From contig JANOZG010000143.1 of the NCBI GenBank assembly GCA_031429275.1, forward strand, positions 1-49,773: a DNA stretch of 49,773 nucleotides, in the 5' to 3' direction. Numbering within the stretch: the stretch's first letter is position 1; each line of letters starts with the position of its first letter. The position numbers were made by a program, and so were the translations under genes. Positions 1-49,773 of this stretch are shown here, one piece after another. The DNA is from Planctomycetota bacterium (lineage in GTDB: Bacteria; Planctomycetota; Planctomycetia; Planctomycetales; Planctomycetaceae). The notes under the pieces were generated by a model. It did no database searches. It was not told the origin of the DNA and saw only the letters and a list, made by a program, of their open reading frames with translations.

Positions 1-3000
1 CCTGACTGAAGATAATTCCGCGTTCTGCAACCGTTCCAAAGTCTGCCAATCCAATTCTGTTCCCATCGATCTGGAAGCTGGAAGTTGCAGCGCTTCGAGC
101 AATAAGAATTCCGGTTCCGCCATCCCCGGTGATGACAACATCGTTGTTGATCAAAGCCAGACCCGTATCGGCCGCCAGTTGGTATCGAAAACCTGTTGGT
201 CGACCGCCTGACGTGCCGAGCCCTCCCAGCACACCACCGTCCCCAACGTTCAGCCGATTGTTGGCGACGCGATACTCAAACGTGTCCATAAGAGCTGGAC
301 CATCAAGTCGAACATCTACAGCACCGGCGTTGACTGTCACGTTGTTGAGATTGATCACATTGTTCTGGATTGACAGTTCGACCTGATCGGTCGTTGAGCG
401 AGTTCTGTAGGAGATAGCCTGCGCCTGTTCAGCGGCAACCATGTCGAACTGATTATTCTCGAGGTGTGCTCGAACAGGTCCATTCCAGTCAAACATGAAC
501 GCATTGTCGAAACTTCCCTGAGTAGTACCCTGTACTAAAAGGTCGGCTGTCGTGTCGGCCGTGTCGTTGATGGTAAATGTGTTGCGGAACAGATCTGTCT
601 GGATTGCGGCTCCGTTCGCAGTACCATTGGACTGGGTGATGTTGATCACATCCGTTGTGTTCGAAGTGAAATCGGTGTCCTGAATCAGTACAACAAACGG
701 ATCAATCGCCTGAGCAAACTGGGTGATCGTGTCTGGGTCCAGACGGACCGTATAATCGAGCAACATGGTTTCTCGCCCGGTCAAAGGATCATCGCCATTG
801 TTGTCAAAGATCGAGTTCTGGATATCCAGACCCATCAGATCCTGTGAATCCAGGCCTCGAATATCGTTGTCTACGATCGTTGTCGCCACAAGGGTCAGGC
901 TTTGTTTCACATTACTTCCAAGTCCGGCGACAGCTTCGGTGTTGCGAACTCGGATGCCAAATTCGTTGTTTTCGATCTGCATCGCACGCAATCGAACCCG
1001 TCCAGCATTGCTCAGGAAGACACCAGCAGAATCGTTGTCGTCTGCACCGTTTCCATTGGCACTAATAATGGTTCCGCCATCACCGGCCACGGGATTGATG
1101 GTTGTCGGATCGACGTTGAATGTATTGAACCCGATAGCAGTCTTATTCGTCTCCACCAGGCGGATACCATAGTCCGGCGAGTTGCTGCTTGAGACCTCTC
1201 GCAGATTGATGTTGATACCGGTCTCTTCAATGTCGATTGCCGCAGCGGCATCGGTAATGATGGTACCATCACCGATCCGAATACTCGTATTGTTCAGGCC
1301 GAAGACTCCGATGCCGTCGAAGGAAATCACATCGACTGCACCAAAGCTGACCGCGCCAGTGTTGTCCTGAACATTGATGCCAGCACCGCCGCCGATTCCA
1401 CCTTGAGCGTTATCGATCACAGCACTCTGCATCGAGATGCCGCCCGTATTGTTCGTATAAGAAATTGCCGCGAACTGCGAGGCGATCACATTGTCATTCA
1501 GGATTGTTGTAACAGCGGCGGGTGTGGCACCGAACAGTACGGGGCTTGAAGAATCGGTGATCAAGATGCCTTCCTGAGCACGTCGTGTGATTCGTGTCGC
1601 ACCCCGGAACTGTACAGACCCAGCGTTGTTGTTGATGGCAATTGAGGCCAGATCGGTACCGTCAATGGAAGTGTTGCCCTGAACAATAAAGTCACTTCCG
1701 GCAGCGTTGTTGGCGAGGTTAACACCGTTGCCAAAGCTGCTGCGGCCAGCGGCAGCACCGCTGATCACAAGGTTGTCACGAAACGTCACGGTGCTGCCCG
1801 CTAACTGATCATGGACCGCGACAGCCGATTCCGTGCCAGCGGCGGCACCCAGTCCGTTGATGGTCGTGAGATCAGCAAAAATTGTGCTGCCGGAGGACTG
1901 CGATATGTCGATGCCTTCTGCATTTCGACTTGTGATCAGCAACGGATCTGAGAACGTGATTTGCCCGGACGCATTGTTGATCAGGATTGCCTGCTGTGCT
2001 GAGTTGTCGACCGTGATCGCACCGACTGCAGCGTTTGTCTTGCGAAAGATGTAAGTCCCCGCGCTGTTTAGAATGGCAATACCGTTTCCAGCGCTGTTTG
2101 TAATCGATGCATTGTCGATCGTTGCTGCCCCTCCGGTATTGTTCTGGATCAGAATGCCGCCACCACCGGTTGATGTCAGGTTCGAATTCGACATATCGAC
2201 TCGACCGCCCGTCATGTTTTCGATCGTGACGGCTGGCTGGGACGACGTGTTTGTCAACGCCGCCAGACCAAAGAAGTTCGTTGATCCATTGAGGCCGAAG
2301 TCTGTCGAACCGAAACTCACTGCACCATTGCCACCGTTCACATGAAACAGCGGACCAGTGGCCGTGGCACTGGAAATCAGAGTTGTATTGGTGATCGTTG
2401 TCGTACCGGTCGTATTCTGGAGACTGATCCCGGAAACACCGGCGTTTCGCACAAGAACGTCGTTGATGATCGTGTTGCCAACCCCATTGCTGACGATGCC
2501 ACTGCCTGTTGGACTGTCGATGATGAAGCCAGAGAACTGGCTGCCCTGAGCCATCGTGACCGTGTTTCCAGCCGTGTTAGCCAGAGTTGGTCGCAGGAAA
2601 GCCGGGTTCGCTGCAAATGTTGGAGACTTTGGCAACGCAACCTGCGTCGTTGTCCCAAGCAAGTCAACGGTCACTGATGAATTCGTATTGCGGCCCGGAA
2701 CGATGAGACCTTCGCCAATCACCTGCTGGTTAGGCGCCAGATTGACGATGTTCTGCGGTGCTGCATTGAAATTGCTGCCTGCATGGACAAAAACAATATC
2801 GGTCGCAGCACCCAATCCCTGAGACATTTGAGAGAACGGATCGTTGACTGAGCCGATGAACCCCGGTCCCGTGGCATTGCTGTTGACATGAGCAATCGTC
2901 AGGATGTTTCCGCCTCTTCTCGCCACTTGACCCGCGTTCGCCACGTCCGTGATCGCAGCAGAGACATTTGTGTTGCGTCGAACTGGTTCTCGAAAACGCT

Positions 3001-3877
3001 GGATGGCAGAACGCTTTGTGTGTTCCTGGCTGCTGAATCCACCCATATGCACAATCGCGTTGAACGAAACTGTCGTGTCAAACAGTTTGTCGTCCGTGAC
3101 TTTCACGCCGACTTCCAGCCAGCGGCCAATGTCTGCCTGAACGCGGGATGACCAACCGCTGAATCCCTCAACGTCGGTGCCTTCATAGTGATAACCGCCG
3201 CCGAAAACTTTGAGATCAATCTTTTCTGCCATCTCACCTGGCAGCAGAAAACCAGCTTCAGCGTCAAAACCCTCGAGTGCTTCCGCGACAGAATCGATAC
3301 GTGTAAAAGTAAGATTGTTTCCGGTAAATGCCACGCTGTTCGGATCAACTCTCTGGCTCACCAACGAAGGAGGACTGCCAAACGGCTGGTAGAAGTTTCC
3401 ACGCGCTTCCCATGTGTTGGCCAGCAATTCCGCTCCAACGCCCCATTGCTGCAGGCGAGCGCCAGTCAACTGATCGGCGTTGAAATAGCTGTTCAAACCA
3501 CCGACGACATCCAGATCAGGAAAATAATGGCGATAACCACCGCCAAAACTCCATGCCAGCTCGCCACGGTTTGCCATACCCAGTTGAGCATCCCCGAAGA
3601 GAAGCTCGTTTTCCACATTGAAATACGGCGACAAATTCAGAAGGCTGATCGATTGCTGACGCCCAACTGTCTCGCCTGCGGAGTGCCCAGCCCGAACGGC
3701 CACGCCGAAGCCATCTCGATTGTAATCCACCGTCTCAGACGCCGAACCGCTTGGCGTGCGGCCAAACGTGTAGTCGTCCTGTGACAGAGCTTTGCCGGAA
3801 CCAGCAAGGAGCCCGACCAGAGCAGCAGCTCGGGACAGTTTCTGAAGCCAGCGATTAGGGTTCTGAACGATCTTCAT
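1..3877 (-). CDS. Inverse-autotransporter (type Ve, intimin/invasin-like) adhesin, partial. It has a signal peptide and an N-terminal IAT beta-barrel, followed by a right-handed parallel beta-helix repeat passenger. The C-terminus lies beyond the window start.
   Basis: Absent from the ORF track because it has no stop inside the window. The reverse frame starting at ATG 3877-3875 (GAGGAA, 4-nt spacer) read open to position 1 in my hand translation. All listed minus ORFs in this region are in a different frame. The N-terminus MKIVQNPNRWLQKLSRAAALVGLLAGSGKALSQ looks like a signal peptide. The blocks WSFGGGYRHYF, VGGLNSYFNAD, QWGVGAELLANTWEARGNFYQPFG, GFDAEAGFLLPG and KVFGGGYHYEG follow the IAT_beta (intimin barrel) consensus order as I recall it. 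Downstream are N/T/G/I-rich periodic repeats such as IQNNTGGAATIDNASITNSAGNGIAILNSAG, typical of PbH1 beta-helix proteins. Confidence 0.85.
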   Translation of the reverse strand, partial: MKIVQNPNRWLQKLSRAAALVGLLAGSGKALSQDDYTFGRTPSGSASETVDYNRDGFGVAVRAGHSAGETVGRQQSISLLNLSPYFNVENELLFGDAQLGMANRGELAWSFGGGYRHYFPDLDVVGGLNSYFNADQLTGARLQQWGVGAELLANTWEARGNFYQPFGSPPSLVSQRVDPNSVAFTGNNLTFTRIDSVAEALEGFDAEAGFLLPGEMAEKIDLKVFGGGYHYEGTDVEGFSGWSSRVQADIGRWLEVGVKVTDDKLFDTTVSFNAIVHMGGFSSQEHTKRSAIQRFREPVRRNTNVSAAITDVANAGQVARRGGNILTIAHVNSNATGPGFIGSVNDPFSQMSQGLGAATDIVFVHAGSNFNAAPQNIVNLAPNQQVIGEGLIVPGRNTNSSVTVDLLGTTTQVALPKSPTFAANPAFLRPTLANTAGNTVTMAQGSQFSGFIIDSPTGSGIVSNGVGNTIINDVLVRNAGVSGISLQNTTGTTTITNTTLISSATATGPLFHVNGGNGAVSFGSTDFGLNGSTNFFGLAALTNTSSQPAVTIENMTGGRVDMSNSNLTSTGGGGILIQNNTGGAATIDNASITNSAGNGIAILNSAGTYIFRKTNAAVGAITVDNSAQQAILINNASGQITFSDPLLITSRNAEGIDISQSSGSTIFADLTTINGLGAAAGTESAVAVHDQLAGSTVTFRDNLVISGAAAGRSSFGNGVNLANNAAGSDFIVQGNTSIDGTDLASIAINNNAGSVQFRGATRITRRAQEGILITDSSSPVLFGATPAAVTTILNDNVIASQFAAISYTNNTGGISMQSAVIDNAQGGIGGGAGINVQDNTGAVSFGAVDVISFDGIGVFGLNNTSIRIGDGTIITDAAAAIDIEETGININLREVSSSNSPDYGIRLVETNKTAIGFNTFNVDPTTINPVAGDGGTIISANGNGADDNDSAGVFLSNAGRVRLRAMQIENNEFGIRVRNTEAVAGLGSNVKQSLTLVATTIVDNDIRGLDSQDLMGLDIQNSIFDNNGDDPLTGRETMLLDYTVRLDPDTITQFAQAIDPFVVLIQDTDFTSNTTDVINITQSNGTANGAAIQTDLFRNTFTINDTADTTADLLVQGTTQGSFDNAFMFDWNGPVRAHLENNQFDMVAAEQAQAISYRTRSTTDQVELSIQNNVINLNNVTVNAGAVDVRLDGPALMDTFEYRVANNRLNVGDGGVLGGLGTSGGRPTGFRYQLAADTGLALINNDVVITGDGGTGILIARSAATSSFQIDGNRIGLADFGTVAERGIIFSQ

Positions 3878-4673
3878 GACGTTCCTCAAACCAAGGTCGT
3901 GATCCGCTAGACCGAGCTGGTTTTTGCGACGGATAAGCCGGAGGAGCTTATCCTGAATCACTGGTGCTTGTTGAGTCTCTTCACTGTTCCCAGGACTTCG
4001 AACATCATGTTCGAACCAGAATCCGAGGTCAGCCATGTCGATGAAAAAGTGACGCCATAGTTCGGGCGGAATTTTCCCATCAAGAGACGCCGCCCGTTGT
4101 AACTGTGCCAGAAAACCCGAGCAACAGGGTTTGCAGGGTTAGCCATCCTAATTTTTTACACGATTGACCAACCCGTCAGACACTTCTGCGGAAACCCGAA
4201 ACTCCACTTGTTACCTCGGCAACTTTCGCCTGTTTGGAATCGACCGATCCGTCGCAGCCCCGACAATTTAAGTGTATTTATGAACACTATTCCATCCTGA
4301 ACTGACCGGAGGTCATAAGAGTCGAGTCGGCGGGGGTTTCATTAAGGTCCGTAGTCCACCGAAGGTCGCAGAGCGAGGCATTTCTCAATCTGCCGCCCGC
4401 CACGAGCGAACAGTGCTCGATTTTTCGCGAGAAAACATGTCCTTTCGGCACACCAACGCGAATCTTTTTGAGATGCTCGGAAGTTTCTGATACTCAGACC
4501 TGAGATTGTCAACCGTTCAGCGAATCTACTGGGTCACACAGTGACGGGTATCCTACGATGCCAAGTATCAATTGAAGCGATCGCTTGCAATAAAACAAGG
4601 CAATTCGATCATCTACGATCGAGTACATGAGATTTCAAAGACTTCAAAACTCAATTCACCTACAGGTTTCCCA

Positions 4674-6686
4674 ATGCGATTCTCCTTGAATTCTATTCCT
4701 CGACCATTTGCAGGTTTTCGATTTCGAACCTGGCTGAGTGTGATGTTCGGTATCGCTTTGATTTGTTCGTTGCGGACAGCAAACGGGCAAACGGCTTCGG
4801 ACGAAAAGCCGACATCAACGAAAAGCGTAGAGAAAGGGTTCAGCCTGATCGCAGAAGGCACACGTCCGCTTGCGACGGTCACTTTCGCGAGTGCGGATCG
4901 CTTTGTTGATGAAGCCCGCTACATTTTTGACGTGGCTGGAACACCAGATTCGTTCAAGATCGTAGAAGACTGGCTGTCAGGAACTATGAACGATCTTGAA
5001 GGCTTCAATCGCACCAAGCCGTTCGGCGTCATGGCTTATTTACCAGCCGTATTCCCCCCGCTCCCACAATTCATTGCGTTCGTGCCGGTGGACTCCGTCG
5101 AAGCGGCCACCAAGCTCGTTGAAAAAGCCCCTGTTGTTATCAGCAAAAAAGACGAAGAAGGCCGTTACGAAGTCATTGGCCCAAATCGATCTTATCCAGT
5201 ATTACTTCGAGATGGCTATGCGTTCATACCGCTCGGAGACAATCCTCCTGCTGAAGCTCTTGACCGCCCATTGCCGAATCCCGCTCAACTGTTGGCAAGT
5301 CAGGCTGAGCAATTTGATTTTTCCTTATGCCTCGATATCGATTCGATCCCCGTCGCCACGCGCGCGTTGTTGATGAACATTATCACGTCCGGAATTTCAA
5401 CTCAGCTTCAGCAGCGAGACGACGAACCAGATGGCGCTTACCGTATTCGGAAAACGGAAGGCCAACGCGGTTTGGAGGCTTTGAATCAGCTGATCATGGA
5501 TTGCCAGAAAATCACGTTTGGAATCGACGTCTTGCAGGCAGAGAACGCTGTCAACATCGACGTTGTGGTTGATGCTCTGGAAGGCACAAAACTACTGCAG
5601 GAGATTCTGCAGTCAACGGAGCGGCCGAGTTACTTTATTCCCTTGCTTGATGAAGACGCCGCCGTTTCCATTTCTATGTCGTCCATGATGGCAGAGCGTG
5701 ACAAGACCGCTTACTCAGAGATGATGGAGGGCGTGCGAATGGAAGTCGCTCGCTTGATCGAAGTCAATAAACTCGGACCAACCCCAGATGAAAACAGTCC
5801 GATTGGCCGTGCCCTTTCAGCGATTCAAAAGAGCCTGGATGTCGGGCACGTAGATGTTTTTTCACAGTTTTACACCGATTCTGAGGGCAAACTGGCGATT
5901 GTTGGAGCCTCACGCGTTGAGGAAGGTGACGATATGGGAGCGGGCTTACTCGACGCCTTAACGCGATTGAAGGACGTTGATGAAATCAAGAAGGCAGGAA
6001 CTCTGCAAATCGGTTCCGGCGAACACCAGGGAATCACTTTTCATCGTTTGATATTTGCAGAGCAGCCACCTGCAGCGGTCGAAGTTTTCGGCAATGAAAT
6101 TGGTATCACCGTAGGCGTTGGGGCGCGTTCGGTCTGGGCAGTCCTTGGCGGAGAATTCTCTTACGGCACCCTGACCAACGTGATGGATGAGCTGGAAGAG
6201 GCAAATCAGTCGCCTCAGGATTACGCGACTCCGCCGAATTTCCGCGTCATCGTCAATGTCAATCAGCTCGTTGAAATGGCGACCAACGCTGGAACTGCTG
6301 GCAGAAAAGCGAATGCTGAAAAAGAATTAGCAGCGAAAGCTAAAAATGAACTGGAAGCAATATCGAAAAATGAGGCGACGCCCGCTGCAGAGGCCGCACC
6401 GCCAACTGCCACACGAAATCGTGGTGGCGGACGTCAGAGCGAAGAACGGGTGGCTCTTCAGGCCCAGCGCCGTGAACAAGGCGAGAAAATCGTCCGCGAT
6501 ACATTGGCTGAGGGTGATGATCGGATTGAGATCGATTCACGGCTTACGGAAACGGGAGCTCGCATGCGAATTCGCCTGGAACAGGGGTTTGTAAAAATCT
6601 TTGGTCGCTTAATCACATTGCGAACTGCAGGTGCTGGTGCAGAAAGCCAAGCCGCCGACAACGTCGAAAAAAAGAAAGACGAATAG
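4674..6686 (+). CDS. Secreted hypothetical protein (about 670 aa) with a K/E/A-rich coiled C-terminal third
   Basis: The track ORF is 4572..6686 with a TTG start. An internal ATG at 4674 gives MRFSLNSIPRPFAGFRFRTWLSVMFGIALICSLRTANGQ, which looks like a signal peptide. I recognised no family motif. Confidence 0.7.
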   Translation: MRFSLNSIPRPFAGFRFRTWLSVMFGIALICSLRTANGQTASDEKPTSTKSVEKGFSLIAEGTRPLATVTFASADRFVDEARYIFDVAGTPDSFKIVEDWLSGTMNDLEGFNRTKPFGVMAYLPAVFPPLPQFIAFVPVDSVEAATKLVEKAPVVISKKDEEGRYEVIGPNRSYPVLLRDGYAFIPLGDNPPAEALDRPLPNPAQLLASQAEQFDFSLCLDIDSIPVATRALLMNIITSGISTQLQQRDDEPDGAYRIRKTEGQRGLEALNQLIMDCQKITFGIDVLQAENAVNIDVVVDALEGTKLLQEILQSTERPSYFIPLLDEDAAVSISMSSMMAERDKTAYSEMMEGVRMEVARLIEVNKLGPTPDENSPIGRALSAIQKSLDVGHVDVFSQFYTDSEGKLAIVGASRVEEGDDMGAGLLDALTRLKDVDEIKKAGTLQIGSGEHQGITFHRLIFAEQPPAAVEVFGNEIGITVGVGARSVWAVLGGEFSYGTLTNVMDELEEANQSPQDYATPPNFRVIVNVNQLVEMATNAGTAGRKANAEKELAAKAKNELEAISKNEATPAAEAAPPTATRNRGGGRQSEERVALQAQRREQGEKIVRDTLAEGDDRIEIDSRLTETGARMRIRLEQGFVKIFGRLITLRTAGAGAESQAADNVEKKKDE

Positions 6687-6979
6687 CACCGGCCGTTGAC
6701 AACGAGCGTCAAATCGCAAACTGGCTGCCCGACAGGGCGTCTCTGTCGAGTTGGCAATGAAAACGTATTGGTCTGCACCTCTTAATAATTCCAGCTGCCG
6801 GGATGCCAGTCACACCAAATACGTTTCAGCCACTCACGTTGTTGCGTGAATTCCGAAGCATTTGCTGCTAACCTCCCGCTTGTTTTGATGGTGATCCAGA
6901 CTGAATCTAAGGTTCAGAAGTTCGCCTGTCAGCAATCGTATTCGTGGGTGTGTGCAGCAGGCAGCGTGAGGTGCAGAGC

Positions 6980-8833
6980 GTGTGGACTCGTCAGATTCCG
7001 TTTCGGGTAGATATTGCCGGCGTGATCGAGATCATGGGATCGTCGTTGTACAGCCGAGTGGACACGCCGATTCGAGAACTGATCCAAAACGCGCATGATG
7101 CCATCATGCGGCGGCGCAGTCGCGATCTGTCCTTTCGTGGGCGGATCGATATTCAGCAAAACGCAACGGCTGGAACTTTGACGTTCAGTGATGATGGGAT
7201 TGGTCTCAACGCAGACGACGCTGAGCAGTTTCTCGGAACGCTGGGAATCGGCATCACGGGATTGCTCAAAGGACGCGGCACTGACGAGCAGCGCGAACCG
7301 ATCAATGGCGATGGCGAACACCTGATCGGTCAATTCGGCATTGGGCTGTTCAGTGCGTTTATGCTGTCCGACAGGCTTGTTGTGGAAAGTCGCCGCGAAG
7401 ACTGGTCAGAAGGAATTCGCTGGGAGGCAGGTCCAGGCACGAATATCACCCTGTCATCCTCCGATCGCACGGAAGTCGGGACGTCTGTAAGCCTGCATCT
7501 GAAGCCGCAGTTTCGAGTCATGTCGGAATCGGCGGAACCGCTTGAGGCAGCCATTCGACAATACGCAGATTTCCTTACTGTTCCCATTCACCTGAACGGC
7601 AGTGCCGCCCGCGTCAATGTGATCAACGTTGCGTGGTTTGACCCGACTCCTGATCCGGAAGCACTGGAACTGGAACTTGCAAACTACTTCAACGAGTCGC
7701 CGCTGGATGTCATTCCGATTCGAGTTGAAAAACCTGCCGCGATTGCCGGGGCGTTGTACATCTCACCTCAGCGCACTCCGGGGTTTGCTGATGAATCGAC
7801 AGTCGCGGTTACCGTGCGGCGGATGGTGATTTCTCGCCGGGTGCGTGATCTGCTGCCGCCGTGGGCGACTTTCCTGCGTGGCGTTTTAGAGCTTGAAGAC
7901 TGTCTGCCAACGGCCAGTCGTGAAGACCTTGTGCGCGATGATCGGTTTCAGATTGTACGTTCAACGTTGAACGAGTTTCTGTTCACACATCTGGAAAAGA
8001 TGGCCGATGAAGAACCTTCGCGGCTGGAAGCGATTGTGAATTGGCATCGCTATCTGCTGGCCGGAGCGGCACTCGCTGAACCTCGCCTGCGTGAAGTTCT
8101 CGCCAAAGTCTATCGCTTTCGGACGTCACGTGGGGCGTTATTGTTTGACGAACTGCTGCAGAAGAGTCTGGCTGACGCACTGCATGAAACGAATGCTGAG
8201 TACGTTATCTGGTACAACGCCGACCGTCGTCAGGAACGATATCTGGATGACGTGTTTTCGGCGAATCCGACGCCGTGCGTACACGTGTTTCGCAGCTTCG
8301 AAGAAAACCTGCTGGCCGCGATGATTGCTGACCAGTCCGGGCGCGAAATTGATCTACGCCCGGCGACTCCTTCATCGGATCATTTTGCCGATTCCGTGAT
8401 GGGCATGAATGAACTGGAAGATGTGCCCGCCGCCTGGGCAGACTTCTTCCGTTCCACTCAGGCGCGAGTGCTCATGGCGTCGTTTGATAAGAATCTGCCA
8501 GTCGTGGCATTTCTGAATGAACGCTATGAGCTGGCTCAGACGTTTGAAGAACTTCGGCGCGACGGCGATATTCCAAAGGGCTTTCAGCGATTGATTGATG
8601 CACATTTTCGTCAGGCACCGACTGGGCAAAACGAAGTCATTCTGAATCGTGAGCATCGGCTTGTGCAGCGAGCGTTCAAACAGGGCGTGAGCAGTCCGCT
8701 GGCAAGTGTACTGCGTTTGCTGGTGTCGAATGCCCTGACGTCAGCCGGGGCGGGGCGAGGAAAAGAAGCGGCGAACGTACAGACCGAAGACCTGGATTGG
8801 ATCGCAGATGCACTGTGGGGAAATGAGCAGTGA
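6980..8833 (+). CDS. Hsp90/HtpG-family ATPase (GHKL fold), a divergent full-length paralog
   Basis: N box IRELIQNAHDAI, G1 box DDGIGL and G2 box GQFGIGLFSAF are present. The middle domain is colinear with E. coli HtpG as recalled (FLRGVLELEDCLPTASREDLV versus [21 protein letters not shown], including the catalytic Arg). The track start is GTG 6944. An in-frame GTG at 6980, preceded by GAGG, aligns the N-terminus with HtpG (SLYS at about residue 23). Confidence 0.85.
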   Translation: MWTRQIPFRVDIAGVIEIMGSSLYSRVDTPIRELIQNAHDAIMRRRSRDLSFRGRIDIQQNATAGTLTFSDDGIGLNADDAEQFLGTLGIGITGLLKGRGTDEQREPINGDGEHLIGQFGIGLFSAFMLSDRLVVESRREDWSEGIRWEAGPGTNITLSSSDRTEVGTSVSLHLKPQFRVMSESAEPLEAAIRQYADFLTVPIHLNGSAARVNVINVAWFDPTPDPEALELELANYFNESPLDVIPIRVEKPAAIAGALYISPQRTPGFADESTVAVTVRRMVISRRVRDLLPPWATFLRGVLELEDCLPTASREDLVRDDRFQIVRSTLNEFLFTHLEKMADEEPSRLEAIVNWHRYLLAGAALAEPRLREVLAKVYRFRTSRGALLFDELLQKSLADALHETNAEYVIWYNADRRQERYLDDVFSANPTPCVHVFRSFEENLLAAMIADQSGREIDLRPATPSSDHFADSVMGMNELEDVPAAWADFFRSTQARVLMASFDKNLPVVAFLNERYELAQTFEELRRDGDIPKGFQRLIDAHFRQAPTGQNEVILNREHRLVQRAFKQGVSSPLASVLRLLVSNALTSAGAGRGKEAANVQTEDLDWIADALWGNEQ

Positions 8834-8842
8834 AAGCCATGG

Positions 8843-8899
8843 AATCCCGTCGGCGGAGCGACGGGTCTACTGTACGCCCGTCGCTCCGCCGACGGGATT
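8843..8899 (+). terminator. Perfect 23-bp GC-rich stem with an 11-nt loop, 10 nt after the HtpG-like stop codon. It could be a terminator, attenuator or REP-like element.
   Basis: AATCCCGTCGGCGGAGCGACGGG (8843-8865) is the exact reverse complement of CCCGTCGCTCCGCCGACGGGATT (8877-8899). It is followed by GATTTGAGATT, which is only a weak U-tract. Confidence 0.5.
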
Positions 8900-8931
8900 G
8901 ATTTGAGATTCAGATTTGAAAAGGCTTGACG

Positions 8932-11562
8932 ATGGCATCCAGTGACGACGCTCGAATCGATCAGCAACTTCAGGATCTGCAGGAACGCGCGGGCGAGTTA
9001 ATTCCAAAATGCCATTTTGCAGGTTCATCGCGACTCTACGGCGAACTCCGGCGTCGAGGGCGCGTCGAGCATCGTGCCCATGCGTATGTGCTGGGCACAT
9101 TTTTCCAGATGGATCAGGCTCAATACCTATTCGAATTCCAGACCATGCGCGAACGAGCAGTGGAATTGATTGCCATTCTGGAAAACGAAGAAAAGGTGCG
9201 GCAGATTCAGTCGGATTTCTCGCGCGAGCAATACGACTATCTTGTCTACTCGATGAGTTCCTGTGCCTACGAAAACCTGGCAGAAGCGACAGGGCAGCTT
9301 GAAGGATATAACTCCGACGGCATGCATGCGTGCATCACGGATGGCATTCAGATCTGTCGGCGTACCGGCAAGATTGGATGTGTCAGTTGTTTCCGCGAAT
9401 ATGCATGCGACGTTTACCTCGCGGCTGACGATGCCGACATTGCCAGTCATCAGTGTCGGCTCGTGATGGAGCAGGAAAGTGCATGGTCTGATCGTGGCGA
9501 CCGTCGCTGGCTGGCCGCGACCAAACTTGCATGGCTGGACGCGCTGCATGGCAATTTCGACAAAGCACTGGTGACGATGGATCAAGCATTGGAGTTTACT
9601 CAGGGTGAAGCCGTCTCGTTAAAGCTGGAATCCAGACTCCGGACACTACTGGCACGTGACACAATCCGCCTTGCCGCCGGATTGCCTGGCATCATCGATG
9701 CTGATCCGGCGTTTGCCCAAATGCCAACGCCGGAAGAGTGCCCGATCTTTGAACACACTCTCGATTTGAATGCGGCGTTGCTTTCAGTGCAACGAGAAAA
9801 ATGGGATGAAGCAGAACAGCTGCTGAGTCATTGGGATCAGCGACTGCAAAAATGTAATGGAACTCATTTGTGGTTTGAGACGCGATTACGATTGATTGCA
9901 GTCAAGCGAATGGCCAAACATCAAAAGCAGGCCGATGCTTTGGCTCGACAACTGGAACAGCGTGCTCGAGCCGCGAATGACTATTTGACGTTGCGACGCC
10001 TGGATCTGTTGCTGAGTTCTGAATCTCCGTCCGCATTGGCGATAGCATCAGAATCACGTCGCCTTGAATCGTCGGATACAAAGGCGACCAATGTCGAATC
10101 GTCGGCAACGGTCGTCGATAATGACGATGAAATGACGCCTGATGAACCAGGTCAGGCAGCAGTAACTCCGCTCTCGCAGATGATCGAATCATTCCGCTCG
10201 CGCATGAACGATCTCATGCAGGATCCAAGTCAGGAGAAGTTTGAAAGTATTCGTGCAGATATTCTCGCCGTTGGTGCCGATCAGGCGACGCATCGGGAAG
10301 ATGCTTGTGCTCTGATTCACCTGATGGGCTATCTTGTCGGCGGGGGAGAAGACGGAGACGACGTCTGGAAGTGGGCCAACGCACTCGCTGCACCTCATCG
10401 CAGCAATGCCGTTGCACTGTCGGTGCTGGGTGTTCTGGGCGATGCTTTGCGCACAAGTCCAAACGAAGCGCTTGCAGAGAAGATTACGGCGGAACGGACC
10501 GAGCAGTTGTTTCGGAAGTCTCTGGAACTCGATGCGACAAAACCTCGTAATTTCCTGCGCGCAGGTGATCACTTTGCGGCACAGGATAACAATGGTGAGG
10601 CCGAACGTTGCTTCGCCCGCGCGTTTCGGCTGGACCGCATTGATGGCAACATTGTGCGGCGACTGGCAGATTTGTATACCAACACTGAACGTCCTCGCGA
10701 TGCATTGAATGTGCTGGATCTTAGCCTGCGCGAGGGCAGCATTGATGCTCAGGTGGCGTTTGATGCGGCAATGCTGGCATTCCGTTTGAAACAGTACGAT
10801 GCGACGTTGACATATCTGGAAAAGTTTGAACAGTTGGCGGGTCCAAACGTCTGGACCAATTACTACCGCGGCGTTTGTCACTACGAACAAGGCGATTTTC
10901 AGCTGTGCCTGGATTGCATCGAGCTGGAAGAGCTTCAGGCCGAAACGACCGGCTGGCATCTGGAACTCATGCGAGCCGTGGCAAAGTCCCGCCTGGGCGA
11001 TTTTGCGGGTGCTCAGCCCCATCTCGCCACGGTCATGGATACGCCTCTGTATGAAATAGACTTTCTGTCTTCCACAGGAATTGCCGAACTTCTGCACCGA
11101 CTTAGCGTGGTTGCTGATGAAGTCCTGAAAGATGAGTCGCTGGTGGCAAGATTGGAAACACGACTGCTGCGATCAGGTTTGATGCCCGATGCCTGGTTTC
11201 AGTTTCAACGTGAATCCACCGATCAAAAACCTGTTGAAAATATCAGGCTCTATCGATGCCTTGTACATCAACCGCTTGACGACACGTGGCAGCAAGACCC
11301 AGACCGGTTAAGTGATCAGGCTGGCTGGACGACCTACATCACCGAATGGGGCGTGTTGGCGGAATCAGAAGACGATGCCCGCGAAACTGCACTTCGCTTT
11401 CAGGAAAAATGTTATCACTTACCCGCTATGGTGCCGGAGATTCTGGAGAGCGAAGAATCCTACACGGATATCCCTGGAGCCGTCTGGCAAGCCGGCCGCT
11501 TTGAGCTGACAGACGAAGACCCGGATGACGATGATGATGATGATTTGGACGAAGATGAATAA
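8932..11562 (+). CDS. Large TPR-like helical-repeat protein with a poly-acidic C-terminal tail
   Basis: The track ORF starts at TTG 8926; an ATG at 8932 lies after AAAAGG. TPR-like segments include GEAERCFARAFRLDRIDGNIVRRLADLY and WTNYYRGVCHYEQGDFQLCLDCIE. There is a low-complexity linker near residue 400. The C-terminus is TDEDPDDDDDDDLDEDE. Confidence 0.75.
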   Translation: MASSDDARIDQQLQDLQERAGELIPKCHFAGSSRLYGELRRRGRVEHRAHAYVLGTFFQMDQAQYLFEFQTMRERAVELIAILENEEKVRQIQSDFSREQYDYLVYSMSSCAYENLAEATGQLEGYNSDGMHACITDGIQICRRTGKIGCVSCFREYACDVYLAADDADIASHQCRLVMEQESAWSDRGDRRWLAATKLAWLDALHGNFDKALVTMDQALEFTQGEAVSLKLESRLRTLLARDTIRLAAGLPGIIDADPAFAQMPTPEECPIFEHTLDLNAALLSVQREKWDEAEQLLSHWDQRLQKCNGTHLWFETRLRLIAVKRMAKHQKQADALARQLEQRARAANDYLTLRRLDLLLSSESPSALAIASESRRLESSDTKATNVESSATVVDNDDEMTPDEPGQAAVTPLSQMIESFRSRMNDLMQDPSQEKFESIRADILAVGADQATHREDACALIHLMGYLVGGGEDGDDVWKWANALAAPHRSNAVALSVLGVLGDALRTSPNEALAEKITAERTEQLFRKSLELDATKPRNFLRAGDHFAAQDNNGEAERCFARAFRLDRIDGNIVRRLADLYTNTERPRDALNVLDLSLREGSIDAQVAFDAAMLAFRLKQYDATLTYLEKFEQLAGPNVWTNYYRGVCHYEQGDFQLCLDCIELEELQAETTGWHLELMRAVAKSRLGDFAGAQPHLATVMDTPLYEIDFLSSTGIAELLHRLSVVADEVLKDESLVARLETRLLRSGLMPDAWFQFQRESTDQKPVENIRLYRCLVHQPLDDTWQQDPDRLSDQAGWTTYITEWGVLAESEDDARETALRFQEKCYHLPAMVPEILESEESYTDIPGAVWQAGRFELTDEDPDDDDDDDLDEDE

Positions 11563-11574
11563 TCCGACGACGGA

Positions 11575-13431
11575 CTATTCCCCCACGTCTGCCGCTGGAG
11601 TGTCTGCAGCTGGAGTGTCTGCAGGTACTGGTTCTGGCGACTCGGACTTTTCAGGCTTAATGACTTCTTCTTTGGATGTCGCAGAGGCTTCCGGTGTTGC
11701 AGAGGCTGGTTTCACTGACGCGTCAGGTTCTTCAGGCTTTGGTGCGGGTGCAACGAGTTCCCGTTGACGCAGGCTGTCGCCAAGTTTCAGCTTCCAAACG
11801 CCGGCCGCGTCTTTCATGGTGACGAAGCGATCAGTAATCGAAACGATCTCAGCACTGATCTCGGAAACGATGACTGTTTCGCCTTCCTGCAGAGGGCTGA
11901 CTTTGCCCGTCGCTTTGTTTCGAAACCATGCATACAACACCCCATCTTTGCCAACGATCCCTGACAACATGGTCAGTTGTGCAAAATCATCCTGCACGTC
12001 CAAAGAGATTTTTGCTGCGGCGGATTGTGGTTCAGATCCATTGTCCGTGACCTTAACTTCAACATCGTACTTGCCAGGGGCGAAGGTCTTTGGTGGTGTC
12101 CATTTGAGTTGTCCGGTCTTTGAATCGACGGACAATCCCTCTGGAGCACCCCCACCCAAAGAAAACGTCAGCATGTCTCCACCGTCTTCATCGGACGCAG
12201 TCGCGGTGATCGTGAATTCATTGCCCAGAACGACGATCGCTGACTCTTTCAACGTGATCTTCGGAGCGGCATTTGACTTCTTTACAGTGATCTTCAGTTG
12301 GGAGTCAATTTTGACGTCAGGGGTTTTTTCCTGAGTCATCAGCACAGTAGCTGTGTAATCGCCAGGTTTCAGATCCGCGAGAGGAGACCATTGGAACTCG
12401 CCCGTCATGGCATCAATAACCATGCCATCAGCGGCATCCGCTAACCCAAAGTTTGCGTCGCCCAGCTCCGGGTCAAGACCGTCCGCTTTTGCTGTGAACT
12501 TCACTACTTCTCCCGGCTTGATTGTCTTGCTGGAGACCCCGGTGATGCGCGGTGTGTACTTTTTCGGTGGCGATGGAATTACAAAGAATGAAGATTTAAC
12601 GAACTCTGCATATTGTTCAGAGGACTTCTCTTTTCGATCCCATGCAACGGGGAACAATTCAACAATCGCATCTGCTTCATGTGCTGCCGCTGTTGTCTCT
12701 TCTGCTCCTCGATTGACCTGCCAGCCGGCATCCGCAACAGCATCAACACGCATGAGTTCACGATCGATCCGGATGAAGAATGGCTCAAAAGGCGTTTCAG
12801 CGACAGGGAAGAATTCATTTGGTGCTGCGACGATGACCTTTTCGTCAACTTTGGTGTCGGTAGTCAGCGTTGTGCGTGCAAGCAATTCCCGTCGATCTTC
12901 GGCCCCGGCAGCGCTGATACCTTCGGCGGTCAGCGTGACTGACATTCGTGGATTGCCCTTTGGGCTGGGGCTGTTGATGCTGAGGGACGCAATGCGATGC
13001 AACATGTTTGCCTGATCGAACAGGTAGAGAAATTTCTTCAGTCCCTGTAAGTCGGTCTCTGCATTTCGGACTTCAACGGAAACAAGGCTATACTCTTTTT
13101 GAGAAGATTTTGAGCCAGGAACAACACTGATCCGGCTGAAGCCACATTCTTCTGCCAACGACTGAACCCATTCACGATACAGACGCTGCGAATTATCTAC
13201 ATCCGCTGGAAGGCTGATAGCCTTCCAGTCCTCAAGGTTACGTTTGGCAACGTCGAGCTGTATCTCCTGAGCAGCAAGTGTCTCGGCAGATTTTTCTGCT
13301 GCGATGACGTCGGATTGCAACGTGCGAATTGGTCCACGAATCCAGTTGTCCAGTTTTGTGCGCACCAGAAAGAACAGGACGACGAACGCCAATCCGCCAA
13401 CGAGTACTTTTTTTCGTGTCTGTTCGTCCAT
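11575..13431 (-). CDS. PilO/GspM-like bitopic membrane protein with a long C-terminal extension. The extension holds two cadherin-like/He_PIG Ig domains, a PilP/GspC-HR-like beta domain and a P/A/E-rich tail.
   Basis: The track ORF runs to TTG 13521. An ATG at 13431 gives MDEQTRKKVLVGGLAFVVLFFLV, which includes a TM helix. It is followed by a coiled coil and a PilO-like fold pattern (ISLPADVDNSQRLYREWVQSLAEECGFSRISV...EYSLVSVEVRNAETDLQGLKKFLYLFDQ). The Ig-like repeats include TATASDEDGGDMLTFSLGGGAPEGLSVDSKTGQLKWTPP...KYDVEVKVTDNGS. The PilP-like segment is LTMLSGIVGKDGVLYAWFRNKATGKVSPLQEGETV...VWKLKLG. Confidence 0.7.
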   Translation of the reverse strand: MDEQTRKKVLVGGLAFVVLFFLVRTKLDNWIRGPIRTLQSDVIAAEKSAETLAAQEIQLDVAKRNLEDWKAISLPADVDNSQRLYREWVQSLAEECGFSRISVVPGSKSSQKEYSLVSVEVRNAETDLQGLKKFLYLFDQANMLHRIASLSINSPSPKGNPRMSVTLTAEGISAAGAEDRRELLARTTLTTDTKVDEKVIVAAPNEFFPVAETPFEPFFIRIDRELMRVDAVADAGWQVNRGAEETTAAAHEADAIVELFPVAWDRKEKSSEQYAEFVKSSFFVIPSPPKKYTPRITGVSSKTIKPGEVVKFTAKADGLDPELGDANFGLADAADGMVIDAMTGEFQWSPLADLKPGDYTATVLMTQEKTPDVKIDSQLKITVKKSNAAPKITLKESAIVVLGNEFTITATASDEDGGDMLTFSLGGGAPEGLSVDSKTGQLKWTPPKTFAPGKYDVEVKVTDNGSEPQSAAAKISLDVQDDFAQLTMLSGIVGKDGVLYAWFRNKATGKVSPLQEGETVIVSEISAEIVSITDRFVTMKDAAGVWKLKLGDSLRQRELVAPAPKPEEPDASVKPASATPEASATSKEEVIKPEKSESPEPVPADTPAADTPAADVGE

Positions 13432-13564
13432 CACTATTTCCCGTTTACTTTTATCACTGCAATTCTTGTTGCCTGAATCCTGATCGCTGAATCGTCGGAC
13501 AGGCTTCCAGCCTGTCTTCAACTCACAGACGCAAAGCTTGCCCTGCGTCTGTCTGTTTGACTGA

Positions 13565-15031
13565 CTACGACGCTGGTTCGTCCTGAGGTACCGGCAAGGA
13601 GAGTTCCAGAACGACTTTCATGGCATATTCCGGAGCACCACTGGCCGGACTTGGCACGGGTAAATACGGCTTCACGCCGTAGCCCGCTTCGGCCAGAAGA
13701 CGTCCCGCCGTTTCAATGTCCTCTGGCGTTTTCCCATAGCCTTCCAATTTGACGACCCCCGTACCGCCTTTCTGCACAGTTGAAAACTGAACATTATCGA
13801 CAAAGAAACGATCAGTTTTAGGGAGCACAGACTGCAGTCTGATCACTTCGTCCAGCCACTCGATGTCACGATTGAGCCAGTTTTGAACGGCGTTTGCCTG
13901 AAGAAGTTCGGGTTCGCCGATGGCGAGTTTCTGCTTAATCTGATTGTTGGACCCTCCGAGCAGAGTCTTCTTTTCCGTCAACTCATTGATCTGCCCTTGT
14001 CGCCAGAAATGAATGCCGGCGAACAGCAACAAGGCTGCTAGTGTCCCACCCAGAACTGCCACGCGCCGATAATCTTTTTTCTCCGGTGGCTGACGAGGGT
14101 TGATCAAATCAACAGCCGCCACTTTAGACTTGGTGTCGCCCTGGATTGCTCCTGCCAAAGCCACCACATCGGTGGCAGTGATGCCTTCCGTCAGTTTCCC
14201 GTGAACCAGTGATGTTGCAGGATCAATGCGATCAATCGTCGCTGAATCAAACCGGGCAGCCATCTTATCGGAAACAGCGCTCGTTTCATCTGCCGAGCCG
14301 ATGAGCAGAATACGGCGAATTTTGTGATCGCCTAAGGATTCTGCTGCCGACATGCGAGCGCGTGTCAGTTCAGATCGAAGAGTCCGTTCAATCGCGTCTG
14401 CTGATGACCACGAACTGCCACTATGCGAATACAGCACGGCCGTGCCGCGCAGGAATGTCACTTCAATGAAGTCGCGACGCATGAGCACGACGACATCGAC
14501 AAACGACGTATCGGTGCTTTCCACCAGGATCCCTGCAGTCGCGGCGGCCTGTGCCAGGCAGAACGCGCTGACTCGAAGTTCTTTGAGTTCCAGCCCGGCG
14601 TCGCCTAATGTTCGGCGGGCCTGCGTCACTTGTTCGTTCGGAGCTGTCACCAGGAGCACGTCGCGAGTTGCACTGCCTGGAATGACTGGTAGCGGTGCGA
14701 AGTCCAGCCGGACCGTCTCCACAGGCACAGTGAGTCGCATCGTGGCCTGCATGCGGACCATGTCAGGCAGTTCAGCATCAGAGACTTGTGGCAGCTGAAC
14801 GCGATGAATTGTCACGAATTGCCTGGGGAAGACGACTGTGACCGTTGGATTACCCTTTCCAGCTGCGCTGCCAGCGAACTGCTTCAGCTGGTCCACCACC
14901 ATCAGCATGTCAGTCGCATCAGTTGGGCGATCGATAATCCGGGATGCAGTGATCTCTACGCGATTTCCGTCAGTTCGTCCTCGCGCCACGACCAGACGGT
15001 CGCGATCCCATTCGATAAAAATGTCGGACAT
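13565..15031 (-). CDS. PilM-PilN fusion (GspL-like): a cytoplasmic actin-like domain, a TM helix and a periplasmic PilN-like domain
   Basis: The protein is 488 aa. The N-terminal roughly 320 aa has PilM-like architecture (MSDIFIEWDRDRLVVARGR...). Then comes VDLINPRQPPEKKDYRRVAVLGGTLAALLLFAGIHFW, resembling the PilN INLLP motif plus a TM helix. A coiled coil and a small alpha/beta domain follow. It lies 44 nt upstream of the PilO-like gene on the same strand. Confidence 0.6.
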   Translation of the reverse strand: MSDIFIEWDRDRLVVARGRTDGNRVEITASRIIDRPTDATDMLMVVDQLKQFAGSAAGKGNPTVTVVFPRQFVTIHRVQLPQVSDAELPDMVRMQATMRLTVPVETVRLDFAPLPVIPGSATRDVLLVTAPNEQVTQARRTLGDAGLELKELRVSAFCLAQAAATAGILVESTDTSFVDVVVLMRRDFIEVTFLRGTAVLYSHSGSSWSSADAIERTLRSELTRARMSAAESLGDHKIRRILLIGSADETSAVSDKMAARFDSATIDRIDPATSLVHGKLTEGITATDVVALAGAIQGDTKSKVAAVDLINPRQPPEKKDYRRVAVLGGTLAALLLFAGIHFWRQGQINELTEKKTLLGGSNNQIKQKLAIGEPELLQANAVQNWLNRDIEWLDEVIRLQSVLPKTDRFFVDNVQFSTVQKGGTGVVKLEGYGKTPEDIETAGRLLAEAGYGVKPYLPVPSPASGAPEYAMKVVLELSLPVPQDEPAS

Positions 15032-15209
15032 GATATGGCTTTTTGCGTTCCGCTAAAGACGAGGGCTATACCTGCCCAATTCAACCCCGAAAACGGCATG
15101 GTGGTGTCGCGCAGGATGAGAAACAAGCGCAGGTTACTCAGGATGCGGTTTCCGGAGCAGGATTTTCCGTTTTTTCCGAAGTTGCGGGCAAAAATCCGGT
15201 GGATTGCAG

Positions 15210-15737
15210 TCAGGGAATTGACATTCTTTGGTCGCCTGGGTCGACTCCGATCGTCGGTATCGGCTGACCCTGCTGACCGATTTCAATCCAGTCTGTGCCA
15301 GCCTTTATGTCCATTCGATACGACCGCTTATGGATTTCATCTTCCTTCAGAAGCTTGTAAATATGAATTTCAAGCAGCGACAGGTCCGGCAGTGGCGCCT
15401 TCTCCAGAGCAAGTTCTCCGATGCGTTTTCGCATGAATGTCAGCTTCTGCTCGGACTCTTCCGTTTTAGCCAGCAGGTCGATTTCCGTTTTGACGAGGAT
15501 TCGAAGAATGGTAGGAGTATTCTTGCTGGGCTTCTTTTTCCCTCCATCAACGCGGGGAGCGGAGCCAGGAAATTCGCTGACGATCGCATCCTGCAAGGGT
15601 CTGAACGGGCCTAAATGCAGTTTTGAATATGCATACAGCAAGCCTGTGAGCGTAATTCCCATCACAAACATGCCGACGACCAGCCAGCGACCAGAAACGG
15701 TGCGTTCGCTGGGTAAAGTGAATTGTGGATCGGACAT
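15210..15737 (-). CDS. Single-pass membrane protein, hypothetical
   Basis: 175 aa. It has one TM helix (GRWLVVGMFVMGITLTGLLYAY) and a charged soluble domain. It lies upstream of, and on the same strand as, the PilMN-like gene, with a 178-nt gap. Confidence 0.55.
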   Translation of the reverse strand: MSDPQFTLPSERTVSGRWLVVGMFVMGITLTGLLYAYSKLHLGPFRPLQDAIVSEFPGSAPRVDGGKKKPSKNTPTILRILVKTEIDLLAKTEESEQKLTFMRKRIGELALEKAPLPDLSLLEIHIYKLLKEDEIHKRSYRMDIKAGTDWIEIGQQGQPIPTIGVDPGDQRMSIP

Positions 15738-15945
15738 GAATTGGTCGAATTTCTAAGAGTATCAACTTCCGTGACGGGCAAGGTTCAGCTCTCGGGGGAA
15801 GGACCTTCGACCCGACATTGAGGGACTGCCGACTTCCCTCTGCGTGGATTCTACGCGTTGCCCACAATCGAACCCACATTTCCCGCTAATTCACACGCAA
15901 TTTCCCGCGAACGATGCTTCCTGGGACTTCAAAGCTGGTTTCTCG

Positions 15946-15975
15946 TTGACGTTACTGCCACCTGTCTTCTACAGT
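15946..15975 (+). promoter_or_regulatory. Candidate sigma70-type promoter for the cimA leader
   Basis: TTGACG (15946-15951), an 18-nt spacer, then TACAGT (15970-15975). The predicted transcription start falls at about 15981-15983, at the leader ATG, so the leader ORF may be leaderless. Confidence 0.3.
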
Positions 15976-15982
15976 GTTGCTC

Positions 15983-16060
15983 ATGCACCACAGCATTTGC
16001 AGCATTCAGAACATTTGGATCGGCGGTATTATTATCGCTCGATCGCTGCAACATGCCTGA
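15983..16060 (+). CDS. Candidate isoleucine-rich leader peptide (25 aa) of the cimA attenuator
   Basis: Codons run from ATG 15983 to TGA 16058-16060. Translation is MHHSICSIQNIWIGGIIIARSLQHA, with 7 Ile in 25 residues. This includes the run ATT ATT ATC at 16028-16036. It is too short for the supplied track. Confidence 0.5.
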   Translation: MHHSICSIQNIWIGGIIIARSLQHA

Positions 16061-16110
16061 GGAAGATCCAAATTGATTCCAGCCCTCAGGACACCCCTGA
16101 GGGTTTTTTT
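16055..16110 (+). promoter_or_regulatory. Transcription attenuator: an intrinsic terminator with a competing antiterminator arm, 21 nt upstream of the cimA ATG
   Basis: The terminator is CCCTCAGG (16083-16090), loop ACACC, CCTGAGGG (16096-16103), then seven Ts (16104-16110). CCTGAGG at 16056-16062 overlaps the leader stop codon. It repeats the terminator 3' arm and can instead pair with 16084-16090. There is no upstream plus-strand gene that this terminator could serve. Confidence 0.65.
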
Positions 16111-16131
16111 ATTGGCTAAAGGCCGCAGAAT

Positions 16132-17712
16132 ATGGCTCGCATCCAGCTTTACGACACGACACTCCGCGACGGTTCACAAGGCGAAGGCGTCAATTTTTCG
16201 CTGCAGGACAAATTGATGATCGCCCAGAAACTGGACGATCTGGGCTTTGACTACATTGAAGGCGGATATCCGCTGTCGAATCCTAAAGACGAAGAATTCT
16301 TCCAGCGCGCTGCTGAGATGACATGGAAGCACGCGAAGATCACGGCCTTCGGTATGACACGTCGCAAAGGCATTGCCGCAAAGGACGATATCGGAATGCA
16401 GGCGCTGGTGAACAGCAAAGCGCCGGTGATCACCATCGTGGGCAAGACATGGGATCTGCACGTGACGGAGGTTCTTCGCGTTTCACTCGAAGAGAATCTG
16501 GCGATGATCAGCGATTCAATCGCGTTCGCGAAGTCGGAAGGTCGTGAAGTGATTTATGACGCCGAGCACTGTTTCGACGGTTGGCGTGCGAACCCGGAGT
16601 ACGCAGTACTCACATGGAAAGCTGCTGCCGACGCGGGTGCAGACATGATCTGCATGTGCGATACCAACGGCGGAAATCTTCCGGAACAAATCGTCGAAGC
16701 CGTGACGGCTCTGCAAAACGCCGTGAAGTGCCGTGTTGGCATTCACTGTCACAATGATTGTGAATTGGCTGTCGCGAATTCCCTCGCCGCTGTCAAAGTT
16801 GGAGCTGTTCAGGTTCAGGGAACAATCAACGGTATCGGCGAACGCTGTGGAAACGTCGATCTGGTTTCGGTTGCCGCGAATCTGTCGCTTAAGCTGGGCT
16901 ATGATGTGCTGGCACCGGGAAAGATTCAGCGTCTGACGGAACTGTCACGTTATGTCTACGAACTGGCAAATATGAATTTTCGTTCGGGCCAGGCTTTCGT
17001 TGGTACAAGTGCTTTCGCACACAAAGGCGGTATGCACGTTCACGCAGTCAATCGCATCGCACGCAGTTACGAACACATCACGCCAGATGCCGTCGGCAAC
17101 GAACGTCGCATTCTGGTGAGCGAACTTTCCGGCCGCTCGAATATCGTGGCCAAGACGACGAAGTTCAATATCAGCGAAAACAATGAACTCATGCAAAAGA
17201 TCCTGATCGCGGTGCAGGATCTGGAGAATGAGGGTTACCAATACGAAGCCGCCGAAGCGTCGTTCGATCTGCTCGTCATGAAACAGGCGGGGACTTACAC
17301 ACCAGCCTTTCAGCTGGAACATTACCGAGTGAACGTCGAAAACCAGGCACGCGAACCGATGACTGAGGCGGTGATCAAGCTGACAACCGGTTCGACATGC
17401 CAGCACGTGGTTGGCGAAGGCGACGGCCCTGTAAATGCTCTCGACAGCGCGCTGCGAAAGGCTTTGACAGCAGCGTATCCCCGTCTGTCAGAGATGACGC
17501 TTGTTGACTATAAAGTCCGCGTAATCAACAGCACCGAAGGTACGGCCGCCCGAGTCCGGGTAGTGATCGAAAGCCGCGACAAAGACGGCATGTGGAGCAC
17601 CGTTGGCGTCAGTGAAAACATCATCGAAGCCAGCTGGATCGCATTGGTAGATGCAATTGAATTCAAGATCCACAAGGATCGCGGAACGGTAAAAGCTGAC
17701 AAGGCTGGCTGA
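16132..17712 (+). CDS. cimA: (R)-citramalate synthase (IPMS/HMGL-like family, CimA type)
   Basis: 526 aa. Motifs include MARIQLYDTTLRDGSQGEGVNFS, GKTWDLHVTEVLRVSLEENL, HCHNDCELAVANSLAAV, VQGTINGIGERCGN and AFAHKGGMHVHAV. A C-terminal LeuA-dimer-type regulatory domain is present. The sequence is colinear with Geobacter-type CimA as I recall it. Confidence 0.85.
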   Translation: MARIQLYDTTLRDGSQGEGVNFSLQDKLMIAQKLDDLGFDYIEGGYPLSNPKDEEFFQRAAEMTWKHAKITAFGMTRRKGIAAKDDIGMQALVNSKAPVITIVGKTWDLHVTEVLRVSLEENLAMISDSIAFAKSEGREVIYDAEHCFDGWRANPEYAVLTWKAAADAGADMICMCDTNGGNLPEQIVEAVTALQNAVKCRVGIHCHNDCELAVANSLAAVKVGAVQVQGTINGIGERCGNVDLVSVAANLSLKLGYDVLAPGKIQRLTELSRYVYELANMNFRSGQAFVGTSAFAHKGGMHVHAVNRIARSYEHITPDAVGNERRILVSELSGRSNIVAKTTKFNISENNELMQKILIAVQDLENEGYQYEAAEASFDLLVMKQAGTYTPAFQLEHYRVNVENQAREPMTEAVIKLTTGSTCQHVVGEGDGPVNALDSALRKALTAAYPRLSEMTLVDYKVRVINSTEGTAARVRVVIESRDKDGMWSTVGVSENIIEASWIALVDAIEFKIHKDRGTVKADKAG

Positions 17713-17800
17713 ATTGCTGCCGTGCGGTTTTCATAAATCCCATTCTTCCATTGCTCTCATGGGAGTTATGCGAGGAACAGGACTCATTACGCCGACCAGA

Positions 17801-18268
17801 CTATTCTTCGTCCTTCGCCCAAAGATGATCTGCCAGCGCATTTGGGGCCGAGACAATTTCACCGGCCGCAAAGTACGTTGAAATTTCTCGAGCCGCTGCT
17901 TCGGGACCGTCGCTGCCATGAATAAGATTCATCTGGCGGCTGGCTCCGAGATCACCGCGAATGGTGCCCGGTGCGGATTCTCGTGAATTTGTTTTACCCA
18001 TCAGCGTTCGCATCACTGTGATCGCTTCGGGCCCCTCGACGACCATCGCCACAACTGGGCCGGATGTGATGAAGGCTTCCAGGTCTTTGTAGAATCCCTT
18101 TGAGACATGTTCGGCGTAGTGCTTCTTGCTTAGCTCCGGCGTCACCTGCAGCATCTTCATGCCAATGATACTCAGGCCCTTGTCTTCAATTCTCGAAACA
18201 ATGCGTCCGATCAGTCGTCGCTGCACACCGTCTGGTTTGACAAGAATCAATGTTCGTTCGAGGGCCAT
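17801..18268 (-). CDS. ndk: Nucleoside-diphosphate kinase
   Basis: 155 aa. Motifs include ERTLILVKPDGVQRRLIG and NLIHGSD (catalytic His). Confidence 0.95.
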   Translation of the reverse strand: MALERTLILVKPDGVQRRLIGRIVSRIEDKGLSIIGMKMLQVTPELSKKHYAEHVSKGFYKDLEAFITSGPVVAMVVEGPEAITVMRTLMGKTNSRESAPGTIRGDLGASRQMNLIHGSDGPEAAAREISTYFAAGEIVSAPNALADHLWAKDEE

Positions 18269-18409
18269 CTGTGGAAGACCTTTTCAGGTAGTTGAAACTA
18301 AAGAAGTATGTCTAATGTTTATTGAAAAATCACCAATGAATCGCAATTGAATCGCGAGGTTTGCCACTGGCTGCGAGTCGTTGGTCATTGGCAATTCGTC
18401 ATTGGGATT

Positions 18410-19540
18410 TCACGACGTCATCATTTGCAGAAATTCGCTGAACAAATAGTGGCTGTCATGAGGACCGGCGGCAGCTTCTGGATGATATTGAACTCCAAAC
18501 GCCGGAAACTTCGTGTGCCGAATGCCTTCGACTGTCTGGTCATTCAGATTGATATGAGTGACTTCAATGTCGGCCGGCAAAGTCGCTGAATCGACAGCAA
18601 AGCCGTGATTCTGTGATGTAATTTCCACTTTTCCGGTGCGACGGTCCAACACGGGCTGATTGGCACCACGATGCCCAAAACGCAGTTTGTAGGTCTTGCC
18701 ACCAAACGCCAGCCCAAGCAGCTGTAGCCCAAGGCAGATGCCGAAAATAGGCTTCTTGCCCAACAAGCCACGAATTGTTTCAATCGCGTAGGTCAGCGGT
18801 TCCGGATCTCCCGGACCATTCGACAAAAATACACCATCCGGATTGAGTGCCAGGACTTCCGCAGCCGTTGCTGTTCCGGGAACAATCGTGACTCGACAAC
18901 CGACATCGCGAAGATAACGCGACATATTCCATTTCATGCCATAGTCGATTGCCACAACATGTGGTCTGTCCGTTCGGTCAGCCCCGGAAGCGAAGTCCGC
19001 CGGACGACCAAGGTCGCTCAAAGACATGTCCCAATCGCAATTCTCCTTAGGCATTACTTCCTGAACGAGATCCCGACCGACAATTTCAGGGGCTTTTTGC
19101 AGTTTATTCAGCAACGAAGCATCATCCAGATCGACCGTCGAAAGAATGCCTTTCATGGCCCCTTGAGTTCTGATCTGACGGACCAATGCGCGAGTGTCGA
19201 TACCCTGCAGGCCAATGATGTTATTTCGCTTGAGGTATGAATCGAGAGATTCGGTTGAGCGATAGTTGCTCGGGAATTCGCATAATTCCTTGACAATAAA
19301 GCCCTTCAGGAACAAGCCTCTGCTTTCAACATCTTCAGCGTTGACTCCGTAGTTTCCGATCAGCGGATAGGTCATCGTGACGATCTGGCCTGTGTAGGAC
19401 GGGTCGGTCAGAATTTCCTGATAGCCAGTCATGCTGGTATTAAAAACAACTTCTCCGTTGACTTCTCCTGCAGCTCCAAAAGCCTGACCAGTGATGACTT
19501 TACCGTTTGCCAACGCCAGCTTAGCCGGGCGACTTGCCAT
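18410..19540 (-). CDS. carA: Carbamoyl-phosphate synthase small (glutaminase) subunit
   Basis: 376 aa. Motifs include EVVFNTSMTGYQEILTDPSYTGQIV, GICLGLQLL (catalytic Cys) and VQYHPEA. Confidence 0.95.
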   Translation of the reverse strand: MASRPAKLALANGKVITGQAFGAAGEVNGEVVFNTSMTGYQEILTDPSYTGQIVTMTYPLIGNYGVNAEDVESRGLFLKGFIVKELCEFPSNYRSTESLDSYLKRNNIIGLQGIDTRALVRQIRTQGAMKGILSTVDLDDASLLNKLQKAPEIVGRDLVQEVMPKENCDWDMSLSDLGRPADFASGADRTDRPHVVAIDYGMKWNMSRYLRDVGCRVTIVPGTATAAEVLALNPDGVFLSNGPGDPEPLTYAIETIRGLLGKKPIFGICLGLQLLGLAFGGKTYKLRFGHRGANQPVLDRRTGKVEITSQNHGFAVDSATLPADIEVTHINLNDQTVEGIRHTKFPAFGVQYHPEAAAGPHDSHYLFSEFLQMMTS

Positions 19541-19731
19541 GCCTCAATTCTCCCAGGGTCCGCGCGTAAAATCACCGCAGTTGAAAACACCGTTGAACGC
19601 GAAATCTACCAATCATCGCGTGGTGGGAGAAGTAACTGGCCAGCCAGGTGGGGAGTTTCGCGAAAATCAGATGATGCGAGGACTTGCTCAATACCGTCGT
19701 TTTTTTTGATGTATGAGACTATTCTGCACGC

Positions 19732-20490
19732 ATGACGTTCGCATTACTCCATGGAAAACGGATTCTTGTCACTGGGTCCTCAACCGGAATCGGTCGAGCG
19801 ATCCTGCTCGAATGCGCCAAGGCAGGGGCAGATGTGATCGTAAACTGTCGACGATCAGCGGATCGTGCGGAGACCGTTGCGGAGGAAGCTCAAGCGATGG
19901 GAGTGCAGGCCGATGTAATTTGTGCGGACGTGTCGGATGAAAATGATCGCCGAAAACTGGTCCGGGGCGCATTTGATTCCGGCCGAGTTGACGCGATCGT
20001 CAACAATGCAGGAGCCGACTTGCTGACGACCGAACTTCGCAATTCTGAGTTTGCTCTAAAGCTGAACGCATTGATTCAAACCGACATGACAGGCACAATC
20101 GAATTGTCTCGTGCGTTCGGCAAACGCTTTAAGGAACAAGGTCGCGGAGCGATTCTGAATATCGGCTGGGACCAGTCGGACCGCGGCATGGAAGGCGACA
20201 GTGGCGAATTGTTCGCGACCGCCAAAAATGCCATTATGGGATTCAGTCGTTCGCTGGCCGTGAGCCTGGCTCCGGACGTACGAGTAAATTGCATTGCCCC
20301 CGGCTGGATTCGCACGGCATGGGGTGAAAATGCCAGCGATTACTGGCAGCTACGAGTCATGAATGAGACGCCGCTGAAACGCTGGGGGGAGCCGCAGGAC
20401 ATTGCGAACATGGCTCGATACCTGCTGAGTGATGATGCTGCGTATATCACGGGCCAGGTGATCAATGTAAACGGAGGAGCGGTGCGATGA
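19732..20490 (+). CDS. SDR-family oxidoreductase (FabG-like)
   Basis: 252 aa. It has a TGSSTGIGRA Rossmann motif and an NNAG motif. FATAKNA is a YxxxK-like region with F in place of Y. The C-terminus is ITGQVINVNGG. Confidence 0.85.
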   Translation: MTFALLHGKRILVTGSSTGIGRAILLECAKAGADVIVNCRRSADRAETVAEEAQAMGVQADVICADVSDENDRRKLVRGAFDSGRVDAIVNNAGADLLTTELRNSEFALKLNALIQTDMTGTIELSRAFGKRFKEQGRGAILNIGWDQSDRGMEGDSGELFATAKNAIMGFSRSLAVSLAPDVRVNCIAPGWIRTAWGENASDYWQLRVMNETPLKRWGEPQDIANMARYLLSDDAAYITGQVINVNGGAVR

Positions 20491-20620
20491 GTGTTTCTCG
20501 GCACAATGTTTCAAGCAAAAATTTATTCCCTGGCAATCCGCGATGTTGTTAAGATTCCTTCCTTACGCTGTGTACTGATCGCCACGTTTATTCCGCAGGC
20601 ATTTCGAAGCGACTTAAGCC

Positions 20621-20818
20621 ATGAAAAATTCCACGCCGACAGTAAAAGAGTCCATGACGGATATTATCTCGCGGCAGCCGGACGACAGCAGCTACGACGA
20701 AATCCTGCGAGAACTCGCTTATGCTCGGATGGTTCAGAGAGGATTGGCGGATTCCGAGGCCAATCGAATTCTACCAGATTCGAAAATTCGCGAGAGGATT
20801 GAGTCGTGGTCGAAATAA
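20621..20818 (+). CDS. Putative type II antitoxin (small acidic partner of a ParE/RelE toxin)
   Basis: 65 aa. It overlaps the downstream toxin gene by 13 nt. The pattern DDSSYDEILRELAYARMVQRGLADSEANRILPDSKIRERIESW resembles small antitoxin partners of RelE/ParE toxins as I recall them. Confidence 0.6.
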   Translation: MKNSTPTVKESMTDIISRQPDDSSYDEILRELAYARMVQRGLADSEANRILPDSKIRERIESWSK

Positions 20819-21105
20819 CCTGGACCAGATGGTCTCTGGACTGTCTGGAACAAATCCACGACTACATCGCCGTCGATAATGCAAAGGCCGCACGCAAAGT
20901 TGTCAAGGGAATCTACGACAAGATTCAGATGCTCAGTCGCCAGCCTCGGATCGGTCAACGATACGACGTCATCACTGATCGCGAGGTTCGAGAGATACTC
21001 TACGGACACTATCGTATTGCGTATTTGATTCGGACTGAGGAGTCCGTTGAAATCCTCGGTATCTTCCATGGTCACATGGACATCGAACGATATTTGCGAG
21101 ATTGA
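20806..21105 (+). CDS. ParE/RelE-family type II toxin
   Basis: 99 aa with a GTG start. Motifs include LEQIHDYIAVDNAKAARKVV, PRIGQ, YRIAYLIRTEESVEILGIFHGHMD. Confidence 0.8.
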   Translation: MVEITWTRWSLDCLEQIHDYIAVDNAKAARKVVKGIYDKIQMLSRQPRIGQRYDVITDREVREILYGHYRIAYLIRTEESVEILGIFHGHMDIERYLRD

Positions 21106-21200
21106 TTACCACTGTCCGCCACTGACCAGTGTTCAGTCGTCAGTAAGCCTAGACGATAGACTGCGATTCGCTGAACACGGGTAACTGAACATTGAAAACT

Positions 21201-22850
21201 TCATTCCGCCCTCTCCAGTACTGCCTCATAGATCGCTTTCGCTCTGTGGTACTCCGCCAGTGATTCGTCTGGCAGCACACCGGTGTTGCGAGCGATCTCT
21301 TCGTCCATGCGTTTGATGAAGAATGCCGCGTCCCGGCGGCGTGGAATCAGCGGCGATCCGGGAACTTCGACGAATACGGGATTCGTGTGAGCGAAGCTAA
21401 CTTTGCCGTCGGGCAGGTCTTCGAAACATCGCAGAGCCAGCCAACCGGAACCATGGACAGTTTCGACAAGGTCAATCGGATACGTAAATGCACCCTCCGG
21501 CGATTGCTGCGGCTGAATGTCCAATGTCTGAGCCACCACACCGTTGTGAATGATTTCAATCCTGCGAATTCGATTGGGACTGATGACCGTGCCGGTGATC
21601 GCGATCGCGTTCTCCCTGGAATCCTTTAACCACGTCGTGCCCGGCAGTTCACCATTGAAACGCAGATCGACCAGCGGACCAGTTGTCACGAAGCTATGGC
21701 CAGCGTTCAGATTGGTGATCCATTTGTCATACGAAAACTCTTCGCCGGTATGCACATAGACGCGGCCGTGGCCCAGAGGAACGGGGTGTACGCCGGTACC
21801 TGTTCCCGCAGTGACTCGCATGTGAAAGCCGCAGTTCAGAAGTGAGTAATACGTCTGCATGGAAAATTCGGTCCAGCCGAGATCAGTGAAGCCTGCAGCA
21901 TCGCGTTCCACTTCCGGCCAGTCTGGCGCGTTTTCAATCGTCCATTGCGGAAAGCCAAACTTTGTGCGCCAGTTGTGATTGTTGCTGAGTTCAAACAGAT
22001 CAACATTCATGATGGGTACAATCATCATCGACCATGCCCAGGAGTGTTTGTCCAGATCCAGAATCGCTCCTTGCCGCCGCGATTCTTCAGCGACGGGAAG
22101 TGCAGGCGGCGTGGGCTGGTTGAGCGGCGTTTTGTGATTGAGAACGAAGACGGCTCCCTGAGTATGTCGCTTGCCATCGACCGAAAAAATCTCGTATTCC
22201 GTGTTGATTGGATAAATCAGATGTGTTGCATCGACAACGATCGGTTTTGCTTCCATCGCCGGTCCGGATGCAGCCGGAATCTCCTTGCTGTCGCGCACCC
22301 AATACGTCATTGGAAACGCCACATTGAGATCTTCCGCGACAACAAGATTCGGCAATTCTTCCAAGGTGCGATGGGCATGAGTATCGCCCGAAAACCAGCC
22401 GCGTTTCGGCATGTTCACAAATCGCTTCATGCGAAGCTGGAATTCAAATGGTTCTGTACCGATGTTGATTTCAGTGTTGGCAGACAGGAATTCTTTCCCG
22501 TATTCGGCGCGAATCTGGTACTTGCCCGGCAAAAGTTGCAGTGCAAATGGGCCTGCCGAAAGTGTCGTGTGCATTTCAATCGAAGCGGTCTGACCGACCT
22601 GCTTTTTGTACTCGACCGCAGACCCAGCTGAACTACTGGATTTCGCGAAGTTCCATTCGCCAGAATCCAGGTTTTGCACGTAAAGGCGACATGGCAGGCT
22701 GTCGCCGGATGCTGCATCGACAACACTGCCAGTGACTTCGGCGGCAGCAGTTACGGCATTGAGGATTGATACAGCAGAAATCGCTGCCGCGATTTGAGCG
22801 ATCGTTCTAAACAATCTGGTGGGAGAATAGTGTATCAATGTAAGTTCCAT
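21201..22850 (-). CDS. Secreted CehA/McbA-like PHP-type metallohydrolase
   Basis: 549 aa with a signal peptide. An N-terminal beta-sandwich is followed by WFSGDTHAHRT, a PHP metal motif. It is a paralog of the next gene (LLNCGFHMRV...GHGRVYV versus LLNCGYPLKL...GQGRVYV). Confidence 0.7.
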   Translation of the reverse strand: MELTLIHYSPTRLFRTIAQIAAAISAVSILNAVTAAAEVTGSVVDAASGDSLPCRLYVQNLDSGEWNFAKSSSSAGSAVEYKKQVGQTASIEMHTTLSAGPFALQLLPGKYQIRAEYGKEFLSANTEINIGTEPFEFQLRMKRFVNMPKRGWFSGDTHAHRTLEELPNLVVAEDLNVAFPMTYWVRDSKEIPAASGPAMEAKPIVVDATHLIYPINTEYEIFSVDGKRHTQGAVFVLNHKTPLNQPTPPALPVAEESRRQGAILDLDKHSWAWSMMIVPIMNVDLFELSNNHNWRTKFGFPQWTIENAPDWPEVERDAAGFTDLGWTEFSMQTYYSLLNCGFHMRVTAGTGTGVHPVPLGHGRVYVHTGEEFSYDKWITNLNAGHSFVTTGPLVDLRFNGELPGTTWLKDSRENAIAITGTVISPNRIRRIEIIHNGVVAQTLDIQPQQSPEGAFTYPIDLVETVHGSGWLALRCFEDLPDGKVSFAHTNPVFVEVPGSPLIPRRRDAAFFIKRMDEEIARNTGVLPDESLAEYHRAKAIYEAVLERAE

Positions 22851-22983
22851 ATTGAATCGAAGCTACGTGAATGTGAAAAAGGCATGACGGACAGGATCAT
22901 AATTGTGGCTTCTGGTTGTAGAATTTGTATTTTGCCATAGTTCTTTCCACTTCAGTTTCTAAGCCATCATGCTTTCGAAGCTG

Positions 22984-25599
22984 TCACCTGGCAGCAGACA
23001 GACCGTCAGATTCCAACGCCATCTCTTGCACCAAAAAGTCTCCATCATCCGTTGCCTGGCCAGCACGCAGGAGAAACTCATTCAATGATCGCACATAAGC
23101 CTCTTTTGCAGCTGGGCGTTCGGATTCGGCAATGAAACGATTTCGATTCTTCCACAACAGCCTAACAGACTCCGCACACCACAACGCACTGCCGCGAGAC
23201 GCTCGAATCGGTTTGGCATCGACGATGACATTGACCGGATTCGTGTGCAGTTGAGGAAACTGACGCACGGCAATCCAACTGCTTTGCTGAATCTGGATGT
23301 CGAATTTCAAGTCATGTGGCTTTCCATCGGCAAGTACTTTTTGTGAAGCTGCCACGCGACCATTGACAATGATTTCCACCAGCCGTTCGCCACCTTCGAC
23401 AAAACCCGTGTCGCGTGGTGCGTGAAGATTCACCGTGTCACCAACCGTGCGTTTTCCTGCGGGCGGCTGAAGAGTCCCGTATGCTACCGCTTGAGGTTGT
23501 TCGGCCGCGAAAGCGACCGTTGTTTCGACAACGATGGACGATGGTGCTGCCAGAGAAATCTCTTCCTTACCCGGCGTTATGTCGTTCACTGCAAACGATG
23601 TGGCGTGAGCGTATCCATCGGATACATAGGAACGGCCAGCGGCAATCCCTTTGCTCCAATCGACGAAGTTAACCTCCTGAACATCGCCCAGTTGCACATA
23701 GACGCGCCCCTGCCCTACACGCCGACTGCTCATACACGGGAAGTCCGTCTCGCCGCTTAACTTAAGCGGATAGCCGCAGTTCAGCAGATGATACCACGTA
23801 TTCCATTCGGGTATTCGAGCCGTATCCATCGCGCTGATGAAGTCGCAAGCGCCTTCGGATGTACTCACAAAAATCTCCATCGCTCCGCCGCCGTCCATTG
23901 CTGGAAAAGCGTAGTTCGGCAATTTATCCGCCGCTCGATCCGCGCTGCGTTCGAGTTCTGAGAGCGACAGGTTCTGATCGCGATCCGATTCAATGACAAC
24001 GAATGTCTCGGGCAGCAACTGGCCGCGAGTTTCTTCCATGCTGAGTGAGCCGTCCTTATTCGTATCCAGATTCTGGATCAATCTGGCGGCTGCCTGCTTA
24101 GCATCCACGTGCAAGGCCGAATGTGGATAACCCGTGACGCCGCCTTGCTCCTTCGCCCAACGCATGACTGGAACCGTCCACGATGGCCAGCCCTGAGTGC
24201 TTGTACCTTCCGAGCCCGGATATGTCTGGTCTTGTAGGTTGAGCAAGCAGACATGCCCTAGCGCTGCCGACCCGAAACCACTGATTTCAAGGTCGTATTT
24301 CAGCAAGGTTTTGGGTTCGCTGATGGTATCTGCCCCGGCCGAAAAGAAATTCCGCTGATGATCAAAGCACGGTCCCCAGGTCAGTACACAGCCGACGTTC
24401 AAGCCTTCACCCTTCACCTGATTAAACATGTCGGCCGGAGTCACTCCCTGTGTGGGATTGTCGTAGTGCGAGCAACCAGCGGCATGAATATGATGATCGC
24501 CGCTGTAGAAGCCGAACTGCGCTGGATCGATCCAGCGTTGAAGTTTGACCTTGAGCGTCACTTGTGTTTGCGGTTCAGGCGTGCCGGTTACCGGCGGGCT
24601 GACGCCGTTCTGCTCGCCGGTTTCGACCGTCACCTTCCGAACCTGTCGAACATACTCAGGACCGCGACTGCTTTCGAGGGTGAACTCACCGGGTGGCAGC
24701 AGAACGACATCACCGTGTTTGCGATAAATCTGTGGCTGAAAAAAGAAATCCGGCGCAAGACGTTTTGCTTGCGGAGGAAAGACGTGACCGAACTCATCCC
24801 GAAACTCCAGCCGTGCAGTCGTGGGCTGGCCGTCAGCGTCCAGGATGCTCAACTTCACCGGAACCGCAGGACGTACGCTGAACAACACCGGAACCTGACT
24901 GCGGAATTCCAAATCCTGTGTGCCGTCTCCGACATCAAATGCAATCGTCGCTTCCCTTGTGCCGGCTTCGCTGCAATGAATTAACGCCAACACATATTCC
25001 ACATTCAAACCGCTGAGTTTTGCGGTCATCGGCGATTGATCAAACATTTCGACGTCCAGAAAGCGTCGTTCGCGGTTTGTGTTTTCGTTCTTCTTGAGTT
25101 CTGTCTGAGCTTGTCGCAGCAGAATGCCTTCTGAAGCTCCGGCATAAACTGGCCCTGCCTGAGGACTGGAAATATTCAGCGTTCGAGCCAACGTTGCATC
25201 GTTAATCACTTTAACAACGATCGGTGTATAGCCTGCCTGCTGCAACACGGGATCGCCAGGGCCGCGTTTGACTTTTACTCGCAGTTCAGGATTGATCTCA
25301 ACGACAAACAAGGCGAAAGGATCGATCAGCGTTTGCAACGCAGAGCTGTCTTCGGATGCAAGAGCTTTACGAACTTCATCGTCTATCGATCGCTCAAGTG
25401 GCGCCCCGAGCGAATCGAGTGCAGTGATCAGTCGCTGAATATTGGCCGCCAGTGGCTGACCATCCGCAGCACGGCGTACCACATCATCAGCGTTGCTGAA
25501 CTGGCAGAACGTCAAAGCAAAAACAACCGCCGCGCGCGCAACGAAGAGGAGAACGAATTCACTTTGCAGGAATCGACAACAGAACGTGAACATAAACAT
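22984..25599 (-). CDS. Secreted CehA/McbA-like PHP-type metallohydrolase with an inserted EF-hand pair
   Basis: 871 aa with a signal peptide. The PHP motif is FYSGDHHIHAAGCSHY. EF-hand loops are DTNKDGSLSMEE and DRDQNLSLSELE (residues 512-550). Confidence 0.7.
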   Translation of the reverse strand: MFMFTFCCRFLQSEFVLLFVARAAVVFALTFCQFSNADDVVRRAADGQPLAANIQRLITALDSLGAPLERSIDDEVRKALASEDSSALQTLIDPFALFVVEINPELRVKVKRGPGDPVLQQAGYTPIVVKVINDATLARTLNISSPQAGPVYAGASEGILLRQAQTELKKNENTNRERRFLDVEMFDQSPMTAKLSGLNVEYVLALIHCSEAGTREATIAFDVGDGTQDLEFRSQVPVLFSVRPAVPVKLSILDADGQPTTARLEFRDEFGHVFPPQAKRLAPDFFFQPQIYRKHGDVVLLPPGEFTLESSRGPEYVRQVRKVTVETGEQNGVSPPVTGTPEPQTQVTLKVKLQRWIDPAQFGFYSGDHHIHAAGCSHYDNPTQGVTPADMFNQVKGEGLNVGCVLTWGPCFDHQRNFFSAGADTISEPKTLLKYDLEISGFGSAALGHVCLLNLQDQTYPGSEGTSTQGWPSWTVPVMRWAKEQGGVTGYPHSALHVDAKQAAARLIQNLDTNKDGSLSMEETRGQLLPETFVVIESDRDQNLSLSELERSADRAADKLPNYAFPAMDGGGAMEIFVSTSEGACDFISAMDTARIPEWNTWYHLLNCGYPLKLSGETDFPCMSSRRVGQGRVYVQLGDVQEVNFVDWSKGIAAGRSYVSDGYAHATSFAVNDITPGKEEISLAAPSSIVVETTVAFAAEQPQAVAYGTLQPPAGKRTVGDTVNLHAPRDTGFVEGGERLVEIIVNGRVAASQKVLADGKPHDLKFDIQIQQSSWIAVRQFPQLHTNPVNVIVDAKPIRASRGSALWCAESVRLLWKNRNRFIAESERPAAKEAYVRSLNEFLLRAGQATDDGDFLVQEMALESDGLSAAR

Positions 25600-25666
25600 C
25601 GACTCCGAGTTTGCTCATAAGACCAAAGTCCAACCTGCTGCGGCCGTGTTCGCTTGCATCCATCGA

Positions 25667-26443
25667 TTATTCGCACATCCACCATCGGCGTTGGAAGACG
25701 CCTTTTTGCAGACCGAACCGCCTCTTCGCAAGATCACTGACGATCGTGGCGATTTCTTCAGCAGAATCACTGACGTGGAATCGATCGATGTCAACATCGC
25801 TGATTGTGCCGCCTTTTGCCATCGTTTCACGCAACCAGTCGAGCATCGGATTCCAGAATTCCGAACCAGCCAGAACGATTGGAAAATCTTCCACTTTGCC
25901 AGTCTGAACGAGCGTTGCAATTTCGAATAACTCATCCAGCGTTCCGAAGCCACCGGGCATCGCAACAAATGCGTAAGAGTATTTTGCCAGCATGAGTTTG
26001 CGGACAAAGAAGTATTCGAAATCCACGAACTTATCAAGATACGGATTAGGCTCCTGTTCCATCGGCAGAATAATATTGCAGCCCACGCTGTGTCCGCCTA
26101 CCTCTTTTGCGCCGCGGTTGGCGGCTTCCATGATGCCGGGACCACCGCCAGTCATGACGGTAAAACCCGCCAAAGCCAGTTGCTCTCCCACCCTCCTGGC
26201 AAACTCGTAGTGCGGGTGCGTTTCCGGGAATCGAGCCGATCCAAACACCGTGACACAAGGTCCGACGAAGTGCAGTTGTCGAAATCCGGAAATGAGTTCT
26301 CGAAACGCCTTCAGCGACATCATCAGCTCGCGAAATCGCGATTGAGGTCCGTTCAGGAATTTTTCGTCCGACACACGTTTGGGATTTGTGCGCGAAGGAT
26401 GTTTCAGACTTGGGGCCGAGGCGACGGGATTCGTTGCGTCCAT
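25667..26443 (-). CDS. LOG-family (TIGR00730) Rossmann-fold nucleotide-binding protein
   Basis: 258 aa. Motifs include VTVFGSARF, GGGPGIMEAANRGA and PGGFGTLDELFE. Confidence 0.9.
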   Translation of the reverse strand: MDATNPVASAPSLKHPSRTNPKRVSDEKFLNGPQSRFRELMMSLKAFRELISGFRQLHFVGPCVTVFGSARFPETHPHYEFARRVGEQLALAGFTVMTGGGPGIMEAANRGAKEVGGHSVGCNIILPMEQEPNPYLDKFVDFEYFFVRKLMLAKYSYAFVAMPGGFGTLDELFEIATLVQTGKVEDFPIVLAGSEFWNPMLDWLRETMAKGGTISDVDIDRFHVSDSAEEIATIVSDLAKRRFGLQKGVFQRRWWMCE

Positions 26444-26520
26444 GATTTTGATTCAATCCTCTATTCTCAGCGCAGGAGAAAGCCCGACGTGGATGCGCCG
26501 GGCTTTGCAGAACTATCGAA

Positions 26521-27696
26521 TTAAAGTTGTTTGATGCGTCGGCAGATTGCTTCCGCCATTTGCTGAGTTCCAACGGCGGTTGGGTCGTTACGATCAGCTT
26601 TCATGTCGTAAGTGACATCTTTGCCTTCAGCGATGATTTCCGAAACGGCTTGTTCCAGCTTTGCCGCGGCTTTCGCTTCACCAAGGTGTTCGAGCATCAG
26701 CTTGGCAGACAGAATCAACGCGGTTGGATTGACCTTGTTCTGGCCCTTGTACTTCGGAGCGCTGCCGTGAGTGGCTTCGAAGATCGCTCCATCGACGCCA
26801 ATGTTTGCTCCCGGAGCCACACCCAGACCACCGACGAGGCCCGCACAAAGATCGCTCAGGATATCGCCGTACAAGTTGCCCATGACGAGCACGTCATACT
26901 GTTCCGGTTTCTGAACCAACTGCATGCACATATTGTCGATCAGGCGTTCCATGTATGTGATGCCGCTGGCGTCAAGTTTGCCAGAATTTGCATTTGGAGA
27001 TGGTGGAACGTTCTTAGCAAGGTCTGCCCATTCGTGCTTCGCCTTGTACGAATTCGCGACGGCGCGCGTGACGTCGTACCATAGCCCGTCGGTAAACTTC
27101 ATGATGTTGGCTTTGGAGATTGAAGTCACGGATTTGCGTTTGTTTTCAACGGCATACTTGAACGCATAGTCAGCGATGCGAGTTGTGCCTTCAACGGACA
27201 TCGGCTTGATACTGATGCCGGTTGATTTTGGGTCAGTGGAAATCTTCTTTCCGGTCGCGACTGCATTGATCTGTGCAATCAGTTGCTCCGTGACGGGTTC
27301 ACCAGCCTTGAACTCGACCCCTGCATAGAGGTCTTCTGTGTTTTCGCGGACGATCACAAGATCGACATTGCAGGCATCAAAGAATGTCCGTACGCCCTTG
27401 TATGTTTTGCATGGTCGCACGCAGGCGTAAAGGCCGAGTTCCTGTCGCAGATACACGTTGACACTGCGAAAACCTTTTCCGATCGGCGTTGTGATCGGTG
27501 CTTTCAGAGCAACGCCGTTGGCTCGAATCGATTCCAGAACGCTTGCCGGAACGCCACCTTTGGCTTCAATGACTTCAATCCCGCATTCCTGAACGTCCCA
27601 CTCGATCTTAACGCCTGTTGCTTCGACGCATTTTCGTGTGGCTTCTGCGATCTCCGGACCAACACCGTCACCTGGAAGTAGAGTTACCTTATGCAT
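26521..27696 (-). CDS. icd: Isocitrate dehydrogenase (isocitrate/isopropylmalate dehydrogenase family)
   Basis: 391 aa. Motifs include [32 protein letters not shown] (ICDH-type RS..N motif), [12 protein letters not shown] and [11 protein letters not shown]. Confidence 0.8.
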
Positions 27697-27730
27697 TGCG
27701 TTTCTTCGTTTCTCTTGTGGACATTGCGGG

Positions 27731-27817
27731 GTCCGAAAAGGGGTCTGACCCTCTCCGGAAAGACGAAAACATCAGCACAATTGACTTGCCTGCAAAGGGT
27801 CAGACCCCTTTTCGGAC
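27731..27817. repeat. Perfect 22-bp inverted repeat separated by 43 nt, in the icd / dinB-like divergent intergenic region
   Basis: GTCCGAAAAGGGGTCTGACCCT (27731-27752) is the exact reverse complement of AGGGTCAGACCCCTTTTCGGAC (27796-27817). The spacer contains TTGACT at 27781-27786. Confidence 0.8.
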
Positions 27818-27966
27818 ATCCTTTACCGCGAGACGTTATCACAAGAGTCCGATGCCTTCAACCACCGCCGCATAGCTTGTGCTGAGTGAGATTGAAGCTA
27901 GGATTGGCGGTAATCTTCGTCACACGCCAGGAATCCCGCATCATTCCGTAAATATAGAGACAAACC

Positions 27967-28473
27967 ATGACCTCATCTCGACTGGAACTGGCAATCGGCC
28001 AGATTCAATTTGCTCGTGAATACACTCATTCGCTGATCTCCGATCTGGAGCCTGCGGGTTGGTTTCGACAGCCATCGGAAGGCGCTTCGCACCTTGCCTG
28101 GCAGATTGGTCATTTAGCGATGGCACAGTATGGGTTGTGTTTGTTTCGCATGCGGGGTCGCGCTGACGTGGATCTGGAATTGATGTCGTCTTCGTTTCGG
28201 AAGAAGTTCAGCAAGGGGACGACTCCGGATCCCGATCCCGCAAAGAATCCGTCCCCCGAAGAAATTCGCGGAGTGTTCGATCGTGTGTACCAGCAGGCGA
28301 TGCTGGAACTTCCCACATTCAGTGACAGCATTCTTGATGAGCCGGTCGAGATGCCGTACGCAGCAATCGCCACAAAGTTTGGTGGACTACTGTTTTGTTC
28401 CCACCATGAAATGCTGCACGCTGGCCAGATCGGATTACTGCGAAGGCTGCTGGGGAAGGTGCCTGTGCGGTAA
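27967..28473 (+). CDS. DinB-superfamily (DinB_2-like) metal-binding protein
   Basis: 168 aa. It shows a four-helix pattern with conserved His residues (LAWQIGHLAM, HHEMLHAGQI). Confidence 0.75.
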   Translation: MTSSRLELAIGQIQFAREYTHSLISDLEPAGWFRQPSEGASHLAWQIGHLAMAQYGLCLFRMRGRADVDLELMSSSFRKKFSKGTTPDPDPAKNPSPEEIRGVFDRVYQQAMLELPTFSDSILDEPVEMPYAAIATKFGGLLFCSHHEMLHAGQIGLLRRLLGKVPVR

Positions 28474-28509
28474 TCACGCTGTGAAGTGTTTTGACATCAT
28501 GCGTTTTAT

Positions 28510-28582
28510 GTTTAACCCGTGGCCGAATGGCCACGGTTGTGTGCAACAGGCCACGGCCTGGCCTTTCGGCCACGGGTTAAAC
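28510..28582. repeat. Compound palindrome between convergent genes, a probable bidirectional terminator or REP-like element
   Basis: GTTTAACCCGTGGCCGAA (28510-28527) is the exact reverse complement of TTCGGCCACGGGTTAAAC (28565-28582). The interior carries one CCGTGG and three CCACGG copies, plus nested GGCC hairpins. Confidence 0.7.
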
Positions 28583-28614
28583 AATGAGTCAATATCCAGC
28601 CACCGACGATCCGC

Positions 28615-30201
28615 TCACGGCATTCGAAACGGTTTCAGTTCATCAAACCACAGATCGTCGTTAGGCACGTCCATTCGAAGTTCCTGAAAGACACCGTGAT
28701 TGTCCGGCACGAATTGAATTGTGCCTTCTGCGAACCATGCGAACTCCTTTCGCCAGTGAATGACCCACGTGTCGAATTGCATGTGGGTGAGATCGGCGAC
28801 CAGTTCGGCGTTCGGTAATAGTCGCAGTACCAGCTTCTCGTCTTCCGCCGAAACAGTGACGTCGCCGTAGAGTGGACACCGATACGTCCCGGCATACGAC
28901 ATCAATTCGTGGCTGGGCGAAGTGCCTTCTGACTTTGGTGTTGTGGTCTCTTTGATGCGATCATAGAAAGCCGTGCGATTTTTGCGATCCTGCTCCAGCC
29001 CGGGATTCAGCCAGTCCTTCTTTTCGCCGCCCAGGAACTCATCAACGATCGTATTCGCAAGAGCCGTTGAAATTCCTGTCATGCTGTTAGTCAAAACAAC
29101 CACGCCAAGATTCTCTTCCGGCACCATCATCACCTGAGAATACATGCCATCATATCCGCCACCGTGAGAAACAGTCTTGCGGCCCTTGAAGTCGGACAGC
29201 ATCCAGCCCAGCCCGTACGCTTTGAAATGAGTCGAATTAACTCGCTTTTGAGCCGCCGCATTGAACGGCAGGACCGTCTGCAGCGACCACATCTTATGTG
29301 ATGATGCTTCAGAGAACAGACGGTGCCGATCGTCAATCTTTCCATGATCAAGCTGAACCCGCAGCCATTTCGCCATGTCATTCGCACTGGAGATGATGCC
29401 ACCTGCTGCCGCCATGGTGTCCCAGTTGTACCACGGAATCGGCGTGACTTTTTCCAGCGTTGGTTTGTGAGGGCTTGCAAAATTGCCGAGCGATTCAAGG
29501 GTCGTGATTGACGTCACGGTGCGTGTCATCCCGACGGGTTTCAGAATGCGTTCCTGCATAAACTCAGGCCACGGCTTACCACTGGCTTCGCGAATCACTT
29601 CGCCAGCGGCCAGAAACATCAGGTTCGAATAGCCATAGGTCGCTCTGAACCGTCCTTTGGCGGGCAAGTGTCTTGTACGACGCAGTACTTCTTCCGGTGA
29701 ATACGGCGTGCCCCACCACAACAGGTCTCCGCTGAAAGTCCCGAGACCGCTGCGATGACACAGCAAGTCGTCTATACGAAGTTCAGACGACACGTAGGGA
29801 TCGTACATTTGAAGCCATGGCAAATGCTGTTGCACATGATCTTCCCAGTGCAGCTTTCCTTCTTCTTCCAGCATGGCGATGGCCGCTGCAGTAAAGGCTT
29901 TTGTATTGGACGCAATGGCAAACAATGTATCACCATCAACAGTCTCCGGCTTGCCAAGTTCTCGAACACCAAATCCCTCCGCCAGGACGACCTGACCGTC
30001 TTTGACGATGGCCACACACAGCCCCGGTACGTTCCATTCTGTGCGAGCCTGTTCGATGATGCCCTTGAGCTGCGACAGATCCGATGTTGGTGCCGCATAT
30101 TTTGCGATCAAATGCTCGGTCACTTCCTGAGCAGAAGCGTATCCACACGTGAACAGTGTCAGATACAGACACAGCAAACTGACCGCAATTCGATTGGTCA
30201 T
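28615..30201 (-). CDS. Serine hydrolase (class C beta-lactamase/PBP family) with a C-terminal beta domain (DUF3471-like)
   Basis: 528 aa with a signal peptide. It has an SxxK motif (ASNTKAF), YSN, and an HGG triad-like motif. Confidence 0.85.
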   Translation of the reverse strand: MTNRIAVSLLCLYLTLFTCGYASAQEVTEHLIAKYAAPTSDLSQLKGIIEQARTEWNVPGLCVAIVKDGQVVLAEGFGVRELGKPETVDGDTLFAIASNTKAFTAAAIAMLEEEGKLHWEDHVQQHLPWLQMYDPYVSSELRIDDLLCHRSGLGTFSGDLLWWGTPYSPEEVLRRTRHLPAKGRFRATYGYSNLMFLAAGEVIREASGKPWPEFMQERILKPVGMTRTVTSITTLESLGNFASPHKPTLEKVTPIPWYNWDTMAAAGGIISSANDMAKWLRVQLDHGKIDDRHRLFSEASSHKMWSLQTVLPFNAAAQKRVNSTHFKAYGLGWMLSDFKGRKTVSHGGGYDGMYSQVMMVPEENLGVVVLTNSMTGISTALANTIVDEFLGGEKKDWLNPGLEQDRKNRTAFYDRIKETTTPKSEGTSPSHELMSYAGTYRCPLYGDVTVSAEDEKLVLRLLPNAELVADLTHMQFDTWVIHWRKEFAWFAEGTIQFVPDNHGVFQELRMDVPNDDLWFDELKPFRMP

Positions 30202-30285
30202 GTGAGTTCAATCCTGCGTAGAAAGGCCGGTGCGATATTTTGATTCGCAAATGGCTGAAGGATTCTGCAAGTCACCGTGAACGCA

Positions 30286-30349
30286 GGACGGGGCTCCTGT
30301 CCCGTCCACGAACATCCAAAAAATCAGGACGGGACTGGAGTCCCGTCCT
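30286..30349. repeat. Two adjacent REP-like palindromes. The second is the same element as the one at 42426-42453.
   Basis: An imperfect copy, GGACGGGGC-TCCT-GTCCCGTCC, lies at 30286-30307. A perfect copy, AGGACGGGACT-GG-AGTCCCGTCCT, lies at 30326-30349. Both sit just downstream of the DUF1851 gene. Confidence 0.8.
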
Positions 30350-30366
30350 ACGAGATACTTGGATCC

Positions 30367-30858
30367 TCAAACGGACGATTCCAGATCCGGGATGTCGATT
30401 TCAAGCTCCGTGCCATCGGGCAGGCCGTCGAGTTGAGCGTGAATCTGACCACAGTATCGCCAGTAGTCAGCCACTGATACGACAAGGATATTGGGGACGT
30501 CGAATTCACCGTCCAGGACAGGCAGCGTTTTGAAACCATAGCACTGGCCGCGACCAAGCGTTTTTCCGGCAGCCACGGCCGCATCGGTCAAGGACATCAG
30601 GAACCAGTCATCGGCATCGTTGGAATCTTCGAGGACTTCGAGAAACTCTTCTTCGCATGATGCAACTTCTGTCAGTTCGCCGTCGCTGATGTTGAGCCAG
30701 TTTACAGCGCCAAGTTCATCGACAAAAAACAGATCACCGAAGCGATTCATCAGCCATGGAGCGACTTCCATTTCGTCTTCCAGCAGCCATTCCCACGAAC
30801 CAAGCAGTTCTTTCCAGTCGAATCCGGCATGGTCAATCAAATAGTCTTCGGTATCCAT
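30367..30858 (-). CDS. DUF1851 / Tdi1-like (T6SS immunity C-terminal domain-like) acidic protein
   Basis: 163 aa. The pattern NRFGDLFFVDELGAVNWLNISDGELTEVASCEEEFLEVL...GQCYGFKTLPVLDGEF matches my recollection of the DUF1851 consensus (GnGD...ECYGFvPaLaLGG). Confidence 0.55.
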   Translation of the reverse strand: MDTEDYLIDHAGFDWKELLGSWEWLLEDEMEVAPWLMNRFGDLFFVDELGAVNWLNISDGELTEVASCEEEFLEVLEDSNDADDWFLMSLTDAAVAAGKTLGRGQCYGFKTLPVLDGEFDVPNILVVSVADYWRYCGQIHAQLDGLPDGTELEIDIPDLESSV

Positions 30859-30911
30859 GAGCGATGTGTTCCCTGATATTGAAAGTTCTCGTCAGGAACG
30901 CATCATAGGTG

Positions 30912-33900
30912 TTACTGGATTCCCAGCAAGTAGCTCAGATTCGTTGGTGAAGGTGGTCCAAAGCGTGGTTCCAGCGAAACGCCAAAGCCTACGTTGCTCT
31001 TGCTGAAGTCCAGACCAACCCCCATGTGTAGAATCCAGTCAAGGCCGACTCTTGACACAGTGACCGACGTGCCTCGGGCTTCACCCGCTGCAACATCGTA
31101 TGCACATGAGGCCGTCGAAATCCACTTCGGGCTCATCTGGTAACTGTAACTGCCGATCAATGTCTGGCTGTCCAGATAGTTGGTCGCTTTGACCTGGCGA
31201 TATCCCAGATATACGCTGCCTCGCAGACTTCGTTGGCTGAGAACCCCAACACTCCACAGATTCTGGGCATTCTCGAACAAATCCCAATTGGCATCGGCTA
31301 GTACGCTGGTGCGGTCGCTGAGGTTCCAGCGGTAGTGATTAAACAGCAGGCCGAAATCCTGGCCAAAGTTATCGCGGTCGGATTTTGGAAAATATGCGGC
31401 TCCGTTTTCCAATATCATCCAGTCGCGAATTCGCGGTGCGTTGGTCGGTCCAACCTTCGTCTGCAGGCGATTACGAAAACTCAGTCGCAGCACTTGAAAG
31501 TTGTCCGCAACTTCGTGATACGGAGCACTTGTCCACAGGCCCGCGCCATTTCTTAATGCGTAGTTGCGAGGATTAAATTCTGCCGGAACCACGCCGGGAA
31601 AGACCTGCGTGGTATATCGAGCTCTGAATCGTTCTTGCGCGTTGTCATCAATCTCGTTGTATTGAGCAATCTGGTTCAAGTCCTGTGACGATTGAGTATA
31701 CGCGTATTCCAGAAGAGTGTCGTGCTTATGGGCCAGTCCATTCAGATTAAGAATATCGCTGCGGACAAACGGGAACACACGCGTCGCTGTAAGTCTCGCT
31801 CTGACGCCAGTATTCATCAGATAGCGATTGACGCTGTCGTTGGTGCCGCCTGGATGCCATGTCGCATCCGGAGTGAATCCTTGCTGCCAGTAAGCAGCTT
31901 CACCCATGACGAACGGTTCCAGATTGATGGGTCCGACCATCACTGGTGCTGTCAATTCATGCCGAGTCATCGCGACAAGACCAGATCCGTTGGTATTGTA
32001 CGTCATCCCCAACGGTGTATACGGATCATTCATATCGGTAGGCGGCTGAAGCTGTTGGGAATCCGCATAGCCCGCGCTGGTATGGCTACTCCAATAGAGC
32101 AGTCCATTAAACAGCGGCTGCGAAAAGCTGTACAAATCTGCTCGCGGCAGCCAGTCGGTAGTCGCTTCGAATCCAGTGAGATCAGCACGGCCCCACAGCA
32201 TGGCAGAGTATGCGCCCAAGTCCTGGCGAACTCCCAGTACCGTTTCGACATCTTTTTCAGTATCAAAGCGGATTTCGTTGTACTGCTCCAGATAGTTGCG
32301 ATCCGACAAGTAGCCGATTTCACCAAAGACCAGCGCATCGCCCGGAAGATTCTGACGATGGCGGTAAGTGATTTCTCCACGATTGCTGCTTTCCGGCACC
32401 AGATTGCGACGGTCCAGCCCGAGGTTATCGTTGCCGCTGTCGTATTGATACATGCCAATACCTTTGCCCTGATAGGAGCCAAGGTTATTTGTCCCGCTGT
32501 AATCGACTGCCGTGCCAACGCCGGGACCGCGTTTGGACATATAGTTGGCCAGGAGATCCCATTCCATACCGGGCATCTTGGGAAGCCCAAACAGCCGATT
32601 CATATTCCAGACTGTTTTCACTTGCACGCCAAAAATGCTGTCGCTGGTGACGACAGCTCTGCGAAGCGGAATTCCGGGGTCTTCTGCCGGGCCGCTGATC
32701 TTGGGTAGGAAGAACACCGGTGTGTCACCAACGACAAACTTATTGTTGTGACTCGTCACCCACGTTGATTGTTTCATCACCGGTTGACCAGTAAACGGAT
32801 CGGTGCCGGAAAACAAACCAGGGCCCGGCGCTACAAAGATATCGCTCGCTTCGATGCGATAACCGGGTTCGCCGTACGGACTTGTCGTGGCCCATGCGTT
32901 TTGAGCATGAAAACGATCCCGACTGAGCATTCGCATGCGCTTTGCTCGCAATCGAAAATCACTCCCTGTCGTCGGCAGGAAGGCCCGCAGTTCGGCATTC
33001 AGCATCAGTGCGCGGTCCGAGTTGGCGTCGAAGAAAGCGTGAGTCGCATGGATGACATTTTTGTTCTGTCGAATGACGATGTTGCCTTCCAGGTAGACTT
33101 GCAACTTCGATTCTTTCGGCTGCATGACCTGACCACCAGCTTCCAGGGCCGGACCTTCACCGGCCTGTGTCCAGACAACAACGCGATCCGCAGACAAATC
33201 GACCACACCCGGAGAGATTTCCTCACTTCCAAACGGCACGTTATCCAGACCCTCGACAAGAACATTGACGCCACCCGATATGATGAGCACTTGTTCGGCA
33301 GGCACTGTTTCGTTCGATTCAAATGAATCAAACTGCAACGAATCGCTCGATCGTCGCCGAATCTGAACGCGTCGCGTTGAACTATTGCCATTCGATTGTG
33401 TGGCTGGCAGCGGAACCGTGAATGAATCCTGCGGCAGCTGCAGACTTACTGTCGCAACTTCTCCATCAGCACCGGGATACAGACGATTTACAGCCTTGCG
33501 GAGCAGTGGATTATCCTTGCTGCCAGGTATTGACTCTTTGACATCGAACTGAGGTGCCTGCAGTGATTCCAGACGAACGGCTTTGAACGCATGGTCTCGA
33601 TGACCTGCGTGAGAATCGATGGCGACCTCTTCTCCGTACACGCCAGCTTCAAATCCGGAATCGGTGCGAGAAATAAACACGGCCAGATTCGTGCCGGAAA
33701 GTTTGAAGTTGCCCTGCGTCAACGTCGCACGACCCACGATCAGGTGTACTTGTCCTTCTTCGGACGCAAATGTCTCTTCGTACTTGCCACTGATCAGAAT
33801 AGGTTGCTGAATATCTTCCGTCACAAGTTCTACTGATGCGGCCATCATGTCTGCGTTCTGTGCATGCGCATCGCGACCGCTGACGAACAACAACGTTGTC

Positions 33901-33944
33901 GCAAGAGTGATGGCAAGGACAGACAGAACGGAGCGATGAATCAT
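30912..33944 (-). CDS. Large outer-membrane beta-barrel protein, LptD/OstA-like
   Basis: 1010 aa with a signal peptide (AHAQ). The N-terminal segment is OstA-like (ADRVVVWTQ...LQVYLEGNIVIRQNKNVIHATHAFFDANSDRALMLNAEL). The C-terminal roughly 600 aa is rich in alternating aromatic/Gly beta-strand patterns. Confidence 0.5.
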   Translation of the reverse strand: MIHRSVLSVLAITLATTLLFVSGRDAHAQNADMMAASVELVTEDIQQPILISGKYEETFASEEGQVHLIVGRATLTQGNFKLSGTNLAVFISRTDSGFEAGVYGEEVAIDSHAGHRDHAFKAVRLESLQAPQFDVKESIPGSKDNPLLRKAVNRLYPGADGEVATVSLQLPQDSFTVPLPATQSNGNSSTRRVQIRRRSSDSLQFDSFESNETVPAEQVLIISGGVNVLVEGLDNVPFGSEEISPGVVDLSADRVVVWTQAGEGPALEAGGQVMQPKESKLQVYLEGNIVIRQNKNVIHATHAFFDANSDRALMLNAELRAFLPTTGSDFRLRAKRMRMLSRDRFHAQNAWATTSPYGEPGYRIEASDIFVAPGPGLFSGTDPFTGQPVMKQSTWVTSHNNKFVVGDTPVFFLPKISGPAEDPGIPLRRAVVTSDSIFGVQVKTVWNMNRLFGLPKMPGMEWDLLANYMSKRGPGVGTAVDYSGTNNLGSYQGKGIGMYQYDSGNDNLGLDRRNLVPESSNRGEITYRHRQNLPGDALVFGEIGYLSDRNYLEQYNEIRFDTEKDVETVLGVRQDLGAYSAMLWGRADLTGFEATTDWLPRADLYSFSQPLFNGLLYWSSHTSAGYADSQQLQPPTDMNDPYTPLGMTYNTNGSGLVAMTRHELTAPVMVGPINLEPFVMGEAAYWQQGFTPDATWHPGGTNDSVNRYLMNTGVRARLTATRVFPFVRSDILNLNGLAHKHDTLLEYAYTQSSQDLNQIAQYNEIDDNAQERFRARYTTQVFPGVVPAEFNPRNYALRNGAGLWTSAPYHEVADNFQVLRLSFRNRLQTKVGPTNAPRIRDWMILENGAAYFPKSDRDNFGQDFGLLFNHYRWNLSDRTSVLADANWDLFENAQNLWSVGVLSQRSLRGSVYLGYRQVKATNYLDSQTLIGSYSYQMSPKWISTASCAYDVAAGEARGTSVTVSRVGLDWILHMGVGLDFSKSNVGFGVSLEPRFGPPSPTNLSYLLGIQ

Positions 33945-34353
33945 TCAGTCGCCGTTAGTGTCGCGTTCAAGACGGTGGGCTCTGGAAAGCAGACGAAGAG
34001 ACCGGGCAGAACGGATCAGGTGATCCGGAATTCCGGGGTGAGAGGGGGAAGGACGTTTAAACGAGTGAGAGGAATGTCTGGAATGTCTGGAACGGGGATC
34101 GAGGATCGATGCGAAAGGTCATGTTCAGAAATCAACTCAGGAACAGATTTGCCATCCTGGCGTGTCGATTCGAGAGTGATGCACGGCACCGAACTATACG
34201 GCGGGCAGCGAAAGCGGGTCAAGATCGTCCGAATCTGCTTTGTGGATCGTAAGTCGTTATCTGAAAGCAATTTACAAAAGGGCTGCCTGTCAGGAATTGC
34301 AATTTGGCGGGCAATTCCCAAAAGATTGCTGACCAAAGTGATATTGACATGAA

Positions 34354-34698
34354 TTACAGTCGATGGGCCAGCAGTAGCCGCAGGCTGTGGATCACGACGC
34401 AACCAACCACAATCGTGCCACCCCACAACAGCATTCTGGCAACCATTGGCTTTTGGCGACCGACAATTTCTGCAATCACGACCACGATCAAGGTCATGAT
34501 GAGTTTGTATCCCGCCATTCCGCGAAAGCCCCAATGACCGATAAACCATTGCGCCACCGGATTGCTCTCCACGATCGGAGCGCGCGTCATGCCGTTATTG
34601 CTATGATGCAACACCAGAAACGTCATAGCCACGTCTAAAGCGCTGGCCAGAATAAACCAGCTCAACTCTGTTTCAAACAGCAGCCCACGACGTTTCAT
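34354..34698 (-). CDS. Small polytopic membrane protein (DUF5658-like)
   Basis: The track ORF runs to 34731. An ATG at 34698 gives MKRRGLLFETELSWFILASALDVAMTFLVL. The protein has 3-4 TM helices and an ESNP motif. Confidence 0.6.
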   Translation of the reverse strand: MKRRGLLFETELSWFILASALDVAMTFLVLHHSNNGMTRAPIVESNPVAQWFIGHWGFRGMAGYKLIMTLIVVVIAEIVGRQKPMVARMLLWGGTIVVGCVVIHSLRLLLAHRL

Positions 34699-34742
34699 GT
34701 GATACCCGATTCGACTTTGAGACCCGCACAATATTCGGGACC

Positions 34743-35930
34743 ATGACTATGAAAACATTCGCCGCTCTATTCTGTTGCCTTTGGACCGCAATCGCAACGG
34801 CTCAAGCAAAATATCACACTCCACCGACCTGGACGAATGACTTGATGAAACAGCAACACCAGTATGAGTTGCTGTCTCCTTTGCTGACCGACAACGGAAG
34901 CACGGTGACAACTGCCGAAGAATGGGCATCCGTGCGGCGTCCACAGTTGCTGCAGCAATGGACGAAGATTCTGGGAAAACTCGATCCTGATGCCCATGAT
35001 CAAAAGTGGTTTGGCGACATCACAAAGTCTGTTGAAATCAGTCGCGAGAAACGCGATGGTTACACTCGGATCGAATTGAAACTGCCAATGGAAACAGATT
35101 TTCTGCAGCCCCACGTGTTGCTCATTCCCGACAATGCTCAGCCGGGAAAATGTCCGGCCGTCATCGCATGGACATCCACCGGGCCGGACTATGCGGAACC
35201 TGAAAACTGGTGGGGTTCGTGGCTGGCCCAGCGAGGTTGTGTGGTGCTCACCGGCTGGTCGTTTATCCGTAACTACCGAGACGAAACCAGTTTCCAAAAT
35301 GGGGTCAGCGAGAAAATCTATGAGCGATTCGGACGCTGGCTTCCCATGGGAAAAATGGTTCACGACGTTCGGCGTGAAGCTGAATTCCTGCGCAGTTTGC
35401 CCGAGGTTGATTCTGAACGCATGGGCTTCATTGGATTCTCGCTGAGTGCCAAATCAGCGATTTACGTCGCCGCTTTCGCACCGGAAATCACTGCGACAGT
35501 TTCAATAGATCCACACTTGGCCATGCACGGCGATTCCAACTATCACGACCCGTGGTATCTGGACTGGAAGCGGCCGTTTGATGACATTCACACGAACAGC
35601 TATCCCGTCGCGGAACTTCGCGGTACGACGTGGAGTCTTCTGGATGGCGATCCGGCTCGTCCCGGATTCGAACACGATCATCACGAGCTACTCGCCATGG
35701 CCGCACCAAGATCGTTGATGGTGATCGGTTGCAGCACCGATCAAGAAACCGCTGCACATTCAGATGACCGCCAAAGCGCGGCCTACATCAATGGCGCAAA
35801 TGAAGTGTACGAGCTGCTCAACGTTGCATCACGATTTGAATACGTACCGCTTGCCTGCGGTCACAAGGCAACAGGACCAGAGATTAACGCAGCATGGCAG
35901 AGGTTCTTCAGTGAATGGCTGAAGCTGTGA
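34743..35930 (+). CDS. Secreted alpha/beta-hydrolase-fold esterase-like protein
   Basis: 395 aa. The signal peptide is MKTFAALFCCLWTAIATAQA. A nucleophile-elbow-like motif is GFIGFSLSAKSA, and a late His occurs in ACGHKATG. Confidence 0.6.
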   Translation: MTMKTFAALFCCLWTAIATAQAKYHTPPTWTNDLMKQQHQYELLSPLLTDNGSTVTTAEEWASVRRPQLLQQWTKILGKLDPDAHDQKWFGDITKSVEISREKRDGYTRIELKLPMETDFLQPHVLLIPDNAQPGKCPAVIAWTSTGPDYAEPENWWGSWLAQRGCVVLTGWSFIRNYRDETSFQNGVSEKIYERFGRWLPMGKMVHDVRREAEFLRSLPEVDSERMGFIGFSLSAKSAIYVAAFAPEITATVSIDPHLAMHGDSNYHDPWYLDWKRPFDDIHTNSYPVAELRGTTWSLLDGDPARPGFEHDHHELLAMAAPRSLMVIGCSTDQETAAHSDDRQSAAYINGANEVYELLNVASRFEYVPLACGHKATGPEINAAWQRFFSEWLKL

Positions 35931-35931
35931 A

Positions 35932-36501
35932 TCAAACTTCCGCTGAAGCTGTCTTTGCAGCGGTCTCTTTGCTGGTTGATGTCACAGCCAGCATCTGCAA
36001 CGCACCAAAAAACACTATGGAGAACCCGACGTCTCCGGCAAAGGTTCCGCGTGCAAATGGAATTGCATTCACGAAACAAGTTGCCAGACCGGCCAGTGTG
36101 CGAGGATAAAGAAACTGACCGCCATCCTGTGGCATACACCATACACCAAAATTGCTGATTACAAAGAATGCCGCTGCCGCGACAATTCCCGTACCAAACG
36201 CTGACAGCATATTGGACGGACGAAGATATCTTCCGATCGCAAAGATGGCGACGTACGCAGAGTAGTCAAACATCCATGAACCATAAAAACCGTAACCGGT
36301 TCTGGATTCAATCACGCAATCCGTCAGTACTCGGCATCCCAGCGGAATCAAAAGTCCCAGCCACGCAGGACGCACGACCGCACCGCAAAGAATCGCCAAA
36401 GCGCCCATCGCAGAGAAGTTGATCCATGGCAGAGCCATCAGTCGCAGAGATACGGCAATCACGCACGCTGTTGTCACAACAAGCCAGGATGTCTTATTCA
36501 T
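35932..36501 (-). CDS. Polytopic membrane protein (DUF6580-like putative transporter component)
   Basis: The track ORF runs to 36582, which would overlap tsaC. An ATG at 36501 gives MNKTSWLVVTTACVIAVSLRL. The segment FFVISNFGVW...YPRTLAGLATCFVNAIPF resembles the DUF6580 pattern as I recall it. Confidence 0.6.
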   Translation of the reverse strand: MNKTSWLVVTTACVIAVSLRLMALPWINFSAMGALAILCGAVVRPAWLGLLIPLGCRVLTDCVIESRTGYGFYGSWMFDYSAYVAIFAIGRYLRPSNMLSAFGTGIVAAAAFFVISNFGVWCMPQDGGQFLYPRTLAGLATCFVNAIPFARGTFAGDVGFSIVFFGALQMLAVTSTSKETAAKTASAEV

Positions 36502-36538
36502 CGGATTTACTTTGTATCTGGACGGGTCTGGAGAATGG

Positions 36539-37519
36539 TCAGAAAGCATCTGCTGAATGGGCGGCTCGCCGCAAACGATCATTTAAGGCGACGCCAAGGC
36601 CGTGAGCGGGAAATTCATGGGCGATGATAACGTCAAGATCGGATGAGTCGAGACTTCTCATGGAAGCAAAAAAGTTTGCGGCACAAGTTTGCAGGTTTTC
36701 ATCGTCACAAAGGGTGTCAATTCTCGCAAATTGTCCAGAAAACCGGCATTTTCCTGCCGTGAGCAGTCCACACCGCAATCCCGCAATTGGTTCTGCCGTC
36801 TGATCGTGAGGAATCACGATCAGCCTTGTTCCGGGGGCATAGTGTCGGCTGAGCATCCCCGGAGCGGGTTGAGCCGCGTCATCCTGAGACGCATCAGACA
36901 TCGCAATTTCCACAGGTCCGATCAGGCGTTCAATGTTTTCCACCGGACATCCACCGTGTCGCAACAGTAGCGGTCGATCATTCATCAGGGACAACACTGT
37001 CGATTCTAAACCGACTTCGCACGGACCACCGTCAACAATGCAATCAACCTTGCCACCCAGTCCATCTGCTACATGCTGAGCTGTCGTTGGACTGATGCCC
37101 CCAAACGGATTCGCACTTGGCGCGGCAACTGGACGACCTGCGGCGCGCAGCAGTTTCAAAGCCACCGAATGACGCGGAACCCGAACGCCGACGCCCGGCA
37201 AACCGGCCGTCACAAGATCCGGAATGGTTTCACGCCTGGGCAGCACCAGAGTTAATGGCCCCGGCCAAAATGCCTCAGCCAGCAATCGTGCCGTTTCCGG
37301 AAACTCACTGACGACCTGGTGTACTTGTGAGATATCAGCCACATGAACGATCAACGGATCAAACGTCGGCCGTTGTTTGGCTTCAAAGATGCGAGCCACA
37401 GCGATTGGATTCGTCGCATCGGCCCCGAGTCCGTATACGGTCTCTGTTGGAAACGCCACGAGCCCACCGGCTTGCAGCAGTTCAGCTGCGGCTTGAATGT
37501 TGGTAACAAAGGAATTCAT
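36539..37519 (-). CDS. tsaC: L-threonylcarbamoyladenylate synthase (Sua5/YwlC/TsaC, long form with a Sua5 C-domain)
   Basis: 326 aa. Motifs include GGLVAFPTETVYGLGADATN, KQRPTFDPLIVHV and SANPFG. Confidence 0.9.
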   Translation of the reverse strand: MNSFVTNIQAAAELLQAGGLVAFPTETVYGLGADATNPIAVARIFEAKQRPTFDPLIVHVADISQVHQVVSEFPETARLLAEAFWPGPLTLVLPRRETIPDLVTAGLPGVGVRVPRHSVALKLLRAAGRPVAAPSANPFGGISPTTAQHVADGLGGKVDCIVDGGPCEVGLESTVLSLMNDRPLLLRHGGCPVENIERLIGPVEIAMSDASQDDAAQPAPGMLSRHYAPGTRLIVIPHDQTAEPIAGLRCGLLTAGKCRFSGQFARIDTLCDDENLQTCAANFFASMRSLDSSDLDVIIAHEFPAHGLGVALNDRLRRAAHSADAF

Positions 37520-37662
37520 GATCGCAGCATATTCTTCACGCGGTTGGCACTAATGGATTCCTTCGGCGAGCGGGAGATGTGAATCCTCTGATTGGCCGAT
37601 TGGTTGCTGCAGCCATCAGAGGGCTTTGCTTCCTGATTCTTCACGGCCAACCGGTGCTGATG

Positions 37663-38226
37663 CTACCAGACTCGGGTTAAGTCAACAGTAGCTCCGCCGG
37701 GAATTCGCTCAAACGTAATCGCTTGCTTGAATTCCGCTGCTACCGAGAACTTCCCGGCATCGTCCAGTCGATAACGGCTTATAATGCACTCATCTGGATC
37801 AACAATCCAGTACTCAGGCACTGCATACTGTTCGTAAAGCTGCTTTTTGAGCTCCGTATCGTGCTTGCGATTTGATGGCGACAGTATCTCGATCACAAGA
37901 TTCGGCACGCCACGAATTCTGGTTTGAGTGATAATGCGATTTTCCGCCAGAACAACAACCAGATCTGGCTGCACAACGTCAACGTCGCTAAGTTGCAAAT
38001 CGATCGGAGCATTGATCACTTGGCCAAGTTGCATCATTTCAATCTGTTGATACAGCTGGAACTGAATGTGGCGAGAAATGGCTTGATGACGAGGCACAGG
38101 TGCAGAGTTCATGTAGTGTCGTCCGTCAATGATTTCATGACGATTGCCGTCCTCTGGAAACAGAACGTATTCGTTGTACGTCAGTTTCGTCGGCGATTTA
38201 CGAGTCGTTTCAGATGCGATCGACAT
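37663..38226 (-). CDS. Uma2-family (DUF820) restriction-endonuclease-fold protein
   Basis: The track ORF runs to 38301; an ATG lies at 38226. Motifs include EIIDGRHYM, VQPDLVVV, PNLVIEILSPSN and VPEYWIVDP. Confidence 0.85.
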   Translation of the reverse strand: MSIASETTRKSPTKLTYNEYVLFPEDGNRHEIIDGRHYMNSAPVPRHQAISRHIQFQLYQQIEMMQLGQVINAPIDLQLSDVDVVQPDLVVVLAENRIITQTRIRGVPNLVIEILSPSNRKHDTELKKQLYEQYAVPEYWIVDPDECIISRYRLDDAGKFSVAAEFKQAITFERIPGGATVDLTRVW

Positions 38227-38428
38227 GGAATTCACTGGCAGATGGAAGGTGCGAAATCTTTTGGAAGCACTGGATCGAGCGCCGGGACAGACAAGACGCA
38301 ACGATTTGTGGCCAGCCGGTTAAACGCACTATACCCACGCTGCATAGCAAAGCCAAGAGCTTATCGCTGGCTTTGGGAACACAAGTGCACTCCAGAATCA
38401 ACGCTGTTCATGCGAGCGCTCAGCCCAA

Positions 38429-38779
38429 CTATTCATGCTCGCCTTTCACATGTTTCACAGCACGATAGATCATCAGAAAGATACCGCTGGCGAAAACACC
38501 GATGATTAAACCAGCAAACGCGCCGACCAAGGCGCCTCCGAACCATGGTAGACTCCAGCCAGGATTCAACGCGGCGGAAGCACCGCCAATCACAGCCAAA
38601 AGAAGAACGGTGATTCCGATAAACTTGGCCTGGAAAACATTGTCCCTCTTTCTTACATTCAGGCCGACGACCGTGTCTGAGACAATGTTATAGGCATCTC
38701 GGGCAGAAGAATCTGGCGGTATATTGATTCGCGGCCCATCTGGTGCTGGTGTGTTCGATGTGTTTGTGTCGTTGCTCAT
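38429..38779 (-). CDS. Small two-TM membrane protein, hypothetical
   Basis: 116 aa. Its start overlaps the upstream hydrolase stop by 4 nt (ATGA), suggesting translational coupling. It has two Gly/Ala-rich TM helices. Confidence 0.6.
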   Translation of the reverse strand: MSNDTNTSNTPAPDGPRINIPPDSSARDAYNIVSDTVVGLNVRKRDNVFQAKFIGITVLLLAVIGGASAALNPGWSLPWFGGALVGAFAGLIIGVFASGIFLMIYRAVKHVKGEHE

Positions 38780-40572
38780 GGTTTGAAACTCTCGTCATGT
38801 CTGCGTCTATTTGGGGATTGAGAAGAAACGCCCTTCTCTCCCACGACGACATCAAAATCAGATTCAGCCGTCAGCGAATCGACGTTGGCTGACTTGAGCG
38901 GGCTCATCGGATGCGCGACTTGGATCGCTCGACGTAGTGTCGAGCAGGCGTCGGTCAGTTGACCATCGGAAAACTGTTGTCTGGCAAGGCACGTCAGGCA
39001 ACGGGCTATTGCCTGGTCCTGAAGTTTGAGCTGAAAACCTGCATTGTCGAGCTGATAATACTTGTCGGGATCATCCGGAAGATATTGCAGCATCGAATGC
39101 ACGATAGGAAGATTAGTCGCCTGGTCGTCCAGCGGGAGACGAACATAAAACTGAGCAATTTCACGCGCGTAGCGAGGACGTACGCCCGGGTGAATGGAGT
39201 CTGCCGGCAACAACTGTGCTTGAAACCAATCCCAATCCTGTGGCACACGGTGCGAAACCGGGAAGCTTCTCCTGTTATTTTCAACCGTGATTGCTTTCTG
39301 CTGCCATCGACAGTTTTGCTTTATTCCTTGTTGCAACTGGCGAAATTTTCCTAACGCCTGCGATAGCTCTGACAGCTTCGGTTGCCACGTGCCGTCGGCT
39401 TGAGATTCGAAATTCTCAAACGCAATCGCTGAGGCATGTACAGGTTCAAACGGAGTCGAGAGATCGATCTTGAATTGTCCGTCTGAATGCCGACGTGCAA
39501 ATCGAAACTGTCCATCGGCGGAACCGACAACAATCTGCCAGGCTGTGGCCTCAGCGTTCACATCAGTTTCATCGCTGGCCACCGTGACTGTTGCCGTCCA
39601 TTCATCGCCGTTCTTCTGCGAGACCAGCGTAACCGTTGGCTCGGCCATTTTTTCATTCAACGCTTCATGAAAGAAGCGAGGTATCTGGCTGGCGTATTCC
39701 AGTTCGTTGACTTCCAGCGTTTCTGGGGCGTGTCCGGCACCTTCCATGATCCAGACTCGAGTCGGCACCGTGGCGACCTTAGCGGCTTTGACCGTGCCTG
39801 TTGGAGGCAGCAACCAGTCCCGCTCGCCATGCATCAGGAAGAGCGGGCATTTCAGCTTTGGAATGTTAATCATTGGTTCGACTTTGGGCAGCAGAACAGT
39901 CTGCAAACCAGCAATCGCCATGCGATTGGCGAGGGTGTCCGGCACGAGGTGTTTCATGGAATCAATTTGTGAAGTCGGCAGCAGGACATCTTCAACAGCA
40001 ACCGCTCCTGCATTGCGTTCAGCAGCCACAGCGATTGCAAGCGGCGATCCCAGCGAGACGCCAAACACACCGATATCCTTTGCGGCAATTCCTCGCGTTG
40101 TTGTCAGGTAATCAAAAGCACTCAAAGAATCGCTCAGCAAAGACATGGCCGTCGCGATGCCTGAACTTCCGCCGAAGCCCTGATAGTCAAACAGCATAAC
40201 GTTGATGCCATCTTCCGCCAGCAGTTTGGCGTACAGCAACATCCACGAAATGTTGCCCGTGTTTCCCATGCAGAACAGTACGGTCTTTTCTGAACCTGTA
40301 GGCTTTTCTGAAACGGCAGATGATATGTACCAGCCGCGCAAAGTTTCCTTTGTGGTGTTCGGAAAGAAGACTTCTTCGTACTTCAGGCCTGCAGCTTCCG
40401 GTCGAACAACGTCTTCCATGAATGGAGCCATGAAGTTGCGACTGATCGGGTCGATCTGAACTTCGCGAACGGCTGGTTTTGGAGCTTCGTCGGCTGAAGA
40501 TCGCGGCGAATTAAAAATCGTGATGCAGATGCTACCGATCAACGCGGCAATCAGTCGATTCTGACCAGACAT
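38776..40572 (-). CDS. Secreted alpha/beta hydrolase (S9/BAAT-like) with a roughly 300-aa C-terminal domain of unknown function
   Basis: 598 aa with a signal peptide. It has a GVSLGS nucleophile elbow and HGERDWLLP. Confidence 0.75.
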   Translation of the reverse strand: MSGQNRLIAALIGSICITIFNSPRSSADEAPKPAVREVQIDPISRNFMAPFMEDVVRPEAAGLKYEEVFFPNTTKETLRGWYISSAVSEKPTGSEKTVLFCMGNTGNISWMLLYAKLLAEDGINVMLFDYQGFGGSSGIATAMSLLSDSLSAFDYLTTTRGIAAKDIGVFGVSLGSPLAIAVAAERNAGAVAVEDVLLPTSQIDSMKHLVPDTLANRMAIAGLQTVLLPKVEPMINIPKLKCPLFLMHGERDWLLPPTGTVKAAKVATVPTRVWIMEGAGHAPETLEVNELEYASQIPRFFHEALNEKMAEPTVTLVSQKNGDEWTATVTVASDETDVNAEATAWQIVVGSADGQFRFARRHSDGQFKIDLSTPFEPVHASAIAFENFESQADGTWQPKLSELSQALGKFRQLQQGIKQNCRWQQKAITVENNRRSFPVSHRVPQDWDWFQAQLLPADSIHPGVRPRYAREIAQFYVRLPLDDQATNLPIVHSMLQYLPDDPDKYYQLDNAGFQLKLQDQAIARCLTCLARQQFSDGQLTDACSTLRRAIQVAHPMSPLKSANVDSLTAESDFDVVVGEKGVSSQSPNRRRHDESFKP

Positions 40573-40628
40573 TCAATACCTCATCCAATGTTGCTGCAAT
40601 CACGGTCCGATTTTTCGGGTTCTGAAGT

Positions 40629-40701
40629 AGGCCGGATCAAGCGCAGGGCAGTTCCGGCACCAAGGTGATCTGCCGGAACGGCGCTGCGCTTGGTCCGGCC
40701 T
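40629..40701. repeat. 73-nt near-perfect GC-rich hairpin in a divergent intergenic region
   Basis: Positions 40629-40659 pair with 40671-40701. Of 31 positions, 28 are Watson-Crick pairs, one is G.U and two are mismatches. The loop is 11 nt. It lies 57 nt upstream of the hydrolase ATG and about 160 nt upstream of the uxaA-like start. Confidence 0.8.
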
Positions 40702-40859
40702 GCCATTTCCAGACATTCTCTGTCAATTGTGTCACCAAATCCTAAATTCCGCCAGACGACTCGGACTTGTGAAACTCCGAGATTGATAAGAAGATGCAAT
40801 GGTCCGCAGTACGCGTTCCAAAATACACTGCGGAGTATAACACAACTCAAGGAAATCCC

Positions 40860-42413
40860 GTGACCGCTCTGGAACCGCTGCTGATTCTCCATCCCACTGA
40901 CAATGTCGCTGTCGCTCGGCGAGCTTTACATGCTGGCGAAACTGTGACTATCGCCGGCAAAACACTGAAACTTGTGGACGCGATTCCAGCGAATCACAAA
41001 GTGGCACTCAGCGATATTCCGAACACCAATGTGATTCGAAAATTTGGCCAGCCAATCGGTACAGCCAGTGTCGATATTGGGGCCGGGCAGTGGGTTCATG
41101 TTCAGAATGTCAGCAGCGAACGCGACAAGGCGGGCTATGAATTCTCTACCGACATTGTGCAGTTTCCGAAACCTGTCGATAATCGTACGTTCATGGGATT
41201 CCGACGCAAGAACGGCCGCGCGGGAACTCGAAACTACATCGCGCTGATCAGCACTGTGAATTGTTCCGCTACGACATCGCGCTACGTCGCGCAGGAACTT
41301 GCGAAGTCGGATCTCAGCAAGTACCCAAACATCGACGGCGTGATTCCAGTCGTCCATAAGAGCGGTTGTGCGTTCGCGTATAACAGTGAAGATCATCATT
41401 TGCTGAATCGGACTCTGGCTGGATTCGCCCGACATCCGAACATCGCGGCGTGCCTTGTCCTTGGACTCGGTTGTGAGACCGCTCAGGCCGGGCATCTTCA
41501 GGAATCGCAGGGACTTATCCAGCTGGGCGGCGCGTCGCTGCGTGAGCCTGATGATTCTTTGCCAATGGTATTGAATATCCAGGAAGTTGGTGGAGTTCGC
41601 AAGACTGTGGATCGTGCGGTCGGTGTGATGCGGGAGTTGATGGGCCATGCAGATTCCGCTCGACGCGAACCGATCTCGATCGCGGAACTCACTCTCGGGC
41701 TGCAATGCGGCGGCAGCGATGGTGTCAGCGGCATCACGGCGAATCCGGCACTGGGCTATGCCAGCGATTTACTGGTCGCATACGGCGGCGGTTCTGTACT
41801 GGCCGAAACTCCTGAAGTCTATGGAGCCGAACAATTACTGACTCGCCGTTCCGTCAGTCGCGCCGTGGCAGATCGACTGCTGGATCAGATTCACTGGTGG
41901 GAAGAGTACGCGCGGAAGAACAACGCTTCGATCGACAACAATCCGTCGTACGGAAACAAACAGGGCGGTCTGACGACGATTATCGAAAAGTCACTGGGCG
42001 CTGTCGCCAAAGGCGGCACCGCGCCGCTGCGAGCTGTCTATCAGTTTGCCGAACCGATTACCGAGCGTGGTTTTACGTTTATGGACACTCCGGGATACGA
42101 TCCGATCTCCGTCACAGGACTGGTTGCAGGTGGCTGCCAGGTCGTTGTCTTCACAACAGGTCGAGGCAGTTGTTTCGGATGTAAGCCAGCTCCGACAATT
42201 AAAGTGGCCACGAATTCGCCGATGTATCATCGCATGCGAGATGACATGGACATCAATGCTGGCTCAATTCTGGAAGGTGCAAGCGTCGAATCTGTTGGAC
42301 GGGAGATCTTCGAGAAGATCATTTCAACGGCAAGCGGCGAACAAACGTTGAGCGAAGCTCAAGGCATCGGCGATGAAGAATTCTGCCCATGGATGCCGGG
42401 GCCGATTTTTTAG
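40860..42413 (+). CDS. UxaA-family hydrolyase (altronate/galactarate dehydratase-like) with an N-terminal SAF domain
   Basis: The track ORF starts at ATG 40794. A GTG at 40860, preceded by AAGGAAA, places LILHPTDNVAVA at the position of IKIHALDNVAVA in E. coli UxaA. HKVALSDI, GQWVHVQN and LGLGCE are colinear with UxaA as I recall it. Confidence 0.85.
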   Translation: MTALEPLLILHPTDNVAVARRALHAGETVTIAGKTLKLVDAIPANHKVALSDIPNTNVIRKFGQPIGTASVDIGAGQWVHVQNVSSERDKAGYEFSTDIVQFPKPVDNRTFMGFRRKNGRAGTRNYIALISTVNCSATTSRYVAQELAKSDLSKYPNIDGVIPVVHKSGCAFAYNSEDHHLLNRTLAGFARHPNIAACLVLGLGCETAQAGHLQESQGLIQLGGASLREPDDSLPMVLNIQEVGGVRKTVDRAVGVMRELMGHADSARREPISIAELTLGLQCGGSDGVSGITANPALGYASDLLVAYGGGSVLAETPEVYGAEQLLTRRSVSRAVADRLLDQIHWWEEYARKNNASIDNNPSYGNKQGGLTTIIEKSLGAVAKGGTAPLRAVYQFAEPITERGFTFMDTPGYDPISVTGLVAGGCQVVVFTTGRGSCFGCKPAPTIKVATNSPMYHRMRDDMDINAGSILEGASVESVGREIFEKIISTASGEQTLSEAQGIGDEEFCPWMPGPIF

Positions 42414-42425
42414 TGGAGTGCTGGC

Positions 42426-42453
42426 TCAGGACGGGACTCCAGTCCCGTCCTGA
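42426..42453. repeat. REP-like palindrome, second copy of the 30326-30349 element, between convergent genes. It is a probable bidirectional terminator.
   Basis: TCAGGACGGGACT-CC-AGTCCCGTCCTGA forms a 13-bp stem. Its 24-nt core is the exact reverse complement of the 30326-30349 copy. Confidence 0.8.
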
Positions 42454-42493
42454 TGTGAAGAGACCCGTCCAACGGTCTTGTCCGGTCTCAAAT

Positions 42494-43063
42494 CTAAACC
42501 GCCGCAATTGCAAAGATACAAAGAATCGCGATCCAGACAATCCCCAGGACATGCCAGCACCAGCCGGCAAAAGTCACGCCCCAGTAGTATTCGTGATCAT
42601 ATCGATCCGTAAAGGCTGAAAGCGTGACCCACAGCAGCACCGACTGGGCCACGATGAAATGCATGGCGTGAATTGTGGCAAACATAATGACCATGCCGTG
42701 GACGCTTGTCTGCATTTCCAGGTCAGGGGAAATGGACTTTATCAGCGCCCACATACCGTAAGATTGAACGGCGACAAACAGCACTGCGGCGACCAGGGCA
42801 AAAATCAGTGATCGTCGAAAACGTGGCTGTCGCTCCAGACGAACGTTTGTATGTGCATCGTGCAGAGACCAGCTTCCCGCCGCGAGAAGCATCGTTCCGA
42901 ACTGGAATGCGGCCGGAAGTCGCAGATCCTTCGTTGGTGCGGGATGATCTAACATCCAGCCCAAGGCGAATCCCAGAACCACAATGACGCCACATTGCAG
43001 GCCGGTTGCAAGGAAAAATCTGCGTGCCAGTGACACGCGATTCTGATCCCACCGATTTGACAT
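42494..43063 (-). CDS. Heme-copper oxidase subunit III-like membrane protein
   Basis: The track ORF runs to 43114; an ATG lies at 43063. It has 5 TM helices. The C-terminal pattern HAMHFIVAQSVLLWV...HEYYWGVTFAGWCWHVLGIVW resembles the HG.HV...YWHFVDVVW motif of Cox3. Confidence 0.55.
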   Translation of the reverse strand: MSNRWDQNRVSLARRFFLATGLQCGVIVVLGFALGWMLDHPAPTKDLRLPAAFQFGTMLLAAGSWSLHDAHTNVRLERQPRFRRSLIFALVAAVLFVAVQSYGMWALIKSISPDLEMQTSVHGMVIMFATIHAMHFIVAQSVLLWVTLSAFTDRYDHEYYWGVTFAGWCWHVLGIVWIAILCIFAIAAV

Positions 43064-43275
43064 GGATGGATGTAAACCCCTGAATAATCCTTCGTACGTC
43101 GATTGAGCGAGCACCCAATCCTGTAAAACACTTGCCTATTCGCGGTTCGCGGTAACAATACCGTACAAGTGCGGCGCTTGTAACGGCACGAGATCAGGAA
43201 ATCGGATATCCGTCTCTTCGTGTAGTGTTTCGGCTGCAGGGTGTCTTGACAAGGTTTTCTGACGAGGAAATACAA

Positions 43276-43824
43276 ATGACGAAATTCTGGCAAACTCTGG
43301 TTCTGGGAATGATTTTTGTGGCAGGAACAACTTCAATGGCGGCGGATTCTATACATGAATTCAAAATGAAAGATATCGAAGGTAAAGAAGTTGAATTGTC
43401 TGAATTCAAAGACAAGGTTGTGCTGATCGTAAACGTTGCCAGCAAGTGCGGTGCGACTCCACAATACGAACAACTTCAGGCACTGAGTGACAAGTACAGC
43501 AAAAAGGGTCTGGTTGTCGTGGGCGTACCATGCAATCAATTCGGCGGTCAGGAGCCAGGATCAGAAAAAGATATCAAAGAATTCTGCAGCACCAAGTACA
43601 AAGTCACGTTTCCGATGATGAGCAAAGTGGACGTAAACGGTGACAAAGAAGATCCTCTCTACACGTTTCTGAAGGCTCACGCGGAGAGCAAAGATAATGT
43701 GAAGTGGAACTTTGAAAAGTTCGTTATCGGCAAGGATGGCAAAGTTGTTGGCCGGTTCGGCACAAAGACCAAACCAGATGCTGATGAAGTTGTGAGTATG
43801 ATCGAAGCAGAATTGAAGAAGTAG
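43276..43824 (+). CDS. Glutathione peroxidase (Cys-type) with a signal peptide
   Basis: The track ORF starts at 43225. An ATG at 43276 lies after GAGGAAA. Motifs include VVLIVNVASKCGATPQY, VPCNQFGGQEPG and WNFEKF. Confidence 0.9.
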   Translation: MTKFWQTLVLGMIFVAGTTSMAADSIHEFKMKDIEGKEVELSEFKDKVVLIVNVASKCGATPQYEQLQALSDKYSKKGLVVVGVPCNQFGGQEPGSEKDIKEFCSTKYKVTFPMMSKVDVNGDKEDPLYTFLKAHAESKDNVKWNFEKFVIGKDGKVVGRFGTKTKPDADEVVSMIEAELKK

Positions 43825-43857
43825 AAGTTTTGTTCTGAAATCCAATGATCTAACAGG

Positions 43858-43899
43858 AACGCCTGCGAGTCTTTAAACTCGTCGGCGTTTCTTTGTTTA
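43858..43899 (+). terminator. Intrinsic terminator downstream of the glutathione peroxidase gene
   Basis: AACGCCTGCGAGT...ACTCGTCGGCGTT is an imperfect stem (6 + 5 bp). It is followed by TCTTTGTTTAT. Confidence 0.55.
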
Positions 43900-44000
43900 T
43901 CGACACCGCGAATCAGCTCGTAGCTTGATTCTCCAGCGTCGAGCAATACCAGACACCCATCTCGACTCCGGAGAATCGAGCTACGGGCAGGACATCACAA

Positions 44001-46166
44001 ATGACCAAACGTCGATTCTGGACTGCTGCTTCACTGATGACTCTGGCTTCCATCGCCATGATCGGAGTCGCAGTCAGCAGTCTTGAAACCGCCAGCGCTG
44101 GCTGGTGGATACTTCTGGTGGCAGCTGCGATCGGGCCAGGCAGTCTCTTTTGGTTGTGGCCGCGACAAGGCGACGTAGACCAGGAAATGCTGGCGTTGCG
44201 GGCAAAGATCTCCCGTGAACAGCAACAACTCTTCGAACAGCAGGAAGAGTTTGATCGGATTCGGTTGACATTAAAGTGTGATCTGGACTTTCGAGAAGAA
44301 CGATTGCAGGAACGTGAACGCGATTTGGCGTCGCGGTTTGCGAAGTTTCATGAATTCCTCGAATATCCTGCCGAAAACGTCCATGCAGAAAAGTCGTCTG
44401 GTGAACTGCAAAAGCTGACGGAGCAGGATCGCAGTGTTCGAAAGCTACTTGAGGCGGAAGCCGAACGAGTCTACGAAAAGATTCGTCGCAATGGTTATAC
44501 GGTCAGCGGCAAAGTCGATCTGGAATCGATTCGCATCGAAGCGATGAATCTGATCAAGCAGGTCGCAAAGATCTACAATCCGACAAGTCAGAATCCACTG
44601 CTGGAAACGAGCTTCGAGCAGCTCGCGCGAGCTGCCAGCCGCATCTGCCTGCACGTGCTGGTGCTGCTCGAACAACTTCCTGTGAGTGTGCAGCATTACA
44701 ACGCCAACAAGTTATATGGCTACATGCAGAAAGCGATCACGAGTTACGGTGTTTATCAAAAAGCATCGCCGTGGCTGAAATATCTATCACGAGGATTATA
44801 CGCGGGCAAGCTGGCCGCAGCGACGAATCCCGCGACGATCGGAGCGTGGTGGCTCGCAACGGAACTCGGCAAACGCGGTGCTCAGAAGGTCATTGAAAAC
44901 GTCGTCGATCGGCAAGCCATCGCAACTCTGCACGATCTTGTCACTGTGATCGGCGTGGAGGTTGCAGGCATCTATGGGACAGGTTTTCGCCAGCGTGATA
45001 CCGGATGGATTCTGGGTGCAGAACTGGTGGAGTTGGTACACAGTTTTCCAATGTCCGGAGAGAGCCTGCGAAACGGTTTAAGGCACGTCACCGGATTGCC
45101 GCTCCGCAGCGAATACGACCGGATTTATCTTTATCGATGTCTTGCCGATCACAGGTCGGCCGGACTGCATCTGGCGGACCCAGCCATGCTGCCTCGCGAA
45201 GAACGAGAAATCATCGCCAAACATCTGGAAGCATTTTTTACCAGTCATATTCACGGAGCCACAGAAGCCAATTTGAAGAAGTGGCGTGATGGCTTCGAAC
45301 AGCGTTTTGATCTGCGATTGACGCTTGACGGCATTCGCAAGTCGAAGTCTGATTCGGAACAAAATGAACTCCAACTGGCGTTAAATTCGCTCGCCAGCTT
45401 TTTGCAATCCGTGGCTGGTGTTTCAGTCACCGGCGCACTTCACGCGATGGCTGATATGAAGACGTCCCTGCGGCTGACGGATCCCGATCGTTCAGCCGTG
45501 ATCGCTGAGGCGTGTCGAGCGACAACCGGTCGGACCTTCGAGCCGCCAACCTTGGATCCTGCTTCGTCAATCACAAGCGATTTTCTGAGTGACCTGGCCA
45601 ACAGTTGCACAGTGTCAGAACATCCCGATGAACAAGTCGAACAACTCGCCTGCGAAGTCAGTCGATACTTCCGTCGCGCAGCGCAGGATATGCAGAACTC
45701 CCTTGACGCTGCCTGGCGGTTTCGAGTCAAAAAGCATGCTACAAGCCTCACAGCCTGCGATCATTTGAACGGCAAGCTGGCCCGGGGCTTTTTTGAATTG
45801 CGGAAAGACCATGAACAATTGGCGTTTTGCTACGGTGACCTCAGCCAGGTTTCGGGTGATGCTGCCGAACCGTTGCCGGATACGTGGCTGCTCGGACTTG
45901 AACTGACGAGCCCGTCTGATCGTCGAGTTATCGCGATCGAATGTAGTCGCGGGCCGCGAATTTTATGGGAATCTACCTGTCCGCTCAAAACGTCGCGAAC
46001 GAAAGGCGTGTTTTTGGATGACGCCAGAATTTCCGGCGGGAAGTGGACGGAAGCGACAGTCGCTGGTTCTCAAACGTCCGAACTTGCGGTCGCTGGAAGT
46101 CTGCGAGGCGGCCGTTTTCGTACGTATTTCAAGGATTTGTTGACCTATTCTGAACCAATACAGTGA
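44001..46166 (+). CDS. Membrane-anchored coiled-coil protein, hypothetical (721 aa)
   Basis: It has two N-terminal TM helices and an E/R/Q-rich coiled coil at residues 60-170. A large helical domain follows, with an internal amphipathic/hydrophobic stretch (ATNPATIGAWWLATELG). I recognised no family motif. Confidence 0.7.
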   Translation: MTKRRFWTAASLMTLASIAMIGVAVSSLETASAGWWILLVAAAIGPGSLFWLWPRQGDVDQEMLALRAKISREQQQLFEQQEEFDRIRLTLKCDLDFREERLQERERDLASRFAKFHEFLEYPAENVHAEKSSGELQKLTEQDRSVRKLLEAEAERVYEKIRRNGYTVSGKVDLESIRIEAMNLIKQVAKIYNPTSQNPLLETSFEQLARAASRICLHVLVLLEQLPVSVQHYNANKLYGYMQKAITSYGVYQKASPWLKYLSRGLYAGKLAAATNPATIGAWWLATELGKRGAQKVIENVVDRQAIATLHDLVTVIGVEVAGIYGTGFRQRDTGWILGAELVELVHSFPMSGESLRNGLRHVTGLPLRSEYDRIYLYRCLADHRSAGLHLADPAMLPREEREIIAKHLEAFFTSHIHGATEANLKKWRDGFEQRFDLRLTLDGIRKSKSDSEQNELQLALNSLASFLQSVAGVSVTGALHAMADMKTSLRLTDPDRSAVIAEACRATTGRTFEPPTLDPASSITSDFLSDLANSCTVSEHPDEQVEQLACEVSRYFRRAAQDMQNSLDAAWRFRVKKHATSLTACDHLNGKLARGFFELRKDHEQLAFCYGDLSQVSGDAAEPLPDTWLLGLELTSPSDRRVIAIECSRGPRILWESTCPLKTSRTKGVFLDDARISGGKWTEATVAGSQTSELAVAGSLRGGRFRTYFKDLLTYSEPIQ

Positions 46167-46410
46167 CAGTCGAATTTTCCCGCGCTTGAAAATCCGGAAT
46201 TATCGACCCAATTTGCCAGCCGTGGCAGTCGATAAGGAGAGAGCTTGTTCTGGCGGCTGCAGGGCTGTAAGTTGTTCGATGGCAAGCCTTTATCGGCACA
46301 GATTGCCGGTTCGTTCGTCTTGACAATCACAGCGCAGAAGCCATACCTTCCCACCACTGTTCGGGCCGTGCCTGAATCGTAAGATCTACAGCAGCGAATG
46401 GAGTCGCTTC

Positions 46411-47628
46411 ATGTCCGTCACTCAGTCACACGCTCACACAACGGAATCGTCCCAGCCGATTCCATTTATCGATCTGGTTGCTCAGTACCAGACGATTCGA
46501 AGTGAAGTTCGCGATGCCGTTGATCGATGCTTCGAAAATCAAAGCTTCATTCTGGGTGAAGAAGTCGCGATGCTGGAACAGGAAATCGCAGCCTACTGCG
46601 ATTCTCGGTATGCCATCGGCTGTGCTTCTGGCACCGATGCGTTGATCCTGGCATTGCTGGCCGCCGGCGTGAAGCCCGGCGACGAAGTTATCACCAGCCC
46701 ATTCACATTCTTTGCATCCGCCGGTGCCATTCATCGCGTAGGTGCGATTCCAGTACTAGTCGACATCGAGCCTGACAGCTTCAACATCTGCCCTGAACAA
46801 GTCGAACGTGCCATCACATCGAAGACATCAGCCATCATGCCTGTTCACATCTTCGGCCAGTGTGCCGAAATGGAGCCACTGTGGCGATTGTCGGCTGCTC
46901 ATGCGATTCCAATTATTGAAGACGCAGCACAAGCCATCGGTGCCGAATATCAGGGTCGCCGAGCTGGCGTACTGGGTTCGATAGGCTGTTTCAGCTTCTT
47001 CCCTACCAAAAATCTGGGTGGTGCTGGCGATGGCGGCATCATGACCACGGACAATCCTGAAATCGCCGAACGCCTGAAACGTCTGCGAGTTCACGGAGAC
47101 AAAGGCGGATACAATCACGTCGAAGTCGGATACAACAGCCGACTTGATGCACTTCAAGCGGCCGTGCTCCGTGTCAAGCTGCGGCATTTAGATGCATGGA
47201 CCGCAGGCAGAACTCGCAATGCCGCTCGATACCAGGAAATGATTTCAGCACGCGGCCTGACGGATGCCATTACACTTCCGAGTGTGTTGCCAGATCGTCG
47301 TCACGTCTTCAATCAGTTTACAACACGCATTACCGGCGGACGCCGTGACGCGGTGATCAAATCTATGAAGGAACAGCAGATCGGCTGTGCGGTCTACTAT
47401 CCAATTCCGCTGCACATGCAGGAATGCTTCCAGTATCTGGGTTACGAAAAGGGCGATTTGCCTGAAGCGGAACGTGCTTCTGCAGAGGTGCTGTCACTTC
47501 CGATCTACACCGAACTGCCGGAAGCCCATCTGGACCGAATCGTAGAAGGTTTGAGCAACGCACTTGGAGGCCAGTCTACAATCGCATTCCCAGCCGCGAC
47601 ACCAATTCCACAGCGTCGAGCGGCCTGA
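46411..47628 (+). CDS. DegT/DnrJ/EryC1/StrS-family PLP-dependent sugar aminotransferase
   Basis: 405 aa, with GGAG 9 nt upstream. Motifs include IPFIDLVAQY, FILGEEVAMLEQEIAAYC, GTDAL and FSFFPTKNLGGAGDGG (PLP Lys). Confidence 0.9.
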   Translation: MSVTQSHAHTTESSQPIPFIDLVAQYQTIRSEVRDAVDRCFENQSFILGEEVAMLEQEIAAYCDSRYAIGCASGTDALILALLAAGVKPGDEVITSPFTFFASAGAIHRVGAIPVLVDIEPDSFNICPEQVERAITSKTSAIMPVHIFGQCAEMEPLWRLSAAHAIPIIEDAAQAIGAEYQGRRAGVLGSIGCFSFFPTKNLGGAGDGGIMTTDNPEIAERLKRLRVHGDKGGYNHVEVGYNSRLDALQAAVLRVKLRHLDAWTAGRTRNAARYQEMISARGLTDAITLPSVLPDRRHVFNQFTTRITGGRRDAVIKSMKEQQIGCAVYYPIPLHMQECFQYLGYEKGDLPEAERASAEVLSLPIYTELPEAHLDRIVEGLSNALGGQSTIAFPAATPIPQRRAA

Positions 47629-47684
47629 ATTTTCTCAAATCGAACCAGTCTGCCGTCTTTGTGTCTGTTCCGGTTGAGTCGTCG

Positions 47685-47713
47685 TTGACACGACTCAAGG
47701 ATCGCAATAGCAT
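47685..47713 (+). promoter_or_regulatory. Sigma70-type promoter of tRNA-Ser
   Basis: TTGACA (47685-47690), a 17-nt spacer, then TAGCAT (47708-47713). The tRNA 5' end lies 8 nt downstream. The -35 box sits in the loop and 3' arm of a 9-bp hairpin (47674-47698). Confidence 0.5.
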
Positions 47714-47720
47714 CCGCCCC

Positions 47721-47805
47721 GGAGAGATGGCAGAGTGGCCGATTGCACCGGTCTTGAAAACCGGCGTGCCGCAAGGTACCGGGAGTTCGAATCTCCCTCT
47801 CTCCG
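47721..47805 (+). tRNA. tRNA-Ser (anticodon UGA), class II with a long variable arm; CCA is not encoded
   Basis: Acceptor stem GGAGAGA/TCTCTCC and D stem GCA/TGC. The anticodon arm is CCGGT-CTTGAAA-ACCGG. The variable arm is GTGCCGCAAGGTAC. The T arm is GGGAG-TTCGAAT-CTCCC and the discriminator is G. Confidence 0.95.
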
Positions 47806-47829
47806 CTCAAAAACGCAGTTCTCTGCTAG

Positions 47830-47865
47830 AATCTCGCTGTCAGGCCACGACAGCGAGATTTTTTA
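47830..47865 (+). terminator. Intrinsic terminator of tRNA-Ser
   Basis: AATCTCGCTGTC - AGGCCAC - GACAGCGAGATT forms a 12-bp stem that runs into a TTTTTT tract. Confidence 0.85.
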
Positions 47866-47892
47866 TGCGCTAAGGCTAACGTAGAAATGAAT

Positions 47893-48324
47893 TTACCTTA
47901 GCCAATCGACACACGCCTGAAGCGCTAGCCGATTTCGCTGGGATTCTTGGCCGAGAATCCCTCCCGGTCCGTCAATCGGTACACCTTGCGACTCGATCAA
48001 CAGGTCGTCGATCAATTCCCCGCCGTCAACAACGCTTGGCACGTCACCGATGATTACCTTTGTCCAGCGATCGGTCGCCGCCTTAAAGGTTTCATCTGGG
48101 CTGCATTCAGGCCGCCCAGGAAGTGCACTTCGATCTTGTATGCCGACTGCATCGCCCGCAACTGCCGCTCCTTCCCTGACGCTGGCATGAGCCACAAACG
48201 ATTCGAATTCCGCACTTTTCTTCTTTACTATTTCAATCTCCCTTGAACCAACTCCGGCACATCCAGACCGCTCTTTGGCTTCAGAACAACCAGATCCTGC
48301 GTCAAGTCCCCCATGCGCCTCCAT
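47893..48324 (-). pseudogene. Hypothetical ORF, possibly a remnant of a secreted-protein gene
   Basis: 143 aa. Only the segment AATDRWTKVIIGDVPSVVDGGELIDDLLIESQGVPIDGPGGILGQ looks like a conserved protein block. It is reminiscent of bacterial leishmanolysin-like or adhesin-associated domains. The similarity then stops abruptly, and the N-terminal third looks non-protein-like. Confidence 0.3.
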
Positions 48325-48410
48325 GAACCATAACGTCCTTTATGGTTCACAAGCTGGCGAACAATCGCAAGTCCTAATCGGCATGAAGACATGCCGTTGC
48401 GCCGACAGAC

Positions 48411-48944
48411 TTATAACAAGGTCTGGTGCCTTTCTTTCGGAGGCCAGAAAACTTCGAGGACGAGCCACATCGCGTCAAGAGTTGTCTGCAACTTTTTTCT
48501 CACTGCGAGGCCATTCGACTCGGCTTCGGAAGGCGCAATTGGGTGCTCTTCCTCAACGTCGTTCAGAACGCCGAACATTTGTCCGTCCAGATACAGCTTG
48601 AAGAGACCGTCGAAGAACGATCGCACTTGACGGTATTCTGGCGTGGCCTTGTCTGGATCTCTGTCGTAGTGAAGAAAGATCGAATCTCGCGGTTTATATG
48701 GTTCGTCCGTGAGTCGAGCCAGGAAACTGCCGCCATCAATCGGACGATCGGCTGGCATTGTCGCTCGTCCCGATTCCGCGAATGTTGGCAGAAAATCACT
48801 GAATTCGATCAGGTCGTCACAAACGTGGCCGCCCTGAATCTTGTCTTTCCACCAGACCAGCATTGGCGCATGTACTCCTACATCCAGGGGCAAGCCCTTG
48901 CCGCCAATGACATTCCTCCAGCGGCTTCTGGCTGATGAAATCAA
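48411..48944 (-). pseudogene. C-terminal fragment of an arylsulfatase-A-family sulfatase. The N-terminal catalytic half, including the CxPxR site, is missing.
   Basis: GGKGLPLDVGVHAPMLVWWKDKIQGGHVCDDLIEFSDFLPTFAE...IDGGSFL...RKKLQTTLDAM matches the C-terminal subdomain pattern of sulfatases. The frame is closed by a TAG three codons upstream of the TTG at 48944. Confidence 0.7.
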
Positions 48945-49641
48945 TGGCCGCTAATGCGGTCCTCATGCTCCACTTCGCCCTTTGTGCTGTGATGGCGAAA
49001 GGTGATAACCGGGCTGTTGTTTTCGCGATCCACAGAAACCGACAAGAATCCGCCGATGACTTTCATGTATTTGTGGTATTCCGGCATGAAATCATCTTTC
49101 TTCCAGCCGCCGGCGTGTTCATCGCTGGCTGGACCGACAGAGTATTCGCGGAGTTGCGTCGTGGGATCGACAGACGCATACTGCCAATGACGATCGCCGC
49201 AGATCACGAATGCATTTTTCTGTGAAGCCAGCAGGCTGCGAATCTCGGCACCTTCGTGTGCGAATCCGGCATTCGCGTGGTTGTCTTTCTTTGATGGTCG
49301 ATCAGGGCCAACAACGGGTGTTGGGCTGATCAGGATTTTGAATGTCGCGTCGGACTGTTCCAAAGACTTCCGAAACCAGTCCTTCTGCTCCGCTCCCCAA
49401 ATGGTCTTTTCCGGTCCGTCAGGATCTGTATTCGGGCTGCGAAAGTCGCGTCCTTCGACCATCCACACCTGCAGATCTTTTCCCCAGCGGCGCGTTCTCC
49501 AGGTATGCTCGCCCATCGGCACTTGTTCCAGAAACACGGCCTGACCCTGCTGAAACGTGAATTCGTGCATGAACTTCGATTTCATGGAAGGCCAGCAATC
49601 GTTGCGCCATGTGTCGTGATCATCCTTAATGAAATAGCTGC
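48941..49641 (-). pseudogene. 5'-truncated PhoD-like metallophosphatase fragment
   Basis: The track ORF 48941..49585 contains VICGDRHWQYASVDP and GPASDEHAGG. The conserved in-frame sequence HVSSYFIKDDHDTWRNDCWPS continues upstream of the first Met. Beyond about 49642 it degenerates into an Arg-rich translation with no protein-like character. The N-terminal metal-binding motifs are absent. Confidence 0.65.
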
Positions 49642-49773
49642 TGACGTGGCGGTGAAAGTCAACGTCTGCGTTTCGTTGGCGGCACCGCTGCCGATGCCGG
49701 CGAGGTTCACCGTTTGCTGTCCCGCGTCTTCCAGGATCGCCGCTGGATTGGCAATCGCCGTCAACGTCGGCGC
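49642..49773 (-). pseudogene. Fragment of a cadherin-like repeat adhesin gene, open to the window edge. It is joined out of frame to the PhoD-like fragment.
   Basis: The frame of track ORF 49582..49764 is open from 49773. It reads APTLTAIANPAAILEDAGQQTVNLAGIGSGAANETQTLTFTATS. This is the stereotyped ILEDAG..TV.L.GI..G..E.Q.L..TA.S repeat seen in giant adhesins. Meaningful sequence ends at about 49642. Confidence 0.55.

Follow-up and report, generated by a model that had tools for sequence, protein, structure and literature searches.

The closest described systems are the leader-peptide attenuators of enterobacteria: ilvL (ilvGMEDA), ivbL (ilvBN), and the trp, his, leu, thr, and phe leaders. 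Each combines a short open reading frame (ORF) rich in codons for the end product, an intrinsic terminator preceding the structural genes, and a mutually exclusive antiterminator with its 5′ strand at the leader stop codon, the fold being selected by a stalled ribosome. In T-box leaders, uncharged or scarce tRNA-Ile likewise relieves a terminator upstream of a branched-chain amino acid gene, and T-box leaders with an Ile specifier stand upstream of leuA/cimA-like genes in Firmicutes and have been reported for some Deltaproteobacteria. T-box control of COG0119 genes of the leuA/cimA family has been listed for Bacillota (PMC12452182). Outside Proteobacteria, ilvB leaders are represented by those of actinobacteria (PMC1262725) and by the ilvB-II, ilvB-OMG, and Leptospira ilvB motifs (PMC10272879). 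These leaders, found by comparative genomics, consist of branched-chain-codon-rich upstream ORFs and terminators and were read as attenuators in non-model phyla; no leader of cimA or from Planctomycetota is reported in PMC1262725 or PMC10272879.

An element of the same general design lies upstream of cimA in the stretch of Planctomycetota DNA analyzed here, which we call the window (49.8 kb). CimA catalyzes the committed step of the citramalate route, which leads to 2-oxobutyrate and isoleucine, and it commits carbon to isoleucine only. The features are collected in Table 1. A leader ORF with end-product codons in 7 of its 25 positions, including a triplet run, precedes cimA on the same strand; an intrinsic terminator lies between the two, and an antiterminator shares one strand with that terminator. 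We predict with high confidence, from sequence and its conservation, that the element is a ribosome-mediated leader-peptide transcription attenuator that ties cimA transcription to the supply of charged tRNA-Ile.

Table 1. Features of the cimA leader region and flanking genes in the window
Feature	Position	Strand	Description
Promoter-like site	15946–15975	+	TTGACG (−35, 15946–15951), 18-nt spacer, TACAGT (−10, 15970–15975); consensus scan
Leader ORF	15983–16060	+	25 codons; peptide MHHSICSIQNIWIGGIIIARSLQHA; ATG 15983, TGA 16058–16060; 7 Ile codons starting at 15995, 16004, 16013, 16019, 16028, 16031, and 16034
Regulatory codons	16028–16036	+	ATT ATT ATC, three successive Ile codons; proposed (putative) ribosome stalling site
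Region 1	15993–16056	+	Leader-internal hairpin enclosing the Ile run, −27.2 kcal/mol; weak extension onto region 2 in the full-length fold
Region 2	16056–16062	+	CCTGAGG, antiterminator 5′ strand; holds the leader stop codon; same sequence as the terminator 3′ arm core
Region 3	16081–16090	+	AGCCCTCAGG, shared strand; pairs with region 2 (antiterminator) or region 4 (terminator)
Region 4	16096–16110	+	CCTGAGGGTT (16096–16105) plus T7 tract (16104–16110); with region 3 forms the intrinsic terminator
Terminator core stem	16083–16090 and 16096–16103	+	CCCTCAGG, loop ACACC, CCTGAGGG; 8 bp, 10 pairs over 16081–16105
cimA	16132–17712	+	Citramalate synthase, 526 aa, predicted regulated gene; TIGR00977 equivalog, 689 bits vs cutoff 450
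ndk	17801–18268		Next gene, convergent

Most of these parts had been named in a first-pass annotation of the window made from the letters alone. It had called the downstream gene cimA, an assignment that the TIGR00977 match bears out, and had placed a 25-codon ORF with seven Ile codons and an Ile run ahead of it, which is indeed present. Ile accounts for 5.0% of codons in 21 genes of the window, giving P = 1.3e-4 for at least 7 of 24 codons; of the 396 ATG-started ORFs of 15–60 codons in the window, none but the leader ORF reaches 25% Ile. The proposed terminator with its T7 tract is also found, with a stem of 8–10 bp, an energy of −17.1 kcal/mol, and 21 nt (16111–16131) between the tract and the cimA ATG. 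It is the strongest terminator-like site within 13000–20000, and the whole window holds five strong intrinsic terminators. The annotation saw no upstream plus-strand gene that the hairpin could terminate; none occurs at this locus, where the upstream neighbor is a divergent minus-strand ORF (15210–15737). The CCTGAGG element does span the leader stop and duplicate the terminator 3′ arm, as had been noted. The promoter was recovered by a consensus scan, and TTGAC-17/18-TAnAnT occurs at the equivalent place in most related loci. The distance from the end of the −10 box to the leader start codon is 6–7 nt in ~20 loci of the window's clade, which fits the earlier suggestion that the leader is perhaps translated leaderless. 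Judged by this consensus match, transcription would start at or adjoining the A of the leader ATG, and the leader ORF is probably translated from leaderless RNA in this clade.

We propose the following mechanism. When Ile-tRNA is plentiful, a ribosome that begins on the probably leaderless RNA would reach the TGA and cover region 2 (CCUGAGG in the RNA). Region 3 would then pair with region 4, and RNA polymerase would stop in the U7 tract and release a transcript of ~126 nt. When Ile-tRNA is scarce, the ribosome would stall on the Ile codons, above all the run of three. The last Ile codon and region 2 are 19 nt apart; given the established size of the ribosome footprint, a ribosome stalled there would cover the RNA up to ~6 nt from region 2. 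Left free, region 2 would pair with region 3 as the latter emerges, no terminator would form, and polymerase would enter cimA. The geometry is thus one in which a ribosome at the stop codon is predicted to mask region 2 and a ribosome at the Ile codons to leave it free. The antiterminator (regions 2:3, 16053–16093) has an energy of −12.4 kcal/mol, and in the window's clade, it consists of a 7–9 bp core that is weaker than the terminator (−12.4 vs −17.1 kcal/mol); read-through would therefore have to be won kinetically.

Conservation was examined in relatives. Eighty Planctomycetaceae loci were gathered, and the counts given here are over 71 cimA loci, with CimA proteins 67–96% identical. The first-pass annotation had asked for conservation of the short Ile-rich ORF, and 70 of the 71 loci keep such an ORF at the equivalent position upstream of cimA. 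The element or its Ile ORF is missing in a few loci (L063, L077). The leader peptides diverge in sequence and length while their Ile content is kept, as in MPVSYTDNVSSIIIICKITGSS, ...VEIIVITIS, and ...AIVIIIGRHT. Ile enrichment was measured as the best-frame ATH count relative to shuffled sequences; the count averages 5.58 vs 2.17 in the shuffles, with p ≤ 0.05 in 62/71 loci. Runs of at least two in-frame Ile codons are present in 62/71 loci, and runs of at least three in 18/71. Because the Ile-rich leader and the exclusive hairpins are conserved across planctomycetes, the element very probably turns on isoleucine synthesis at low isoleucine, through attenuation of the classic E. coli trp/ilv type.

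The terminator is conserved as well. Each of the 71 loci has a single hairpin of the form CCCUCAGG-loop-CCUGAGGG-U-run, placed upstream of cimA, and the entire window likewise has one; the U-run has at least six residues in nearly all loci. Over 29 aligned diverse loci, the stem is 97.2% paired, and three outer pairs co-vary (16 cells, 0/500 shuffles). The region 3 core, CCUCAG, is invariant in 29/29 of these loci, as is expected because one strand must pair with two partners. The leader stop codon lies inside the copy of the 3′ arm or at most ~10 nt before it in essentially every locus. In 36/71 loci, vs 1.03 expected, an exact copy of the locus's own 3′-arm 6-mer lies upstream of the 5′ arm at a distance of no more than 56 nt, and the remaining loci have variants whose pairing involves G-U pairs or a bulge.

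Pairing of regions 2 and 3 is found in all loci, with a mean duplex energy of −18.2 kcal/mol and z < −2 in 55/71; these energies were computed with the 5′ arm plus the loop, since some antiterminators reach into the terminator loop. Folding, another check raised by the first-pass annotation, predicts both the 2:3 and the 3:4 folds in the window, and the 161-nt region has a folding z-score of −4.0. As long as region 4 has yet to be transcribed, regions 2 and 3 pair in the lowest-energy fold of 54/71 loci, whereas the full-length lowest-energy fold includes the terminator in 67/71. The invariant 2:3 core pairs give no covariation signal on their own. Because of this invariance, and because 1-nt bulges shift the flanks in the MAFFT alignment, alignment-free partner-swap tests were used. 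A locus's own region 3 pairs with its region 2 better than a swapped region 3 does (0/5000 permutations). The flanks alone give the same result (−272 vs −189 ± 13, 0/5000), indicating that the antiterminator flanks co-vary with the terminator loop. Compensatory changes in the two hairpins, which had been put forward as a check, are thus present in the terminator outer pairs and the antiterminator flanks. Two cases can be seen by eye: L061 has CCUCGGAU as region 3, AUCUGAGG as region 2, and AUUCGAGG as region 4, and L065 has CCUCAGAU as region 3 with region 2 again AUCUGAGG.

The element is also specific to cimA. In the loci compared, it is linked to cimA and always in one orientation. In a metagenome pattern scan, ~50 of 69 matches precede cimA, and the module with an Ile leader was found in front of cimA only; ~15 matches at other genes were rejected as instances of the module, being ordinary 3′-end terminators or repeats without an Ile ORF. 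This linkage is hard to reconcile with an independent small gene or sRNA that carries its own terminator and yields a functional small hydrophobic peptide or a trans-acting ~126-nt RNA, while cimA is transcribed separately. Such a unit would account for the conserved promoter and terminator, and in some loci, the terminator lies 100–280 nt from cimA, leaving room for a second promoter. Moreover, attenuator-derived RNAs and peptides act in trans in Sinorhizobium (rnTrpL, peTrpL). However, neither the sequence nor the length of the peptide is conserved here, Ile content alone being kept; in the window, the U-tract ends just 21 nt ahead of the cimA ATG; and an alternative pairing that co-varies with a terminator arm would have no purpose in a plain terminator. 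We consider a separate gene very unlikely as the explanation of the unit. A trans-acting role could exist in addition to attenuation.

The invariance of the three CCUGAGG / CCUCAGG elements could instead reflect recognition sites or an aptamer for a protein, a metabolite, or a tRNA, with the Ile ORF being incidental. Sequence-specific recognition could explain the unusually invariant core as well as three-way pairing does, although such invariance is expected when one strand pairs with two others. A riboregulator of this kind is also at odds with the region upstream of region 2, where the sequence varies yet an Ile-rich frame stays open in 70/71 loci; an aptamer would predict otherwise. A search of 15000–17000 against Rfam at E ≤ 10 (cmscan) returned chance-level matches, the best within the element being NsiR1 at 15.9 bits vs a gathering cutoff of 39. 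Known leader families and ilvB-OMG gave no match in that interval at E ≤ 10, and neither did the T-box covariance model, which takes in the specifier stem and the T-box sequence of the antiterminator and by which a T-box was judged here. Taken together, these observations leave little probability for a ligand-binding riboregulator. Least probable of all is control at translation, in which translation of the leader modulates cimA translation or mRNA stability through reinitiation or the opening of structure and the hairpin is structural only: a proposal for several phyla, Planctomycetes among them, is that leader ORFs near structural genes boost translation through reinitiation, with a reinitiation peak at 10–16 nt (PMC4833913), but the leader stop lies 70–300 nt from cimA, far beyond that peak, the hairpin has the canonical form of an intrinsic terminator, with at least six U residues in nearly all loci, and the cimA start region takes no part in the alternative pairings.

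As a leader-peptide attenuator, the cimA element differs from the described systems in several respects. It has no sequence or structure homology to the enterobacterial leaders, and the lack of any Rfam leader-family match in 15000–17000 at E ≤ 10 makes it analogous rather than homologous to those families. The enterobacterial ilv and leu leaders control ilv or leu genes and, in the ilv case, carry mixed Ile/Val/Leu codons, whereas the element here belongs to cimA and the citramalate route, and its leader codons are almost purely Ile. Region 2 of the element repeats the terminator 3′ arm letter for letter and includes the leader stop codon, and in the window's clade, unlike in enterobacteria, the leader is probably translated leaderless. 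A further difference is that the element shows no clear conservation of a trp-type protector or pause hairpin between regions 1 and 2, which would sequester region 2 in an untranslated leader: in the window, the strong region 1 hairpin abuts region 2 and reaches onto it only weakly, and comparable pairing is predicted in just 37/54 loci. The ilvB leaders differ in gene, taxa, and sequence motifs. T-box leaders sense tRNA directly via a structured RNA of ~200 nt, without translation, whereas the sensor proposed here is a translated ORF. The first-pass annotation was not aware of attenuation for cimA or in Planctomycetota, and in the full-text literature searched, which includes few subscription journals, nothing was found that describes an attenuator of cimA or of planctomycetes. 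The cimA attenuator is probably undescribed before this work.

A protein search with the window's CimA returned near relatives, and a search seeded with the distant L108 CimA returned Pirellulales-named proteins. The architecture recurs in 9 of 10 further cimA loci, several bearing Pirellulales or Thermoguttaceae names, and one deep lineage has the design as well. Among cultured organisms, candidate carriers are Thalassoglobus neptunius KOR42 (L061), Planctomicrobium sp. SH527 (L072), Fuerstiella marisgermanici, Gimesia maris and its relatives, and Thermogutta terrifontis. To our knowledge, transcription–translation coupling has no demonstration in Planctomycetota. We lean toward the view that this is the first conserved ribosome-dependent attenuator of the phylum, an ancient cimA-specific Ile sensor of at least Planctomycetales and Pirellulales-named lineages, leaderless in one clade, whose conservation would imply a ribosome that trails RNA polymerase closely enough to decide termination. 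The planctomycete cell plan and a possible separation of transcription from translation are debated (PMC5394234, PMC6212462, PMC6554331). Since the element would work only with coupled translation, its conservation bears on that debate and, if our reading is correct, would constitute genomic evidence for coupling in Planctomycetota and offer a simple reporter or genetic read-out of it, lineage by lineage, including Gemmata. The reading would also extend classical leader-peptide attenuation to this phylum and, within isoleucine synthesis, to the citramalate route, and it would place the Ile-sensing control point of these planctomycetes at cimA rather than at ilvA or ilvB. The element is a candidate new RNA/leader family and, where genetic tools are few, may provide a natural switch that responds to Ile.

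The surrounding gene models were also considered. Because ndk is convergent, cimA is monocistronic in the window. The upstream minus-strand ORF encodes 175 aa and aligns over its full length in 10 related loci; plus-strand ORFs overlapping it were rejected as genes. A plus-strand ORF at 15844–16119 (91 aa), which covers the promoter and terminator, was likewise rejected. Public gene models of CimA with 600 aa extend across the promoter, leader, and terminator.

Classical ribosome-mediated attenuation is the best-supported model for the control of cimA, and the parts of such a leader, their conservation, and their alternative pairings are seen directly. The first-pass annotation had described an Ile-rich 25-codon ORF, a terminator with seven Ts shortly ahead of cimA, a CCTGAGG motif copying the terminator 3′ arm across the leader stop codon, and a promoter. 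All four were recovered at the claimed coordinates, as listed in the table. The leader ORF holds seven Ile codons, three of them in a row at 16028–16036. The terminator stem lengthens to 10 pairs (16081–16105), and this hairpin is the top terminator-like site in the 13–20 kb part of the window. The cimA ATG lies at 16132, 21 nt past the T7 tract, and the 526-aa ORF is indeed citramalate synthase (NCBIfam equivalog TIGR00977, 689 bits versus a cutoff of 450). In ten related loci, the minus-strand upstream neighbor aligns better than the plus-strand ORFs overlapping it; the terminator thus ends no upstream gene, in line with the first-pass annotation. Within the minus-strand neighbor, 15257–15321 (−) gives a weak Rfam match to DUF3800-III RNA (18.5 bits, E=0.78, gathering score 43.8), which was taken as chance.

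Features of the cimA leader region and its upstream neighbor (regions 2, 3, and 4 are the antiterminator 5′ strand, the shared strand, and the terminator 3′ arm)
Feature	Position	Strand	Description
Divergent ORF, 175 aa, upstream neighbor	15210–15737	−	full-length alignment in ten related loci
Promoter-like TTGACG-18-TACAGT	15946–15975	+	consensus scan
Leader ORF, 25 codons	ATG 15983, TGA 16058–16060	+	peptide MHHSICSIQNIWIGGIIIARSLQHA
Leader-internal hairpin (region 1)	15993–16056		predicted fold, −27.2 kcal/mol
Antiterminator (2:3)	16053–16093		predicted fold, −12.4 kcal/mol
Region 2, CCTGAGG	16056–16062	+	spans leader stop codon; same as terminator 3′-arm core
Terminator (3:4)	16081–16105		predicted fold, −17.1 kcal/mol
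Terminator hairpin	16083–16090 (5′ arm), 16096–16103 (3′ arm)	+	5′ arm CCCTCAGG, loop ACACC, 3′ arm CCTGAGGG
T7 tract	16104–16110	+	directly 3′ of hairpin

Chance is an unlikely source of these features. Across 21 window genes, 5.0% of codons encode Ile, and at this background the probability of at least seven Ile among 24 codons is 1.3e-4. Among 396 ATG-started ORFs of 15–60 codons in the window, the cimA leader alone has at least 25% Ile. Strong intrinsic terminators are sparse (five per 49.8 kb window), and the 161-nt leader region folds more stably than 200/200 shuffles (z=−4.0). The sole other short ATG ORFs with a triple Ile run lie at 22884–22940 (+), encoding MTDRIIIVASGCRICILP between two minus-strand genes, and at 22009–22137 (+), encoding MMGTIIIDHAQ... 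antisense to a gene; neither is followed by a terminator, and both are therefore probably chance. The sole other strong canonical intrinsic terminators in the window, at 30325–30350 (−) and 47831–47859 (+), are each 3′ of a same-strand gene, so the organism appears to employ intrinsic termination, sparingly, at gene ends.

Alignment of cimA upstream regions from relatives supports the conservation of this arrangement. A scan with one genome per species gave 80 loci, mostly labeled Planctomycetaceae, with CimA 67–96% identical. The hairpin CCUC(A/G)G-loop-C(U/C)G(A/G)GG with a U-run precedes cimA in 71 of the 76 loci having upstream sequence, and a stricter hairpin pattern gives a single match per locus and a single match over the entire window. 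An Ile-rich short ORF ending 21–43 nt before the hairpin is kept in 70/71 loci, although many of the 71 are mutually related and locus counts overstate independent observations. Beyond their Ile content, these peptides are not conserved; examples are MSFSIISIQIIGLGGIIPARPPLYA, MTTPIIGIQIISICGVIVSSRN, MPVSYTDNVSSIIIICKITGSS, ...FAIPVEIIVITIS, ...VGAIVIIIGRHT, and MIRRNITILIDNIILAPIVQIIAVRTATG. A sequence that changes while its position, frame, and amino-acid bias stay fixed is a hallmark of regulatory leader peptides. The maximal in-frame ATH triplet count over three frames, taken over the 85 nt that precede the stop region, averages 5.58 versus 2.17 when the same sequences are shuffled, with p≤0.05 in 62/71 loci; runs of at least two Ile codons likewise occur in 62 of the 71. 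The terminator stem is 97.2% paired, and its outer pairs carry 16 double-change cells (0/500 shuffles), the kind of compensatory change that the first-pass annotation had proposed to look for. Divergent leader peptides and differing antiterminator flanks nevertheless mark several independent lineages. At one locus (L063, 2670–3000), no leader or terminator directly precedes cimA and another apparent coding region abuts the gene; at a second (L077, 2750–2970), the hairpin is kept and the preceding ORF lacks any Ile codon. Leader Ile codons in the 71 loci are 186 ATT, 71 ATC, and 1 ATA (72% ATT), as compared to 242:296:24 (43% ATT) in 21 window genes and 7 ATT versus 25 ATC in cimA itself. This bias may reflect selection for a wobble-read codon or just lower leader G+C content.

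The mutually exclusive antiterminator is borne out by covariation. In every locus, the terminator 5′ arm pairs best with a segment that overlaps the leader stop or begins at most ~10 nt after it. The 56 nt upstream exactly repeat that locus's 3′-arm hexamer in 36/71 loci (1.03 expected), and the remaining loci have variants that pair via G-U pairs or with a bulge. With the terminator loop counted as part of region 3, mean energies are −18.2 kcal/mol for the 2:3 duplex and −18.6 for the terminator hairpin (71 loci), and the duplex is stronger than dinucleotide shuffles (z<−2) in 55/71. The core pairs of 2:3 are 97.7% paired with zero double changes, which is uninformative either way, as invariance is expected of a strand matching two partners. 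When partners were swapped across 48 loci whose arm-plus-loop sequences differ, region 2 paired better with its own region 3 (0/5000 permutations matched the observed total). With the core removed, the flanks alone (region 2 5′ flank against region 3 loop side) sum to −272 versus −189 ± 13 kcal/mol (0/5000). Matched flanks include GCCAGCAAAUCUGAGG with CCUCAGGUCUGCUGGC (L073), GUGCGACUGUGAGG with CCUCAGGUCGCAC (L059), and GGGUGAUUUUGAGG with CCUCAGGACACCC (L039). In two core-changed loci, read by eye, region 2 is altered to match: Thalassoglobus neptunius KOR42 (L061) has region 3 CCUCGGAU, region 2 AUCUGAGG, and region 4 AUUCGAGG, and L065 has region 3 CCUCAGAU with region 2 AUCUGAGG. In the window's clade, the antiterminator is the 7–9 bp core alone; the longer co-varying forms are found in more distant clades. 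Six loci (L038, L043–L045, L047, L048) carry two tandem candidate region-2 elements ~50–28 nt ahead of the terminator 5′ arm (CCUGAGGAGCGAAUCUGAGG in L044 and L047). The leader stop falls in the first copy, with the last Ile codon only one codon before it; a stalled ribosome would thus leave just the second copy exposed.

These data weigh against other roles for the leader. That the leader is a small gene or small RNA in its own right, with its own terminator, is unlikely given the unconserved peptide, the gap of only 21 nt to cimA, and selection on the alternative pairing; a trans-acting role could be added to attenuation. Control by a T-box, a riboswitch, or a bound protein is also unlikely, as there is no Rfam match and the Ile-rich open frame is conserved. 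A canonical terminator 70–300 nt before cimA is at odds with a role in translation alone.

Folding predictions agree with attenuation. Before region 4 is made, the lowest-energy fold of the window leader includes 2:3; at full length, and with the stop-codon region masked as by a terminating ribosome, the terminator forms. Across relatives, 2:3 appears in the pre-region-4 fold in 54/71 loci, and the terminator in the full-length fold in 67/71. By analogy with the trp and ilv attenuators, stalling, footprint geometry, kinetic competition, and transcription–translation coupling would set the outcome. A ribosome arriving at the stop codon would occlude region 2, and the terminator would form. A ribosome stalled on the Ile codons, the last of which ends 19 nt before region 2 in the window, would leave region 2 unoccupied to capture region 3 first, and polymerase would read through into cimA. 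The state of the untranslated leader is the weakest point of the model, because a trp-like 1:2 pairing is predicted in just 37/54 loci.

TTGAC-17/18-TAnAnT precedes the leader in most related loci. Some 20 loci of the window's clade have a −10 box ending 6–7 nt ahead of the leader start codon, which would place the transcription start at or beside the A of the ATG. This consensus match makes leaderless translation, as suggested earlier, plausible in that clade. Other clades have a 15–70 nt 5′ leader, some with GGAGG-like sites.

The attenuator module is tied to cimA. Scanning metagenomes for CTGAGG-N12-42-CCTCAGG-N3-20-CCTGAGGNNTTTT matched 69 contigs, with cimA immediately downstream in about 50; three further matches run off the contig end, and the remaining ~15 are ordinary gene 3′-end terminators or repeats, none with an Ile-rich ORF beside it. 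At two non-cimA matches (L094, 11080–11243; L148, 80–241), short GCCCUGAGGGCG / GCCCGAAGGGC hairpin-like repeat arrays beside the terminator look like REP-type intergenic repeats unrelated to the attenuator. Two of the metagenome matches (L103, L108) come from a lineage with CimA just 57% identical, which has the leader MIFGPQAPSFRQVPKVYPLIGGVVGIIIIPLLGA with its stop codon within GCCUGAGG. The CimA of this lineage (L108) as query led to clusters named Thermogutta terrifontis, Thermoguttaceae, Pirellulales, and Rhodopirellula sp., and 9/10 further cimA loci have an Ile- or Ile/Val-rich short ORF and then a terminator (...VAARIIGIIIG, ...GDVVVGVIAVIIRNAGP, ...RRIDTIGIIIGA, ...CAICVAIIIQISEVRP). 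In L151, the leader stop lies inside GCCUUGAGGGC, which copies the terminator 3′ arm and faces the 5′ arm GCCCUUAAGGC; the design is unchanged apart from its core. Leaders in Pirellulales- and Thermoguttaceae-named loci place the element, judged from sequence, in at least two orders of Planctomycetia. At seven loci with Pirellulales-type CimA (L150, L151, L153–L156, L159), valS, encoding valyl-tRNA synthetase, is 3′ of cimA on the same strand, overlapping it or up to ~700 nt downstream, with an intervening ORF in one. Several leaders there are Val-rich besides Ile-rich (GDVVVGVIAVII, GDVGVVGVIVVII), and cimA and valS may form one unit whose attenuator senses Val as well as Ile.

In its mode of action, the element would match the ilv, trp, his, and leu attenuators of enterobacteria. 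Further parallels are the predicted or tested ilvB leader ORFs of Actinobacteria, Leptospira, and other phyla, which are enriched in codons for branched-chain amino acids (PMC1262725, PMC10272879). Unlike both, the regulated gene is cimA, the leader codons are nearly pure Ile, the leader stop is embedded in a literal terminator-arm copy, the leader start is probably leaderless in one clade, and the host phylum is Planctomycetota. No curated Rfam family is a sequence relative. In full-text literature that covers few subscription journals, neither attenuation of cimA nor any attenuation in Planctomycetes was found described; earlier Russian-school cross-phylum surveys could have listed the element. 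In Planctomycetota, the sequences point to cimA as the gene through which Ile supply would control the citramalate pathway. Because attenuation needs a ribosome close behind polymerase, the element would indirectly argue that planctomycetes couple transcription to translation; such coupling is tied to the debate on their cell plan (PMC5394234, PMC6212462, PMC6554331).

The leader also corrects over-extended CimA gene models. Public models in a clade 84% identical (L008, L011, 2779–3000; proteins P0015–P0032) are 600-aa “CimA” or “2-isopropylmalate synthase”. Their 74 extra N-terminal residues are the translated promoter, leader ORF (in a different frame), and terminator, a gene-calling artifact. 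For Fuerstiella marisgermanici, 523-aa and 574-aa versions of CimA exist as well.
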